From Terriglobia bacterium (GTDB taxonomy: Bacteria; Acidobacteriota; Terriglobia; Terriglobales; Acidobacteriaceae): 64,000 nucleotides of DNA. Under the pieces are notes generated by a model. It worked only from the letters and a program-made list of their open reading frames with translations, searched no databases and was not told the DNA's origin. The translations under genes were made by a program, and so were the position numbers. The stretch covers positions 221,388 to 285,387 of the forward strand of contig CAWENI010000009.1 of NCBI GenBank assembly GCA_963810505.1, given 5' to 3'. The stretch's first letter is position 1; the number at the start of each line of letters is the position of its first letter. Below, piece after piece: positions 1 through 64,000 of the stretch.

Positions 1-2
1 CG

Positions 3-71
3 AAAATTTCCCTGGTTCGCGCCCTGGGCATTGCCGAGCAGGGCGTCAGGGAATACTTCCGAGGTAAATGA
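3..71 (+). CDS. 3' end of an ORF entering from the window edge (possibly the outer-membrane factor of the following efflux pump); partial
   Basis: Frame is open from the edge and ends ...KISLVRALGIAEQGVREYFRGK*. Its TGA (69-71) overlaps the ATG (68-70) of the next gene. Only 22 codons are visible, so the function is guessed from its position upstream of the MFP+MFS genes. Confidence 0.25.
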   Translation, partial: KISLVRALGIAEQGVREYFRGK

Positions 72-1333
72 ACATGGCGGACGAGACTCCACTCCGATCT
101 GCAGCTGAGACAGACCAGGAATTACCGCCCGATGCATCGGCAGGGCCGCAGAAGACGTACACGCCGGCTGCACGGCAGAAGCGTCGCAGAAGACTCATTA
201 TTCTTGGTGCTGCCGCGGTGATTCTTATCGCGGGCGTGCTGCTCTGGCGGTATTTAGGCAGCTACGAGTCGACGGACGACGCCCAGGCAGATGTACATCT
301 TTATCCCGTCAGCGCGCGGATCTCAGGGTATGTGGTGAAGGTCAACGTTGACGACAACCAGTGGGTCGAGAAGGGAACGGTGCTGGTCGAAATCGATCCT
401 ACGGACTACCAGGTGACCCTCGCTCAAGCACAAGCAAATCTAGCCAATGCCGAAGCTACCGCGCGATCGCTCAATATCACGGTACCTATCACGTCTGTCA
501 ATACAACCAGTCAGTTGCAGTTCACTGCTTCAGGAGTAGAAGACGCCCGCGCCGCGGTCAGCGCTGCTGAAAAGCAATTGGCTGCTGCTCATCAGCAAGT
601 GGAGGCCGCCGAGGCCAACGACGTGAAAGCCCAAGATGATCTCCGCAGATATAAGCTGCTGGTTGAAAAGCGAGAGGTGTCACCGCAAATCTATGATCAG
701 GCGCTGGCGACGGCGAAATCCAGCACTGCCAACGTCGCGGGTGCGCAAGCCAGCGAATCCGCCGCGCAGCAATTTGTACAACAAGCGCAGAGTCGCCTAA
801 CGCAAGCGACTGCCAACCACCAGTATGCCCAGACCGGTCCACAACAAGTGTCCTCCACCAAGGCACGCGTGCAAGCTGCGATCGCCGATGTTCAGCAAAA
901 GCGTGCGCTGCTGCACCAGGCGGAATTGAACCTCGAATACACCAAGATCGTTGCTCCGGTGAGCGGAGAGGTAAACAAAACCGTGGTCGTCGGGTTGAAT
1001 GTTGAACCGGGGCAGCAGCTGCTGACCATTGTCCCTCTCGACGAAGTCTGGGTTACGGCCAATTTCAAGGAAACGCAACTCAAGCACATGCAGGTTGGAC
1101 AGAAGGCTGAGATTCACGTGGATTCAAGCGGCAGGACTCTGCAGGGACATATCGACAGCATTGCAGGGGCTACGGGTCCGCTTTTCAGTTTGCTGCCCCC
1201 GGAGAATGCCACCGGAAACTACGTGAAGATTGTGCAGCGCGTTCCGGTCAAGATCGTGCTCGAACCGGGCGAAAACCGCGACCGGCGCCTTCGGCCCGGC
1301 ATGAATGTTGTGCCGGACGTGTATCTCAGATGA
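68..1333 (+). CDS. HlyD/EmrA-family membrane fusion (periplasmic adaptor) protein
   Basis: 421 aa. Basic N-terminus plus one TM (LIILGAAAVILIAGVLLW). Lipoyl-like hairpin YVVKVNVDDNQWVEKGTVLVEIDPTDYQ, a long Ala/Gln coiled coil, and C-terminal VKIVQRVPVKIVL. The stop overlaps the start of the MFS gene. Confidence 0.85.
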   Translation: MNMADETPLRSAAETDQELPPDASAGPQKTYTPAARQKRRRRLIILGAAAVILIAGVLLWRYLGSYESTDDAQADVHLYPVSARISGYVVKVNVDDNQWVEKGTVLVEIDPTDYQVTLAQAQANLANAEATARSLNITVPITSVNTTSQLQFTASGVEDARAAVSAAEKQLAAAHQQVEAAEANDVKAQDDLRRYKLLVEKREVSPQIYDQALATAKSSTANVAGAQASESAAQQFVQQAQSRLTQATANHQYAQTGPQQVSSTKARVQAAIADVQQKRALLHQAELNLEYTKIVAPVSGEVNKTVVVGLNVEPGQQLLTIVPLDEVWVTANFKETQLKHMQVGQKAEIHVDSSGRTLQGHIDSIAGATGPLFSLLPPENATGNYVKIVQRVPVKIVLEPGENRDRRLRPGMNVVPDVYLR

Positions 1334-2925
1334 CTACCGCTGCTCTCACCATCGATCAGGACATTTGGCGGCCGAAGTACAACCCCTGGCTGGTTGCGGT
1401 TGTCGTCTCGCTCGCGGCTTTCATGGAAGTCCTCGACACCAGCATCGCCAACGTGGCCCTTCCATATATGGCGGGAAGTTTAGGTGCGAGCAATGACCAA
1501 AGCACATGGGTCCTGACTTCTTATCTGGTGTCGAACGCAATCATTCTGCCAATGACCGGCTGGCTTGCGGGTGCCGTTGGTCGCAAACGCTTTTTCATGA
1601 TCTGCCTTGGTGTATTTACTGTCAGTTCGCTGCTCTGTGGGTTTGCACCTAGTCTCGGTTTTCTTCTTCTCTTCCGAGTTCTGCAAGGTGCGGGTGGCGG
1701 CGGATTGCAGCCGATGGCTCAAGCCATTTTGGCCGACACTTTCCCTCCGGAAAAACGCGGGCTTGCATTTGCCCTGTATGGAATAACCGCGGTCACGGCG
1801 CCGACGATTGGTCCGACTCTGGGAGGATGGATCACATTTAATTATTCCTGGCGCTGGATCTTCTTTATCAATCTTCCCGTCGGCATCATGACCTGGTTCC
1901 TGGTGCGCCGTTTTGTCGAGGATCCGCCCTACCTGCAGCGGCTTAAAGCAGCTGGAGTCAAGTTGGACTACGTTGGCATCGCTCTTCTGACCATCGGGAT
2001 TGGTGCCTTGCAAGTCCTCCTCGACAGAGGCCAGGAAGACGATTGGTTCGGATCACACTTCATCACCACCCTCGTCGTCACTTCTGCGGCATGTTTGATC
2101 TCGCTGGTGATTTGGGAGTGGTTCCAGAAGGCGCCTATCATCGATGTCCAAATGTTCAAAAATTCCAACTTTGCCAGCTCGTGTCTGATGATGTTCATGC
2201 TCGGCATCTTGTTGTTCAGCAGCCTGGTTCTGATGCCTCTGTTCCTCCAGACACTTCTCGGATACACGTCAGAACTTGCTGGACTGGCTCTTTCGGCGGG
2301 AGGATTGGTTTTGCTGTTCGAAATGCCCATCATAGGTCAGCTCACAACCAAAATTCAGGCGCGTTACATGATCGCCTTCGGATGGGTCGCGTTGTCCATT
2401 GCCATGTACTACTCCACTAAGCGTATTGACCTGCAAATCAGCTTTAGTGCCGCCACCTGGCTGCGCGTCGCTCAGGTCATCGGCCTGGGTTTTCTGTTTG
2501 TACCGATTTCGCTTGTCGCATACGTCGGAATTGCGCCCGAAAAGAACAATTCGGTGGCCGGCATCATCAACTTCATGCGGAATATGGGAAGTAGCGTGGG
2601 GACTTCTATCGTAACCACGTTGATCGCGCGGCGCTCCCAGTTTCATCAGTTCCGACTCGTAGAAAAAACCAGAGTTGATAACCTCAACTTTGCAAACACG
2701 GCGCAAGGATTCGCCCGCCACTTTGTTAACGCTGGACTAGGAAGGCATGAGGCGCTGGCAACTGCCTACGCGCAAGTTTACCAATCTGTCCAGGCCCAAG
2801 CCGCAAGCCTGGCATACATTGATACTTTCATGTTTCTTGCAGTTGCCGCAGGGGTCATGTTTTTCCTGAGTTTTATGTTGAAGAAAAATGATCCCCGTGG
2901 CGGTGGGGTAAGAGTGGCGGAATAG
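1330..2925 (+). CDS. DHA2-family (EmrB/QacA-type, 14-TMS) MFS efflux transporter
   Basis: 531 aa and highly hydrophobic. LDTSIANVALPYM, GWLAGAVGRKRFF (MFS motif A-like) and LQGAGGGGLQP are typical of EmrB/QacA. ATGA overlap with the adaptor gene. Confidence 0.9.
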   Translation: MTTAALTIDQDIWRPKYNPWLVAVVVSLAAFMEVLDTSIANVALPYMAGSLGASNDQSTWVLTSYLVSNAIILPMTGWLAGAVGRKRFFMICLGVFTVSSLLCGFAPSLGFLLLFRVLQGAGGGGLQPMAQAILADTFPPEKRGLAFALYGITAVTAPTIGPTLGGWITFNYSWRWIFFINLPVGIMTWFLVRRFVEDPPYLQRLKAAGVKLDYVGIALLTIGIGALQVLLDRGQEDDWFGSHFITTLVVTSAACLISLVIWEWFQKAPIIDVQMFKNSNFASSCLMMFMLGILLFSSLVLMPLFLQTLLGYTSELAGLALSAGGLVLLFEMPIIGQLTTKIQARYMIAFGWVALSIAMYYSTKRIDLQISFSAATWLRVAQVIGLGFLFVPISLVAYVGIAPEKNNSVAGIINFMRNMGSSVGTSIVTTLIARRSQFHQFRLVEKTRVDNLNFANTAQGFARHFVNAGLGRHEALATAYAQVYQSVQAQAASLAYIDTFMFLAVAAGVMFFLSFMLKKNDPRGGGVRVAE

Positions 2926-2946
2926 CCATATAACGGAATTGAAGTC

Positions 2947-3828
2947 ATGCAGTTCAAACGTATTCTCTGTCCGGTTGACTTTTCGGATTTCTCTGTGAGC
3001 GCGTATGAGTACGCGCTGACTGTCGCCGAATACTACAAAGCTGGTTTGGTGGCGCTGCACGCCATCGAGTTGTCGAAATACCCCTATGCCGATTACGTTG
3101 GAGCGACCGGCGATCTCGCGGACTTATCGAGAGCGCTTTGCGAAGGCGGCAAAGCAAAACTGCGGGAGTTTGTGAAGAAGCACTCGCGGCACGCAGTTGA
3201 GCCGCAGCTTGTAGTGGATCAGGGAAACGCCTCCGATCTGATTTTATCGTATACGCAAACCCACAACATCGACCTGATTGTCATGGGGACACACGGCCGG
3301 CGCGGATTTGACCGTCTGGTGCTAGGCTCGACGACCGATCGTGTTATGCGCAGGGCGTGTTCCCCGGTGCTTGTAGTATCCAACCCGGCGCACAATGTCA
3401 TGACTACCGGGCCAGACGGGAAGCATCGCCTGAGCCGAATCCTCTTCTGTACGGATTTCTCAGCCAATTCCGAGCGCGCTCGCGCGTATGCGATTTCATT
3501 GACTGCAGAGTATGGCGCGGAGCTTACCTTGCTGCACGTGGCCGAGGGCGCTTCGGATCAGTCAAACGCAGAAGCCATCATCGCAGAGAGCAAACAAGAG
3601 CTGGATAAGCTGATCGCAGAAGATGAACGCAAGCAGCTCAAAGTGCGGACGCTACTAAGATTCGGCAAACCTTACGAGGAGATCGTTCGCTACGCGACGG
3701 AAGTGCAAACAAGCCTGATTATCATGACGGCACGTGGCGGCGATGCTGTGGACCGTGCAATTTTCGGATCGACTACCTATCGAGTGATTCAGTTGGGCCC
3801 TTGCCCGGTCCTCGCGATCCACACTTGA
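2947..3828 (+). CDS. Universal stress protein, tandem Usp domains
   Basis: 293 aa with two Usp repeats. Each ends in the ATP-binding-type motif (IVMGTHGRRGFDRLVLGSTTDRVMRRACSPVLVV; IIMTARGGDAVDRAIFGSTTYRVIQLGPCPVLAI). Confidence 0.85.
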   Translation: MQFKRILCPVDFSDFSVSAYEYALTVAEYYKAGLVALHAIELSKYPYADYVGATGDLADLSRALCEGGKAKLREFVKKHSRHAVEPQLVVDQGNASDLILSYTQTHNIDLIVMGTHGRRGFDRLVLGSTTDRVMRRACSPVLVVSNPAHNVMTTGPDGKHRLSRILFCTDFSANSERARAYAISLTAEYGAELTLLHVAEGASDQSNAEAIIAESKQELDKLIAEDERKQLKVRTLLRFGKPYEEIVRYATEVQTSLIIMTARGGDAVDRAIFGSTTYRVIQLGPCPVLAIHT

Positions 3829-3852
3829 TAGCGGGAAGGAAGTTGGCTTTTC

Positions 3853-4482
3853 ATGATCAACCTCATCACCATTGAACGCGAATATGGATGCGGCGGCGGC
3901 GAAATCTCTCAACTGCTCGCAACCCGCCTCGGCTGGAAACTGTGGGACCAGCGCTTGACCGAGGAGATTGCCAGGCTCGCGAATTGCCCCAAAGCGGTAG
4001 TGCAAGAGCGGGAGGAGCGAAACGATCCGTTGTACTACCGGCTTTTCAAATCCTTCCTTCGCGGAAGCTATGAGGGCAGCATCAACGCGCCCAAGCTCAA
4101 CCTGGTCGATAGCGAGACCATACTTAGGATTACAAAACGTGTCGTTGAGCATGCTGCCGAAAAAGGGAACTGCGTCATCGTAGGTAGAGGGTCGCAACAG
4201 TTTCTCAAGAGCCGGCCCGACACTTTGCGCCTATTCCTGTACGCCCCGAGAGAGACTAAGGTACGCCGGATTCTGGGTCGTGGCAAAACCGAAAAGGAAG
4301 CCGAAGAACTGGTGGATAACGTCGACCGCGAACGCGCTGATTTCATCCAGAAGTATTTCAACGTTGAATGGCCGGACCGCGCGATTTATCACACTATGAT
4401 GAATACCGCAATCGGAGACGAAGCGGTCGTTCAAATGATTTTGAGTGCGCTGAAGACTTACGACACTCGGGTCACAGCTTGA
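3853..4482 (+). CDS. Cytidylate kinase-like family protein (P-loop NTPase-like)
   Basis: 209 aa. N-terminal ITIEREYGCGGGEISQLLATRLGW glycine-rich loop and overall layout resemble the cytidylate-kinase-like family. No specific function is inferable. Confidence 0.55.
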   Translation: MINLITIEREYGCGGGEISQLLATRLGWKLWDQRLTEEIARLANCPKAVVQEREERNDPLYYRLFKSFLRGSYEGSINAPKLNLVDSETILRITKRVVEHAAEKGNCVIVGRGSQQFLKSRPDTLRLFLYAPRETKVRRILGRGKTEKEAEELVDNVDRERADFIQKYFNVEWPDRAIYHTMMNTAIGDEAVVQMILSALKTYDTRVTA

Positions 4483-4850
4483 GCGGATAGTCCCGGCCCC
4501 CTTGTACGGATGAAATCGTTGTTGTTAGCGGTCTCCACCACTTCCGTACGGGTTCAAGTTGCGCTACGGCCCATGACGCACCGGGAACGAACGTTAATCA
4601 ATTCGGCAGGTTCAGCTTCTTCAACAACGCGGCGAATCGTGGGTTCCTTGTCGAATTAGCCGACACTGTTGGTCCGTGCGCTGCGGGATCATCGGTTCGC
4701 TTCAGTTTGTCAACCAGGTTTTGGGGTGCTAGCATAATCAGAACCACAAGTTCCGCTTTCGACGTGTCTTTCACTCTTGGTTATACCGCGGTAATTGCAT
4801 GAAGCAGTGTCATAGCCAAGGCTGACTAATCGGCCCCTGGGGAGACTGGG

Positions 4851-6275
4851 TTGGCTGCCGCAAACAAAAACCGAACGCAACGCTCGATCGATGGACTGTC
4901 TCACGTCGATTGCATCGACCTCGTTTTCCGCAAAGGCGCGCTGGTCCCTGGGGTCGAGGAGGTAGCGACCTCCTGGCGGCGTTGTCTAACCGCACATCAC
5001 CTCGATCCGGAGATTCAGGCGGCACCGCACATCGTCACAGAGAAGGAAATAAAAGACTCCCGGGAGCCCTTGCGCAATCTCATTTTGCACGCCCAGGAGG
5101 AACTCGATCGTCTATACGCCATCGTCGGACCACAGCAGTACGTGGTTCTGTTATGCGACAGGGACGGGGTTGTCATTCACCACCGCGGGGATGAGTCACT
5201 GGCAGATGCTTTCAAATATTGGGGAATCTGGCTGGGCGGAGTCTGGTCGGAACAAATTGAAGGTACCAACGGAATCGGGACCTGCATCACTGACCAACGA
5301 GCCACGGCGGTACTTCGAGGCCAGCATTTTCGCACGCGCCATTGCAACTTGAGCTGCGCCGGCGCCCCGATTTTCGACCCCCTCGGTCGATTGGCTGCGG
5401 TGCTCGATACCTCATCCATGAATCCGCAAACCACGGAGCAGTCCCTCTCTTTGGCCATGGCTGCAACAAAGATATCCGCCCGCGATATCGAGGAGCATAT
5501 ATTCCGCGAGTATTTCCGGCATGCGTGGAACATTGCAGCCGCTCCCTGCGGGGGTAGTGATGTAGCGGTTCTGCTCGCGGTGGACAATGATCAACGAATT
5601 CTGGGCGCAGACCAGATCGCCCGCCGGCTCTTCAGTCTCAATGACGAAGTGCTGAGCCGGGGCATGGCTCTGGCGACGATCTTCGAGTATGATTCCTCGA
5701 TCTTTCGTTGCAAGCGAATGCAAGATGTGGCGACTCGTCTGCTTCGGTCAGGAACTGATGGACCATGGAATGCCTTGATCACTCCCCCCGCTTGTGGGAT
5801 GAGTGGCTTGTGTTCTCCGACGGACGCCCTACTTCACTCACGACCGCGATTCGGCATGCTCGCACACCTGCCACTCTCAGTGGATCCGCCCACGAATCGC
5901 GGGGGCCTGGCACCAGCACGCGCCAATCGCATATGCGAATACATAGATTCGCATCTGCAGGAAAATATCGCTCTGGAAGTGCTCGCCGAACTTGCACAAT
6001 TGTCGGTTCATCATTTTGCCCGCGCCTTCCGCCAATCGCTCGGGATACCGCCGCACAACTATATAGTGCAACGACGGGTCGAGCATGCACAGCAGCTGCT
6101 ACGAAACACTGACCTTCCACTTTCGGAGATTGCAATTGACGCGGGTTTCACTGACCAAAGTCACCTTGCCCGACACTTCCGGACAATTATCGGTGTTTCT
6201 CCTAGCCTAGCTCGCCAGCGATTCAGGACTGGGCCCGATATCCTTCCTCTTCGCCCTGCCCACGTTGGAAGCTAA
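4851..6275 (+). CDS. AraC-family transcriptional regulator with an AcoR/GAF-like N-terminal sensor region
   Basis: 474 aa. The C-terminal double HTH (HHFARAFRQSLGIPPHNYIVQRRVEHAQQLLRNTDLPLSEIAIDAGFTDQSHLARHFRTIIGVSPS) is AraC-type. The N-terminus (SWRRCLTAHHLDPE..., WSEQIEGTNGIGTC) resembles the sensory domain of acetoin/glycerol-type activators. The start (TTG 4851) is uncertain. Confidence 0.75.
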   Translation: MAAANKNRTQRSIDGLSHVDCIDLVFRKGALVPGVEEVATSWRRCLTAHHLDPEIQAAPHIVTEKEIKDSREPLRNLILHAQEELDRLYAIVGPQQYVVLLCDRDGVVIHHRGDESLADAFKYWGIWLGGVWSEQIEGTNGIGTCITDQRATAVLRGQHFRTRHCNLSCAGAPIFDPLGRLAAVLDTSSMNPQTTEQSLSLAMAATKISARDIEEHIFREYFRHAWNIAAAPCGGSDVAVLLAVDNDQRILGADQIARRLFSLNDEVLSRGMALATIFEYDSSIFRCKRMQDVATRLLRSGTDGPWNALITPPACGMSGLCSPTDALLHSRPRFGMLAHLPLSVDPPTNRGGLAPARANRICEYIDSHLQENIALEVLAELAQLSVHHFARAFRQSLGIPPHNYIVQRRVEHAQQLLRNTDLPLSEIAIDAGFTDQSHLARHFRTIIGVSPSLARQRFRTGPDILPLRPAHVGS

Positions 6276-6511
6276 CAATTCAGCAAGAACGTACCGATCA
6301 GGGCCCCTTCATTCAAGACACATAATCCCCATCTTTGCGATCATCGCTTCACTGTGGGGAAATAAAGCAGCGAACTGTGGGTAGTCCTAATGCACAACGC
6401 CCTGGTCGAGAGGCCGAAGTACCCTTGGCGCTACGCGAACCGAACGGAGCCCGAACTCAGAAACTGCTCGGCCTGCGTCTGTGAACGGATCACGAGAGAG
6501 GGCAGACACGA

Positions 6512-6925
6512 ATGCTTCAGAGACAATGTGGTAACCAACTGCGAGCGGAGCAAGCTCGCGAAACGTCGAAGTTGATTGCGATCATTGATGACGACGACGC
6601 CATGCAAGATTCACTGCGCGACCTGATGGAAGCCGCTGGATTAGTCGCACGGTGCTTCGGATCGGCGGAAGAATTCCTCGAATCCGGTTTGCACCGTCAA
6701 GCCGCGTGCCTGATAACTGACATCCTTATGCCGAAGATGTCGGGTCTGGAATTGCAGACCAGGCTGAAAGATGAGGAATGCGACATCCCGATCATCTTTA
6801 TTACTGCTTGCGGAGACGCCGGGATGCGGATTCAAGCGATGAGAGAGGGCGCGGTCGAGTTCCTTGCGAAACCATTCGATCATCAATTGTTGCTCCAAAC
6901 GGTCCGAGCCGCTCTGGATATGTAA
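6512..6925 (+). CDS. Stand-alone response-regulator receiver domain protein
   Basis: 137 aa. IAIIDDDDAM acidic pocket, LITDILMPKMSG phospho-Asp context, IIFITACGD and FLAKPF (K-P) are canonical REC motifs. There is no output domain. An alternative TTG start is at 6572. Confidence 0.8.
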   Translation: MLQRQCGNQLRAEQARETSKLIAIIDDDDAMQDSLRDLMEAAGLVARCFGSAEEFLESGLHRQAACLITDILMPKMSGLELQTRLKDEECDIPIIFITACGDAGMRIQAMREGAVEFLAKPFDHQLLLQTVRAALDM

Positions 6926-6973
6926 GCAAACAAGTTATAGCAATCGTATGCGGTGCCTGGAAAGGAGTATCTT

Positions 6974-8032
6974 ATGGCAGATTATGCAACAGTTCCGTAC
7001 CTTGCGGGGGACCAGGCCGAACGTAGATTCGAGCGGATTATCGGCAATAGCGCCGCTCTAGAATCTGTTCTCGACCAAGTAGAACAGGTGGCTTCCACTG
7101 ATTCGACCGTCCTCATCGAGGGGGAAACCGGTACAGGAAAAGAGCTCATTGCACATGCCATTCACAATGCCAGTCAGCGCTGCGGGCGTGCCTTTATCAA
7201 GCTGAACTGCGCGGCCATTCCTTTGGATCTTCTGGAAAGCGAATTGTTCGGTCATGAGAAGGGCGCCTTTACCGGTGCGATTGCGCAGAAGATTGGGCGC
7301 TTCGAAATGGCTGACAAAGGTACCCTGTTCTTAGACGAAGTCGGTGACATCCCTCCTGCCTTACAGCCGAAGTTGCTGCGTGTGTTGCAAGAACAGGAGT
7401 TCGAGCGTTTAGGGAGCGGTCGCACGCACAAAGTGGATGTCCGGCTGGTAGCTGCAACCAATCGGGATCTGGTCAAGATGGTCGCTCGCGGGCAATTTCG
7501 CAGTGATCTATATTATCGTCTGAATGTCTTCCCCATCTTGCTGCCCGCGCTCCGAGAGCGCCGGGAAGACATTCCTGCGCTGGTCACGCATTTCGTGAAG
7601 CTGTTTAGCCGCCGCATGGGGAAGTAAGTCGACTCAATTCCTCCGGAAACCATGGCTGCCTTCCAGTGGTATGCCTGGCCTGGCAACATCCGCGAGTTAC
7701 AGAACTTGGTGGAGCGAGCCGTGATCCTTTCGCGGGACGGCGTCCTCCCAACCCCACTTCACAACAAGCAGACAGATCCCATGATCCCCAGTCTGCATCG
7801 CCCCCGAACCTTCCAGTCACACCTGACCTTGGAAGACTCGGATCGCGGTTTGATTTTGGAAACACTTGAGCAGGTCGGCTGGATCGTCGGTGGGCCACGC
7901 GGAGCAGCGGCGAAACTGGGACTGAAACGAACCACGCTGCTGGCCAAGATGAGAAGGCTGGGCATCTCGCGGCCTATCCCTCAGGAAGGAACAGACGTGT
8001 TCGGCGTGGCACCGAAGGATGCTCAGATTTGA
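6974..8032 (+). pseudogene. Sigma54-dependent enhancer-binding protein (AAA+ + Fis-type HTH, no receiver domain) interrupted by an in-frame TAA at 7625-7627
   Basis: ORFs 6953-7627 and 7652-8032 are in the same frame. Joined they read ...FSRRMGK*VDSIPPETMAAFQWYAWPGNIRELQNLVERAVIL. Walker A is [14 protein letters not shown] is present, Walker B is LFLDEVG, and the C-terminal HTH is AAAKLGLKRTTLLAKMRRLGI. The likely true start is ATG 6974, preceded by AAGGAG. Confidence 0.8.
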
Positions 8033-8209
8033 AAGCAAAAACACAAAGGTTCGCTGAGCTTCCCGCTTTTGATTTCTAGCTACCCCATTCCCACCCACAC
8101 TGGCACCGCACCTTCTCGGCCAAGTGAAATTTGAAAAGAACTGTCTTGCAAATGGCACACGCTCTCGTCCACATGGTTTCTCTCCTTCATTGCGGCTGCA
8201 ATCAGTAGA

Positions 8210-8389
8210 AAGAATGAGTGGCACATCGACCCATCCTGTGCATGGCATGTTGCCGCCAGGGCACCCGATAACGGACTTGGCAAGGGAAGGCGTGGGTGCA
8301 GGCAGATGCCCGATGCTGCCGCAGTTGTAAAAGGAACAAGCGATAACAAGCACGAAAAACCAAAGCACAACTCGATGGCGGAGCGGCAC
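8210..8389 (-). pseudogene. N-terminal fragment (about 60 codons) of a lipoprotein paralogous to 28932-29444
   Basis: GTG start with GGAGGA SD. MPLRHRVVLWFFVLVIACSFYNCGS...SVIGCPGGNMPCTGWVDVPLIL aligns with MLPGRRIALIVFALVAAFSLQGCGT...SAISCPGGTMPCSGSVEVPLII of the intact copy. Similarity stops there, and the rest of ORF 7817-8389 has no match. Confidence 0.6.
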
Positions 8390-8691
8390 GATTATCCTCC
8401 TCGAAATAACTTAGCCGCAACTGGGCGAAGCGAACGGCGTTCTTGGGGTAGAACCAACGAGCGGTGCGCAACAATGTACATGGGAAGCGGAAAGAAGGCA
8501 ATCGCATCGTTGACTTTCGGATTTATTTGGCAAATACTTCGCGACTTTTGCGGCAGCCGGGCAGTCAGTCACAGCGTAGTCGGAAGTCGGAGGTCCGCAG
8601 AAGGGTTTGTACCGTCCGAAAGCCAGCAACGCTTTCGGTGATGTAGAATTCCGCGCTTCACTACTTCCGCACGCGACAAGGGGATGACCAG

Positions 8692-9522
8692 ATGCCGCCA
8701 GTGAAAGCGAGCAAGGGTAGGCCATTACCGCGTCTCAGAGTACGCATAGAGGAGCGTGACCAGAAGCGAAGCCCCCGAACACAGGAACCTTTTGCTCGCC
8801 GCCTGCTACATGTGCTGGTGCTGGCCGTGCTGCTGGCCGTTATTGCCGCTCCTACGTTGCTTCCGAAGTTCAGCGTCGTCGACAATGACATTTGGTTCCA
8901 CCTAAAAGTAGGCGACTGGATCGTCGCGCACTCCGCTTTTCCCCACTCCGGGATTCTTTCTCGCACGGCCGCTGAGCGGCCCTGGGCAGCTTATAGTTGG
9001 ATCTATGAACTGCTGCTCTCCTTCTTGCATTCCCGCTTTCATCTGCAGGGCATCGCGGTTTATGGCTTGCTGCTCACGATTACCGTAGCCTTCAGCGTCT
9101 TTTGGATGACTCGCCGGGCTTTCCGGCTGTTTCTGGAAGCCGTGTCTGCTGGCCACTTTCACCTGCGTGGCATTTCTCTTCAGGGTGTAGTAAATGGCAC
9201 CGATCCCGCGACTTTTGGAATTCCCTTTGCGTGTTCCGTTACAGCAAGCAGCCAGACGATGAAGTTCGTCGCGGTTCCTTCTCAGCCCTGGTTTGGGGTT
9301 TCCCCAGGCAACGGAACACTCGCGGCGAACGGTAGTGAAACCATTCAAATTACCGCTGTGAACGCTGCCACCGTTAACGGCCGAAACATCGGCGTAGTCA
9401 CGCTCAGTGCTCCCGGTTACTCGGACAACAGCCAGATGGCGGTCGAACTGAACTGTAATGTCACGGCAGGCTCGTGCAAGGTGGCTTTTTCCTGCAATCC
9501 CAAGACCGATCCCCTCCCTTAA
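8692..9522 (+). pseudogene. Chimeric ORF: N-terminal ~165 codons of a membrane-protein paralogue (cf. 27067-28653) fused to the C-terminal ~110 codons of the lipoprotein paralogue (cf. 28932-29444)
   Basis: Residues 30-140 are about three-quarters identical by eye to the 528-aa protein (PTLLPKFSVVDNDIW.HLKVGDWI...RPWAAYSW.YELLL). An extra G at 9116-9118 shifts the frame. The original frame (LSGCFWKPCLLATFTCVAFLFRV*) ends at TAG 9188-9190, exactly where lipoprotein homology (VVNGTDPATFGIPF...NSQMAVELNCNVTAGSCKVAFSC) begins. Confidence 0.65.
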
Positions 9523-9550
9523 TGTCTTACCCGCGTTCCGCCAAACCTCG

Positions 9551-11413
9551 CTATTTTGAGCTGGCATCCAAGTAAGCCAACAACGCCCGAATATCATCCA
9601 GACCAGGGTGCTCGCGGATGACGTCTTGCAACAATGAGGACGCTTCGGCGGCCTTCCCCTTTGCCCACAGAATGAGAGCGAGATTCTCGTAAATGCGTAC
9701 CGTCGGGTTGACTGCAATGGAATGTTGGTAGGTCTCAAGCATTTGGTCAACCACTGCCGGATCGGTTTGATTAAGCTGCTGAAAACTCCTTAAAGCATTC
9801 GGGTAATCCCCCTGAGAAACGAGTACTGACCCCAGGTTCAACAGAGCTGCCGACCGAAAGCGTCGCTCCTGAACAGTCAACTCTCGATGATCGGTCAACG
9901 TGACTACCGTTTGAAACTTTCGTATCGCACCCTGCACGTTGCCTTTTGAGTGGTAGCTTGCGCCCAGATTCACATGGTTGGAAATATCATCGGGGTCAAG
10001 TCTGGCGATGTTGATGAGGTGAGGAGCGACGGCTTCGAACTGGTTCTCGCGCACCAGAGCGTTGGCGAGCTGCTTTTCGACCTGGAGATTTCCCGCGGTG
10101 ATCTCGAAGGCGTGCGTCCAGAGCGTGACGGAGTCTTGCCAAAAATTCAGTTGTCGAAGAGTGAGAACCGACATCGCAGCGATGACGCCCAGAGCGACGG
10201 CCCAGCGTAGCTTGGGTCCTAGCCTGAGTCGGTCAAACAAATCCGATATGCCCCAAGCCACCATGAGGAAGAGTCCAATCAACGGGAGGTAAGTGTATCG
10301 ATCCGCCATTCCCTGGTCTCCCACTTGCACGACGCCTATGACTGGCACTAGCGCGCCCAGGAACCAGAGCCAACCTACTAGAAGATAAGGACGCGATCTA
10401 CGTTGTAACCAGACCGCAATGCTAATAGCGCAAAGAAGTGCTGCCGCCGCAACCGGTTTCCACACCGCGAGTGATGTTCCGGGGTGCGGATAGAAGGCGG
10501 AAAGGTTTAGGGGCCAGAACATCTTCCAGATATACAGAACGTAAGAGAGCAGCGCATTGGCGAAACGGGCACGAAGTGGGAACAATCGCGATGAGCGCAC
10601 CGCATCGCCCACTTCTTGTGCCCACATAGTTAGGACGCAACCCGCAATGGATAAGGCAAAGAGCGGCAATTTCTCTCGTAGAAGAAGCCCAACGCTTCGT
10701 TGCGGAATAGGAAACAACGACGACTGTTGAGTCCATCCGGCCACTCGCTGCAAAGGCCAATAATCGAGCAGGAGAAGAACGAAAGGTAGAGTGACTACCA
10801 TCGGTTTGGAAGCCAATGCTAGTGCAAACATGCCGATCACTGCTGCAAAGGACTTAAGACGCGGCTGAAGAGCGTACCAGCCGTAGGCGCCCAGTGTGAG
10901 GAGAACGAACAACATGCTCAACACATTCTTTCGTTCCGCAGCCCAGGCGACGGAGTCGACGCCCAAGGGATGGCAGGCGAACAGCGCGGCGACTACCAAA
11001 CTGTGGTTCATGGCCCCAGTGGCTCGCTGCAGAAGCAGAAAAAGGAGCAGCACGTTGAGGGAGTGGATTAGGGCACTCGTGAGGTGGTGATAACCGGCTT
11101 CCAATCCGAAAAGTTGACAATCCAGCGCGTGGGAAAGCCAGGTCATCGGATGCCAGTTGGATTGTTCTGTTGACGTTACAGACCATCGAATAGCCTGCCA
11201 CGTCAGTCCATCTGTCACGTGCGGATTCTTGACAATGTAATCGTCATCATCGTAGTTGACGAAATCATGTCCGCGTACTGGGCTGTACAAAGCCAGCGTA
11301 CCGAAGAGAAGCAAACCAGATAGGAACAGGAGCGTTGAAGACTGGCTCTTTGGCTGGCGCTCCGCGGCATTTTTGTCGCGCTCTCGCTGCCGACGAATTG
11401 TCCTTTGCCGCAT
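9551..11413 (-). CDS. TMTC-like integral membrane protein with C-terminal TPR repeats (putative GT-C protein O-mannosyltransferase-like)
   Basis: 620 aa. After TM1 comes the FVNYDDDDYIVKNPHV motif (F-x-x-DD, as in eukaryotic TMTC and bacterial DUF1736 proteins). About 10 further TM segments follow, then TPR-like repeats in the last ~200 aa. Confidence 0.75.
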   Translation of the reverse strand: MRQRTIRRQRERDKNAAERQPKSQSSTLLFLSGLLLFGTLALYSPVRGHDFVNYDDDDYIVKNPHVTDGLTWQAIRWSVTSTEQSNWHPMTWLSHALDCQLFGLEAGYHHLTSALIHSLNVLLLFLLLQRATGAMNHSLVVAALFACHPLGVDSVAWAAERKNVLSMLFVLLTLGAYGWYALQPRLKSFAAVIGMFALALASKPMVVTLPFVLLLLDYWPLQRVAGWTQQSSLFPIPQRSVGLLLREKLPLFALSIAGCVLTMWAQEVGDAVRSSRLFPLRARFANALLSYVLYIWKMFWPLNLSAFYPHPGTSLAVWKPVAAAALLCAISIAVWLQRRSRPYLLVGWLWFLGALVPVIGVVQVGDQGMADRYTYLPLIGLFLMVAWGISDLFDRLRLGPKLRWAVALGVIAAMSVLTLRQLNFWQDSVTLWTHAFEITAGNLQVEKQLANALVRENQFEAVAPHLINIARLDPDDISNHVNLGASYHSKGNVQGAIRKFQTVVTLTDHRELTVQERRFRSAALLNLGSVLVSQGDYPNALRSFQQLNQTDPAVVDQMLETYQHSIAVNPTVRIYENLALILWAKGKAAEASSLLQDVIREHPGLDDIRALLAYLDASSK

Positions 11414-11708
11414 CGTTCCCGGTTTCTTCGCGACACCGATGATCGTGAACTGCTTGTCTGTTTGCTGGCAATGAAACTGCTACCGCGTTCTCACTGCCTT
11501 GCTTGTTCTTTGCTGGTAACTCGCGGTCAAGATGTTCAAGAACGTTCCGCACCTCGACTGAGTTCGGATCTCTTTCAGCAGCCTTCTCATAGGCGCGCGA
11601 ACTTCCGCCAGCGCCAGGCATTATCTACCTCGCGGCAGGGTTTTTAGCCCGATACCAGCCAAAAGCACCTTGCCCCCGACGCACAGTCAGAAGCAAATCT
11701 TAAGAGCG

Positions 11709-13607
11709 TTATGGCAAGTAGTATCGGAAAGACGTGAAGAACATATTGTCGATGCCGTGAGGCGCCGAGAATCCTATTCCGTTGGTTCCCGTCCACGCAT
11801 AGCGTGAAACATAGGAGTATTGCGGGCCGAACTGGAGCCTGCCGTGAGGCCCACTGTGGGCCTTGATCCAGAAACCGATCGTGCCTTCAACGAGGCTCTT
11901 GGTATCAGCGCTGCATTTCGAGAGGGAGCCAAAGGTGAATCCGTTTGTTCCCGTCAGCGGCGGTGCAGTCTCACTGTAGCAACCCGTGACGTTGAACAAT
12001 TGCGAGCCATATCCTACAGGCGTGAACGGGTTCGTGGGGTTGTTAGGGTCGAACTGCCAGCGCCGCGCGACGTACTCCTCGCCGGCGTTGATGTAGAGAT
12101 CGACTCTCTTCGTGTGCCACTCCACGGTAGCCAGACCCTGATAACTGCGGAGCGGAGCCAGCGTACCATCCGCGTGCACGGTTGAATCGGGGAGACCGCC
12201 CGTGCCATACCGGCCCACGCCCTGGCCGACCAGGGCATGAGCCCCGAGGTCCAACTGTTTGAACAGGGTGATGCGGGCATTTGCACCGAAGCCACCGGCG
12301 TTTAGAGAGTTGTTATAGGACCCCAACGCCGAGATCGCGCCGTTGCAGTTGGAAGCGGCAGCAGGTTCTCCGCAGGGATAGATGCGATCGCGGAAACGGC
12401 TCAGGATACCAAAAACTTCGTAATGCCCAAATCCGGGTTCTACTGCGGCTTTGACGATAAAATCTGGCGTGGCGTTGAATGAGTAAGTAGCCGCTGGCGT
12501 GCAACTGGTTGAGACGCTGGTGATGGTACCGCCGGTGCCCGTGATAGTTGTGGTCGCGCAATTCGTGATGCCGGAATTGTAGAGACCGCTGCCGCTGCCG
12601 GGACTACCCAGGGCAAAGTTTGCAGCGTTGCCGCGGGCGGCAAATGTGGTCTGAGGGTTTTCCAGCGAGGCTCCGACCCAAAATCGATTGCCAAAATTCT
12701 TCACCACGCGAACGCCGTACTGCCGTGCCCAACTGAACCCGACGGTGTACTGCGGGTCAATCGTCATGGGTAGGGCTTCGGAGCGGTTGTCCATACCGTG
12801 GCGCGTTTCCGTGAGCAGACTCCACATCTGCCCGCCGGTGAAGCTCCAACCACCTGAAGCCACTTGTCCCCATAGCTGCCGCTGGCGCAAGGTGTAGCTG
12901 TTGCTCTGGTTGTTATTGGACGTGATGCCCGCAGACAGGAAGTCGGCCTCGTAGTATCCGCTCATCTTGAAGTCTTTCGCGGCGCCTTCGGCCAGCAACG
13001 AAATGCGGGACTGGCGGCCCGAGCCGAAGAACTCGGAAACCGCGTTCTGGCCGGCTCCAGGCATGTTCACGCCGTTGAAAGGCGTATTAATATCTGCTCC
13101 CAGCCCGCGATTGCGATACACAGATTCCGCCGCCAGGAAGCCACCTGGCGTGAGGGTGACGCCTTTGTAATGAATGGCTAGAGGGCTCTGCATTTGTTCT
13201 TGCACAGTCTTCTGGGTTTCCTGGAGGCTCAGCACAACGTTGGTGGAATTTGACTGCAGGTCCGTCACCTTTGTGTTGAGCGCCGTCACCGTTTGTGCTT
13301 GTTCGGCTGTTTGAGAAGCGGCAGACTCGGCTTTGGCCTGAGCCTGCGTGGCCGCGGTCACGTTCTGATCCAGCTTCTGTTCGAGCTGCTGAATCCGTTG
13401 ATCGCGACTCTGAACTTGTTGGCTCAAAGTTAAGATTTGCTGCTGTTGCGCCTCGATTGCTTGTTTCAGTTCAGTGAGCTGCTGGGAAACGCTCGGTCCA
13501 GAAACCTTCTTGGTAGTGCCCTTGGTCGCGCCCTGAGACTTCTGGGCTTCCGCGGAGAAGCTGCTCGCCAGCACCATCAACAGCCCCAAAGCTAAAGCTC
13601 GTTTCAT
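11709..13607 (-). CDS. Outer-membrane porin-like beta-barrel protein with N-terminal coiled coil
   Basis: 632 aa. Signal peptide MKRALALGLLMVLASSFSAEAQ, a ~110-aa Gln/Ala-rich heptad region, then alternating Gly/aromatic beta-strand-like sequence ending in NMFFTSFRYYLP. Confidence 0.65.
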   Translation of the reverse strand: MKRALALGLLMVLASSFSAEAQKSQGATKGTTKKVSGPSVSQQLTELKQAIEAQQQQILTLSQQVQSRDQRIQQLEQKLDQNVTAATQAQAKAESAASQTAEQAQTVTALNTKVTDLQSNSTNVVLSLQETQKTVQEQMQSPLAIHYKGVTLTPGGFLAAESVYRNRGLGADINTPFNGVNMPGAGQNAVSEFFGSGRQSRISLLAEGAAKDFKMSGYYEADFLSAGITSNNNQSNSYTLRQRQLWGQVASGGWSFTGGQMWSLLTETRHGMDNRSEALPMTIDPQYTVGFSWARQYGVRVVKNFGNRFWVGASLENPQTTFAARGNAANFALGSPGSGSGLYNSGITNCATTTITGTGGTITSVSTSCTPAATYSFNATPDFIVKAAVEPGFGHYEVFGILSRFRDRIYPCGEPAAASNCNGAISALGSYNNSLNAGGFGANARITLFKQLDLGAHALVGQGVGRYGTGGLPDSTVHADGTLAPLRSYQGLATVEWHTKRVDLYINAGEEYVARRWQFDPNNPTNPFTPVGYGSQLFNVTGCYSETAPPLTGTNGFTFGSLSKCSADTKSLVEGTIGFWIKAHSGPHGRLQFGPQYSYVSRYAWTGTNGIGFSAPHGIDNMFFTSFRYYLP

Positions 13608-13808
13608 GAGTTATCTCCTGAAAAAATCAAATTTGGAAAAGCAGCACATCCCGACAGCGCCTTCGGCGAAATCCACTGTCATTTGCGCGAAGCACGAAGT
13701 GGACAGTGCTCGAAAAGAGTTGCCCGCGTTACGCGAAACATGACTCGACCCGGGAGAGTCCGCCTTGAAGTAAGAACGGGCATTTCACAGCCCCAAAGCC
13801 GCGGCTCT

Positions 13809-15932
13809 TCAATGCACCGCAATATTCGAATTTCCCCTCGAACTGCGGGAGCCGGGCTTTCTCTGGGCGCGCGCTGAAGAATGGCTCGCGGCCGCCGCAC
13901 AACTTGCGGCGTTGGTCACGTCGCAAGCTTGGGAAAAGTAGCCAAGACTAACCTGGCCCGAGCTGAGACTGACCAAGTCGGTCTCCTCCATGAAGCCGTG
14001 ATTATCGTCAACCATGTAATATTCAAAGAAAGGGCCCATGCCGCCGCTCTGGTTCCTGAAGGTGCCGCTGATGCGCCCGAAGCTATCCGCTGGAAGGGTA
14101 AACGTGTCGATCAGGGGGACAGCACCTCCTCCATTGAAATCGTTGCTGTTGAAATCCTCGATCTGTCCCATAATCGAGCCCGCTACTCCGTTGATCGTCG
14201 TAAACATTTCGCCGCTGGCGGCGATTTCACTGCCGTTGTTTTGGGTCAGCCCGAAGCCATAGGTCTCTGGATTTCCGAACGCTAATGTAGACGCGTTGGC
14301 GGCCTGCGGATAAGCAATTCCCGTTCCAACCGCTGGAAAATTCAGGTCTCCTCCCTCGGACCAGAGAATCAAGGGCGGCGTTCCGTTGCCGGTCAGGTAA
14401 AATAGCAGAGCCACTTTTGGTTTTGGAGCGGGCCCCTGGAACTTTGCTGAAAGGTCAACGCGGCCAAGAAGAGTAGTATCTGTAGCGTACGTACCTGTTA
14501 GTGTGTTGGTTGTAAAAGCCGCAAAATCTACCTGAAAGAGAGTGTCGTTGATCCCCGTAAGCGTGCCAATCCCATCCGCGTTGACCACACCCGCCGAGGT
14601 AAAAGAGGCGGGCACGTTGCCCGAATTGATATCATACCCGAGAACACCGAATACGTACGGTCCCATCAGAGATGCATTGGTAAAAGTACCGGCTGCACTT
14701 CCTTGGCTGACGGCGATTCCCGCGGTCAGAAATCCGCTGGTGCCAGCGAGATCGTCACTCTCAATCAGTCTTATATGAGTGGCGTCAACAATGTAACCCG
14801 TGAATTGAATCGTAGCTGGCTGCGTCTGCCCAAAGCAGGTGGCTCCAGTCAAAGTTATAGTAACTATTCCCGGCGCGACAGGCTGCGACACAGTTCCGGT
14901 TACTCCGGTTGGTGGCACACAGCTAAGAAGCTTGCGCGCCGAGAATGTCGGGTTGTAATAATCCTGATCTGCCAGGCTGCCATTGCCAGAGATAGAGCCG
15001 GTAGACGGACTGTTGTCAATATTGAAGACGCCACCGAAAGCGGTGGGCTGGGGGAATCCGGGATTATTCGGATTTTGGTTCCCAGAGTCGGTGCCTTGGG
15101 TGACGAAAGCGTAAGCGCCGGTGGGCATGGTCGCGGCAACCGTTTGGTCTTGCAACTCGAGGGTTCCGGAGCCTGTGTTCGAATCGAACTCAGCGACCTG
15201 TGCTCCCGCGATGGAGAGAACTGTGAACGAGAAAGTCTCTAGGTTCGAAGCACCCGTACCGGTTTGCTGAAGGTTCAGGGTTAAGGAGCCACGGCCATCG
15301 GGACCAACGAAATACGTGCTGGCTGCGACGCTTGACACTTCGACAGTGTAAGTGGTGGAAAAGCCTGTACCCGTGTTGAGAGTCTGCTGGCCGGATGTGA
15401 TGTTGCCATTTCCGTCGAAAACAAACGCTCCAGTGCTTTGATAAGGAAACGAGTCGCCGCCGGTGCCCTGAATCTGAAGCACATAGGTTCCATTTAGCAC
15501 ATTGGCGTAAGACGTGACGGTGACCGCGGTAGTGACATTCTTCGTGTGATCGGCCGTGGCGAATGCAGTTACATTGACGCTCAGAGTACCGCTAAACAGA
15601 CTGGTCGGCGGAATGTAAGTCACTGCTGTTCCGCTGGCAGAATGGAAGGTGGAAATGTTGAGAGTCCCGCAGGCTCCGGGGGCAGTGAGCGCGCAAGTGA
15701 GGGCCCAGTCAACTCCAGAATTGGCGGGATCGTTGCTGACTACAGGGGTGAATTGAATGCCAGTAGCGCTCCCCACCGGAACGTTCGTGCTGGTCGGTTT
15801 AGGATTAAGAGCGATCGAAACGCTCGCCTGACCTTTGCTGGAAGAGTTGCTGCTACTACTGTTGCTGCATGCGATCGAGATAGTAATCGCCAGTACGAGA
15901 AAAAATGTAAGAATCCGTCGCTTGACTGCCAC
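13809..15932 (-). CDS. Large secreted lipoprotein, Ser/Thr/Gly-rich, function unknown
   Basis: The ORF track gives 13809-15980. The GTG at 15932 is preceded by GGAGG and gives VAVKRRILTFFLVLAITISIAC|S (lipobox). It is followed by a poly-Ser linker, an Ig-like first domain, and repeated G-T-Y-x-(F/L)...F-x-F-D-G-N-G-N-I-T-S-G-type modules. Confidence 0.65.
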   Translation of the reverse strand: MAVKRRILTFFLVLAITISIACSNSSSSNSSSKGQASVSIALNPKPTSTNVPVGSATGIQFTPVVSNDPANSGVDWALTCALTAPGACGTLNISTFHSASGTAVTYIPPTSLFSGTLSVNVTAFATADHTKNVTTAVTVTSYANVLNGTYVLQIQGTGGDSFPYQSTGAFVFDGNGNITSGQQTLNTGTGFSTTYTVEVSSVAASTYFVGPDGRGSLTLNLQQTGTGASNLETFSFTVLSIAGAQVAEFDSNTGSGTLELQDQTVAATMPTGAYAFVTQGTDSGNQNPNNPGFPQPTAFGGVFNIDNSPSTGSISGNGSLADQDYYNPTFSARKLLSCVPPTGVTGTVSQPVAPGIVTITLTGATCFGQTQPATIQFTGYIVDATHIRLIESDDLAGTSGFLTAGIAVSQGSAAGTFTNASLMGPYVFGVLGYDINSGNVPASFTSAGVVNADGIGTLTGINDTLFQVDFAAFTTNTLTGTYATDTTLLGRVDLSAKFQGPAPKPKVALLFYLTGNGTPPLILWSEGGDLNFPAVGTGIAYPQAANASTLAFGNPETYGFGLTQNNGSEIAASGEMFTTINGVAGSIMGQIEDFNSNDFNGGGAVPLIDTFTLPADSFGRISGTFRNQSGGMGPFFEYYMVDDNHGFMEETDLVSLSSGQVSLGYFSQACDVTNAASCAAAASHSSARAQRKPGSRSSRGNSNIAVH

Positions 15933-16025
15933 GCTGACCTCCTGAGAGACTGCACGGTCTCGATGACCCGAATGCCGCATGAAAATTGTCTGCCACCGCC
16001 ACGGCTAGCCAAGCTTCCGGCAAAG

Positions 16026-18482
16026 CTATTGACCCATTCCTCGTAAGTAAATTGTCTGAGTTAGCCCGACTTCGGTTGACGTGCTGTAAGTGAGAGTAAT
16101 CTTGCCTGGGTCAAGCCCGATAGTCGTCGGCGTGAAAGTGACAGTAATTGCGCAACTCTGGTTTGAAGGCAGGGCCGCAGGACAGGTATCGGACTCAATA
16201 TAATCACTGCCTGTGACCAGCTTCGACGTTAACGTTACGGTCCCCGCCATGGGATCCACCGGATCATTAAACAATGTGATGGTAAGCGGATTACTGGCCG
16301 TACCTTTGATAACGCTACCGAAATCCATCCCTGCGCTCGGTAACATTCTTAAGGGGCTGGGTGGATTGGTCTTGATCTCCACGGGAAAGCGCCCGCTGTC
16401 GATTTCACAGTTCGGCTCTGCAGCATTGTTGGAATCACCGCACCACATCGTGTTTAACTGGAGAAAGTCATCCAGCCCCGCGAGGAGGCCCACGGCTGCT
16501 GTCCAGGTTATTGGCTGCGGCACAAACGTGATCTCCAGGTTACAGCTGTTACCCGATTGACCAAAAGGCGCTAGCGTTCGTGCTGAACATCCATCTCGCG
16601 AGATTTGGAAATTTGGAACTCCGCTCCCACCGTTGGCCTTGGGCGGATCAGTCTCGCAAAAGTAAGCTACTGTGGGGGCGTTGAACAGGGGCGGCGCAAG
16701 ACCTTGAGTCGCGATTTGCACACTGTTAGGGAGTCCGATACTCGCCGTCTCGGCGAGTTGTAAACCCGATACCAAAGGCTGCCCGCTCGAGACTGGTGGA
16801 CGGGAGATCGCCGGTAATAAAAGAGGGGAAGGATAAACGCAAGGCGTCGCGGGCAGGATGGTGACTGGCTTCGAACTTTGATTCGTAAAGGTAAGCGACT
16901 GTGGAGGGCTCGCTTCGCCCAGCGCTTGCGCACTGAAATCAATTTCTGGAACAGACGGGACGAGAGCGCTCAACCCACTGCCACTAATGGGAACCGAAAA
17001 TTCTGTATCCGCATCCGCACTGCCGTTGGGAACGGTGATGGTCAGCCCGGCAGTCAGCTTGATGGGACATTGTGCCGGTGGAAGTCCCTGAATCCCTGCG
17101 GCACCGTTCTGCGGTTGCGGCAACCATGGACAACTCTCCTGAGGCGAAAAGAAAACAGTGATGATGCAACTGGCTCCGGAATTCAGACTAATCAGCCCCT
17201 GCTGGGTACAGTTATCCTGCTCAGTAAAATTAGGCGTTCCGTTAAAGTCACCACCACCACTGGTATAAAATGACAAGCTGTCATTGTCCCCAAACCGTAG
17301 GGTCAATCCGCTTAACGCCGAACCGGACGTGTTGCTGAGTGTGATGGTCTGGGAAGTGGCAGCAGACCCGACCAGTTGCGGCGGGAATGTCAGCGAAAAT
17401 GGCGTGAGAAGGACGGGCTGGTTGCAAGCTTTTGTGCTTCCCAACGTTAGACAGAGGTTGCCGGAATCACCTAGTGCACAAGGCTTTGTGGTTACTACGT
17501 AACCCCCACCAGTTTGGCCCGCACCGGCACCGTTGACGTTGTGCACGACATATCCGCCGGGCGTGCTATCAAAGGTGACGGCTGTGGGGGGATTACCGGA
17601 TCCCGGTGTTTGCCCAATTTGCCCGACGGACGTTCCACTCGTCGAAAAGATTTGCAACAGAACCGTGTTCCCGCTGATCGTGCCGTTCACGGAAGCTGTA
17701 GTCAGACAGGGATAGTCATTAAGAAGGGTTACCGGGTCTTGAAAGAGTAGCGTGCCGGTTACAGTTGCGCTGGCCGCTCCTGTATTCGGGCCCTGAGTAA
17801 ATGTGCCCGAGACCGGGAAGTCTTGATTGCTGAAATCAGTTGAACCATTTGCGCTATGGAAGAAGCCCTCAAACCCGCCTGTAAGAGGTGGAATCAGAGT
17901 TGCGCTCCAGGTTCCGACATCCTTCGACCCTCCGCCGCAGGCCATGAGTTGACCTTGTACCAGGGCAGATGCGGCGCTCAGAGTATAGGTGCCACCCTGG
18001 ATTGCCGTGCCGTTCGAGCTCAGAGCGCCGCCGCTGAGCGTCAGCGTTTGGGTTGTCGAGGCTCCCTTTTCATCGAGCGCGCCAATTGCTGCGGTGAGGC
18101 TCACGGTCTGGCCGCTCATAGCCCCTGTGACGGTCGCGGTTCCGCTATTGCACGTGATGGGTAGACCACCGTTGGTGGAAGGCAGCACGATCGCAAACCC
18201 GATCTGTCCGGTAATGGCTCCGTTCTTTTGCAGGAGGAAGCCGCCTTGCAGCGGGCTGGCAATAAACGATGTGGTGCTGGAGGTGGACATGCTGAATTGC
18301 CAATTGCCGCTAACTTGTGGATTACCCTGGTGCGAAGTTGTGCTGCTGCCACCACAGCTTGAAAAGGTCAGCGCAAGAGCAATCAATAAAATAAGATCTA
18401 TTGCCTGCACGCGATGCACGGCGGCAGCAGAATGCTTCTTCGGCAATCCTTGCTCCTTTGCTTGTTTCCAGGGCGAATACAT
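16026..18482 (-). CDS. Large secreted lipoprotein with C-terminal choice-of-anchor-D/ASH-like Ig domains
   Basis: 818 aa. Lipobox LTFSSC|GG. The C-terminal half has three repeats of the pattern (L/I)xF..Q.(V/L)G..S..Q.(I/L)T(L/F)(S/T)N.S...(V/L) ... C.I.V.F.P (e.g. MDFGSVIKGTASNPLTITLFND...NQSCAITVTFTP). Begins 12 nt after the TonB receptor stop. Confidence 0.7.
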   Translation of the reverse strand: MYSPWKQAKEQGLPKKHSAAAVHRVQAIDLILLIALALTFSSCGGSSTTSHQGNPQVSGNWQFSMSTSSTTSFIASPLQGGFLLQKNGAITGQIGFAIVLPSTNGGLPITCNSGTATVTGAMSGQTVSLTAAIGALDEKGASTTQTLTLSGGALSSNGTAIQGGTYTLSAASALVQGQLMACGGGSKDVGTWSATLIPPLTGGFEGFFHSANGSTDFSNQDFPVSGTFTQGPNTGAASATVTGTLLFQDPVTLLNDYPCLTTASVNGTISGNTVLLQIFSTSGTSVGQIGQTPGSGNPPTAVTFDSTPGGYVVHNVNGAGAGQTGGGYVVTTKPCALGDSGNLCLTLGSTKACNQPVLLTPFSLTFPPQLVGSAATSQTITLSNTSGSALSGLTLRFGDNDSLSFYTSGGGDFNGTPNFTEQDNCTQQGLISLNSGASCIITVFFSPQESCPWLPQPQNGAAGIQGLPPAQCPIKLTAGLTITVPNGSADADTEFSVPISGSGLSALVPSVPEIDFSAQALGEASPPQSLTFTNQSSKPVTILPATPCVYPSPLLLPAISRPPVSSGQPLVSGLQLAETASIGLPNSVQIATQGLAPPLFNAPTVAYFCETDPPKANGGSGVPNFQISRDGCSARTLAPFGQSGNSCNLEITFVPQPITWTAAVGLLAGLDDFLQLNTMWCGDSNNAAEPNCEIDSGRFPVEIKTNPPSPLRMLPSAGMDFGSVIKGTASNPLTITLFNDPVDPMAGTVTLTSKLVTGSDYIESDTCPAALPSNQSCAITVTFTPTTIGLDPGKITLTYSTSTEVGLTQTIYLRGMGQ

Positions 18483-18494
18483 TATTTCCAGTCC

Positions 18495-21400
18495 TTAGAA
18501 AGACAGCTTCAAGGCAAGCTGAATCGTTCGAGGCCGGTGAGCATCGACAGGATGCAGGAATGAAGCTCCGGTGACACAGTCCGCTCCCTTGCCTTCGTAA
18601 CCGGCCGAAAAAGCCGGTCCAGCATAACAACTGATGGTGTTGTTGCCGGTGCTGCCGGGATTATCCGGATCGTAAATGCGAAACTCAGTATGGTTGAAGA
18701 TATTGAACGCCTCAGCACGAAACTCAAGCTGACTAGACTCGGTGATCTTGAAATGCTTGGCCAGGGCCAGATCGAAATTCACCTGCCGCGGGTTGTTCAG
18801 GAAATTGCGGCCGGCATTTCCGAAAGTGAGTCCACGCGGGGCGACGAACTGAGAGGGATTCTCCAACAAAGGCCCGAAACTCTGTAAATTGTTGGCAGGC
18901 TTGCCCAGGCCTTTAACAACGTCTGGGAACGAGGCTGCAACGCCAAGATTACTGGACACTCCGGCATTATCGGTGACGGAAATGCCAGTATTGCCGGCTG
19001 TATTGATGACGCTGAAAGGAGTCCCGGAGTGCAATAAAGTTATGCCGGAAAGCCCCCAGCCATCCAGGATCCCTCCCTTGAATCCCGTGCAGCATTTGGG
19101 AGCGGGGGAAGCCGCATCTTGCGCATTGTTAGACTCGCGTTGGTTGGCCCAGTCCGACAAGTTCCGAGCGAGCCCTCTAAGCGAAAACTGGTAAATATAG
19201 TTGACCGTCAGTAGATGCCTTTCATCGAAGTTTGAACTGGCACGGTTCTCGCGGAGATCGTATGAATTCACCAGAACCGGATCGCTGCGATCGGAGGAGT
19301 CGTCAATGGAGTGACTGTACGAATACGAAAGGCCGGTGGTCAGTGCACCGCGGGTGCGCCGCGCCGTGAACTGAAAAGCATGGTAACTGGAATCTGCCAC
19401 GTTCTCGAGCGACAAGACTCGGCCCAGACCGGGATAAGGACGCAATGACAGCGAATTCACATTGGGCGTGTGAATGTTCGTGCACGCCGCTTGTAGATAC
19501 GGGTACGCGGGACTGCTTGGGCTGACAATGGTCCCGCTCTCCAACTGGTAGGAATTTCCGTTCTCCCCCGGGATTGCGCCACCGGGACCAACCGTGCAAT
19601 CGTTGATTGTCAGCGGTTCGTTTGGACCGAAGGGATTCGCACTCGAGGGCAGAGGCGGCAGCTGGTTGAGCTGGCGTTCTACCGTCAGATGGGTACCCTT
19701 ACTGCCTGCGTACCCGAGGTTCACCACGAAATCGCGCGCTAGTTCCCGCTGAACGCCGAAGCTCCACTGCTGCACATAAGGCCACACGGCACGAGTTGGA
19801 ATTGAAGTAACGTCAATCGGATAGAGCGAATTTGGCGGAAGTGTGGTGCCATTACTAAGCGTCGCGCCGCCGCAATAATTTGCGCTGCCGATTTGTTGGT
19901 TGAATGTCGAACCGAACCCCGCATTCCCGATACACATCAAGCTATACGGATTCGGTTGTGTGACGCTGAGCACGATCGGAGCACTAGCCTCGAGAGAACC
20001 CGTATTGGCCTCGTTGCCCGTCCCGTGCTCGTAAAAGATGCCATATCCGCCGCGAATGGAAGTCTTGCCATTGCCCTTTGGATCCCAAGCAAAACCAATG
20101 CGTGGTGCCCAGTTGAACAGGTGGTTTTTCATGCAAGCCGCGGGTATTCCGCCGACACCGCACTGCACCAGACCGAGACCGCTTGCTACTCCCGAATCCA
20201 AAGCGAAGGTGTTTGGGTCGAAGGTCACTGGATTTCCACCCTCCAACAGAATGCCCAGCTTGGGATCCACGCTGAAACGTGTCTGGTCGAACCGGGATGC
20301 TTCCCAATTCCATGCCGCATGGTTCTTTTCGCTGTAAGTCCCAAACAGGCTGAGTCGCACGCCGAGATTGAGCGTGAGACGGCGGGTAACCTTCCAATCG
20401 TCCTGAAAGTAAGGTTCAGCCAACTGATAGCGTTGATAGTAACGGTGCTGGGCAGAATCCTGGGTAAAGCTTTGGATGAATCCCTGCACATTGTTTGGGG
20501 CTGAACTGCTTGCTTGGTATTGAGCGAGAAAGTCCGCAAATGCATTTCCCGTGCTGTTGGCAAGGTTACTGTAGGTAAGCAGGCCCTGTACGTCTCCCGA
20601 TGCCGCGCCGATCACATTGTTGGTTTGATTGCGCTGATAGTAGACATACTGGCCGCCAAATTGAAGGGTATGCTTGCCGAAAGCTTTTCCCACGTCGTCG
20701 CGAGCGGAATAGGTTGGGTTGGAATGCTCCCACGGCATGTAGGAAGGATCCTCGACAAACCCGCGGCCTCCATAGGCGGCATTGGTACCCAGAATCGCCA
20801 CCCCCGGCATCTTGCCACCGAATCCGTTTTTGAATAGGAAGCCCATGCCGCACTCCGGCAACGTTGTCGCCGGGTCCCGACTTAGGATCGGATTGCACCC
20901 GCCATTGCCACTGGAAACCAGCGGTTGATCGAGTGCGGGGTTACGCTGGAACTGAGCGCCGCCGGGCCCATTCTTGTCGCCCAACGTGATCGTCGAATTG
21001 ACATAACTGAGAACGATGCTGTTGATGACGGTGGGGGAGATCGTGTGCGTGAGGCTTGCAACCAGGCTGATCCCGGGTCCGTAGAAACTGTTTTGAATCG
21101 TTGGGAAGGTCTCGGCGGCAGGATTGGTGACGCTGAGATAGTTCCATTGCGGCGTCAGCACCGTCGTGCTCCACTCGTCGTGAATGTAGCGAAACCCGAG
21201 CTTCAACTTCTGGGTCAAATTGTGGTCGAGGCGAAACAACTCTTCACGCCAGTAGGTGGAAGGAGAAACCGTGGCGACATAGCAGCGATTGGGGTCGTCG
21301 GGCCCAAGAACAGTAGTGATGGGGAGGGCGTAGTTACAGCCCACTGGAGAATTGGGCAGTGGGATAAGGTTTGAGTTAAGGATCACACGCGAGTTCTTGT

Positions 21401-23193
21401 CGACGCCGAAGGGCGCACTCAGACCGGCCCCTGGGACACCCCCCAGAAAATCGACCGGCGTCAAGGTGTGAGTGGTTGCGCCATTGGGGAATGCCGGACA
21501 ATCCGGAAATTGTTGCCGATCAAACGTCGTTATACCTAATGGCGGGCACACGTCGGTGAAGTCGAAGACTTGTGCTACCTGCCCGCTGAGGGTCCCGGAA
21601 CCTACACCAAGGTTCTGCTGAATTCCCTGCGGAGTCATAATCAGACCGCGTTCTTTCAAACCAGGCACCGCCTGGTTGTAGTCGACGGGGGACTTTTCCA
21701 GCCGGACTTCCTCGGAGAAAAAGAAGAAGGTCTTATCTCTTTTCTTGTTGTACACGCCTGGGATCGTCAGCGGTCCACCGATGGTGCCGCCGAAGTCCTG
21801 ACGGCGGTAAAGTGGGGCCTTGCTTGTGAGATCGAAATAGTTACGCGCATTAAACGCTTCGTTGCGCACAAAATCGTAAACACCGCCGTGGAACTGATTC
21901 GTGCCTGAGCGAGTCGTCACCTGCACGGTGCCGGAGGCGGTGCGCCCGTATTGCGCACCGTAGTTCGAACGTCAGCACCTTCACTTCCTGAATGGAGTCA
22001 ATGCTGGGGTAAACAACCAGGGTGCTGGCCGAGCGGTTCAGGCCAGTGTTGAGCACATCACTGCCATCGATTTCGAAAGAGTTGTATTCGACGCGGCCGC
22101 CGTTCACGCTGTACTTCACGCTGCCCACTACCCCGACTTTTCCTTCATCCTGACCGGTCTGGTTGCTCACACCGGGAGCCAGAGCTATGAGCTGCGAAAA
22201 GTTGCGTCCGTTCAGTTGCAAGGTCTGTACTTCTTTTTGAGCAATCGTACCCGATACCGTCGCAGTCTCAGTCTCTACTTTTCCTTCGTTGCTGGACTGC
22301 ACATTGACCTCTTCGACTGCCGAGCGTACGTCAAGCGCAATCTCGAGAGGCAACTCAACGCCGAGGGCCACATTGAGATCAGAAACCACCTTTTGAGCGA
22401 AGTTGGCCGCATCCACCGTGAGAGTGTAGGTGCCCGCCGGCAGACCAGTGAACGAATACGATCCATTGTCGGCGCTCACGGTTTCCTGCTTGAAGCTGGG
22501 TGGCCCCGTAAGGGTTAACTTCGCGCCCGGGAGCACTGCGCCCTGCGGGTCGGTTACCGTTCCCCGGATGGTGGAGCCCTGGGCACCATTGTTTCCGGTC
22601 TGGTTTCCGGTTTGGGCCTGAGGTCCCATGACCGGCATCACGGGGGCGACCGGCGGGGGGAGTGCAAGTCCAGGTTGCGCCGGCTGCGCCGGTTCTGCCG
22701 GCTGCGTTTGCGGTGGCTGCGCACTTGCCGGAGTGGTTTCGAGGGCGCCTTCAAGCGCAACGTCAATCGGAAGTTCCATGCCTGCTTTCAGGTTGATATC
22801 CGATAGCACGTACGGCGGGAAATCCTGAAAAGTAACAGTCAGGGTATAGCTGCCCGGTGTAAGTCCGGTAAACGAGTACGCGCCATTCTCAGTGCTCTGC
22901 ATGTCACGCTTCACCGGCCCGGCGAGCGAAACCTTTGCTCCAGCCAACACCAGTCCAGTTTTATCGGTTACCGTGCCGTTGATCGAAGTTCTGCCGCCAC
23001 TGGCCCGCGGCTGCTGGGGTTGCCCGTGGGCGGCACTGAAGGCCGCAAGCACTATCAATAGGCTAACCGCAAGCTTGCTGGAAGCTGAAACACAAAGACC
23101 GGGGAAGCTCAAAATCTGCGCCTCTGAATTACAATGAATTTCCGGGTAGTGATAAAACGACGAGAGATTGTAAGGGAACGCTCCAGGGGCCAA
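18495..23193 (-). pseudogene. TonB-dependent receptor with two N-terminal CarboxypepD_reg domains, interrupted by a +1 frameshift near 21964-21973
   Basis: ORFs 21850-23193 and 18495-21926 join as ...IQEVKVLT|SNYGAQYGRTASGTVQVTTRSGTNQFHGG... if one nt is skipped. The C-terminal beta-barrel ends LALKLSF. Two repeats GTVTD..G.VL.GAK..L.G...SY.FTGL..G.YTLTV are present. The probable real start is TTG 23112 (MSFPGLCVSASSKLAVSLLIVLAAFSAAHG). Confidence 0.8.
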
Positions 23194-23530
23194 AGTTAAA
23201 TTCTGGTTAAATTCTGCGCGATCTTCTCATACTGTCGGAATTCCGATATCTCACAAGTCTGGACGCAAAACCCCACCCTGCGACTAGGCGAAAAGCATTA
23301 GCGAACGCCCGGATTTTTCACAAATTAACACGCCTGTAACCTGTTTTTGTTCAACGTTTCACACTGGGAGGCGGGCACATGGGTTAGACTCCCACTCGAT
23401 CCAGCAAACCGAGATTTTGCCTAAAGAGGGTCGCTTTGTTCAGTCCTCGTTCCCAGAACGCCTTGGAAGGCCCTAGCACAATCAGGTAAGTCAACCATCA
23501 GTATTAACCCTGTGTACTAAGGAGAAATCA

Positions 23531-25432
23531 ATGTCGAGAATGAAAACAATTTTTGCGGCGCTGCTACTGGCCGCGACAACAGTCTTTGTCCCGTCAGCTT
23601 CAGCAGTGGTAACATCGGTCGCTAAAGTAGTGATCGCAGGTTCGAGTGGCGTGTGGCAGGCGGTCGCCCTTGGCGCTTTCAACTACAACGGGACGAACGG
23701 TTCTTGCCCGACCAACCAGGGTTTTACGGTTCACCCGCCGTGCTTTCACTACACCGACAGCAAGAAATTCAACCTGAACGACACGCGGCCCACGCTCGAT
23801 GGCCTTGGCGGCACTACAAACGTGGACACCTCCGATCTTTGGATCATTTGGGATACCGCAACGGGGAGCCAGAAGCGCAACGTATGGCTCTACATAAAGC
23901 CCGACACGATCATCGCCAACCGTTGCTATTTTGCGAACCCCCGTTGCAACATCACGGCCCCTTCTCCCTTCCCAGCCTCGGGCGCGCTCATATCGTCCAC
24001 TCTCTGGGGCGCCGACACCACGCCGCCAAGCGATGTTCAAGCCCTGTTTACCGGTGCAACTGGTCCACTCGTAAACGTACTTTCGAGCGAACTTCGGCCG
24101 GAAGATGCGCTGTTCGAGCAGTGCCGTGTGAACTCCGCGCTGGGTAACGGCGCGGGCGGAGGTTTCGGCGACGGACTCGACGGACTCGGCTACAGCCCGG
24201 GGCCCGCAGGAGGTGCGGCCAACCCATCAGGCCAGTGCCCCGCGTTCGACCCCACCCACAGCAATCTCGGTCAACTGGTGGGCCAGCCAATCAAGAGCGG
24301 GATTTCCGGCTCGACTTCTGCTGCCCAGGTACTGGCGTTTAACATCAGCGGCCACGATCCTTTCACCAACAACACGGTTTTGGGCGCTACTGTGCTCGAT
24401 GTAGGAGCTGTCCCGATCGTGTTCGTGTTCAGCCGAAGCTCGACCATCAACTCAGGACTCAGTGGAGCGGCGGACGCAACCGACGCCGAACTGCAAAAAA
24501 TCTTCGGGGGAGACAACTGCGATGCCAACGAGCTTGGTCTCGCCTCGGCCCCGATTGACGTCTATCTGCGCGAACCTCTGTCCGGTACCATGACCACGAC
24601 CGAGATGAGCGTATTCCGCCGCCCGACCAAAACCGTGCCGCCCCAGGCGGTGCTGGGAGAAAGCCAGGAAAAGGGTGTTGGCGGAAATGCCGGGCATAAC
24701 CCGCTTAACAATGGGTGCACTGCTGGTGGCAACCGGATCCGCGGCATTGGAACCGGCGAAGTGGTTAATGGTGCCAGCGGCGTTGGCGGGGTGCTGGGAT
24801 CAGGTGGCTCCCACAACGACGGCATCGCCTACTCGTTCTACAGCTTTGGCAACTTCAGCAAGCTAGCCAGCGCAGCTGGTAACCCCAATTATGGGTATTT
24901 GACCCTGGATGGCCAGGACGGGATCGGCGCCGGGCAATTCGCTAACCAGGAACTGCCGTGGTGTACCGTTCCTTGTCCCGAGAATTCCGCTTCGTTCCCA
25001 GGCTGGGGAGTCGGTAACTCGTTCCCAGCGTTGCGCGCCGGCAAGTACACCGCGTGGACGCTGGTTCACATGTTAACCAACACAGTGACAGTTAGTCTCA
25101 AGGGCTTGATCGCTGCCGCACAAAGTCACGCGGTCACCGACGTGCCCGATTTCATTCCGTATACGTCAACCACGACGTCAATCGGGACTGATCCGGGAAT
25201 GAAGATCTGGCTGACTCACTACCAGCAACGCGATGGTGCCGATAATAAACTCGGAAATGCACCCAACAATGGCACGTTCTCCTCTGGGGGCAATCCTGTG
25301 GGTGGCGATAAGGGCGGCATGGCCGGCGGCTGCACGATCTCTACAACGGGGATCACCGCCACCAAGGACCTTGAGTTCATCCAAGCGAACGTAACCGGGT
25401 CGGGAGCGACCTGCACCAAGGATCGCGACTGA
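23531..25432 (+). CDS. Secreted protein, possibly PstS-like (type-2 periplasmic-binding fold) with large insertions
   Basis: 633 aa. Signal peptide MKTIFAALLLAATTVFVPSASA. VVIAGSSGVWQAVALGAF, VGAVPIVFVFSRS and LQKIFGG...IDVYLREPLSGTMTTTE resemble PBP_like_2 landmarks. The assignment is weak. Confidence 0.4.
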   Translation: MSRMKTIFAALLLAATTVFVPSASAVVTSVAKVVIAGSSGVWQAVALGAFNYNGTNGSCPTNQGFTVHPPCFHYTDSKKFNLNDTRPTLDGLGGTTNVDTSDLWIIWDTATGSQKRNVWLYIKPDTIIANRCYFANPRCNITAPSPFPASGALISSTLWGADTTPPSDVQALFTGATGPLVNVLSSELRPEDALFEQCRVNSALGNGAGGGFGDGLDGLGYSPGPAGGAANPSGQCPAFDPTHSNLGQLVGQPIKSGISGSTSAAQVLAFNISGHDPFTNNTVLGATVLDVGAVPIVFVFSRSSTINSGLSGAADATDAELQKIFGGDNCDANELGLASAPIDVYLREPLSGTMTTTEMSVFRRPTKTVPPQAVLGESQEKGVGGNAGHNPLNNGCTAGGNRIRGIGTGEVVNGASGVGGVLGSGGSHNDGIAYSFYSFGNFSKLASAAGNPNYGYLTLDGQDGIGAGQFANQELPWCTVPCPENSASFPGWGVGNSFPALRAGKYTAWTLVHMLTNTVTVSLKGLIAAAQSHAVTDVPDFIPYTSTTTSIGTDPGMKIWLTHYQQRDGADNKLGNAPNNGTFSSGGNPVGGDKGGMAGGCTISTTGITATKDLEFIQANVTGSGATCTKDRD

Positions 25433-25603
25433 CTTAACCGTTCCACTTTGCAACCTGGGCGGACCGTCCTTCGACGGTTCGCCCTTGTTTTGACTACTGA
25501 GGAGAATACGGTGTTTCGAAATCTGTTCTTTAGAAAACTGCAGTTACAGTGTGGTGTCATCCTGAGCGGAGCCGCTTTTCGGGCGGAGCGAAGGATCTCC
25601 CGC

Positions 25604-26692
25604 TTGACCAGCTTCGCGCGCAAGCCAAACCGCAGCATTACCGCCCTTTTCTGCGCATTCGCACTACTACTACCAACTCTCAGCTTTGCCCAAAATCCCC
25701 AAGAAATCCACCCTCTACAATCTAACCAGCCCGGCCAAGATGTCCACGCCATCCCCTCGTACGTCGAGGGTCTCACTGATCGTCGCTTCGACGGTTCGGA
25801 TGAGGATTGGACAAACCCTGCGCTGACCACGAGCCATTTGAAGCCGGCTCAAGCCATGGTGGGCTTTGTAGATGACCAAGCCGGATATAGCGTTTCGCTG
25901 GTCCGAGTGCAGTGGAGGCGCGGCGATCCCATAGACCTTTGGGTCATGAAGCCGACCGGAGTGAAAAAGCCGCCGGTGATCCTCTACATATACGGGTATC
26001 CGTCCGATACCGACATCTTCAAGAAACCCAAGTGGCAGGAGTTTACGACCAAGGGAGGCTTCGCCGCAGTCGGATTTGTGACCGCACTCACGGGGCATCG
26101 CTATCATGACGTTCCCTGGAAAAAATGGTTCCTCAGCGAATTGCAGCAATCCCTTGGAGAGTCAACGCATGATGTGCAGATGGTGTTGGACTATCTTGCC
26201 TCGCGTGGCGATCTTGATATGGACCGCGTGGGCGTGGTCGGGCAATTTTCGGGAGCCAGCGTCGGAATTCTCGCCTCCGCAGTCGATCCCAGGATTAAAG
26301 TGCTGGATACAATCGATCCCTGGGGGGATTGGCCCACATGGATGCAGAAGTCTGCGTTTCCGCCACCGACTGAACGGCCCGAGTATGTGAAAGCGGAGTT
26401 CCTGACCAAGGTAGCGCCGCTGGACACCGTCAACTGGCTGCCAAAGGTGCAGGCAAAAAAATTCCGCTTGCAGCAAAGGCACTACGATCAACAGACGCCA
26501 ATATGGTCCAAGCAGAAGATGCAATCGGCGGTTCCCGACGGGACGACGGTAGCGTTCTATAACAACGTGGGAGAGTTCGAAAAAGGGGTCGGCAAGCAGG
26601 GTGAGAAAAGCCTCGATTGGATCAAAGGCGAGCTGCAGTCCCTGCCGGCAGGCGGACCGGAAAATTCCGTTGCGGCCAAGAAGTCCAACTGA
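25604..26692 (+). CDS. Secreted alpha/beta-hydrolase-fold protein (dienelactone hydrolase / peptidase S9-like)
   Basis: The ORF track starts at 25448, but the in-frame TTG at 25604 gives a clean signal peptide MTSFARKPNRSITALFCAFALLLPTLSFA|Q. Nucleophile-elbow-like G-A-S-V-G occurs in VGVVGQFSGASVGILAS, and PPVILYIYGYP is typical of the fold. Confidence 0.6.
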   Translation: MTSFARKPNRSITALFCAFALLLPTLSFAQNPQEIHPLQSNQPGQDVHAIPSYVEGLTDRRFDGSDEDWTNPALTTSHLKPAQAMVGFVDDQAGYSVSLVRVQWRRGDPIDLWVMKPTGVKKPPVILYIYGYPSDTDIFKKPKWQEFTTKGGFAAVGFVTALTGHRYHDVPWKKWFLSELQQSLGESTHDVQMVLDYLASRGDLDMDRVGVVGQFSGASVGILASAVDPRIKVLDTIDPWGDWPTWMQKSAFPPPTERPEYVKAEFLTKVAPLDTVNWLPKVQAKKFRLQQRHYDQQTPIWSKQKMQSAVPDGTTVAFYNNVGEFEKGVGKQGEKSLDWIKGELQSLPAGGPENSVAAKKSN

Positions 26693-26710
26693 AGCAATCC
26701 GTTTCAGCCG

Positions 26711-26742
26711 ATCGCCGGTTCCCTCAGTTGGGAACCGGCGAT
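26711..26742 (+). terminator. Perfect 13-bp hairpin after the hydrolase gene (no U-tract)
   Basis: ATCGCCGGTTCCC-tcagtt-GGGAACCGGCGAT, 19 nt after the stop at 26690-26692. It lacks a T-run, so it may be a weak terminator or another structural element. Confidence 0.35.
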
Positions 26743-26850
26743 GCTGTACTAAGAATCTTGACGGACCCTGTGCAACAAGTTGCACATCCCAAGTTCTGTC
26801 CTCCCCGTCGCGATACCTTCGTCAACTCCAGCCCCCGCAGCGGCGGCTGT

Positions 26851-26958
26851 TCGTGGATTGACAGGTACGCCTGGACGGGTGCGTTCGGAACTGGGACGGC
26901 CTCGCCTCATGGCATAGACAATATGTTCTTTACCTCCATTCGCTATTACTTGCCGTAG
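26851..26958 (+). pseudogene. C-terminal remnant (~35 codons) of a paralogue of the porin-like gene 11709-13607
   Basis: ...SWIDRYAWTGAFGTGTASPHGIDNMFFTSIRYYLP* versus ...SYVSRYAWTGTNGIGFSAPHGIDNMFFTSFRYYLP* in the intact gene. There is no similarity upstream of about 26850. Confidence 0.6.
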
Positions 26959-26965
26959 CTCGAAC

Positions 26966-27006
26966 ACCCTCGCCGCGGACTTCTTACCGGGGCGAGGGTT
27001 TTTTTT
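26966..27006 (+). terminator. Rho-independent terminator downstream of the porin remnant
   Basis: ACCCTCGCC ... GGCGAGGGT stem followed by T8 (26999-27006). Confidence 0.7.
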
Positions 27007-27066
27007 CTGGCTTGTTGCCTGGAAATTCATTTCCTCAGTTTCTCACGAATACCCACCGACCAGACT

Positions 27067-28653
27067 TCAGTTCCTGCCTACCGGGGCGGCGTCACTCTGC
27101 TTTCTGACCAACACTACTGCGAGAGAGTCTTGATAGATGAGATCGAATCGAGGGTCGGAAGCTAAGAAGTTCGTTAGCGGCTTATCTTTCGGAAGCAGAA
27201 AGACCTGAGCGTCCCGCAGGTACGGGTTGTCATTCCAGGAGACACTACCGTCCTCAGTCATAATGAAAAGGCTGTCGAGTTCATCTCCATAAAGGTCGGT
27301 TCGTCCATCAATCGCGACCGGAAGATTCGGCATGTACCACGCGATGAAGTCCCCCCAATCATAAGTGTTGTACAGGGGACCAGGCTGGGGATGATCGCGG
27401 AGAAAGTTGATGGCCTGCACAGGGTACCGGCTGGCAACCGCAAGGCGAAGATTCTGGCTGTTGAATCCCAAAGCGCGGCCGTAAAGAAAAATCAATAGCG
27501 CTAGCGAAATTGCCAGATCTGCTCTTTCACCCCAAGTCTCATTATTATGATTCTCGCGCTGCGCACCCGCAAAAGCTAGCGCAAGGCAGGCGGCTGCGGG
27601 AATGCAAACGAACCAGGCATCCCGCTGTGAGCGAAAGCCGATGATGCTCGCCGCGCAGAGCAATGCTAAGAGAAACAGATCCAGCACTTTTTGGCGTCCT
27701 AAAGTGAAAAATGCGAACCCCGTCACCAACAGTTGCACGAAATCGGTGTAGTTGCGGAAGTCCAGAGCCTGAAACTCGCGGATATGGTTGTACGGAAACG
27801 TCGATCTCGCATAGTCAAAAACAACAAAATACAAATGGTAGCTATAGGGACCGATGCACGTCGCAACTGCACAGGCCACGAAGAGAATCAAAAGTGTGCG
27901 GATCGGCAGCGATGGCGCCATCAGCCAATCCTGCCTGAAATTCCTGCGCGCGCCGACTTCCTGCAAAACGCTTACCAGCACGAAGAGCCCAAGCGTGAAG
28001 ATTCCATAGATGAACTGTATGTGGGTATTCGCCCACAAAACAAATATTGGAGGGAGCCAATATAGAAGTTGCGGCCGGCCGGTTCGTCTTGCCTCGAGCA
28101 GCAGGGTCAAGGTTAGAGTGAACAACGTCATGGAAAAAAACACCGGCCTAGGAAATACACGGAACAGAAACGCGGCGCAGGTCAAAGTAGCCAAAATACA
28201 TGCTTTCCAAAATGTGCCGGAAAGCCGTCGAGTCATCCAAAAAATGCTGTACGCCACCGCGACCGTCAGCAGCAACCCGTAAACGCTGATGCCCGCCAGG
28301 TGGAACCGGGAATGAAAGAGCGACAGGAGCAGTTCGTAGAACCAGCTATAGGCAGCCCAGGGCCGGTCGGCAGTTGTTCGTGAGAGGATTCCCGTGCGGG
28401 GGACGGAGGAATGTTCGAGAATCCAGTCGCCCACCTTCAGATGTAACCAGATGTCGTTATCCACAACACTGAACTTCGGTAGGAGCGTTGGGGCAGTAAC
28501 AATAGTCAGAAAAACAGCCGTTACCATGACGTGCAGCAATCGACGCATAGCCGGGAGATGGGACGGCCCGACATCCCTCGTCCTCATCTTCTTGCCACCC
28601 ACATCACGGCTTGGAACCGGTGCCTTCGCCTTGAGCACCTTTGCTTCCGCCAT
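27067..28653 (-). CDS. Polytopic membrane protein, GT-C-like (putative glycosyltransferase), function unknown
   Basis: 528 aa with about 12 TM segments. The first external loop carries VVDNDIW (an acidic motif placed as in GT-C enzymes). The C-terminal soluble part is YNTYDWGDFIAWYMPNLPVAIDGRTDLYGDE. Function is an inference. Confidence 0.6.
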   Translation of the reverse strand: MAEAKVLKAKAPVPSRDVGGKKMRTRDVGPSHLPAMRRLLHVMVTAVFLTIVTAPTLLPKFSVVDNDIWLHLKVGDWILEHSSVPRTGILSRTTADRPWAAYSWFYELLLSLFHSRFHLAGISVYGLLLTVAVAYSIFWMTRRLSGTFWKACILATLTCAAFLFRVFPRPVFFSMTLFTLTLTLLLEARRTGRPQLLYWLPPIFVLWANTHIQFIYGIFTLGLFVLVSVLQEVGARRNFRQDWLMAPSLPIRTLLILFVACAVATCIGPYSYHLYFVVFDYARSTFPYNHIREFQALDFRNYTDFVQLLVTGFAFFTLGRQKVLDLFLLALLCAASIIGFRSQRDAWFVCIPAAACLALAFAGAQRENHNNETWGERADLAISLALLIFLYGRALGFNSQNLRLAVASRYPVQAINFLRDHPQPGPLYNTYDWGDFIAWYMPNLPVAIDGRTDLYGDELDSLFIMTEDGSVSWNDNPYLRDAQVFLLPKDKPLTNFLASDPRFDLIYQDSLAVVLVRKQSDAAPVGRN

Positions 28654-28931
28654 CTATTACTCACCTTCTTGAGTTCCTGGACTGACCTGAATCCCAGATT
28701 CGTGCTGGAGTGGAGTGATTTCAATTTGTGACCGAAAACTCCGTACCTGGCAAACTGATTTAACAGGAATTGGGGAGGGCAGCACTAGTGTTTGTTCAGC
28801 AAATTAACCGCAGTGTAACAATCGCCTCCCCGCTTCTGATGTACATTGTTCGGTAAAACTTTTAGCGGTCCGCCTCATTAGAATTCCCGGCTGAGCCATC
28901 GCATTGCAAACACACTCAGGAGGCTTTAATT

Positions 28932-29444
28932 TTGCTCCCCGGTCGACGCATTGCACTCATAGTTTTCGCTCTCGTTGCGGCCTTCAGCCTTCAGGGTTGC
29001 GGTACTTCCAAACCGCCAGTAATCACCACTCCTCCTTCTGCCACCTCTGCAATCAGTTGCCCTGGTGGCACCATGCCGTGCTCAGGATCTGTTGAGGTGC
29101 CTCTGATTATTGTGAACGGCAGCGACCCGGGAACGTTCGGATTGCCGATGTCATGCTCGCTCACAGCCGGAGCAGAGGCGATGAAATTTATTGCAGCACC
29201 TTCCACGCCTTGGTTTGGGGTATCCCCGGGATCAGGAACTTTGCAGGCAGACACGAGTACAACCATTGCAGTTCCTTCGATCAACGCGTCCAATGTTAAC
29301 GCCCGGAACATTGGCCTCGCCACGGTGAGCGCTTCCGGATACAAGGACAACAGCCAAATGGCTGTTGAACTGAACTGCAACGTTGCTGCCGGTAGCTGCA
29401 AGGTCGCATTCTCATGTGAGCCGAGCAAGCACCCTCTGCCCTGA
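28932..29444 (+). CDS. Small lipoprotein with Ig/BACON-like beta-sandwich domain
   Basis: 170 aa. TTG start 9 nt after GGAGG. Lipobox SLQGC|G, a Pro/Thr linker, Cys-rich CPGGTMPCSG, then PWFGVSPGSGTL...ARNIGLATVSA. Ends in NCNVAAGSCKVAFSC. Confidence 0.65.
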   Translation: MLPGRRIALIVFALVAAFSLQGCGTSKPPVITTPPSATSAISCPGGTMPCSGSVEVPLIIVNGSDPGTFGLPMSCSLTAGAEAMKFIAAPSTPWFGVSPGSGTLQADTSTTIAVPSINASNVNARNIGLATVSASGYKDNSQMAVELNCNVAAGSCKVAFSCEPSKHPLP

Positions 29445-29499
29445 CGTGGATCGTGAAAATTCGACCGTGGTTCTCTAACTTGGCCATCTGTGGCGTAGC

Positions 29500-30395
29500 T
29501 TGAGCGCGGCAGCGGCGCTGCGCCAACCTGTTCACTTTCTTACAACGATGAGGGAGGTCGAATTGGAATCGGCAACGGTGAGCGAATTACCGAACCGCAG
29601 CAGGAAATCGGAACCTCTCTCCAAAGCCGCGCTCACCTCTGGGCGCTCTCAGCGCACACTGCTTTTCGGCCTGGTTCTGATCATAGTAACAATGGTTGTC
29701 TACAGCCCAGTTGTGCACAATGCCTTCGTCAACATTGACGATGACGATTACATCTTGGGCACGCCACAGATCCGCCAATCCTTCGACTGGAATCTCATTC
29801 GCTGGGCTTTTACAACGTTCGCACAAGCCAACAATCTCGGTGTGGTGCTCCTGGCCAAAGGCAAGGGGAGCTAGCGATCCAACATTTTCACGCGGCCTTC
29901 ACCATGCAGCCACAAGACGCTATCTCAAACCTGTATATCGGACTCTACGAGGCTAGGCATTGAAATCATCAGCGCGTGGTGGATCATCTCACTAGGGCCT
30001 TAAGCCACATGGGCGAAAAGAATGCGGACTGGAAGGAAATGGCGTATGCCAATCTAGGGACTGCCTATCGGAATCTTCGCAACTACTCCGAGGCGCGGCG
30101 GTGTTTTGAGGCTGCTTTGAGCATCAACTCCGCCAATACGGTCGCCGAGATCGGTATGGGACTGATCGCTGAGCGCCAAAAGAATTATTCGGAAGCGGTC
30201 TACTGGTATTCCGAAGCAATGCAGAAGAAGCCAGGTGCCGTGCCCGGCTTACTCCTCTCCAATGCTCTTCGCGAAAATGGGCAGCTCGAAGAGGCCAAAG
30301 AAGCATTTCAACAAGCACAAGATCTCGCGACGGATTTCAGCGCCTCGATGAGCGTTGTCGATCAAATGCTCATGAGCATCGAGAAGGAGCGCTAG
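29500..30395 (+). pseudogene. Decayed TMTC-like gene: N-terminal ~95 codons joined to the TPR tail, with an internal deletion, a frameshift and a stop
   Basis: TLLFGLVLIIVTMVVYSPVVHNAFVNIDDDDYILGTPQI matches the N-terminus of 9551-11413. At ~29830 the sequence jumps to TPR-like sequence (NLGVVLLAKGKG / frame change / LAIQHFHAAFTMQPQDAISNLYIGLYEARH* / ORF 29976-30395 with SVVDQML, cf. AVVDQML in the intact copy). The entire TM core is missing. Confidence 0.7.
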
Positions 30396-30508
30396 TAACA
30401 AAGACTCCATCGCCTTCGCGGGTCGAGCTGGCCGGCGCGGAACTCGACCATGAACTGTGCTAGCAGCGCCCCCTGGTGGCCGCAGGTGCTAGTCTAGCGT
30501 AGCAGCCG

Positions 30509-32053
30509 ATGAACAACCGTGAGATCCAGGCAGCTTGGAAGTATCACGATGGCACCAAGCACTCTTATTGGAGTATTCGTAACCATCCTCACTTCCTGGA
30601 CTGGGCGAATCGCCCGTCGCCTTTCAAGATCTACCCAAAGATAGAGCCTCTTCCGCTGCCACGGGACGTGCCGCAAACCGGGGTGGCTGCGCTCTCCGCA
30701 ATCTCAGAACCAGTGCCTTCGTCGCGTGCTGATGCTGTCCCCGGCATTCAGGATCTGGCGCGCCTGCTCTACTTCTCGGCAGGAATCACCAAACAGCGTG
30801 CGTATCCAGGCGGAGAGATCTACTTTCGCGCCGCAGCTTGCACCGGAGCTCTCTACGAGATGGAACTGTATGTCGTCGCCGATGATCTCATGGGTTTGGA
30901 TGCCGGCGTGTATCACTTCAATCCGGCGGACGTATCGTTGCGGCTTCTGCGAAACGGTGATTTTCGCGGAAACCTGGTTGAGGCGACGGCGATGGAACCC
31001 GCGGTGGCTCACGCCCCCGCGACGATCATCTGCACCGGTACTTACTGGCGGAACGCCTGGAAATATCAGGCGCGCACCTATCGCCATTTCGGTTGGGACA
31101 ACGGCACCCTGCTGGCAAATATGCTGGCCGTGTCCGCCGCTTCGGGGCTGCCGGCCAAGGTCGTGCTGGGATTCGTGGACGCCGAGGTGAACCGCCTACT
31201 CGATCTGCATACGCGGCGCGAGGTTTCCTTGTGCCTGGTGCCGATCGGGCGCACATCGGAGAGTTCGCTACCAGCACCGAGAGAGGCGTTAGCGCTTGGC
31301 CTGGAGACGATCCCGCTTTCACAGCGCGAAGTCGAATATCCCGCCATGCTTGAGATGCACGACGCGTCGTCGCTAGAGTCCGCGGTGGAAGTAAGTCAGT
31401 GGCGCGGGAAGCCACCTGTTTTTCCATCTTCCGCCCTGGCCGGCGAGTCAGTTCGGCTTCAGCGCGTGCCCGAAGAAAAGCAACCGAAGGACACGATCGA
31501 GCAGGTAATCCTGCGCCGCGGCTCTACCCGAACGTTCGATGACGCAGCATCCATTACACTGCCACAACTTTCTATTATTCTCGACGATGCTACGCGAGGT
31601 CTTCCGGCTGACTTCCTTGAGCCTCCGGGCGCACAGCTAAACGATCTTTACCTGATCGTGCATTCGGTGGAGGGGCTTGAGCCGGGGGCATATTTTTTCC
31701 GGCGCGAGCAGAATATCCTGGAACTTTTGAAAAAAGGAAAATTCCGCGGTGAGGCTGGTCATCTTGGCCTGGACCAGCAGTTGCCGGCGGACGCCTGCGT
31801 GGACATCTTTTTTCTCGCCGATCTAAAACGCATTCTGGAGCGATACGGAAACCGCGGCTACCGAGCTGTCCAGCTCGAAGCGGGTGCCATCGGCGGCAGG
31901 ATCTACCTGGCTGCGTATGCCCAGCACCTGGGCGCGACCGGGCTGACCTTCTTCGATGATGATGTAACTAACTTCTTTTCACCGCACGCAAAGGACAAGA
32001 GTGCGATCTTGCTGCTCGCCATTGGCAAGGCATTGAAACGCAAATCAGAGTAA
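30509..32053 (+). CDS. SagB/ThcOx-family dehydrogenase (double nitroreductase-like fold)
   Basis: 514 aa. N-terminal YHDGTKHS..., LLYFSAGITK...YFRAAACTGALYEMELYVV, GVYHFNP, and a second half GAYFFRRE...GYRAVQLEAGAIGGRIYLAA, typical of SagB-type dehydrogenase domains. Confidence 0.8.
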   Translation: MNNREIQAAWKYHDGTKHSYWSIRNHPHFLDWANRPSPFKIYPKIEPLPLPRDVPQTGVAALSAISEPVPSSRADAVPGIQDLARLLYFSAGITKQRAYPGGEIYFRAAACTGALYEMELYVVADDLMGLDAGVYHFNPADVSLRLLRNGDFRGNLVEATAMEPAVAHAPATIICTGTYWRNAWKYQARTYRHFGWDNGTLLANMLAVSAASGLPAKVVLGFVDAEVNRLLDLHTRREVSLCLVPIGRTSESSLPAPREALALGLETIPLSQREVEYPAMLEMHDASSLESAVEVSQWRGKPPVFPSSALAGESVRLQRVPEEKQPKDTIEQVILRRGSTRTFDDAASITLPQLSIILDDATRGLPADFLEPPGAQLNDLYLIVHSVEGLEPGAYFFRREQNILELLKKGKFRGEAGHLGLDQQLPADACVDIFFLADLKRILERYGNRGYRAVQLEAGAIGGRIYLAAYAQHLGATGLTFFDDDVTNFFSPHAKDKSAILLLAIGKALKRKSE

Positions 32054-32249
32054 GCGAAGAAGCGTAAGCACAAGGCATCAGGCACCGACGGGGCTAGCAA
32101 AATTCGGAGATCAACCCACAAAGAAGAGGTATTTCCGGATCGTTGATCTGCAACCCAGCCTCAGGCTTCATTTCGTGGAGATATTTGAATGAGGATTTAT
32201 TCACTCAGGGCAGGCGCACAATCACGAGCCACGCCCGACCAACCGGCGT

Positions 32250-32492
32250 CTACTGGTCGAAACGCTGGCTGCCGTGCGGCGGCGATGGTTCAGGAGTACC
32301 AGCCTCGTCAGAGCCGATGCGGAATAGCGCTGCCTGTGCTTCAGCGTGCTCCTGCATCTCACGCAGTTCGTCCGCGCTGCCTTCCGGCTTCTCTTGTTTT
32401 CGCTGGCTCTTACGCTCTGCTTTGTCGCGTTGTTTCTGTTGGCGTTTTTGTTCTTTCTGGCGCTTGCTGAACGTTGATCGGCCTCGTGGCAT
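32250..32492 (-). CDS. Small (80 aa) protein with a highly basic Lys/Arg/Gln N-terminal half, unknown function
   Basis: ATG at 32492 is preceded by GGGAG 8 nt upstream. MPRGRSTFSKRQKEQKRQQKQRDKAERKSQRKQEKPEG... It lies 78 nt downstream of the RRM gene on the same strand. Confidence 0.5.
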   Translation of the reverse strand: MPRGRSTFSKRQKEQKRQQKQRDKAERKSQRKQEKPEGSADELREMQEHAEAQAALFRIGSDEAGTPEPSPPHGSQRFDQ

Positions 32493-32570
32493 TTCACAAT
32501 CTCCCAAATGGTCTTAGTTCTTGTTACTGGTGGTGACGTTGTCTAGCTCTGCGCCGGGCAAGCGGAAGAG

Positions 32571-32915
32571 TTACCAGCGCGGCTCGCGGGGCTGACGCGC
32601 GTGGCCCTGGTAATCATCGCGCCCATGTCCCCCTCCGCCAGACCGCTGTCCGCTACTCCGAGGCCGATCCACTTTGGGCTTCGCCTCGTTAATGGTTAAC
32701 GCGCGGCCTCCGAGTTCGGTCCCGTTCAGTGCAGCTATCGCTTTATCGGCTTCACTGGCATTGGTCATTTCCACAAACCCAAAACCGCGCGAGCGCCCTG
32801 TTTCCCGGTCGGTCACGATGCTGACTTTCTCGACGGCGCCGTGGGCCTCGAAGGTTGTGCGCAGCTCCGCCTCAGTCGTGCTGTGGGGCAAATTGCCAAC
32901 ATAAAGGTTCTTCAT
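32571..32915 (-). CDS. RRM-type RNA-binding protein with Gly/Arg-rich tail
   Basis: 114 aa. RNP2 LYVGNL, RNP1 RGFGFVEM, C-terminal RSSGQRSGGGGHGRDDY. Confidence 0.9.
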   Translation of the reverse strand: MKNLYVGNLPHSTTEAELRTTFEAHGAVEKVSIVTDRETGRSRGFGFVEMTNASEADKAIAALNGTELGGRALTINEAKPKVDRPRSSGQRSGGGGHGRDDYQGHARQPREPRW

Positions 32916-33514
32916 TGCATTTCCTCTCTTAGTAATTCATCCAGCGTCCGAGATGCAGTTGCCACCTTGGACACTCGTACTTCACAATCCCGTGGCGGGC
33001 AAGGTCTGTCCTGCAACGCCCGGTAGCGAGCGTTAGACGCGGACCGAACCGCGGAAATTCGCTGCGAAGCTTCCAGAATCCCCCAGCGCTGCGAACGATC
33101 CCGGGAAACATCGGCTGACCCCGCCGGGCGGGTCTCATTCAGAAGAGATGACTCCTGCTTCGGCTGGCCTAAGCACTCCTCCTCCGCGCTCGGTGCGTCC
33201 GCAAGGTACTCAGGTTTGCCGACCAGGAATGCAAGTGCCTGCGGTGGCGTGGCGCTGCGCATGTCCTCGCAAAACTTGTCCCGGGGGACCGATCCACTTT
33301 CCATGTTGATGAGCACCAAGTTATATAGATCGGCCCGCCACCAGGAACGCGCTTCCGTGATATCCGCGGCGCAGTCCACATCGATACCAAGTTTTCTCAT
33401 GGACTCGGCCCGCAAGTCGCGCTTCGACGGTGACCCATCGACCAGAAGAACACGTTTCTTCTTGATCGAACCGAATGCCTCTACAGAAAGTGGCGCCGAG
33501 ATAGGTATGGTCAT
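32912..33514 (-). CDS. Receiver-like (pseudo-receiver) domain protein with disordered C-terminal half
   Basis: 200 aa. KKRVLLVDGSPSKRD...LVLINMES...AFLVGKPEY follows the CheY-fold pattern. By my manual alignment, though, the acidic pair is D-G and the phospho-acceptor position is Asn. ATGA overlaps at both ends. Confidence 0.55.
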   Translation of the reverse strand: MTIPISAPLSVEAFGSIKKKRVLLVDGSPSKRDLRAESMRKLGIDVDCAADITEARSWWRADLYNLVLINMESGSVPRDKFCEDMRSATPPQALAFLVGKPEYLADAPSAEEECLGQPKQESSLLNETRPAGSADVSRDRSQRWGILEASQRISAVRSASNARYRALQDRPCPPRDCEVRVSKVATASRTLDELLREEMQ

Positions 33515-33669
33515 TCGGACGCCGCCTCTGGCTTCGATCCAGACTCTGTAGCCGCCGGCTTGCGCTGCTTTGCCAAGGTTTCGAACAGTTTACGGTTGCG
33601 CATTCGCCGAGCGATGTTCTGCTTCCGTACCCGGTGAAATCTGGACTTGTCGCCATTGATGCCCGACAT
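33511..33669 (-). CDS. Small (52 aa) basic protein, first gene of the RRM operon
   Basis: Not in the ORF track (<60 aa). GAGGAG sits 6 nt upstream of ATG 33669. MSGINGDKSRFHRVRKQNIARRMRNRKLFETLAKQRKPAATESGSKPEAASE. Its TGA overlaps the ATG of the receiver-like gene. Confidence 0.5.
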   Translation of the reverse strand: MSGINGDKSRFHRVRKQNIARRMRNRKLFETLAKQRKPAATESGSKPEAASE

Positions 33670-34042
33670 AGTGACTCCTCTCATTGAGGCCGGTTTACGA
33701 GCGCCGTTCTACTATGACGATTCCTTTGCGGGAACTACGAGGTTCGCGATTGAATCCACTCAACCGTGGTCAAGACTCGCGTTTTTGGCGCTTCAGCAGT
33801 CGCGGCCTGTCCGGGCACAGAATGTCTGGGATGCACGAATTGCGCCTCTCGATCTCTCAATCGCGAAGGCGCACGATGGTCTGGCGATGTGTCTTCGAGG
33901 TTAAGCAATATAAGTATACTCTGTTTGTGAGCACCTTGCCGAAGTGTTGCACATCGCGGCGAGCTGAATGATACCTTTGCGTCTTGCCTCGCGCTTCGGA
34001 GCCCTTCACGGCATTGATAACACGGACTTTCTGCAATCAGGC

Positions 34043-34071
34043 TTGCTAATCCTCAACTGTGCGCGTAAGAT
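34043..34071 (+). promoter_or_regulatory. Candidate sigma70-type promoter of the cold-shock gene
   Basis: TTGCTA-17 nt-TAAGAT. It predicts a ~115-nt 5' UTR, as is usual for cspA-type genes. Confidence 0.4.
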
Positions 34072-34192
34072 GAAAGCTGACGTTAGACCGAATCGGTCGT
34101 GAGCAGTTCTCGCCTCATCAGCCAGTAACCTGCCGGCAGTACCTCCGAATCTCTCCAGCGTAAAATTGATTGAAAGGAACACCTGTATCAAC

Positions 34193-34396
34193 ATGGCAGA
34201 ACAAGGAACAGTAAAGTGGTTCAACGACGCTAAAGGCTACGGCTTTATCAGCCGTCAGAACGGCGAAGATGTTTTTGTGCACTTCTCAGCGATCCAAGCG
34301 GGCGGCTTCAAGAGCCTGCAAGAGGGTCAGACGGTGCAATTCGACGTTACCAAGGGACCGAAGGGCTGGCAGGCCGAAAACGTCCAGGCTCTATAA
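34193..34396 (+). CDS. cspA: Cold-shock protein (CspA family)
   Basis: [35 protein letters not shown]..., with RNP1 KGYGFI and RNP2 VFVHF. The track ORF starts 27 nt earlier, but the ATG at 34193 gives the canonical 67-aa protein. Confidence 0.95.
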
Positions 34397-34414
34397 GCCT
34401 GCGATTTTTGCTGG

Positions 34415-34446
34415 AAGGCGATTTCCATGGAGATCGCCTTTTCCAC
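34415..34446 (+). terminator. Hairpin terminator after the csp gene
   Basis: AAGGCGAT-ttccatggag-ATCGCCTT followed by TTCC. The T-run is short. Confidence 0.5.
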
Positions 34447-34532
34447 TTGCAATCTGAATTGCAAAAGCACGAGCGGGGCAGTTAGCCCGCAGTTTTAACG
34501 ACCGGTTCTCAGGCAACGCAAACGGAGTCTCC

Positions 34533-34844
34533 CTGACACGCGACGAATCCAATACCTCATACGTAATCATCCGACACAATGTCCGGACCTACCAGTCTGC
34601 CGGAGTCGTCGAGGTCGTCAAGGGACGGCATAACGCAGAGACCGCTCTGAAAAAGTTGGAAGCCTACCAAAGCCCGGCCGATCGCCACGAGGGCTGGCGT
34701 TATTTCTTTGAGAAGACAGAACTGAAGGCTGGAATGAATCCCACGGAAGCCACTAAGCTTCGCCAGGAAAACCTGGAGGATCGGGAGTCCAAAGAGCAGA
34801 ACGAAATCAGTAATCTCAACGACCCGGCCGGTCCGGCAGAATGA
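34533..34844 (+). CDS. Hypothetical small protein; start codon uncertain (possible CTG)
   Basis: The frame is open from 34458, and protein-like sequence (YVIIRHNVRTYQSAGVVEVVKGRHNAETALKKLEAYQSPADRHEGWRYFFEKTEL) precedes the first canonical start (TTG 34656). CTG 34533 lies 5 nt after GGAG. Confidence 0.35.
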   Translation: MTRDESNTSYVIIRHNVRTYQSAGVVEVVKGRHNAETALKKLEAYQSPADRHEGWRYFFEKTELKAGMNPTEATKLRQENLEDRESKEQNEISNLNDPAGPAE

Positions 34845-34867
34845 GCAAGCAGGCGTGGCACTTGCGA

Positions 34868-34896
34868 TTGACTTTTATCGGCGAAAAGGATAAAAG
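34868..34896 (+). promoter_or_regulatory. Candidate promoter of the ilv/leu leader
   Basis: TTGACT-17 nt-TAAAAG, about 25 nt upstream of the leader ATG. Confidence 0.35.
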
Positions 34897-34920
34897 ATTT
34901 TAACTGCTTTGAGTCTTACC

Positions 34921-35043
34921 ATGTTTCTGCGTCCGTCCAATTCGAGTGTGGTGCGCCGGGTGGTCAGCTCTGTCTTGCTGGAGCTCCTCCTTATTGTGGC
35001 CGTTATTGGCCTGGTGCTTGCACCCACACGATACGGCGGATGA
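34921..35043 (+). CDS. Branched-chain amino acid leader peptide (40 aa)
   Basis: MFLRPSNSSVVRRVVSSVLLELLLIVAVIGLVLAPTRYGG*. It has 8 Val, 8 Leu and 2 Ile, and 17 of the 24 residues 10-33 are V/L/I. A terminator follows immediately, then leuA-like/ilvB/ilvN. Not in the ORF track (<60 aa). Confidence 0.7.
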   Translation: MFLRPSNSSVVRRVVSSVLLELLLIVAVIGLVLAPTRYGG

Positions 35044-35067
35044 TGTAGCCACAATTCAAGATTTTGG

Positions 35068-35106
35068 AAGGGCCATCATCCACAAAGATGATGGCCCTTT
35101 TGTTCT
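35068..35106 (+). terminator. Attenuator terminator of the ilv/leu leader
   Basis: AAGGGCCATCATC-cacaaa-GATGATGGCCCTT (13-bp perfect stem) followed by TTGTTCT. GGATGATG (35038-35045, overlapping the leader stop codon) can alternatively pair with CATCATCC (35074-35081). Confidence 0.75.
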
Positions 35107-35136
35107 ATGTCAGTTTTTTGTGAGACGGAGGATGAC

Positions 35137-36483
35137 TTGAACCCACCAACACAGATCACGGTATTCGATACGACCTTGCGCGATGGCGAGCAATCTCCGG
35201 GCTGCAGCATGAACGTGCAGGAGAAGTTGCGGATGGCGCGGCAGCTTGACCGGCTGGGTGTCGATGTAATGGAAGTCGGCTTTCCCATCGCGTCAGATGG
35301 AGACTTCGAGGCGGTCCGCCAAGCTGCGCAGGAAATTCGCAGGCCGGTGATTGCGGCCCTGGCCCGTTGCTGCCCTGGCGATATTGAGTGTGCCTGGCAG
35401 GCGGTTCAGAATGCTGCCCGGCCACGGATACACACCTTCCTGGCTACCTCCGACATCCACTTGAACGACAAGCTCAAGCTGTCGCGCCGGGACTGTCTGG
35501 AGCAGGCACGGGACGCTGTGCGCCTCGCGCGCGCCCGTTGCGAAGATGTGGAATTTTCTGCCGAGGACGCCACGCGTTCCGACATCACGTTTCTTTGTCA
35601 GGTGCTGGAGGCGGTGATTGAAGCCGGCGCCACCACCATCAATATTCCGGACACTGTGGGCTATGCAGTGCCCTCTGGCTTTGCCGAACTGATTCGAACC
35701 ATCCGCAAGCGAGTGCGCGGCATCGATCGTGTAACCCTCTCCGCGCATTGCCACAACGATCTTGGTTTAGCAGTAGCGAACTCGCTGGCCGCCATCGAAG
35801 CCGGGGTGCGGCAGGTGGAGTGCACCATCAACGGGATCGGGGAGCGCGCGGGGAATGCCTCGCTCGAAGAGATCGTGATGACGATGCGCGTGCGCAGCGA
35901 TCACTATGCGTTTGACACTGCGGTTGCGGGCGAACAACTGTTTCCTTCCAGCCAGTTGCTGAGCGAGATCACGGGAATCAGTGTGCAACCGAACAAGGCC
36001 ATTACCGGACGCAATGCTTTTGCTCATGAGGCGGGAATTCACCAGGATGGCATGATCAAGAATCCGCAGACCTACGAGATCATGACGCCGCAGTCGGTGG
36101 GAGTGCCCGACAGCCGCCTGGTCCTGGGCAAGCACTCCGGGCGGCACGCTCTCGGCTTGCGCTGCGAGAAGTTGGGATTTCCCTTGGAACGTCGTGAACT
36201 GGATGAACTTTATCGCAGGTTCATTGCACTGGCGGACAGGGTGAAGACCGTGGAAGATCATCACGTGCTCGAACTGATTCGCAAAAGCCCGGGCGCTGTT
36301 GCGCAAGGCAGCGGCAGCCAGGCGGCCCAGGCAGCCCCCCTCGGGGGAAGGGAAGTCCCCTTATTGCCGGATCGATTTCCGCCTCCGACTTTTACCAACC
36401 GGACGGTCGGTCGGGATAGTATATTGTTAACACCTGCCTCGGAGCATGAAGGAGAGCAGGAAGACTATCTCTGGGGAGTGTAG
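35137..36483 (+). CDS. 2-isopropylmalate synthase / citramalate synthase-like (DRE-TIM aldolase), lacking the C-terminal LeuA_dimer regulatory domain
   Basis: [45 protein letters not shown]. After ~residue 385 there is only a low-complexity tail. The probable start is TTG 35137, 5 nt after GGAGG; the track ATG 35107 lies in the terminator T-run. Confidence 0.8.
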
Positions 36484-36515
36484 GTGGCGTGCAGTATTTT
36501 GAAAACGAGAGTCCT

Positions 36516-38228
36516 ATGATGAAGACGGGAGCGCAAATTCTTTGGGAGTGCCTGGAGCGCCAGGGCGTGCAGCACGTTTTCGGCTATCCCGGCGGAGCAA
36601 TCCTGCCGGCTTACGATGCCCTCAAATACAGCAAGATCCATCATGTCCTGGTGCGCCATGAGCAGGGGGCGACGCACATGGCGGATGGTTATGCCCGAGC
36701 CAGTGGAAATGTCGGAGTGGCAGTGGCGACGTCCGGACCCGGCGCCACCAACATGGTCACGGGGATTGCAACGGCGATGCTGGACTCATCACCCATCGTC
36801 TGCATCACCGGGCAAGTGGGCAGCAAGCTGATTGGTTCGGATGCATTTCAGGAAACCGACATCACCGGCGTGACTCTGCCGATCACCAAGCACAATTACC
36901 TGATCACGCGCGCCGACGAAGTTGCGCGCACGATTCGTGAGGCGTTTTATGTGGCGCGTTCTGGCCGCCCGGGGCCGGTACTCGTTGACATCACCAAGGA
37001 TGCGCAGCAGTCGACATGTGAGTTTGACTGGGAAGCTGCCAAGCCGCAATTGCCGGGCTATCGCCCCGATCTTTCCCCGGCCCCGAAGGAATATCAGAAA
37101 GCTCTGGAGTTGATTCACAACGCGAAGCGGCCCGTGATCCTCGCCGGACATGGGATTCTGCTCTCTGGGGCGATGCGCGAGGTGCGCGACTTGGCGGAGC
37201 GGGCCGGCATTCCCATGGCGATGACGTTGCTCGGACTCGGCGCATTCCCGGCCTCGCACCCGCTGAATCTCGGCATGATGGGCATGCACGGAGAAGCCTG
37301 GGTCAATCACACCATCCAGGAGGCTGACCTCCTGTTGGCGCTGGGCATGCGTTTCGACGATCGCGTCACCGGGAATCTGAAAACCTATGCCACGAGAGCG
37401 AAGAAAATCCACGTGGAGATCGATCCGGCGGAGATCAACAAGAACGTCAAAGTGGATGTAGCGCTGGTCGGCGATCTGCGACAAGTGCTGCACGAACTGC
37501 TGCCTCGCATCGAATCGATCGACCGCAGCGAATGGCTCGATTTCATCGACCAACTGAAGGGCGACTCGGCAGTGCGCGACATTCAGAACCTGCCCGACAA
37601 CGGACATCTGTATGCCGCGCATGTCATCAACGATCTTTATCGGGAGACGCGCGGGGAACACACTGTGGTGGTCACCGATGTGGGCCAGCACCAGATGTGG
37701 GAGGCGCAGTACTACAAGCACGAGGAGCCTGGTTCGCTGATCACCTCGGGCGGACTGGGCACGATGGGATTCGCCCTGCCGGCTGCGATTGGGGTAAAGG
37801 TTGCGCGTCCCGAAGCCGAGGTGTGGGTAGTGGTGGGCGACGGCGGCTTCCAGATGACGATGTCGGAATTGGCGACCATGGTGCAGGAGAAACTGAAGAT
37901 TCACATCGCGATCATCAACAATGGCTTTCTGGGCATGGTGCGGCAGTGGCAGGAATTTTTCTACGAGCGCAACTATCAGGCGACGCCCCTGCTGAATCCG
38001 AATTTTGTAAAGCTGGCGGAAGCCTACGGGATCCGGAGCACGAGCGTGACCCAGCGTTCACAGGTTTTGCCGGCGGTGCAGTCGGCGCGGATGCACGATG
38101 GCCCCATACTGATTGATTTTCAGGTGGAGCAGGAAGATACGGTTTATCCCATGGTTGCGGCGGGCGCGGCTTTGCACGAAATGATCCGGCGCCCGAGTCC
38201 GATTGTTGAAACCGCCGAGGACGATTGA
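36516..38228 (+). CDS. ilvB: Acetolactate synthase (acetohydroxyacid synthase) large subunit
   Basis: MMKTGAQILWECLERQGVQHVFGYPGGAILP..., TPP motif GDGGFQMTMSELAT...NNGFLGMV. The track start GTG 36489 is also possible. Confidence 0.93.
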   Translation: MMKTGAQILWECLERQGVQHVFGYPGGAILPAYDALKYSKIHHVLVRHEQGATHMADGYARASGNVGVAVATSGPGATNMVTGIATAMLDSSPIVCITGQVGSKLIGSDAFQETDITGVTLPITKHNYLITRADEVARTIREAFYVARSGRPGPVLVDITKDAQQSTCEFDWEAAKPQLPGYRPDLSPAPKEYQKALELIHNAKRPVILAGHGILLSGAMREVRDLAERAGIPMAMTLLGLGAFPASHPLNLGMMGMHGEAWVNHTIQEADLLLALGMRFDDRVTGNLKTYATRAKKIHVEIDPAEINKNVKVDVALVGDLRQVLHELLPRIESIDRSEWLDFIDQLKGDSAVRDIQNLPDNGHLYAAHVINDLYRETRGEHTVVVTDVGQHQMWEAQYYKHEEPGSLITSGGLGTMGFALPAAIGVKVARPEAEVWVVVGDGGFQMTMSELATMVQEKLKIHIAIINNGFLGMVRQWQEFFYERNYQATPLLNPNFVKLAEAYGIRSTSVTQRSQVLPAVQSARMHDGPILIDFQVEQEDTVYPMVAAGAALHEMIRRPSPIVETAEDD

Positions 38229-38263
38229 GATCGACGGATTGAGATCAACCGATTGAGATCAAC
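38223..38263 (+). repeat. Three tandem copies of a 14-nt unit at the ilvB/ilvN junction
   Basis: GATTGAGATCGACG GATTGAGATCAACC GATTGAGATCAAC then ATG. The first copy contains the ilvB stop. The TGAs at 38226, 38240 and 38254 fall in all three frames. Confidence 0.9.
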
Positions 38264-38827
38264 ATGATGAATACATTCGTGGTGTACGTGGAAAACAAGC
38301 CGGGCGTGCTGACCCGCGTGGCTTCGCTGTTTCGGCGGCGCGCCTTCAACATCGATTCGCTGACCGTGGGCCGCACCGAAAAACCTGAGGTCTCGCGCAT
38401 GACCATCACCGTCGACGCCGATTATGATCAGGCGCGACGCATTGAAGCCAACCTGTACAAGCTGGTGAATGTTCTCTTGGTGGAGAACATCACGCAGGAG
38501 CCTTCGATCGTGCGTGATCTCGCGATGATCAAAGTGGCGGCGACGCATGAGGCGCGCTCACACGTGCTCGAACTGGCCAGCGTCTTCCGCGCCCGCGTTG
38601 TGGATGTCGCGCCCGAATCATTGACCATCGAAATCACCGGCGCCGAAGACAAGATCGACGGACTGCTTGAGGTGCTGCGTCCCTTCGGTGTGCTGGAAAT
38701 GGTGCGTACCGGTATCGTGGCCATGCGCCGTGGCAGCAAGACTTCGGCGGCGCTTGGCGCTGCGGCCAACGCGACCGACACGATTGGAGAAGTTGTAACC
38801 GGGGATGATGTTTCCTACTCGGTGTAG
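38264..38827 (+). CDS. ilvN: Acetolactate synthase small (regulatory) subunit
   Basis: VENKPGVLTRVASLFRRRAFNIDSLTVGRTE ACT domain. 187 aa. Confidence 0.92.
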   Translation: MMNTFVVYVENKPGVLTRVASLFRRRAFNIDSLTVGRTEKPEVSRMTITVDADYDQARRIEANLYKLVNVLLVENITQEPSIVRDLAMIKVAATHEARSHVLELASVFRARVVDVAPESLTIEITGAEDKIDGLLEVLRPFGVLEMVRTGIVAMRRGSKTSAALGAAANATDTIGEVVTGDDVSYSV

Positions 38828-39061
38828 CGTCGGGAAAAGATAAGCGCTGATCAGGAAGTGATTATCATCACGCTCTCAGTTTCGCCGCATTTCCCCTCTG
38901 AAAGCACTCCATTCCCGCTGATTGCGCCTCTCTGACGACGATTCCGGCAAGCCAAATCTGGTGCTGCGCCTCACCCTCAATTGTGATTGTGATCACAGGA
39001 CTTGCGCTCGGCTTACGCCATAATCCCACCAACCTGGGATCGCAGTATACGAGGCAAATCA

Positions 39062-39292
39062 GTGGCAAAAGGACATGTCTACATCGTTGTGGAGCGCTGC
39101 AAAGCCTGTGGGTTCTGCGTCGAGTTCTGTCCCACGAAGGTGCTCGCGCTCTCTTCCGCCTTCAACTCCAAAGGCTACCATCCGCCGCATGTCATCAATC
39201 CGGAAAAGTGCAGTGGTTGTGACTTGTGCGGGATGTATTGCCCTGACTTCGCAATCTACGGCACGAAGCCAACTCCTGGAGGTGCCAAGTGA
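39062..39292 (+). CDS. 2-oxoacid:ferredoxin oxidoreductase delta subunit (2x[4Fe-4S] ferredoxin)
   Basis: CKACGFCVEFCP and CSGCDLCGMYCP motifs. GTG 39062 is preceded by GAGG; the track ORF begins at 39002. Confidence 0.8.
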   Translation: MAKGHVYIVVERCKACGFCVEFCPTKVLALSSAFNSKGYHPPHVINPEKCSGCDLCGMYCPDFAIYGTKPTPGGAK

Positions 39293-40452
39293 AGGCTGAT
39301 CCGCGTGGCGTGCTCACTGGCACTCACTTCATTGACGGCGACCACGCGTGCTGCGAGGGCGCGTTGGCGGCGGGCGCACGATTTGCGGCTGGATACCCGA
39401 TCACACCTTCCACGGAAATAGTGGAGCGGTTTGCCTCGCGCGTCCCCACCGTCGGCGGAACGTTCATTCAGATGGAAGACGAGTTGGCGGCTTCCATAAC
39501 TTTGCAGGGCGCGGTCTGGGGCGGGGCCAAAGCGTTTACCGTTACCTCGGGCCCGGGCTTCTCCCTCATGATGGAGCACATCGGATACGCAGCCATGACC
39601 GAAACTCCGTGTGTCTTCGTCGATGTGCAGCGAGGTGGACCTTCCACCGGCCTGCCCACTCTTCCAGCACAGGCTGACATGATGCAGGCACGCTGGGGAT
39701 CGCACGGCGATTACGAGATCATCGCGCTTTGCCCGAACTCTCCGCAAGAATGCTTCGACCTGACCATCAAGGCTTTCAACCTAGCCGAAGAGTTCCGCGT
39801 GCCCGTCATGTTCATGATGGATGAAGTCGTAGGGCACATGACCGAAAAGGTGCTCATTCCCCCGGCCGACCAGATCGAAGTTGTGCCGCGCCGCCACACC
39901 CACAAGTCGGCGGAGGACTACCTGCCCTATGCAACGAACGGAGACATGGTCCCCGACATGGCGCACGCAGGCGAGGGATACAAATTTCATATCACCGGAC
40001 TGACCCACGACGAGCACGGCTATCCCAACATGACGCCGCCCGTCCAGGACAAGCTGGTGCGCCGGTTGCAGAACAAAATTCGCTCTGCGGCCGATCGCAT
40101 TGCGATGTTTGAAGAGGAGCAACTCGAGGGCGCCGATGTAGTGGTCGTTTCTTACGGGATCACGTCGCGGGTCGCCCAGCGTGCCATTGACAGTGCCCGC
40201 GAACGAGGTCTACGCGTCGGCAAGCTGCGCCTGATTACCGCATGGCCGTTTCCTGAAAACAAAATCCGTGAACTTGCACTTCGCGTGAAGGCATTCGTGG
40301 TGCCCGAACTCAATCTGGGCCAGATGGTACGCGAGGTGGAACGAGCCGCCAACGGTCAGGCCAAGACATTCCACGTCTCGCACGCCGGAGGTGGAGTGCA
40401 CAACCCCGAAGAGATCCTCAAAGCTATTGTGGAGGCAAGCCGATGCCGATAG
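39289..40452 (+). CDS. 2-oxoacid:ferredoxin oxidoreductase alpha subunit
   Basis: AAGYPITPSTEI, VTSGPGFSLMMEHIGYAAMTETP, QRGGPSTGLPT. ATGA-type overlap with the delta subunit gene. Confidence 0.9.
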   Translation: MKADPRGVLTGTHFIDGDHACCEGALAAGARFAAGYPITPSTEIVERFASRVPTVGGTFIQMEDELAASITLQGAVWGGAKAFTVTSGPGFSLMMEHIGYAAMTETPCVFVDVQRGGPSTGLPTLPAQADMMQARWGSHGDYEIIALCPNSPQECFDLTIKAFNLAEEFRVPVMFMMDEVVGHMTEKVLIPPADQIEVVPRRHTHKSAEDYLPYATNGDMVPDMAHAGEGYKFHITGLTHDEHGYPNMTPPVQDKLVRRLQNKIRSAADRIAMFEEEQLEGADVVVVSYGITSRVAQRAIDSARERGLRVGKLRLITAWPFPENKIRELALRVKAFVVPELNLGQMVREVERAANGQAKTFHVSHAGGGVHNPEEILKAIVEASRCR

Positions 40453-41309
40453 ATGCCCTGATCAACCCGGTCGAGCCGTTTCTGCGCACTGACCGCATGC
40501 CTCATATCTGGTGTCCGGGATGCGGCATCGGGACGACGGTGAACTGTTTCGCGCGGGCACTGATCGAATCCAAGATCGATCTGGAATCGCTGGCCCTCGT
40601 GTCGGGCATTGGCTGCACCGGACGAGTGGCCGGCTACGTCAAACTGGATTCGTTCCACACCACGCACGGCCGCGCCATCCCGTTCGCCACGGGCCTGAAG
40701 CTTGCGAATCCCAAGTTGAACGTCGTGGTCTATTCCGGGGATGGCGATCTCTCCGCGATCGGCGGCAATCACCTGATTCACGCGGCGCGTCGCAACATCG
40801 ATCTGAAAGTGATCTGCGTGAACAACCTCATCTATGCCATGACCGGCGGCCAGACTGCGCCCACCACCCCCGGCCATGCCACGACCTCGACCAATCCTTA
40901 TGGCACGTTCGAGCCCGCGTTCAACCTGCCACACCTTGTGGAGGCGGCCGGCGCAGTTTATGTGGCACGCTGGACGACCTTCCACGTGCGGCAACTGGCC
41001 CGCTCGATTGCCGAAGCTTTTCAGAAGAAGGGATTCTCGTTCATTGAGGTGATCTCGCCCTGCCCAACGCTTTATCAGAGACGAAACAAAATGGGTGACG
41101 GCCTCGACACCATGAAGTACTACAAAGAGAAGAGCAAAACCCGGCACGGCGCACCGACCAGCGAAGTCGGCCTTACCTTGAATGGCGAGATCGTTGTAGG
41201 TAAGTTCGTCGATCGCGACCGGCCCGACTATCAAACCATGATGCGCGAACAATATGTGGAATCGCTCGGCGAGCGCTTCATCGCACCAACGGAGATGGTA
41301 TGCAGCTAA
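40443..41309 (+). CDS. 2-oxoacid:ferredoxin oxidoreductase beta subunit (TPP-binding)
   Basis: WCPGCGIG, SGIGCTGR, SGDGDLSAIGGNHLIHAARRN. Confidence 0.9.
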   Translation: MPIDALINPVEPFLRTDRMPHIWCPGCGIGTTVNCFARALIESKIDLESLALVSGIGCTGRVAGYVKLDSFHTTHGRAIPFATGLKLANPKLNVVVYSGDGDLSAIGGNHLIHAARRNIDLKVICVNNLIYAMTGGQTAPTTPGHATTSTNPYGTFEPAFNLPHLVEAAGAVYVARWTTFHVRQLARSIAEAFQKKGFSFIEVISPCPTLYQRRNKMGDGLDTMKYYKEKSKTRHGAPTSEVGLTLNGEIVVGKFVDRDRPDYQTMMREQYVESLGERFIAPTEMVCS

Positions 41310-41902
41310 CAGAAATCCGCGTCGCAGGCTTTGGAGGGCAAGGCGTGATTCTCTCCGCCATCGTGCTAGGCAAGGCCGCCTCCATCTATCAAAACGCCTT
41401 CGCCACCATGACGCAGAACTTCGGTCCGGAGGCCCGCGGCGGCGCCTGCAGTGCGCAGCTCATTCTCTCCGGCTCGCCCGTGTTGTACCCGTATGTCACG
41501 AAGCCGGACATTCTCGTGGTCATGTCGCAGGAAGCGTACGCCCGCTTTGTTCCGGAGCTGAAAGAAGGCGGTACCTTGATTGTCGAGCAGGACCTGGTGC
41601 GCGTCTCCGATCTTAAAGGCGAAATCAAGGTTTACAGCATTCCCGCAACCCGCATCGCGGAGGAACTCGGCAAGCGCATGGTTCTGAACTCTGTCATGGT
41701 GGGATTCGTTACGGCCGTCTCGCGTCTGCTCGAACCTGATGCGGTTCGCAAAGCGATAGCCGACTCAGTGCCGCCAAGCTTCCGTGAGTTGAACCTGAAA
41801 GCGTTCGAAAGAGGCCTTGAATACGGGACCAATACCATCACCGGTAGGCCCGCCTTGTCGGAGGCCGAGCCGGAGACAGAGATGGAGTACTCCCAGGAAT
41901 AG
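41300..41902 (+). CDS. 2-oxoacid:ferredoxin oxidoreductase gamma subunit
   Basis: IRVAGFGGQGVILSAIVLGKAA...GPEARGGACSAQLILS. Confidence 0.9.
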   Translation: MQLTEIRVAGFGGQGVILSAIVLGKAASIYQNAFATMTQNFGPEARGGACSAQLILSGSPVLYPYVTKPDILVVMSQEAYARFVPELKEGGTLIVEQDLVRVSDLKGEIKVYSIPATRIAEELGKRMVLNSVMVGFVTAVSRLLEPDAVRKAIADSVPPSFRELNLKAFERGLEYGTNTITGRPALSEAEPETEMEYSQE

Positions 41903-41922
41903 TTCCACTTAATGCCGCGGAT

Positions 41923-42900
41923 TCAGGCACACAAAGCCGCACCACCCGCAATGCCTGCATCTGCTCCGTAGTGCGCCATGCGCAATGGAATCTCTGCGGC
42001 GCCAGGATTTACGCACCACTGCGGAAGGCCATGCTCGATTTCATCGAAGAACGGTCCCAGCATGGCCGCGACGCCGCCGCCCATCACGACTACGTCGGGA
42101 TCGAGCAGGTCCACGATGTTGCTTAGCCATGCGGTTAGAAAGACGGCTGTTTCCTGAAGAATCTTGCGCGCCAGGGAATCGCCGGCCGCAAACGCTCTCC
42201 CGACCGTCTCACTGGTCACATCTTCGATCTTGCCCTGTGCAAGATCGAGCATCGCAGAGTGCCGAGACTGCTCGGCGGCGAGCCGCGCGCGGGCGCGGGC
42301 ACCGATCGCAGGGCCCGCGGCGAAAGCTTCAATGCAGCCGTGTTTGCCGCAACCGCAGACCGGGCCTCGGTAATCAATGCTCATGTGTCCGCCTTCTCCC
42401 GCCGCGCCCGTATATCCATGGTAGATTTGGCCGTCGAGTACGATGCCGGTGCCGATCCCGGTGCCGACGGTGGCATAGAAAACGTAACGGTAGCCGCGAG
42501 CAGCTCCCCAGCGGGTTTCAGCCAGCGCCGCCGCATTTGCGTCATTGTCGAGTTTAACGGGAACGCCGTAAATCTCAGCGACTTTGGCGGCGAGCGGAAA
42601 ATTCCGCCAACAGGGAAGGTTCGGTGGATTAATGACGACGCCCGTCTGAGGATCCAGCGGTCCCGGCGCGCACAAGCCAATGCCCTGGAACTTGACGTTC
42701 GCCTCGGGCATTTCCCTCGACAGTAAGTCGATCGCGGAAGTAACCGCCTTCAGTGCAGCTTCAGGTTCGCCGCGCGCGACCATAGGCTGGCGAACCTGAT
42801 TGAGAATTTTGCCGTCGCAATCCACCAGACCAGCGGCCACTTTAGTTCCACCGACATCAACCCCAATGATCGAACCATCACGCTTAGTGTGTTGCGTCAT
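41923..42900 (-). CDS. ROK-family sugar kinase (glucokinase-like)
   Basis: IIGVDVGGTKVAAGL and the ROK zinc motif CGCGKHGCIEAFAAG. The probable start is ATG 42900 (MTQHTKRDG...); the track ORF extends to 42945 into the upstream gene. Confidence 0.85.
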   Translation of the reverse strand: MTQHTKRDGSIIGVDVGGTKVAAGLVDCDGKILNQVRQPMVARGEPEAALKAVTSAIDLLSREMPEANVKFQGIGLCAPGPLDPQTGVVINPPNLPCWRNFPLAAKVAEIYGVPVKLDNDANAAALAETRWGAARGYRYVFYATVGTGIGTGIVLDGQIYHGYTGAAGEGGHMSIDYRGPVCGCGKHGCIEAFAAGPAIGARARARLAAEQSRHSAMLDLAQGKIEDVTSETVGRAFAAGDSLARKILQETAVFLTAWLSNIVDLLDPDVVVMGGGVAAMLGPFFDEIEHGLPQWCVNPGAAEIPLRMAHYGADAGIAGGAALCA

Positions 42901-45900
42901 TCGCGTTGGCAGCCTGCCCCGCTTCGTTTCTTGACTTCGAAGCAAATCGTACCTTGATGGTCTTGATCTCGTACGGCTTGGTGTGCAGCATCACCACGGC
43001 GTTCTCGACCTGCAGGTTTGACGTGGGCTTCTCCATAAGATCTGTTTCGGAGGCCGATTCCACTCCGAATGGAAGGTGAATCTTCACGTCCGCTTCCTTT
43101 CCGGCCCATTCGTAGAAGCGCAGCACAATTTCGCTGTTGTCCTCGGCCTTCTTGAGCGCGGTGACGATCACATTGTCGGGCGAGATCTGCACGAAGGAAT
43201 GCTCAGGCGGAAGTTTTCCCTCGTGTCTTGCTGCCGGTGCGGAAATCAGTTTGTAGTTCAACTCATAACCTCGGCGTACAGCCAGCGAGTCTTGCCAGTT
43301 CCCGCCATGAGGATACATGGAATAGGTGAATTCGTGATGGCCCTCGTCGGCATGCGGATCAGGCCATTCGGGCGACCTCAGCAAGGACAGCCGAAGGACG
43401 TTTCCTTTGGCGTCGTATCCGTACTTGCTGTCGTTGAGCAGACTGAATCCATGTGTGGAGTCGGAAATGTCCGCCCAGCGCAGCGCCGGAACTTCGAACT
43501 GTGCCAACTCAGCCGGCGTATTCCGCGTCGTCGGACGCTCGACTGAGCCATAAGGAATCTCAAAAGTGGCGTTGTCGTTGTGTGCGCTTAGCGGGAAGGC
43601 AACTTTCAGCAGAATATGCTTCTCATGCCATTCGGTCTGCATCTTCACGTCGACGCGCGGAACCCCGGCATACATTGTGATGTCGCGGACAAATGTCGAA
43701 TTCTGAAAATGATTTTTGACTCGGATGATCGCGCGTAACGGGCCCGCCTCGATCAGTTTGACTTCGTCAGCCGTGTCGAGGTCCCAGTGTTTTTGCTCGA
43801 AATCCGCATCGATATTCCAGGCGTCCCACTTCTCGGGTTTGTCGACGAATGTCTGCAGCAGATTGCCGCAGGTGAAACTTCTCGGGCCACCAGTGTCGGT
43901 TTCAGCAGGCGCAAGAGTTTCCGTGTTGCTGCGCTTGTCGAACAGGCTAGTCACACAACCATTCTTAGGGCCGATTTTGAGACGAATGAATTCATTCTCC
44001 AGTGAGTCTGCCGAGGCCTTAAGCAGGGAACGACCGCCTGGCACGTTGGCTGCTGCGTGCACAAAATAGGTCTGAAATCCCATCGCTGGAATATTCGCCT
44101 GCAACAGGAACCGCGCCCGATGGGTCTCTGCGTCGATGGAGAGCAACTGCGATTCCGCAGGCTTACCAGCCGAGTCCACAACGTCAATGTTGCTTGCCGG
44201 GTGAGGCAGTTGCGCTTCGAGTTCGACAACTTCGGTGCGCGCCCACGAAAGAGTATTAAAGACCACGACGGGAACGCCTTCGCCTTGGGTGTTGACGTGA
44301 TCTGTGATTTCCTTGAGCGCGCCATGCGCCACTTCGTGCGCCGCGCGGCCAACGTCTTCCAGATTGCGTTTAGCATCCAGGTAATTCACCGCAATGCCCG
44401 ATCCCGGCATGATGTCGTGAAAGTGATCGAAAAGCAGGTTCTTCCATGCCAGCTCCATCTCATCCTGCGGGTAGCGCCGGCCATAGAGCGTGGCAATCGA
44501 TGCGAACTGCTCCGCATTCAGCATGGCCTGTTCAGCGCGTCGGATCCTCCGCTTGGTTTCGGCTTGGGTGGTAAAAACACCGCGGTGATATGCGAAGTAG
44601 AGTTCGCCATCCCAGGTGGGAACCTGCATGGTGGGCAGCTTCCTTTCGAGATCGCTGAAGAAGTCTCTGGCAAAACTGAACTCAAGCTTGGGAAATACGG
44701 TAGTGGGCGCCCGGAGTTGTTCTGCGTTGTCGAGCATGACGCGAGTCGGTCCTCCGCCATGATCACCGACGCCATACAGGTGCATCATTTCGGGTTTGTC
44801 GCTGAGCTTCTTGCCATAAATCGAGGGCATCCAGATGGAAAGGTCAGTTCCCAGGCTGTCAGCGTCGATACCGCCGGCGTAGTCGTGCGGAAAGTACGTC
44901 AGCAGTCGGCTGCCGTCAGGAGCCTGCCACCAGAATAATTTGTAAGGGAATGTAGTGAACTCGTGAGCCCACAGAAGCTTCTGTGTCACGAAATAATCCA
45001 TACCTGACTTCTTGTAAATTTGCGGAAGTTGCCAGTTGTAACCGAACGAGTCGGGATTCCATCCGATCTTCACGTCCACGCCGAAATGTTTCTGGAAGTA
45101 TCGTTTCCCAACGAGGATCTGGCGGACGAGCGACTCTCCCGCGGGCATGTTGAGGTCGGGTTCGACCCACATACCACCGATGATTTCCCACCGGCCTTCC
45201 TTCACCCGTTGCTCGATCTGCTTGAACAGATCAGGATATTTCTCCTGCATCCACTCATACGTGCGGGCCGACGACATCGTGAACTTGAAATCCGGATACT
45301 CGCCCATAAGATCGAGCACACTCTGGAACGTGTTGCGCACCACTTCCACCGTTTCCGTCCAGGGCCACAGCCAGGCCATATCAATGTGTGAATTGCCCAC
45401 CGCGCGGATGGTGAAATGCTGCAGCCACGGCTTCAGTTGTTCAAGCTTGGCGTGAGCCTGGCGCAGCGATGCATCGAAGCCAGCCTGATCGCCCTTTTCG
45501 AGCGGTGAGAAATCAATCGCCGTGACCGCCGCGTCGAGTTGCTGTTCGCGCTCTGCTTTGCCTTCCTCGTACGCTGCGATGATTGGGCGCGCGGAAAGAA
45601 TCTCCATTCGTAGCCGGCCGGGGTTCGGGCGCGTAAGCGGCGCGTCGATGATAAGTTCACTGTGAAAGAACTCGGACTCTATGTCATCATTGGCGACCAC
45701 TCGGGCAGCGACCAGGAATTTCTGTCCAGGCTGTGCTTTCGCGCTTAACAGGATGGGCTGGATGTCATCCTCATTGCCGTGATAGGCAGCGACACCATTG
45801 CAGAAGACAGTTACTATGCGCGTGGAGGCGATTATGGACGAGGGTCGGCTTTGAAAGCGCAAATCCAGCTTCACTTGTGAGTTCTCAACAGCATAACCGT

Positions 45901-46222
45901 TAATCTTCTCTGGGATCTGAATCCAACGCCGAAAGACGCGAGTTCCGATCCAGCGTTCCTCACTTTCATTGTTCCCTTCCAGACCAGAGACATTTTTCAC
46001 GGCGATCACGCCCCAGTCCGAGTCATTCACGGCGGGGTCTTCTGGATGAGGTATATCTGTATGGAAGCGCCATGGACTCTCGGTTTGTGTGGTGAGCGAT
46101 TGCAGCCGGTCTAGAACAGCCTTGTAGGGATCAGAAGGCTCCGCTTTCTGAGTAGTCTGAGAAAAACTCGAGATCACGCACACTAGAATCGCAACCCCTG
46201 AAAAAACTGCAGAACGGTTCAT
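42884..46222 (-). CDS. Glycoside hydrolase family 38 alpha-mannosidase, secreted
   Basis: 1112 aa. Signal peptide, then GNSHIDMAWLWPWTETV...RWEIIGGMWVEPDLNMP, which is characteristic of the GH38 N-domain. Confidence 0.9.
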   Translation of the reverse strand: MNRSAVFSGVAILVCVISSFSQTTQKAEPSDPYKAVLDRLQSLTTQTESPWRFHTDIPHPEDPAVNDSDWGVIAVKNVSGLEGNNESEERWIGTRVFRRWIQIPEKINGYAVENSQVKLDLRFQSRPSSIIASTRIVTVFCNGVAAYHGNEDDIQPILLSAKAQPGQKFLVAARVVANDDIESEFFHSELIIDAPLTRPNPGRLRMEILSARPIIAAYEEGKAEREQQLDAAVTAIDFSPLEKGDQAGFDASLRQAHAKLEQLKPWLQHFTIRAVGNSHIDMAWLWPWTETVEVVRNTFQSVLDLMGEYPDFKFTMSSARTYEWMQEKYPDLFKQIEQRVKEGRWEIIGGMWVEPDLNMPAGESLVRQILVGKRYFQKHFGVDVKIGWNPDSFGYNWQLPQIYKKSGMDYFVTQKLLWAHEFTTFPYKLFWWQAPDGSRLLTYFPHDYAGGIDADSLGTDLSIWMPSIYGKKLSDKPEMMHLYGVGDHGGGPTRVMLDNAEQLRAPTTVFPKLEFSFARDFFSDLERKLPTMQVPTWDGELYFAYHRGVFTTQAETKRRIRRAEQAMLNAEQFASIATLYGRRYPQDEMELAWKNLLFDHFHDIMPGSGIAVNYLDAKRNLEDVGRAAHEVAHGALKEITDHVNTQGEGVPVVVFNTLSWARTEVVELEAQLPHPASNIDVVDSAGKPAESQLLSIDAETHRARFLLQANIPAMGFQTYFVHAAANVPGGRSLLKASADSLENEFIRLKIGPKNGCVTSLFDKRSNTETLAPAETDTGGPRSFTCGNLLQTFVDKPEKWDAWNIDADFEQKHWDLDTADEVKLIEAGPLRAIIRVKNHFQNSTFVRDITMYAGVPRVDVKMQTEWHEKHILLKVAFPLSAHNDNATFEIPYGSVERPTTRNTPAELAQFEVPALRWADISDSTHGFSLLNDSKYGYDAKGNVLRLSLLRSPEWPDPHADEGHHEFTYSMYPHGGNWQDSLAVRRGYELNYKLISAPAARHEGKLPPEHSFVQISPDNVIVTALKKAEDNSEIVLRFYEWAGKEADVKIHLPFGVESASETDLMEKPTSNLQVENAVVMLHTKPYEIKTIKVRFASKSRNEAGQAANANDATH

Positions 46223-46501
46223 AGCAAGTCCTCTTTTTGTCCGCAGCGGCGCCGAATAAACATAACACCTCGGCCTCGTATCGATTCCATTGGATCCAGC
46301 TAACCGGCTGATTGTATTGGAGATGATTGTAGATACAACCGGCCACGAGAGGATGTTTCACATCCTATAGCCCAAAGATTTTCAACCGTTTCTGATCGGC
46401 GGGCGCAACTGATTCTCCTGCGGAACGAAGGTTTTGAGAGCAGCAAAAAAATTCTGCTTCTTTCCATCGAAACTATTCATCGAAGTCAATACGCAATTCA
46501 G

Positions 46502-46530
46502 TTGACGGCGATTAGCGGTCAACTTAGAAT
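46502..46530 (+). promoter_or_regulatory. Candidate promoter of the cysteine leader/sulfur assimilation operon, inside an inverted repeat
   Basis: TTGACG-17 nt-TAGAAT. The same region is the inverted repeat GTTGAC-N11-GTCAAC (46501-46523). Confidence 0.45.
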
Positions 46531-46541
46531 GCAAGATCATC

Positions 46542-46634
46542 ATGTCGGTTAGCCAAAATTTCCGCGCGCTGTGTGCATGCACTTGTTGTTGTTGTGCATG
46601 TGTGTGCTCTGGCGCGGGGAGGCTGCTGACCTAA
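46542..46634 (+). CDS. Cysteine-rich leader peptide (30 aa)
   Basis: ATG TCG GTT AGC CAA AAT TTC CGC GCG CTG TGT GCA TGC ACT TGT TGT TGT TGT GCA TGT GTG TGC TCT GGC GCG GGG AGG CTG CTG ACC TAA = MSVSQNFRALCACTCCCCACVCSGAGRLLT. It has 8 Cys in 12 codons, and a terminator and the sir-cysH operon lie directly downstream. Not in the ORF track. Confidence 0.65.
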   Translation: MSVSQNFRALCACTCCCCACVCSGAGRLLT

Positions 46635-46661
46635 GAGTTTTTTCTTAATACCGGCACTCAT

Positions 46662-46700
46662 AACCCACCGCCAGAAGAACCTGGCGGTGGGTTTTTTATT
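46662..46700 (+). terminator. Rho-independent terminator between the Cys leader and sir (attenuator)
   Basis: AACCCACCGCCAG-aagaac-CTGGCGGTGGGTT followed by TTTTTTATTTCTT. The ORF-track GTG start of sir (46687) lies inside the stem. Confidence 0.8.
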
Positions 46701-46704
46701 TCTT

Positions 46705-48423
46705 ATGACAATGACAAACACAACGAAAGAAACCAAAGCTCAGCGGGTCGAACGCCTCAAGCGCGCGAAGAATCCGTGGGAAGGCCTGGAAGAGATTCGG
46801 CGCTTCGCACGCGAGGGCTTCGCTTCTATCCCGCCGGAATGGATCGGAACCTACTTCCGCTGGTGGGGCGTCTACACCCAGGGCGATGGAGCCGGCGTCA
46901 CCGGCGGTCAGGGCGGAGAAGGCAAAGCTCTGCAGCGCTTCATGGTGCGAATCCGCATCCCCAATGGCCTGCTGCGTTCCCAGCAACTGCGAACCATTGC
47001 CGATCTCACCCAACGCTACGCTCGCGGAACCGCCGACATCACCGTACGGCAGAACATTCAATTGCATTGGGTCACCATTGAGCAGCTTCCAGAAGTTCTG
47101 GACGCGCTGGTGCGAGTGGGACTCAACACCACCAGCGCCTGCGGTGATGTGACGCGCAATGTCACCGGATGCCCCGTTGCCGGTGTGGACGCGCACGAGA
47201 TTTGCGACGCCTCGCCCCTGGCGCTCGAAGCCTCGCGAATGTTGGCAGGGAACCCCGAGTTCTACAACCTCCCGCGCAAGTTCAAAATCTCGATTGCAGG
47301 ATGCCGCGCTTGGTGCCCATATCCCGAGATCAATGACATCGGCCTGACCGCGATTGCGAGGGAAGTTGGCGGCGCGCCAGAGGTTGGTTTCTCCCTGCGC
47401 GTGGCCGGCGGCCTTTCCACCGAGCCCTACCTCGGAGCGCGCCTGAATGCGTTCGTTCGATGGGACCAGGTTCTTCCCGTTATCAAAGGCATCGCCGAGT
47501 TGTTCCGCGACTCAGATGTGCTGCGCGAGCATCGCGAACGAGCGCGTATGAAATTTCTCTTTTTGCGGCATGGGTGGACGGCCGAAAGTTTTTTGGAGGA
47601 ACTGCAGCGCCGCATTGGATTCCAGCTCGATCCTGCGGTCCCGGAAGATCCGCCCTCTGATGTGTATCGGGACCATGTAGGAATCCATCCTCAGAAACAG
47701 CAAGGCTATTGCTTCGTGGGAGCGGCGGTGCTGCGCGGCCGAATCTCCGCGGAACAGATGCGCTCCGCGGCCGATCTCGCCGAGCGCTTTGCCGGTGGCG
47801 AATTGCGCACGACCAACATGCAAAACCTCCTGATCGTGAACGTGCCGCAGATCAATGCTGATTCTCTGGCGAAAGAACTGGATGCAATCGAACTCCGCGT
47901 CGACGGCTCGGCCTTTTACCGCGGCACCATCGCATGCAGCGGCACCGAATTCTGCAAGCTAGCCATCACGGAGACGAAAAGTTTTTCGCGCTGGCTCGTG
48001 GAGGAGCTCGAAGATCGTCTGCCCGGATTCGATCAGCACATGAAGCTGCACGTCACCGGATGTCCCAACAGTTGCGGGCAGCACTGGATTGCCGACATCG
48101 GGATCGAAGGTAAGAAGATAAAAGTGCAGGACCGCCTGGTGGATGCCTATTACTTCTGCCTCGGCGGTGCTCTGGGCCTGCATCAGGCAACTGCTCGTCC
48201 CGTTGGATATCGTTGCGCCGCGACTGAAGTTCCCGAAGCCATCGAGAGGTTGTTGCGCCGATATCTTGCCGAACGCGAGGTTGGTGAAAATCTGCGCCAG
48301 TTCTTTGCTCGCCACACTGATACGGAGCTGAGGGAACTTTTAGCCGGAGAGTTTGTAGACGCCGTAGCCCGGGATTTGCCGGCACAACATCTGGCGCACT
48401 CCGCAGGAGGAGACGGTGACTAG
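46705..48423 (+). CDS. sir: Assimilatory sulfite reductase (ferredoxin-type, siroheme/[4Fe-4S] hemoprotein; NirA/Sir family)
   Basis: The two-fold nitrite/sulfite reductase repeat is present. Cys cluster CSGTEFCKLAITETK ... VTGCPNSCGQH. Start is ATG 46705 or 46711. Confidence 0.88.
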   Translation: MTMTNTTKETKAQRVERLKRAKNPWEGLEEIRRFAREGFASIPPEWIGTYFRWWGVYTQGDGAGVTGGQGGEGKALQRFMVRIRIPNGLLRSQQLRTIADLTQRYARGTADITVRQNIQLHWVTIEQLPEVLDALVRVGLNTTSACGDVTRNVTGCPVAGVDAHEICDASPLALEASRMLAGNPEFYNLPRKFKISIAGCRAWCPYPEINDIGLTAIAREVGGAPEVGFSLRVAGGLSTEPYLGARLNAFVRWDQVLPVIKGIAELFRDSDVLREHRERARMKFLFLRHGWTAESFLEELQRRIGFQLDPAVPEDPPSDVYRDHVGIHPQKQQGYCFVGAAVLRGRISAEQMRSAADLAERFAGGELRTTNMQNLLIVNVPQINADSLAKELDAIELRVDGSAFYRGTIACSGTEFCKLAITETKSFSRWLVEELEDRLPGFDQHMKLHVTGCPNSCGQHWIADIGIEGKKIKVQDRLVDAYYFCLGGALGLHQATARPVGYRCAATEVPEAIERLLRRYLAEREVGENLRQFFARHTDTELRELLAGEFVDAVARDLPAQHLAHSAGGDGD

Positions 48424-49036
48424 CCTATTTCCAATGTTCTTAAAATTAACCGGTCGGCAGGGCCTGGTCGTAGGTGCAGGCAAAGTGGGTGAGCCCAAGA
48501 TCGGCGGACTCCTGGACACAGGAGCACGCATCCGCGTGGTCGCTCGCGAGGCGACCGAAGTCGTTCACGAATGGGCGCGTGCAGGAAAGATTGATTTGGA
48601 GTTGCGAGCCTTCGCGCCACATGACTTGGACGGCGCATTTCTTGCGGTCATTGCCACCTCCTCGCGCAGCCTGAACGAATTCGTTTACCGCGAAGCTCAG
48701 CAACGCGCAGTGCTCTGCAACGTGGTCGATGTTCCGGAGTATTGCGATTTCTTCTACCCGGCTCTGGTAAGACGCGGCGATCTGCAGATTGCAATCTCAA
48801 CGTCGGGGCAGAGTCCCTCGCTTGCGCAAAGACTTCGACAGCAACTGGAACAGCAGTTTGGACCCGGGTACGCAGCGTGGGTCGCGGAGCTCGGCGAGAC
48901 CAGAAGACTCATTGTGGCCAGCGATCTCGACCCAGAGCGTAAGCGAGAGTTGCTTCACTCCCTGGCCAGCAGGGAGGCGTTTGAGGCTGCCCTCGCGAAC
49001 GTCCCGCTATTGACCACGCAAGGAGAAGGAGCATGA
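48416..49036 (+). CDS. Precorrin-2 dehydrogenase / sirohydrochlorin ferrochelatase (SirC / CysG N-domain-like)
   Basis: FPMFLKLTGRQGLVVGAGKVGEPK Rossmann start and FYPALVRRGDLQIAISTSGQSP. 8-nt overlap with sir. Confidence 0.8.
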   Translation: MTSLFPMFLKLTGRQGLVVGAGKVGEPKIGGLLDTGARIRVVAREATEVVHEWARAGKIDLELRAFAPHDLDGAFLAVIATSSRSLNEFVYREAQQRAVLCNVVDVPEYCDFFYPALVRRGDLQIAISTSGQSPSLAQRLRQQLEQQFGPGYAAWVAELGETRRLIVASDLDPERKRELLHSLASREAFEAALANVPLLTTQGEGA

Positions 49037-49875
49037 AAGGCAAAGTTTATCTGGTAGGCGCAGGACCGGGCGACCCAGAGTTGCTCACTCTGAAGGCGCT
49101 TCGCCTGCTGCGAACGGCGCAAGCTGTATTGCACGACGATCTCGTCGCCCCAGAGATACTGCGGCTTATTCCGTCAACCGCGCAGGTTTACAACGTCGGC
49201 AAACGCTGCGGGAAGAAGAGTGTTCGTCAGGAGGAAATTAATTTCCTGATGGTTGAGCTGGCTGCTTCAGGACTGCAGGTGGTTCGGTTGAAAGGCGGCG
49301 ATCCCCTGATTTTCGGCCGCGCAGGCGAGGAGATCGAATCCCTGAGAAGAGCCAAGATTCCCTACGAGATCGTTCCCGGCGTGACCTCAGCCCTGGGCGC
49401 AGCAGCAGCGGCCGAGATTCCACTGACGCATCGGAAAGCAGCATCCGCGCTGGTCTTCATAACCGCGCAACGCGCCTCTGCAAATGACGCCGTGGATTGG
49501 AGCAAGTTTGTCAGCAGCGGAGCAACCGTGGTCATTTACATGCCGGGACAGAACTACGCCGATGTGGCCACGAAGCTGATGGCAGCCGGACTCCCCCGGG
49601 AAACGCCTTGCGCGGCAATTTCGCGCGCCACAACCAGGCACCAGCAAGTGCATCGCACAACGGTTCTGAATCTGCATCGTGTTCCGCAACTCGCGGCCCC
49701 TACGCTGCTGGTGGTGGGTGAGGTAGTTCGATTCTCCGATCCCACGGCCATTGCGGAAAACTTTGTGGCGCCCCACCTGGAGGCGGGCGTGGATGCTCTG
49801 CTTCCGGTCGCATTCTTCAAAGATTTCCCCTCTCCGGCACAAGCCTTCGAAGGGGATGAGGAGCCAATCGCGTGA
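49033..49875 (+). CDS. cobA: Uroporphyrinogen-III C-methyltransferase (SUMT)
   Basis: KVYLVGAGPGDPELLTLKALRLL, VVRLKGGDPLIFGR, PYEIVPGVTSA. Confidence 0.9.
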   Translation: MKGKVYLVGAGPGDPELLTLKALRLLRTAQAVLHDDLVAPEILRLIPSTAQVYNVGKRCGKKSVRQEEINFLMVELAASGLQVVRLKGGDPLIFGRAGEEIESLRRAKIPYEIVPGVTSALGAAAAAEIPLTHRKAASALVFITAQRASANDAVDWSKFVSSGATVVIYMPGQNYADVATKLMAAGLPRETPCAAISRATTRHQQVHRTTVLNLHRVPQLAAPTLLVVGEVVRFSDPTAIAENFVAPHLEAGVDALLPVAFFKDFPSPAQAFEGDEEPIA

Positions 49876-50609
49876 AAGACAAAATCGCTGAATTGCAGCG
49901 CTTGGCAGAGAGTTGGACTCCCCAGCACGTTCTCGCCTGGGCATTTGAAAACTTCGGTAATGGCGTCGCTATTTCCTCCGCTTTTGGCGCTGAGGGCATG
50001 GTCCTCATTGACATGGCCTCGCGGGTGCACAAGGATTTCCGGCTCTTCACGATTGACACAGAGTTCTTATTCCCCGAAACCTACAGCCTGATGGATAGGA
50101 TCGAGCAGAGATACGGCGTCACGATCGAGAAAGTATATTCGCTACTCTCGCAGGAAGAGCAAGAGCGCCATCACGGTGCGGCATTGTGGAGCCAAGATCC
50201 AGATCGCTGCTGCAACCTGGGAAAGGTCGAGCCGCTGCGGCGCAAATTAGGCGAGCTCAATGCCTGGATCACGAGTATTCGGCGCGACCAGACCTCGGCC
50301 CGCGCGGGTGCCCGCAAAATCGAGTGGGATACGAAATTCGGACTCGTCAAGGTGAATCCGATCGTCGACTGGACTTCAAAGCAGGTGTGGCGCTACATCC
50401 ATCAGCACGATGTGCCGTACAACGCGCTCCACGATCAGAACTATCCCAGCATCGGCTGCACGCATTGCACCGCGTCTGTGAGACCAGGCGAAGATCCGCG
50501 GGCGGGCCGCTGGCCGGGCTTTGCCAAGACGGAGTGCGGCCTGCATGTGATTGAGCCGGCGCCACCCAATTTAACGGGAGCAGCTAACGCCGCCAAGGCC
50601 GGAGACTAA
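49872..50609 (+). CDS. cysH: Adenylyl-/phosphoadenylyl-sulfate reductase (CysH), Fe-S (APS-reductase) type
   Basis: The PAPS_reduct fold is present. Cys pair DPDRCCNLGKVEPL and CTHC are the cluster ligands of APS reductases, together with the C-terminal KTECGLH. Confidence 0.9.
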   Translation: MKDKIAELQRLAESWTPQHVLAWAFENFGNGVAISSAFGAEGMVLIDMASRVHKDFRLFTIDTEFLFPETYSLMDRIEQRYGVTIEKVYSLLSQEEQERHHGAALWSQDPDRCCNLGKVEPLRRKLGELNAWITSIRRDQTSARAGARKIEWDTKFGLVKVNPIVDWTSKQVWRYIHQHDVPYNALHDQNYPSIGCTHCTASVRPGEDPRAGRWPGFAKTECGLHVIEPAPPNLTGAANAAKAGD

Positions 50610-50628
50610 CATCTTCTGTGCGGTTGAT

Positions 50629-51531
50629 TCAGGCGTCTGTCTTCTTCGGATAGGTTGCTAGCTGCCGCAGCAGGCTGATAAATGCGGTTGTCGCTACGGA
50701 ATGAGTCCGGTCGCGGCGGTAGGCCAGGCCCAGTTCGCGAAACAGTTCCGCATCCTCAATATCAATCAGCTTGACCCTGCCGGCCTCAACCTCGTCGTGA
50801 GCGAACGACGCGCTGATCAGCGAAACTCCCAGATCGGCCGCCACAAAGCTCTTGATCATGCCAATGCTCGGCAATTCCATGCGCACTTGCAGTTCCGCCG
50901 AATGCGGCCGAAACAGCTTGTCCAGCAGCCGCCGCGTATGGCCTGTCTTCGGAAATAACAACGGGTGCTTGACAATTTCACCGATGGAAACGACTTTGTG
51001 CTTGGCCAAGGGATTCTTGGGACTCACCATCAGCATCAACTTGTCGCGGAAGATGGGATGGACTTTCAGGCTCGGAGACTGGACCGGCAAGGTGAGAACG
51101 CCGACCTCGACCGACCCGTTCTCCAGCTTTTCGATGATCTTATAAGTGAAATTACGATAGATGCTGATCTGTACTGGCGGATAGCGGCGGCAATACTCGG
51201 CAAACACCTCTGGAAGCACATACAGGCACGTCGCCTCGTTTGCGCCCACGCGTAATGTGCCACGCGGCGTCCCACTGTGGTCGGCTACCGCCATCAACGA
51301 TTCGTCGCGCAGATTCTTCATGCGCTCGGCATATTCGTAGAACACCTGCCCGGCGGGAGTCAGTTTTACGGTCTTGCCCGAGCGGTCGAGCAGGCGATCG
51401 CCGTACTCCTGCTCTAATTGGCGAATCTGCGCGCTGACCGCCGATTGCGAGCGAAACACCTTCTCCCCTGCCCGCGAGAAGCTGCCTTGCCTGGCGACTT
51501 CCAGGAATGTGACGAGCTGATCGAAGTCCAT
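50629..51531 (-). CDS. LysR-family transcriptional regulator, divergent from gltBD (GltC-like arrangement)
   Basis: MDFDQLVTFLEVARQGSFSRAGEKVFRSQSAVSAQIRQLE HTH. 300 aa. Confidence 0.85.
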   Translation of the reverse strand: MDFDQLVTFLEVARQGSFSRAGEKVFRSQSAVSAQIRQLEQEYGDRLLDRSGKTVKLTPAGQVFYEYAERMKNLRDESLMAVADHSGTPRGTLRVGANEATCLYVLPEVFAEYCRRYPPVQISIYRNFTYKIIEKLENGSVEVGVLTLPVQSPSLKVHPIFRDKLMLMVSPKNPLAKHKVVSIGEIVKHPLLFPKTGHTRRLLDKLFRPHSAELQVRMELPSIGMIKSFVAADLGVSLISASFAHDEVEAGRVKLIDIEDAELFRELGLAYRRDRTHSVATTAFISLLRQLATYPKKTDA

Positions 51532-51777
51532 TGAAGTTGTGCGAAATTATATAGCGAAGTGCGTGAAAATACGGGAAATTAGGCTAGACAAGCGCGGAAT
51601 CCGCGGCCCTGAATTTTGCATTCCCCGCATCGAAATTCTGAATTGTACTTACTGCTCTCCCGGCAGTATTAAAAAGAGATTACGTTCGCTAGTCGACGTG
51701 TGTGACGGTCCAGCCCTCTTTCGGCAAACAGCCCGACACCGACTCAGAGCAACCGATTGATCGAAATGTGATGTCGA

Positions 51778-56389
<4,612 letters not shown>

Positions 56390-56397
<8 letters not shown>

Positions 56398-57850
56398 GAC
56401 CACCGGCTTCCTCGAACATTCGCGCGAACTTGCCCCACGTCGTCCAGTCACCCAGCGTGTCAACGACTGGTTCGAAATTTACCTCGACCTTCCCGAAGAA
56501 AAGTTGCGAAGCCAGGGTGCTCGTTGCATGGATTGCGGCGTCCCCTTTTGTCAGACTGGATGCCCCGTAAACAACTTGATTCCCGACTGGAACGATCTCG
56601 TCTATCGCGGGCGCTGGAGCGACGCAGTCCGGCAGTTACACGCAACCAACAACTTTCCGGAATTTACCGGCCGCATCTGCCCGGCTCCGTGCGAGGCGTC
56701 GTGCGTCCTTGGAATCAATCAGCCCCCGGTGACCATCAAGCAAAACGAGAAGAGCATCGTGGAGCGCGGATTTCGTGAGGGCTGGATCCGCCCGGAGCCG
56801 CCCAAACTTCGCACGGGAAAAAAAGTGGCAATTGTAGGTTCCGGTCCCGCAGGCCTGGCCGCGGCTCAGCAGTTATGCCGCGCCGGGCACACGGTAGTAG
56901 TTTACGAAAAGGCAGATCGCATCGGGGGATTGCTGCGCTACGGAATTCCCGAGTTCAAGATGGAGAAGCACATCATTGATCGCCGTTTAGAGCAAATGTC
57001 AGCCGAAGGCGTAAAGTTCGTCACGTGCGCGGAGGTTGGGAAAAACATCGCGGTGGAAGAATTGCGGCGGGACTTCGATGCGATCGTGCTCGCCGGGGGC
57101 GCTGAACAACCACGCGATCTTAAAGTGCCGGGGCGCGAGCTGAAGGGCATTCACTTCGCGATGGAGTTCCTTCCTCAGCAAAACCGCCGCTGTCTCGGCG
57201 ACCGGATCGAGTCAGACACGGAGATTCTCGCGACTGGCAAGCGCGCGGTCATTATCGGGGGCGGTGACACCGGCGCCGATTGCCTCGGGACCTGCCACCG
57301 CCAAAAGCCGCTTTCCGTGCACCAGTTCGAGATCATGCCCCGGCCGCCCGAGGAGCGCTCCCCGCTAACTCCGTGGCCGCTTTGGCCGATGCAGTTGCGC
57401 ACGGAAGCTGCGCACGAAGAAGGCGGCATTCGCGACTGGAGCATCGCCACCACAAAGTTCACCGGCTCCGAAGATGGCAACGTGATGCAACTCCACGCCG
57501 TGCGCGTAGGCCCTCCTCCCAGCTTCGAACCAATTCCAGGCAGCGACTTCACCATCGACGCTGACCTGGTCCTGATCGCGATGGGCTTTTTAGGCCCCGT
57601 TCGTAATGGAATGATCGAGCAGTTGGGGGTAGACCTCGATGCGCGCGGCAATGTGGCGACGGACGCAAATTACATGTCTTCCGTCCCGGGAGTTTTCGCA
57701 GCAGGCGACATGCGTCGCGGCCAATCGCTGGTGGTCTGGGCGATCTCCGAGGGCCGTAAGGCAGCCGCGAGTGTCGATGCCTATCTGCGAACGGAGCTGC
57801 TGCGCCCCATGACTCCATCGGTCTCCCAGGCACAACAAATTGCGTCATGA
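56390..57850 (+). CDS. gltD: Glutamate synthase small subunit (NADPH)
   Basis: [38 protein letters not shown]. Confidence 0.95.
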
Positions 57851-59106
57851 TCATGACCACAGCGATTGGTCAATGTAATATGGCTGCTGCAAGCGTCATG
57901 ATCGGTCTCACCGACATCCAGGCCGCACTGGGACGGATTCGCGATTCCATCCGCGTCTCCCCCTGCACGCCGTCCGAAGCTTTTTCGGAACTCACCAATA
58001 ACTCCATCTTCCTCAAACTTGACAACCAGCAACGTACAGGCGCCTTCAAGGAGCGGGGTGCTCTGAACAAGTTGCTCACTCTCAGCCGCCAGGAACGCGA
58101 CCGCGGGGTGATTGCAGCATCCGCCGGCAATCACGCCCAGGGTGTCGCGTACCACGCCGGCCGGCACGGCATTCGCGCGCGCATACTTATGCCGCTCCCC
58201 ACGCCGCTCACGAAAGTGTCCGCTACGCGAGCCTATGGCGCAGATGTAGTGCTGCATGGTGCCAACTATGATGAGGCCTACGAAAAGGCGGTCGAGCAAA
58301 GCCGGCAGGAGCGCCTCACACTCATCCACGCTTTTGACGATGACGCCGTCATCGCGGGCCAGGGGACTCTGGGGCTCGAAATACTCCAGCAACATCCGGA
58401 CATCGAAGCAATTGTCGCGCCCATCGGCGGCGGAGGACTTATCGGTGGAATTGCCTGCGCCGTCAAGGAAACCAATCCGCGCGTGCAGGTCTTCGGAGTC
58501 CAGCCCGCCAAAATTCCTTCCATGAAAGCCGCCGTCGCCGAAGGCAAGCTCGTCACCTTGAATGCAGCCAAGACCATTGCCGACGGAATCGCCGTGCGGC
58601 GCGCCGGGGAACGCACCCTTCCCTTAGTTCAGAAGTATGTGGATGACATCGTTACGGTGGAGGAAGAAGAGATTGCCAACGCGATCCTGTTACTGCTCGA
58701 GCGTGAGAAGACTCTGGCAGAGGGCGCCGGCGCCGCGGCCATGGCCGCCGTCCTGAATCGCAAATTGCCGCTAGCGGGCAAGCAAGTTGCCGTACTGGTT
58801 TGCGGCGGCAACATTGACGTCACTCTGCTCGCGCGTATCATCGAGCGCGGTTTGGTGAAAGACGGTCGCCTGGTTCGGTTGCGAGTTCACCTGCCTGACT
58901 ACCCCGGCGCCCTGCACCGTCTAACGGGAATCCTGGCCGAGCATCGCGCTAACATCGTCGAAACCGCCTACGACCGCGCCTACCACGGCGTGAATCTGGG
59001 CGACACCGCCATCGACATCACCATGGAAACCAGAGGCCCCGATCACATCGCGGAGCTCCTGGGAGCGCTGACCGCAGCCGGATACACGCACGAAAGGATA
59101 CTCTAA
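57847..59106 (+). CDS. ilvA: Threonine ammonia-lyase (threonine dehydratase)
   Basis: PLP site [37 protein letters not shown], and a single C-terminal ACT-like domain. The true start may be ATG ~57880. Confidence 0.88.
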
Positions 59107-59120
59107 CTTCCCACGCCGCT

Positions 59121-59805
59121 TCACGGTTGCGACGGACTCACTTGCGGCGGATTCTTCCCACGGCAAAGAAGCACGCACAGTAGCAGGACGCCGCCGCCAG
59201 CCCCAGCCCCGATCTCGATCCATTTTTTGGGAAGACCTTCCGCGCCTTCACTTGGGCTTTTCACAACTCCGCAAGCAGCCGCAGCGTCGCGCGTGGCCTG
59301 TTCTCCCTCGTGAACAGTAGCGGATTGAGATCCGGCATTCTCAGGCGACGTTTTCCGCACCGTAGCTACAACCTGAATGTTCACATCTTTTTTCCGCGCG
59401 GCGGCTTGAACTGTCCCATTTAAGTCAGTCACGTCGTATTGCGTCCACTCATTCGAGACGGGCACGACCCGTATGCAATCGATGTGCACACTCATCGACT
59501 TCGAACGTCCCAACCGACACGCTGCCGTGCTCCAGCGTGAGAGAGTCCCCGTTAAACTTTACGATCGATTCCGGCTGAATCAGAACCGTGGAACCGTCCG
59601 CATCAAGATTGGCGACCGACCCAGGCTTGGTCTCCAACAAATCTCCGGGAACCACTGCGGTGGAATCCGTGGCATCACTGCCGTTGACCCATACTCCGCC
59701 CTTACTATGCAGGATCGCTGATCCCGTGTCTGCCGCCATCAGCGAGAGCGGACAAACGACGGATAGCATCCAACAGACAAGGTTGCGCAAAATAGACACA
59801 CTCAT
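59121..59805 (-). pseudogene. Secreted FecR-like/unknown protein with C-terminal TM anchor, interrupted by a +1 frameshift near 59500-59509
   Basis: ORFs 59449-59967 and 59121-59513 join as ...LTLEHGSVSVGT|SKSMSVHIDCIRVVPVSNEW... The signal peptide MSVSILRNLVCWMLSVVCPLSLMAA starts at ATG 59805. The C-terminal anchor is WIEIGAGAGGGVLLLCVLLC. Confidence 0.5.
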
Positions 59806-59965
59806 ACCCAAACGAAATTTCGACAAACTACCCCAGTAAAAGCCTAGACGGGGGTAGCAGTCCCGTCTATTAGCTGTCTGGGTGACCTCGCGACCGAAAG
59901 TAACCCGGCGCGGCCCGGCATCATCGCTCCCCTTGAGCCTCTCAACTTCGGTATGCTTGGCGGAC

Positions 59966-60748
59966 ATGGAGCGTGACCCTCATAACGGCCCCGCGATTGA
60001 GTTCCGCAACGTGGCCTACGATGCGCCTAGCGGACAAGTGATTCTGTCTGACCTCAACCTCGAAGTTCTTCGCGGCGAGATCCTCGTGCTGTTAGGCCGC
60101 AGCGGTTCGGGCAAGACCACAACTCTGAAGCTGATCAACCGGCTGCTGGCGCCTACTGCAGGCCAGGTCCGCGTCGAAGGTTCGCCTGTCGCCAGCGAGG
60201 ATGTAGTCTGCCTGCGCCGCAGAATTGGTTACGTTATCCAGGAAATCGGCCTTTTCCCCCACTTCACCGTGGAACGCAATATTGGCCTTGTGCCCCGCAT
60301 CGAAGGTTGGCCGGAAGAAAAGATTCGCGCGCGCACGCAAGAACTGTTACTGATGGTCGGTCTCGAGCCGAATCTTGCTTCGCGTTACCCGCACCAGCTT
60401 TCCGGAGGCCAGCGGCAGCGGGTTGGCGTTGCCCGCGCGCTGGCCGCCGATCCCGCCATTCTGCTGATGGATGAACCCTTCGGCGCCCTCGATCCGCTCA
60501 CCCGCGACGAACTGCAGCACGAGTTTCTTTCACTGCAACAGCGCCTTCACAAGACCGTGGTCTTCGTGACCCACGACCTGAATGAAGCGTTGCGCCTGGG
60601 ATCGCGCATCGCGCTGATGGAAGTGGGAAAGCTGGTGATCGTTCTCTCGCCCCAGCATTTCCTGCATTCCACCGATCCGCTGGCTGCTGCATACGTCCAG
60701 GCCTTTCGATCGGGATTGGACTCTGCCGCGAATCGAGGCACCCCATGA
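59966..60748 (+). CDS. ABC transporter ATP-binding protein (osmoprotectant/Opu-type)
   Basis: Walker A GRSGSGKTT, signature LSGGQRQRV, Walker B ILLMDEPF. No CBS tail. Start ATG 59966 (MERDPHNG...). Confidence 0.88.
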   Translation: MERDPHNGPAIEFRNVAYDAPSGQVILSDLNLEVLRGEILVLLGRSGSGKTTTLKLINRLLAPTAGQVRVEGSPVASEDVVCLRRRIGYVIQEIGLFPHFTVERNIGLVPRIEGWPEEKIRARTQELLLMVGLEPNLASRYPHQLSGGQRQRVGVARALAADPAILLMDEPFGALDPLTRDELQHEFLSLQQRLHKTVVFVTHDLNEALRLGSRIALMEVGKLVIVLSPQHFLHSTDPLAAAYVQAFRSGLDSAANRGTP

Positions 60749-61377
60749 ACTGGCTTCATTTCATCGCGCAAAACCACGGTCAGGTATTGGAACTCACGCT
60801 CGAACATCTGTGGATGGTTGGAGTATCAACTCTCCTCGCGGCACTGATTGGCATCCCGCTGGGCATACTGATCGCGCACTGGCCCATTCTGAACAAGCCT
60901 GTCCTCGCTACTGCCAACATTATTCAGACCGTCCCCAGCCTTGCGCTCTTCGGTTTTCTTCTGCCAGTCCCGTGGCTGGGCGATCGCGTAGAGCGGTTAG
61001 CGATCCTCGCCTTGACCCTCTACGCACTCTTGCCGCTGATTCGCAACACCTACACCGGAATCCGTGGAGTCGATCCCGCCGTAGTGGAAGCAGGCCGCGG
61101 CATGGGAATGACGGACCGCCAGCTTCTCTTTCAGGTCGAGTTGCCCCTAGCTCTGAGTGTGATCTTATCGGGGGTACGCGTAGCGGTGGTCATCTCGGTC
61201 GGACTGGCGACGATCGCCGCTGCCATCGGCGCCGGCGGCCTGGGCGAACTCATCTTCCGCGGACTCGCGATGGTCAATAACCAACTCATTCTGGCCGGGG
61301 CCATTCCTGCGGCACTCCTGGCCTTGGCAGCCGACTTCAGCCTGGGATGGCTCGAAAGGCGCCTGCGACCCCGATGA
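60745..61377 (+). CDS. ABC transporter permease (OpuBB/OpuCB-like)
   Basis: 210 aa, 5-6 TM, EAA-loop VEAGRGMGMTDRQLLFQVELPLA. Confidence 0.88.
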   Translation: MNWLHFIAQNHGQVLELTLEHLWMVGVSTLLAALIGIPLGILIAHWPILNKPVLATANIIQTVPSLALFGFLLPVPWLGDRVERLAILALTLYALLPLIRNTYTGIRGVDPAVVEAGRGMGMTDRQLLFQVELPLALSVILSGVRVAVVISVGLATIAAAIGAGGLGELIFRGLAMVNNQLILAGAIPAALLALAADFSLGWLERRLRPR

Positions 61378-62588
61378 CGTCCCGCCAACATCCCGGGCGC
61401 TTCAAGGCACAAGTTTGGGAAGGGCACGACTTTCAGTTTTTAGCCTGCCCTGAGCGAGCGCAAGCGACCGAAGGGTGCCGTAAAGATCGAAAGATCGATG
61501 CGGCTTCCAGCCGCTGGGGTTCGCTGTGGGCCTGCAAATGGGGTTTTCAGCGACCTGCGAGACAGCTCCAACCGTGCGCAGCGATTGCTCAGGCAGTCAG
61601 ATGCTGGCTTGTTGCCGCCTCCGCTCTTCTCCTCTTTTCTTGTTCGACCTCGCGCTCCGATCACATCATCATCGCCTCAAAAAATTTCACCGAGTCGCTC
61701 ATCCTAGGCGAACTCATGGCGCAGCAGATCGAGGCCCATACCCACTTGAAAGTCGAGCGGCGTTTTTATCTCGCTGGAACCTACATCTGCCACCAAGGCA
61801 TGCTCGCCGGAAGGATTGATGTCTATCCCGAATACACAGGCACCGCGCTGACCGCCATCCTCAAGCAAAAACCAGTGAGCGACCGCCAGCAAGTCTATGC
61901 ACGCGTGAAAAGCGAATATGAAAACCGCTTCGATCTGACGCTCGCCCCGGCCTTCGGCTTTAATGACACCTTTGCCATGGAAATCCGCGGAGACGATGCC
62001 CGCCGCCTGCACCTCAAGACCCTATCGCAGGCGGTTCCTCACGCGGCCCAGTGGCGCGCCGGATTTGGCTACGAGTTCATGGAACGACCGGATGGCTATA
62101 AAGGTTTAGTCGCAACCTACGACCTGCACTTTGCCGGACAGCCGCGGATCATGGATTTGGGCCTGCTCGCCCGCGCCCTGAAAGATCGCCAGATCGACAT
62201 CGCGGGCGGGAACTCGACCGACGGCCTGATTCCGGCCCTCGATCTGTTCGTGCTGGAAGATGACCGCCATTATTTTTCACCCTACGAAGCGGTCCCCGTG
62301 ATTCGACGCGACACTCTGCGCCGGCATCCTGAAGTGGCGGACGCCCTGGCTTCCTTCGCCGGAAAAATTTCTGACGAAGAGATGCAGCAACTCAACTACG
62401 CGGTCGATGGGCAGCGCCGCAACGTCAAGGATGTGGTCCACGACTTCTTGCAAAAGAAAGGCCTCTTGCAGCCCGAAAGGGCGACATTCATTAGCCCCGG
62501 ACGTAAGTCCGGGGTGCCGGTGCTGCCGGAGCCTGCGGGTTACTTCATCGATTCTTTGTCCCCCCCACTTCCCTCATCCCATCAATAA
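61374..62588 (+). CDS. Osmoprotectant (glycine betaine/choline-type) substrate-binding lipoprotein; start uncertain
   Basis: Lipobox ALLLFSC|S. The mature part IIIASKNFTESLILGELMAQ...DVYPEYTGTALTAIL...FMERPDGYKGL is OpuBC/OsmF-like. The only canonical in-frame starts lie >70 codons upstream of the lipobox. Confidence 0.75.
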   Translation: MTSRQHPGRFKAQVWEGHDFQFLACPERAQATEGCRKDRKIDAASSRWGSLWACKWGFQRPARQLQPCAAIAQAVRCWLVAASALLLFSCSTSRSDHIIIASKNFTESLILGELMAQQIEAHTHLKVERRFYLAGTYICHQGMLAGRIDVYPEYTGTALTAILKQKPVSDRQQVYARVKSEYENRFDLTLAPAFGFNDTFAMEIRGDDARRLHLKTLSQAVPHAAQWRAGFGYEFMERPDGYKGLVATYDLHFAGQPRIMDLGLLARALKDRQIDIAGGNSTDGLIPALDLFVLEDDRHYFSPYEAVPVIRRDTLRRHPEVADALASFAGKISDEEMQQLNYAVDGQRRNVKDVVHDFLQKKGLLQPERATFISPGRKSGVPVLPEPAGYFIDSLSPPLPSSHQ

Positions 62589-63368
62589 AGATCCCCGCAG
62601 CGTGAGTACCGCTTTGCCTTTAATCACAACGCGGTCCCCCGCGACTTCGCACCACAGTTCGCCCCCGCGTTGCGATACTTGACGGGCATGGAGAATCGAT
62701 TTGCCCAATCGCTGCGCCCAGTAAGGGGTCAGAGAACAGTGCGTTGATCCGGTCACCGGATCTTCTGGAATTCCATAGCTCGGAGCAAAATAGCGCGACA
62801 CAAAATCCGCATCCTTCCCTGGAGCGGTCACTGCAACTCCGGCAGGATGAAGCTTCTCCAGCCGCGACAAATCAGGCCGCACCGACCGGACCTCGTCTTC
62901 CGAATCGTAGACCGCGAAGTAGTTGTCCTCGATTTGCAGCACCCTTATCTGGCCCGCCCGTGCCCCCAATCCCTCGATCAGATCGCTTGGAGGGCTGGGA
63001 CAGGCCCAGGGAGCAAGCGCAGGAAAATCCATCGCCAGCAGATCATCTTGCCGCCCGACCGTAAGCAACCCGCCGCGAGTCTTGAAGCGCACCGATTCTT
63101 GCTGGGTTTCTAAAATGGTAAACATAACAAAGGCAGATGCCAAAGTCGCGTGTCCGCAAAGACTTACCTCGCACCGCGGAGTGAACCAGCGAAGCCGATA
63201 GGCCTCGCCTTCCTGCACAAAATAGGCCGTTTCCGACAGGTTATTTTCTGCTGCGACCGCCAGCAGGAGTTCGTCATCTAACCAAGCCTTTAGCGGACAC
63301 ACCGCCGCCGGGTTGCCGCTGAAAGGCCGGTCAGTAAAGGCATCGACGTGGAATAGGGGTACAGGCAT
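62574..63368 (-). CDS. PhzF-family isomerase-like protein
   Basis: MPVPLFHVDAFTDRPFSGNPAAVCPL... with two-domain DapF-like layout. The start is taken at ATG 63368. Confidence 0.85.
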   Translation of the reverse strand: MPVPLFHVDAFTDRPFSGNPAAVCPLKAWLDDELLLAVAAENNLSETAYFVQEGEAYRLRWFTPRCEVSLCGHATLASAFVMFTILETQQESVRFKTRGGLLTVGRQDDLLAMDFPALAPWACPSPPSDLIEGLGARAGQIRVLQIEDNYFAVYDSEDEVRSVRPDLSRLEKLHPAGVAVTAPGKDADFVSRYFAPSYGIPEDPVTGSTHCSLTPYWAQRLGKSILHARQVSQRGGELWCEVAGDRVVIKGKAVLTLRGSLLMG

Positions 63369-63484
63369 CACCGTACTCCGCCATTGGATGCCCCGGGCCG
63401 ATGACGTGATTCTGCTCTTAATTTTTCCAGCGGCTGGATGCGCAAATGCATCCAAACGCAATTAAGTGCCGCCGAGGTTTCCCC

Positions 63485-64000
63485 ATGCTTGCGACTCAAA
63501 CCGACGTTTCGGCTCCAGGCGTTGTGGAAGAACGGCTTCGGGATGCTCGCCGCCGCAGCGACGAAATTTTTGCCCTGGTGAGGCCCGACGCACTCTACGA
63601 GCGCCCCATTCCAGAGCGTCACCGCATCATCTTTTACATCGGTCACCTCGAGGCGTTCGACTGGAATTTGCTCGGCGAACGCGTCTTCGGCCTCAAAAGC
63701 TTTCATCCCTCCTTCGACCGCGTGTTTGCCTTCGGGATTGATCCCGTCGGTGGCGGCCTGCCCGACGATAAGCCCTCCGACTGGCCCATCGCAGAACAAG
63801 TCCGCGAGTACGCAGCCAGGATAAGAAACATACTCGACGACAAGCTGCGCGAAGGTCCTCCAGAAACGCGCTCCCAGGAATTTCCCATAAGCACACTGCT
63901 GAATGTGGCCATCGAGCATCGCCTGATGCATGCCGAAACGCTGGCTTACATGCTTCATCAGTTGCCGCTTGACAAGAAGATCGTCCAGAAACAACCAGAC
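63485..64000 (+). CDS. DinB_2-domain protein, EgtB/OvoA-like sulfoxide synthase N-terminus; partial (runs off the window)
   Basis: It is absent from the ORF track because it has no stop in the window. MLATQTDVSAPGVVEERLRDARRRSDEIFALVRPDALYERPIPERHRIIFYIGHLEAFDWN...NVAIEHRLMHAETLAYML carries the His-rich DinB-type motifs. Confidence 0.65.
   Translation, partial: MLATQTDVSAPGVVEERLRDARRRSDEIFALVRPDALYERPIPERHRIIFYIGHLEAFDWNLLGERVFGLKSFHPSFDRVFAFGIDPVGGGLPDDKPSDWPIAEQVREYAARIRNILDDKLREGPPETRSQEFPISTLLNVAIEHRLMHAETLAYMLHQLPLDKKIVQKQPD

Follow-up and report, generated by a model that had tools for sequence, protein, structure and literature searches.

A cysteine-codon leader with the features of a transcription attenuator upstream of the sir-sirC-cobA-cysH operon in Terriglobia

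Results

Organization of the sir-cysH locus

The window, meaning the whole 64-kb stretch of DNA that was analysed, comes from a soil acidobacterium and carries on its plus strand the operon sir-sirC-cobA-cysH (46705-50609), whose genes were assigned with Pfam and NCBIfam and whose frames overlap or abut. The operon comprises sir (NIR_SIR, 46705-48423), a siroheme synthase N-terminal-domain gene (sirC, 48416-49036), the uroporphyrinogen-III C-methyltransferase gene cobA (49033-49875) and a cysH-type (P)APS reductase gene (49872-50609), all on the plus strand. The sir ATG at 46705 is preceded by a 482-nt spacer (46223-46704). Between 46200 and 46760 a single promoter-like site was found, with 0.6 expected from shuffled sequences. 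This sigma-70-type site (46502-46530, plus strand) consists of the -35 box TTGACG (46502-46507), a 17-nt spacer and the -10 box TAGAAT (46525-46530). An inverted repeat of GTTGAC (46501-46506) and GTCAAC (46518-46523), separated by 11 nt, covers the -35 box and part of the spacer. It was rejected as a family feature, being significant in only about one-third of the leaders (mean z = -0.87). A neighbouring LysR gene was considered as a CysB-like co-regulator. Only 13 of 80 relatives have this gene, however, and the family it fits best is one other than CysB; we conclude that gene and element are not linked.

A leader ORF of 30 codons plus a TAA stop codon (46542-46634, plus strand; stop at 46632-46634) encodes MSVSQNFRALCACTCCCCACVCSGAGRLLT. 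Its ATG lies 11 nt past the -10 box without a Shine-Dalgarno sequence, and a leaderless-like 5' UTR of about 3-5 nt is expected. Codons 11-22 (46572-46607) form the putative regulatory tract, with 8 cysteine codons in 12 (6 TGT and 2 TGC) and a core of four consecutive TGT codons at 46584-46595. TGT makes up 58% of the cysteine codons in the leaders, compared with 31% in the long ORFs of the window. No other ORF in the window has a stretch with at least 6 cysteines in 12 codons, and further cysteine-dense small ORFs were found neither in the 64-kb window nor in the 10-kb flanks of 80 loci. A protein database search with a 40-residue leader query gave no candidate, so the leader ORFs are evidently not called as genes.

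Alternative RNA structures of the leader

An intrinsic terminator (46662-46704, plus strand) begins 27 nt past the leader stop codon. Its perfect 13-bp stem (46662-46674/46681-46693) contains 9 G-C pairs, encloses a 6-nt loop (46675-46680) and is followed by a T6 run in a T-rich tail that extends to 46704. Folding of the full leader gave -74.8 kcal/mol (z = -6.5 relative to shuffles), and the equilibrium fold consists of a 1:2 hairpin together with this terminator (3:4). The 1:2, or anti-antiterminator, hairpin is built from the two halves of the leader ORF. Region 1 (46547-46571) provides its 5' strand, and both the MFE and the centroid fold pair 46547-46553 with 46625-46631, 46560-46563 with 46618-46621 and 46565-46571 with 46610-46616, to which inner helices are added in the MFE. 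Region 2 (46608-46628, UCUGGCGCGGGGAGGCUGCUG), which begins 13 nt past the core of four cysteine codons, is a shared strand whose partner is either region 1 or region 3.

Region 3 (46652-46675), the 3' strand of the antiterminator, overlaps the 5' arm of the terminator at 46662-46674. In the 2:3 pairing, CGGCA (46652-46656) pairs with 46624-46628, UC (46658-46659) with 46621-46622, CCC (46664-46666) with 46617-46619 and CGCCAGA (46669-46675) with 46608-46614. A tip hairpin, UAAGAG-UUUU-UUCUUA (46632-46647), includes the leader stop codon and forms the apex of the antiterminator. The fold of 46600-46676 showed a 23-bp composite helix over 46608-46675 with an energy of -27.5 kcal/mol, comparable to the -26.7 kcal/mol of the terminator, and the two structures are mutually exclusive. 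An earlier note on this DNA had described the promoter, inverted repeat, ORF, cysteine codons, hairpin, sir ATG and 482-nt spacer, all of which are present where it placed them, and had suggested folding the leader with terminator and antiterminator as competitors. The antiterminator that it proposed is recovered in the fold, but as this composite helix instead of 6+3 bp. An anti-antiterminator enclosing the cysteine run is predicted as well, although the proposed CCGCGC/GCGCGG register is shifted from that in the MFE.

An Rfam cmscan of 46000-47000 with E values up to 10 produced only seven weak matches, none of them to a leader or riboswitch. They scored 12-21 bits against gathering scores of 37-112 and fell on the terminator hairpin or in sir. 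No T-box or SAM riboswitch and no Trp, His, Leu, Thr or Phe leader was matched at the window leader in Rfam.

Conservation among Terriglobales

A Sir protein search supplied relatives of at least 83% identity, and the family was followed to Sir proteins of approximately 71-74% identity. Of the fetched relatives that bear organism titles, most are metagenome-assembled genomes, and a cultured host was not found. An ORF of 27-31 codons with 4-10 cysteines precedes sir-sirC-cobA-cysH in all 80 Terriglobales relatives fetched, and its frame, start and stop are kept together with the promoter and the terminator. The gene order is the same in 76 of the 80 genomes, the other four showing part of it, and the flanking genes vary. 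In the promoter, TTGAC is near-invariant or invariant, and TAGAAT, TAGTAT or TAGCAT follows after a spacer of 17-18 nt in 80 of 81 aligned leaders. In 76 of 81 sir leaders only 6-11 nt separate the end of the -10 box from the ATG, which leaves no room for a Shine-Dalgarno sequence, and none is present. This distance is 9-11 nt in the majority of leaders, whose mRNA would thus carry a 5' UTR of 2-5 nt and not start at the AUG.

The cysteine core TGTTGTTG is invariant in the alignment. The CTGG within region 2 starts 23 nt ahead of the leader stop codon in 78 of 80 leaders, and the length between core and region 2 is constant except for one +1 variant. Among the relatives, sir starts anywhere between about 0 and more than 110 nt past the hairpin. 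When metagenomes were scanned with a leader-only pattern, 95 of 120 matches had sir within 400 nt and 11 more were cut by contig ends.

Covariation and constraint on the RNA

Conservation and covariation support the three mutually exclusive structures (1:2, 2:3 and 3:4) predicted from the sequences. The core helix of the 1:2 hairpin is 73% paired over 81 sequences and 10 of its pairs have changed on both sides; in one example, a C-G to U-A exchange couples a change of an L to an F codon with a change of an R to a K codon. The closing helix of the antiterminator is present in the MFE of 79 of 81 relatives, with a median of -24.3 kcal/mol. The antiterminator is 92-94% paired, compared with about 37-55% in slid controls, and one of its pairs occurs as U-A in 32, U-G in 31 and C-G in 14 sequences, a pattern that was replicated on metagenome sequences. 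The least conserved helix is the tip hairpin (67% paired, 3 covarying pairs). The terminator is 98.2% paired in 81 genomes, with compensatory changes in 5 pairs, and 97.5% paired in the metagenome set. In one leader (L073), regions 2, 3 and 4 have been altered together, to CUGAC/GUCAG/CUGAC. Sequence conservation of the terminator and region 2 is so high that the majority of pairs show no variation at all, and the covariation therefore rests on few events.

To judge from these alignments, the constraint acts on the RNA, not on the peptide, because codon changes from L to P are offset by compensatory pairing and because a +1 frameshift variant (L011) has kept its nucleotides while its C-terminal peptide differs.

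Homologous leaders at other operons

The terminator was described by the pattern CCCAYCGCCAG-N(3-12)-CTGGCGGTGGG. Leaders of cysD-cysN in related lineages scored 54-62 bits (E about 1e-12) against a covariance model of the sir leaders, and homologous leaders of this type, with CCxCC-type cysteine runs, precede cysD-cysN at seven of seven distinct loci. In all seven the start codon, ATG or in some cases GTG, lies 6-11 nt past the -10 box, and a Shine-Dalgarno sequence is absent. At least two consecutive cysteine codons occur before the sulfur operons, as the CCCC core at sir-sirC-cobA-cysH and as CC-x-CC at cysD-cysN. A third homologous leader, found upstream of aspartate kinase, has the same terminator with Thr/Ile codons in place of Cys and accounts for 27 of 28 non-Cys occurrences. 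In two frameshifted leaders of this type (L010 and L105) the nucleotide sequence is preserved whereas the peptide is not. The codons of these homologous leaders thus correspond to the pathway, with Cys at cysDN and Thr/Ile at aspartate kinase. The terminator and region 2 are near-invariant across the sir, cysDN and aspartate-kinase leaders, even at 74% Sir identity. A weak match to the covariance model (R1) elsewhere in the window, at 26957-27006 (E = 0.07), was dismissed as an ordinary terminator between convergent genes.

Discussion

Proposed mechanism

What has been observed directly is the anatomy of the leader, its conservation, its covariation and the agreement of codon type with pathway. 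On this basis, the leader is most probably a ribosome-mediated transcription attenuator that senses charged tRNA-Cys in front of sir-sirC-cobA-cysH, and the operon is most likely switched on when charged cysteine-tRNA runs short. For the steps that follow, we infer the transcription start, leaderless initiation, the geometry of the ribosome and the response in vivo. The transcript would begin a few nucleotides ahead of the leader ATG (46542), and its 30-codon ORF would be translated without a Shine-Dalgarno sequence; about 13% of the genes in Acidobacteria are predicted to be leaderless. With plentiful Cys-tRNA, the ribosome would pass the eight cysteine codons and reach the stop codon at 46632, where the tip hairpin and the inner portion of region 2 would be covered. 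Once the ribosome is released, the two halves of the ORF would re-pair (1:2), leaving region 3 free for region 4, and the resulting 13-bp terminator would halt RNA polymerase before sir.

If Cys-tRNA is scarce, the ribosome would stall on the early or core cysteine codons (46572-46595). A ribosome covers about 12-15 nt on either side of its A/P sites; when stalled there it would hide or separate region 1, with region 2 (from 46608) just outside it. Region 2 could then pair with region 3 once the latter is transcribed and sequester the half of the terminator's 5' arm that lies next to the loop, so that the polymerase would read through into sir-sirC-cobA-cysH. In an untranslated leader 1:2 would form, making termination the default. 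The last two cysteine codons (46599-46601 and 46605-46607) are close to region 2, and a ribosome stalled at them would mask it, favouring termination. The model depends on kinetics, since the equilibrium fold of the full leader is 1:2 plus terminator.

Alternative explanations

Conservation this strong in three types of operon might alternatively reflect a bound factor. The near-invariant CCCACCGCCAG/CUGGCGGUGGG module might be the target of an RNA-binding protein, small molecule or tRNA that acts in trans, with the ORF being secondary or modulatory, and the sequence conservation of terminator and region 2 does exceed what a plain hairpin needs. However, every position in regions 2 and 3 can pair with either of two partners, which in itself slows drift, and what varies between the operon types is the codon content, Cys or Thr/Ile, in keeping with the pathway. 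As the frame, start and stop of the leader are also conserved and neither an Rfam family nor a riboswitch or T-box was matched, a trans-acting factor is improbable. It is slightly less probable still that the cysteine ORF senses Cys-tRNA with an output other than termination, namely translation, Rho-dependent events or mRNA stability. The mycobacterial precedent discussed below acts on translation, and the sir ATG in the window is only 7 nt past the T run, where the hairpin could occlude ribosome loading. Yet the hairpin and T tract constitute a canonical intrinsic terminator that is conserved, no Shine-Dalgarno sequence is sequestered, and the wide range of hairpin-to-sir distances makes start-site occlusion a poor fit as a conserved mechanism.

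We regard it as very unlikely that the ORF product functions as a cysteine-rich micropeptide (metal- or redox-binding, or the precursor of a RiPP) and merely happens to be encoded beside an ordinary terminator. Peptide length is conserved and the motif CCCCxCxC...GAGRLLT recurs, but the C-terminal conservation is at the RNA level, as seen from the compensated L to P changes and from the nucleotides kept in all three frameshifted leaders, and the N-terminal residues covary with those at the C-terminus through base pairing of their codons. Modification enzymes are not encoded nearby, and a terminator between a promoter-proximal peptide gene and the operon would be pointless unless regulated. A TGT/TG-rich microsatellite that is open by chance next to an unrelated terminator has a negligible probability. 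The core is indeed a (TGT)n run whose copy number varies by one or two units among relatives. Nevertheless, ORF, start, stop, frame and pairing partners are kept in 80 of 80 genomes and about 106 metagenome contigs, and no further microsatellite-like variation in length or frame was seen among the relatives: the frame is kept, core and region 2 are a fixed length apart bar the single +1 variant, and CTGG holds its place before the stop codon in 78 of 80. With the tract also being the sole one of its cysteine density in the window, the comparative data refute this reading.

Relation to known attenuators

Enterobacteria have leader-peptide attenuators at trp, his, leu, thr, ilvGMEDA, ilvBN and pheA. 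In common with these, the acidobacterial leader has a short ORF rich in codons for the end product, exclusive 1:2, 2:3 and 3:4 helices, an intrinsic terminator before the first structural gene and, as predicted, termination by default in the absence of leader translation. The resemblance extends to the aspartate-kinase relative, whose Thr/Ile codons recall the thr leader of E. coli. The acidobacterial leader differs in sensing cysteine (as proposed), in having its ATG 6-11 nt past the -10 box without a Shine-Dalgarno sequence, in matching no Rfam leader family and in its phylum, Acidobacteriota. Moreover, its regulatory codons are located in the loop between regions 1 and 2, not inside region 1. 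To our knowledge, enterobacteria have no classical attenuator for cysteine and control the regulon through CysB. The earlier note had likened the element to a trp/his-type attenuator with stalling at cysteine codons and had proposed scanning sir orthologues for a cysteine-run ORF followed by a terminator. Both were present in all 80 relatives, with covariation; compensatory changes in three helices and homologous leaders that match their pathway argue for the same mechanism, and the promoter geometry agrees with the near-leaderless ATG that had been noted.

The note had not known of a characterised class of this kind. Cysteine leaders are in fact known from mycobacteria and predicted in Actinobacteria and Rhodobacterales, but the present family is apparently undescribed. 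In mycobacteria, polycysteine leaderless small ORFs have been shown experimentally to be attenuators of a 'Cys ribulon' (Canestrari et al., bioRxiv 10.1101/834739 = Mol Microbiol 2020). One of them, Ms5788A, unmasks the Shine-Dalgarno sequence of the next gene, i.e. it acts by translational attenuation, which the authors contrast with terminator models (bioRxiv 10.1101/834739). The two systems are alike in having small ORFs, leaderless in mycobacteria and predicted to be at least near-leaderless in the acidobacteria, with consecutive cysteine codons as the first cistron of cysteine/sulfur-metabolism operons, in several loci per lineage and in the relief of repression by stalling at cysteine codons, which is a prediction on the acidobacterial side. 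The mycobacterial output is translational, whereas the acidobacterial leader has a conserved intrinsic terminator and an antiterminator; the phyla are unrelated, and each mycobacterial locus arose on its own, in contrast to the mutually homologous acidobacterial leaders. The acidobacterial element is thus like the mycobacterial attenuators at the sensor but is not a member of the Cys ribulon, because its predicted output is at a terminator, its distance to sir varies and there is no Shine-Dalgarno sequence to sequester.

Candidate cysteine leader peptides before cys/cbs operons of Actinobacteria were predicted in 2005 (Seliverstov et al., PMC1262725). These too are short ORFs, found by comparative genomics upstream of cysteine biosynthesis genes and with cysteine runs near the stop codon, but they lack a conserved terminator hairpin and Rho dependence was suggested for them, whereas the acidobacterial leader has all components of an attenuator. 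The uORFC-8-2 motif before cysS in Rhodobacterales is a predicted ribosome-mediated attenuator with a cysteine uORF and a terminator (PMC8632094). Both elements have conserved cysteine codons and, after these, an intrinsic terminator stem with a U run. That motif, however, has two tandem cysteine codons before a tRNA synthetase gene of alpha-proteobacteria, in contrast to 4-10 cysteines before sulfate assimilation genes; a leaderless start and homology to the acidobacterial element have not been reported for it, and the Rfam scan gave no relevant match. The S-box (SAM) riboswitches and T-boxes of Firmicutes likewise control sulfur operons by premature termination through terminator/antiterminator helices, but their sensor is a metabolite- or tRNA-binding RNA domain, and none was detected at the acidobacterial leader with Rfam. 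The principle is known, then, while this family, its phylum and the combination of features appear to be undescribed.

Implications

A broader reading, on which we are close to evenly divided but lean slightly against, is that Terriglobia contain a family of homologous, duplicating attenuators on a platform of region 2 and the CCCACCGCCAG/CUGGCGGUGGG terminator that is retargeted through its sensor codons, with the Cys branch loaded leaderless. Retargeting may then have placed Cys codons before sir-cysH and cysDN and Thr/Ile codons before aspartate kinase, which we likewise put forward tentatively. If true, the modular family would form a ribosome-based counterpart to the T-box family and would represent classical terminator/antiterminator attenuation from a leaderless mRNA, of which the searched literature contained no case. 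More specificities may remain to be found in Terriglobia genomes. Homologous attenuators with different amino-acid specificities on one terminator module would be unusual, independent origin being the normal assumption.

With the proposed mechanism, cysteine sensing through stalled ribosomes would reach beyond Actinobacteria into another phylum, and its output would be transcriptional as well as translational. The covariance model R1 offers a means to annotate uncalled 30-codon ORFs in soil and peat metagenomes. A survey from 2010 contained almost no predicted attenuators with an associated function in Acidobacteria (PMC2965389). For the Acidobacteriota, which are abundant soil bacteria, the leader proposed here would provide a concrete, testable mechanism for the control of sulfate assimilation.

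A cysteine-rich leader upstream of the sir operon

The 482-nt spacer (46223-46704) between sir and the divergent GH38 gene (42884-46222, minus strand) contains a sigma-70-like promoter, TTGACG-17-TAGAAT (46502-46530), which is the sole site of its kind in 46200-46760, where 0.6 were expected from shuffled sequences. It is followed by a leader open reading frame of 30 codons (46542-46634) encoding MSVSQNFRALCACTCCCCACVCSGAGRLLT, in which codons 11-22 include eight cysteine codons, six TGT and two TGC. A perfect 13-bp terminator hairpin (46662-46674/46681-46693) with nine G-C pairs, a 6-nt loop and a subsequent T6 precedes the sir ATG at 46705. Each of these elements, listed in an earlier note made from the sequence alone, is present. 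The products encoded 3' of the leader are a NirA/Sir-type sulfite reductase, a siroheme-synthase N-terminal-domain protein, a uroporphyrinogen-III methyltransferase and a cysH-type reductase. The leader RNA folds with -74.8 kcal/mol (z = -6.5 versus shuffled controls). An Rfam scan of the leader region with E up to 10 matched no family, and a search of the window for Cys-dense reading frames, together with a scan using R1, a covariance model made from sir leaders only, found the sir copy only.

In the protein database, the Sir protein of the window is a 578-aa product (P0001), implying a start at GTG 46687, within the 3' arm of the terminator (site 46687-46704). Because the ATG at 46705 (572 aa) is the better start by alignment to relatives, the database start is probably mis-annotated.

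Conservation among relatives

A Sir protein scan with one genome per species gave 80 loci with 74-85% Sir identity. Record titles assign nearly all of them to Acidobacteriota (Terriglobales, Acidobacteriaceae, 'Candidatus Sulfotelmatobacter' MAGs); three have other titles (Eisenbacteria, Verrucomicrobiia and Solibacter). A scan upstream of sir orthologues, as the earlier note had suggested, revealed a short reading frame with 4-10 Cys codons, 58-172 nt 5' of sir, in all 80 loci, with the terminator pairing kept and helices that covary. The reading frames have the peptide consensus MSxxxNLRAxCCCTCCCCACVCxGAGRLLT and span 27-31 codons; 51 of the 80 leaders counted have exactly 30. The gene order sir-sirC-cobA-cysH is found in 76 loci and in part in the remaining four, while the neighbors vary (GH38 in 21 loci, LysR in 13). 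Thus, the leader travels with the operon.

A metagenome scan applying a pattern from the leader reading frame alone yielded 120 matches, with sir within 400 nt in 95 and leaders truncated by contig ends in 11; the others comprise about 13 chance matches and one 5' of cysD. The conservation in relatives and metagenomes rules out both a chance reading frame and a free-running microsatellite. In A1, the alignment of the 81 sir leaders from the window and its relatives, the Cys runs differ in length by steps of three and on their 5' side only, and the CTGG of region 2, a pairing strand described below, begins 23 nt ahead of the stop codon in 78 of 80 leaders. TGT accounts for 58% of the Cys codons in the 81 leaders versus 31% in the long reading frames of the window, and a TGT TGT TGT core is nearly invariant in the aligned leaders (window Cys tract 46572-46607). 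Slower decoding of this codon by wobble may cause the bias, or else the inner helix, rich in UGU/GCA, may require it for pairing.

The -35 motif TTGAC is invariant or nearly so in A1, and 80 of 81 leaders have a -10 box reading TAGAAT, TAGTAT or TAGCAT at a spacing of 17-18 nt. Between the -10 box and the ATG, 14 leaders have 6-8 nt, 60 have 9-10 nt and two have 11 nt. This distance never leaves enough room for a Shine-Dalgarno sequence; judged by its promoter spacing, the leader mRNA would have no 5' UTR or one only a few nucleotides long.

Alternative RNA structures

Four regions can pair into three mutually exclusive structures: the 1:2 anti-antiterminator, the 2:3 antiterminator and the 3:4 intrinsic terminator. 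The entire leader reading frame self-folds as the 1:2 hairpin (-43.9 kcal/mol), with an outer helix (46547-46553 with 46625-46631), two further helices (46560-46563 with 46618-46621 and 46565-46571 with 46610-46616) and an inner helix inside the Cys run (46575-46582 with 46600-46607). Its core helix is 73% paired over 81 sequences with both sides changed at 10 pairs; for example, an N-terminal CUU to UUU change (L to F) accompanies a C-terminal AGG to AAA change (R to K).

The antiterminator fold was taken on 46600-46676, the RNA that would be left exposed by a stalled ribosome. The earlier note had proposed an antiterminator of 6+3 bp; the fold gives a far larger one, a 23-bp composite helix with -27.5 kcal/mol. 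It consists of a closing helix (46608-46614 with 46669-46675), two short pairings (46617-46619 with 46664-46666 and 46621-46622 with 46658-46659), an inner helix (46624-46628 with 46652-46656) and a tip hairpin (46632-46647). The stretch CGGCAC between stop codon and terminator is conserved because it is part of this helix. The same closing helix appears in the minimum free energy structure of 79 of 81 relatives; the median energy is -24.3 kcal/mol, versus -26.7 for the terminators. The two main antiterminator helices are 93-94% paired, and 37-55% when the partner is slid by 1-3 columns. One pair occurs as U-A (32), U-G (31) and C-G (14), and since the C-G state changes a Leu to a Pro codon, the constraint lies on the RNA and not on the peptide. 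The antiterminator was replicated in the metagenome sequences (91.6% paired versus 37-50%), for which the alignment model did not contain this helix. In the relative L073, regions 2, 3 and 4 are altered jointly, to CUGAC/GUCAG/CUGAC. The terminator is 98.2% paired in the 81 genomes and 97.5% in the metagenome set, with few compensatory changes; the antiterminator takes up CGCCAG, the loop-proximal part of its 5' arm and thereby its nucleation site.

A ribosome's footprint extends about 12-15 nt from the decoding centre in either direction. If its A site held any Cys codon from 11 to ~18 (46572-46595), the ribosome would cover or separate region 1 and extend forward to ~46606 at most, ending just before region 2, which starts at 46608. 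When Cys-tRNA is scarce, such a stall would permit 2:3 pairing and polymerase read-through. When it is plentiful, a ribosome on the stop codon (46632) would mask ~46620-46646, which comprises the inner antiterminator helix and tip hairpin, so that 2:3 would be blocked, 1:2 re-form and 3:4 terminate transcription. An untranslated leader would form 1:2 and 3:4 and terminate by default. The 1:2 hairpin and the U-rich stretch 46638-46647 may constitute a pause site synchronizing polymerase and ribosome. The conserved reading frame, the covarying helices and the pathway-matched codons support in silico the trp/his-type reading of the earlier note, and we consider it likely that the leader is a Cys-tRNA-sensing leader-peptide transcription attenuator.

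Homologous leaders at other operons

The metagenome match L131 (reverse-complement ~2090-2290) carries a related leader 5' of cysD-cysN. Six more distinct upstream regions came from CysD relatives with 82-92% identity, among them some under the label 'Candidatus Acidoferrum'; the leaders in these regions lie in L201 and L202 (both 1280-1470), L203/L204 (1290-1460), L205/L206 (1280-1450), L207 (40-205) and L208 (1330-1510). All seven cysDN leaders have a short reading frame of 30-33 codons with a CC-x-CC run, an ATG or GTG 7-11 nt past a -10-like box, region 2 UUCUGGCG, region 1 CGCCAGAA and the same terminator as the sir leaders. R1 matches them end to end with 54-62 bits (E ~1e-12). Together, the sir and cysDN leaders suggest a Cys-tRNA-controlled regulon over the whole sulfate-assimilation pathway.

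A third type, matched by R1 with 43-53 bits, lies 5' of an aspartate kinase gene (TIGR00657, 336 bits), at ~5.5 kb distance from the sir leader, encoded on the other strand and convergent with it. Examples are L185 7595-7694 (-), L129 3346-3466, L085 2015-2135, L148 9703-9802 (-), L095 7553-7650, L118 5533-5655, L105 6213-6336 (-) and L102 1674-1794, as well as the far ends of L005, L010, L023-L027, L032-L034, L038, L040 and others. Its reading frame of 31 codons, MxxxIQKATRITSTGTGMSTRITCLLEDGxG, has about six Thr, two to three Ile and a single Cys codon, and it shares region 2 and the terminator (AACCCACCGCCAGAAGCGATCTGGCGGTGGGTTTTT) with the sir leader. The apparent 5' UTR of the aspartate-kinase leaders inspected is ~16-30 nt, unlike that of the Cys leaders.

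In the 1.66 Mb searched, a Cys-rich reading frame precedes 177 copies of the shared terminator and a non-Cys one precedes 28 copies, of which 27 lie 5' of aspartate kinase. The sensor codons follow the pathway while the switch is constant; this argues more strongly than any other observation for the ribosome, rather than some other factor, as the reader of the signal. By these shared elements, the comparison shows that the sir, cysDN and aspartate-kinase attenuators are homologous.

L011 (3864-3981) has a +1 insertion 3' of the Cys run, giving a wholly new C-terminal peptide (RIAVRWRGEVADLK) with the nucleotides retained, and the aspartate-kinase leaders of L010 and L105 are also frameshifted (...VSSGGWYRMK and ...CPSGGRDRMK). 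Because all three keep the region 2 nucleotides and lose the peptide, the alignments show that 'GAGRLLT' and 'LLEDGxG' are conserved at the RNA level.

Other features near the promoter and in the window

The inverted repeat GTTGAC-N11-GTCAAC (46501-46523) overlaps the -35 box and promoter spacer, with aligned repeat positions in L003, L010, L013, L019, L025, L037, L064 and others; other relatives have a different repeat, CGGGC...GCCCG, within the spacer. As the repeat scores z below -1.5 in only ~31% of leaders (mean z = -0.87), it is a sub-clade feature. About 10 nt 5' of the -35 box, a partly conserved TAC-G-nAAG (TTACGTAA in some) might be a factor binding site.

A LysR-family regulator gene (50629-51531, minus strand) is convergent with cysH. 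Its best NCBIfam match is the selenium-metabolism-associated LysR, with 199 bits below the cut-off of 250, and CysB/Cbl match much more weakly. Since just 13 of 80 relatives have the gene at this position, a link to the leader is improbable. At 26925-27008, a tiny reading frame, MFFTSIRYYLP, with a strong terminator (CCCTCGCC...GGCGAGGG and T9) matches R1 weakly (E = 0.07). This is most likely an ordinary terminator, flanked by convergent genes (25448-26692, plus; 27067-28653, minus) and with no plus-strand gene downstream.

Comparison with known attenuators

The leader follows the same principle as the trp/his/leu/thr/ilv/pheA attenuators. In Mycobacterium smegmatis, ribosome stalling on polycysteine leaderless short reading frames relieves repression of cysteine-related operons; in the case studied, the next gene has its ribosome-binding site unmasked, which the authors contrast with terminator-based models (Canestrari et al., bioRxiv 10.1101/834739). 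This translational output, the defining feature of the mycobacterial family, is absent from the acidobacterial leader, which would work as a classical attenuator with a sensor of the mycobacterial kind. In other Actinobacteria, Cys leader peptides were predicted and terminators not found (Seliverstov et al. 2005, PMC1262725), and a 2021 screen predicted a two-Cys upstream reading frame with a terminator 5' of cysS in Rhodobacterales (PMC8632094). Almost no predicted attenuators of Acidobacteria have assigned functions (Naville and Gautheret, PMC2965389), a full-text literature search found no report of Cys leader attenuators in this group, and ~13% of acidobacterial genes are predicted leaderless in published work.

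The earlier note knew of no characterised class of this kind. Cys-dependent attenuation by short reading frames is known from mycobacteria, but the family itself appears undescribed: lacking an Rfam match and a mycobacterial translational output, and occurring in another phylum, the leader is, as far as sequence comparison goes, outside the described families. What appears to be new is that, in Acidobacteriota, a leaderless-type start is joined to an intrinsic terminator and Cys specificity, within a predicted homologous multi-operon family including a Thr/Ile branch. A specialist would find the mechanism unsurprising, though not the modular homologous family or the pairing of a leaderless start with a terminator.
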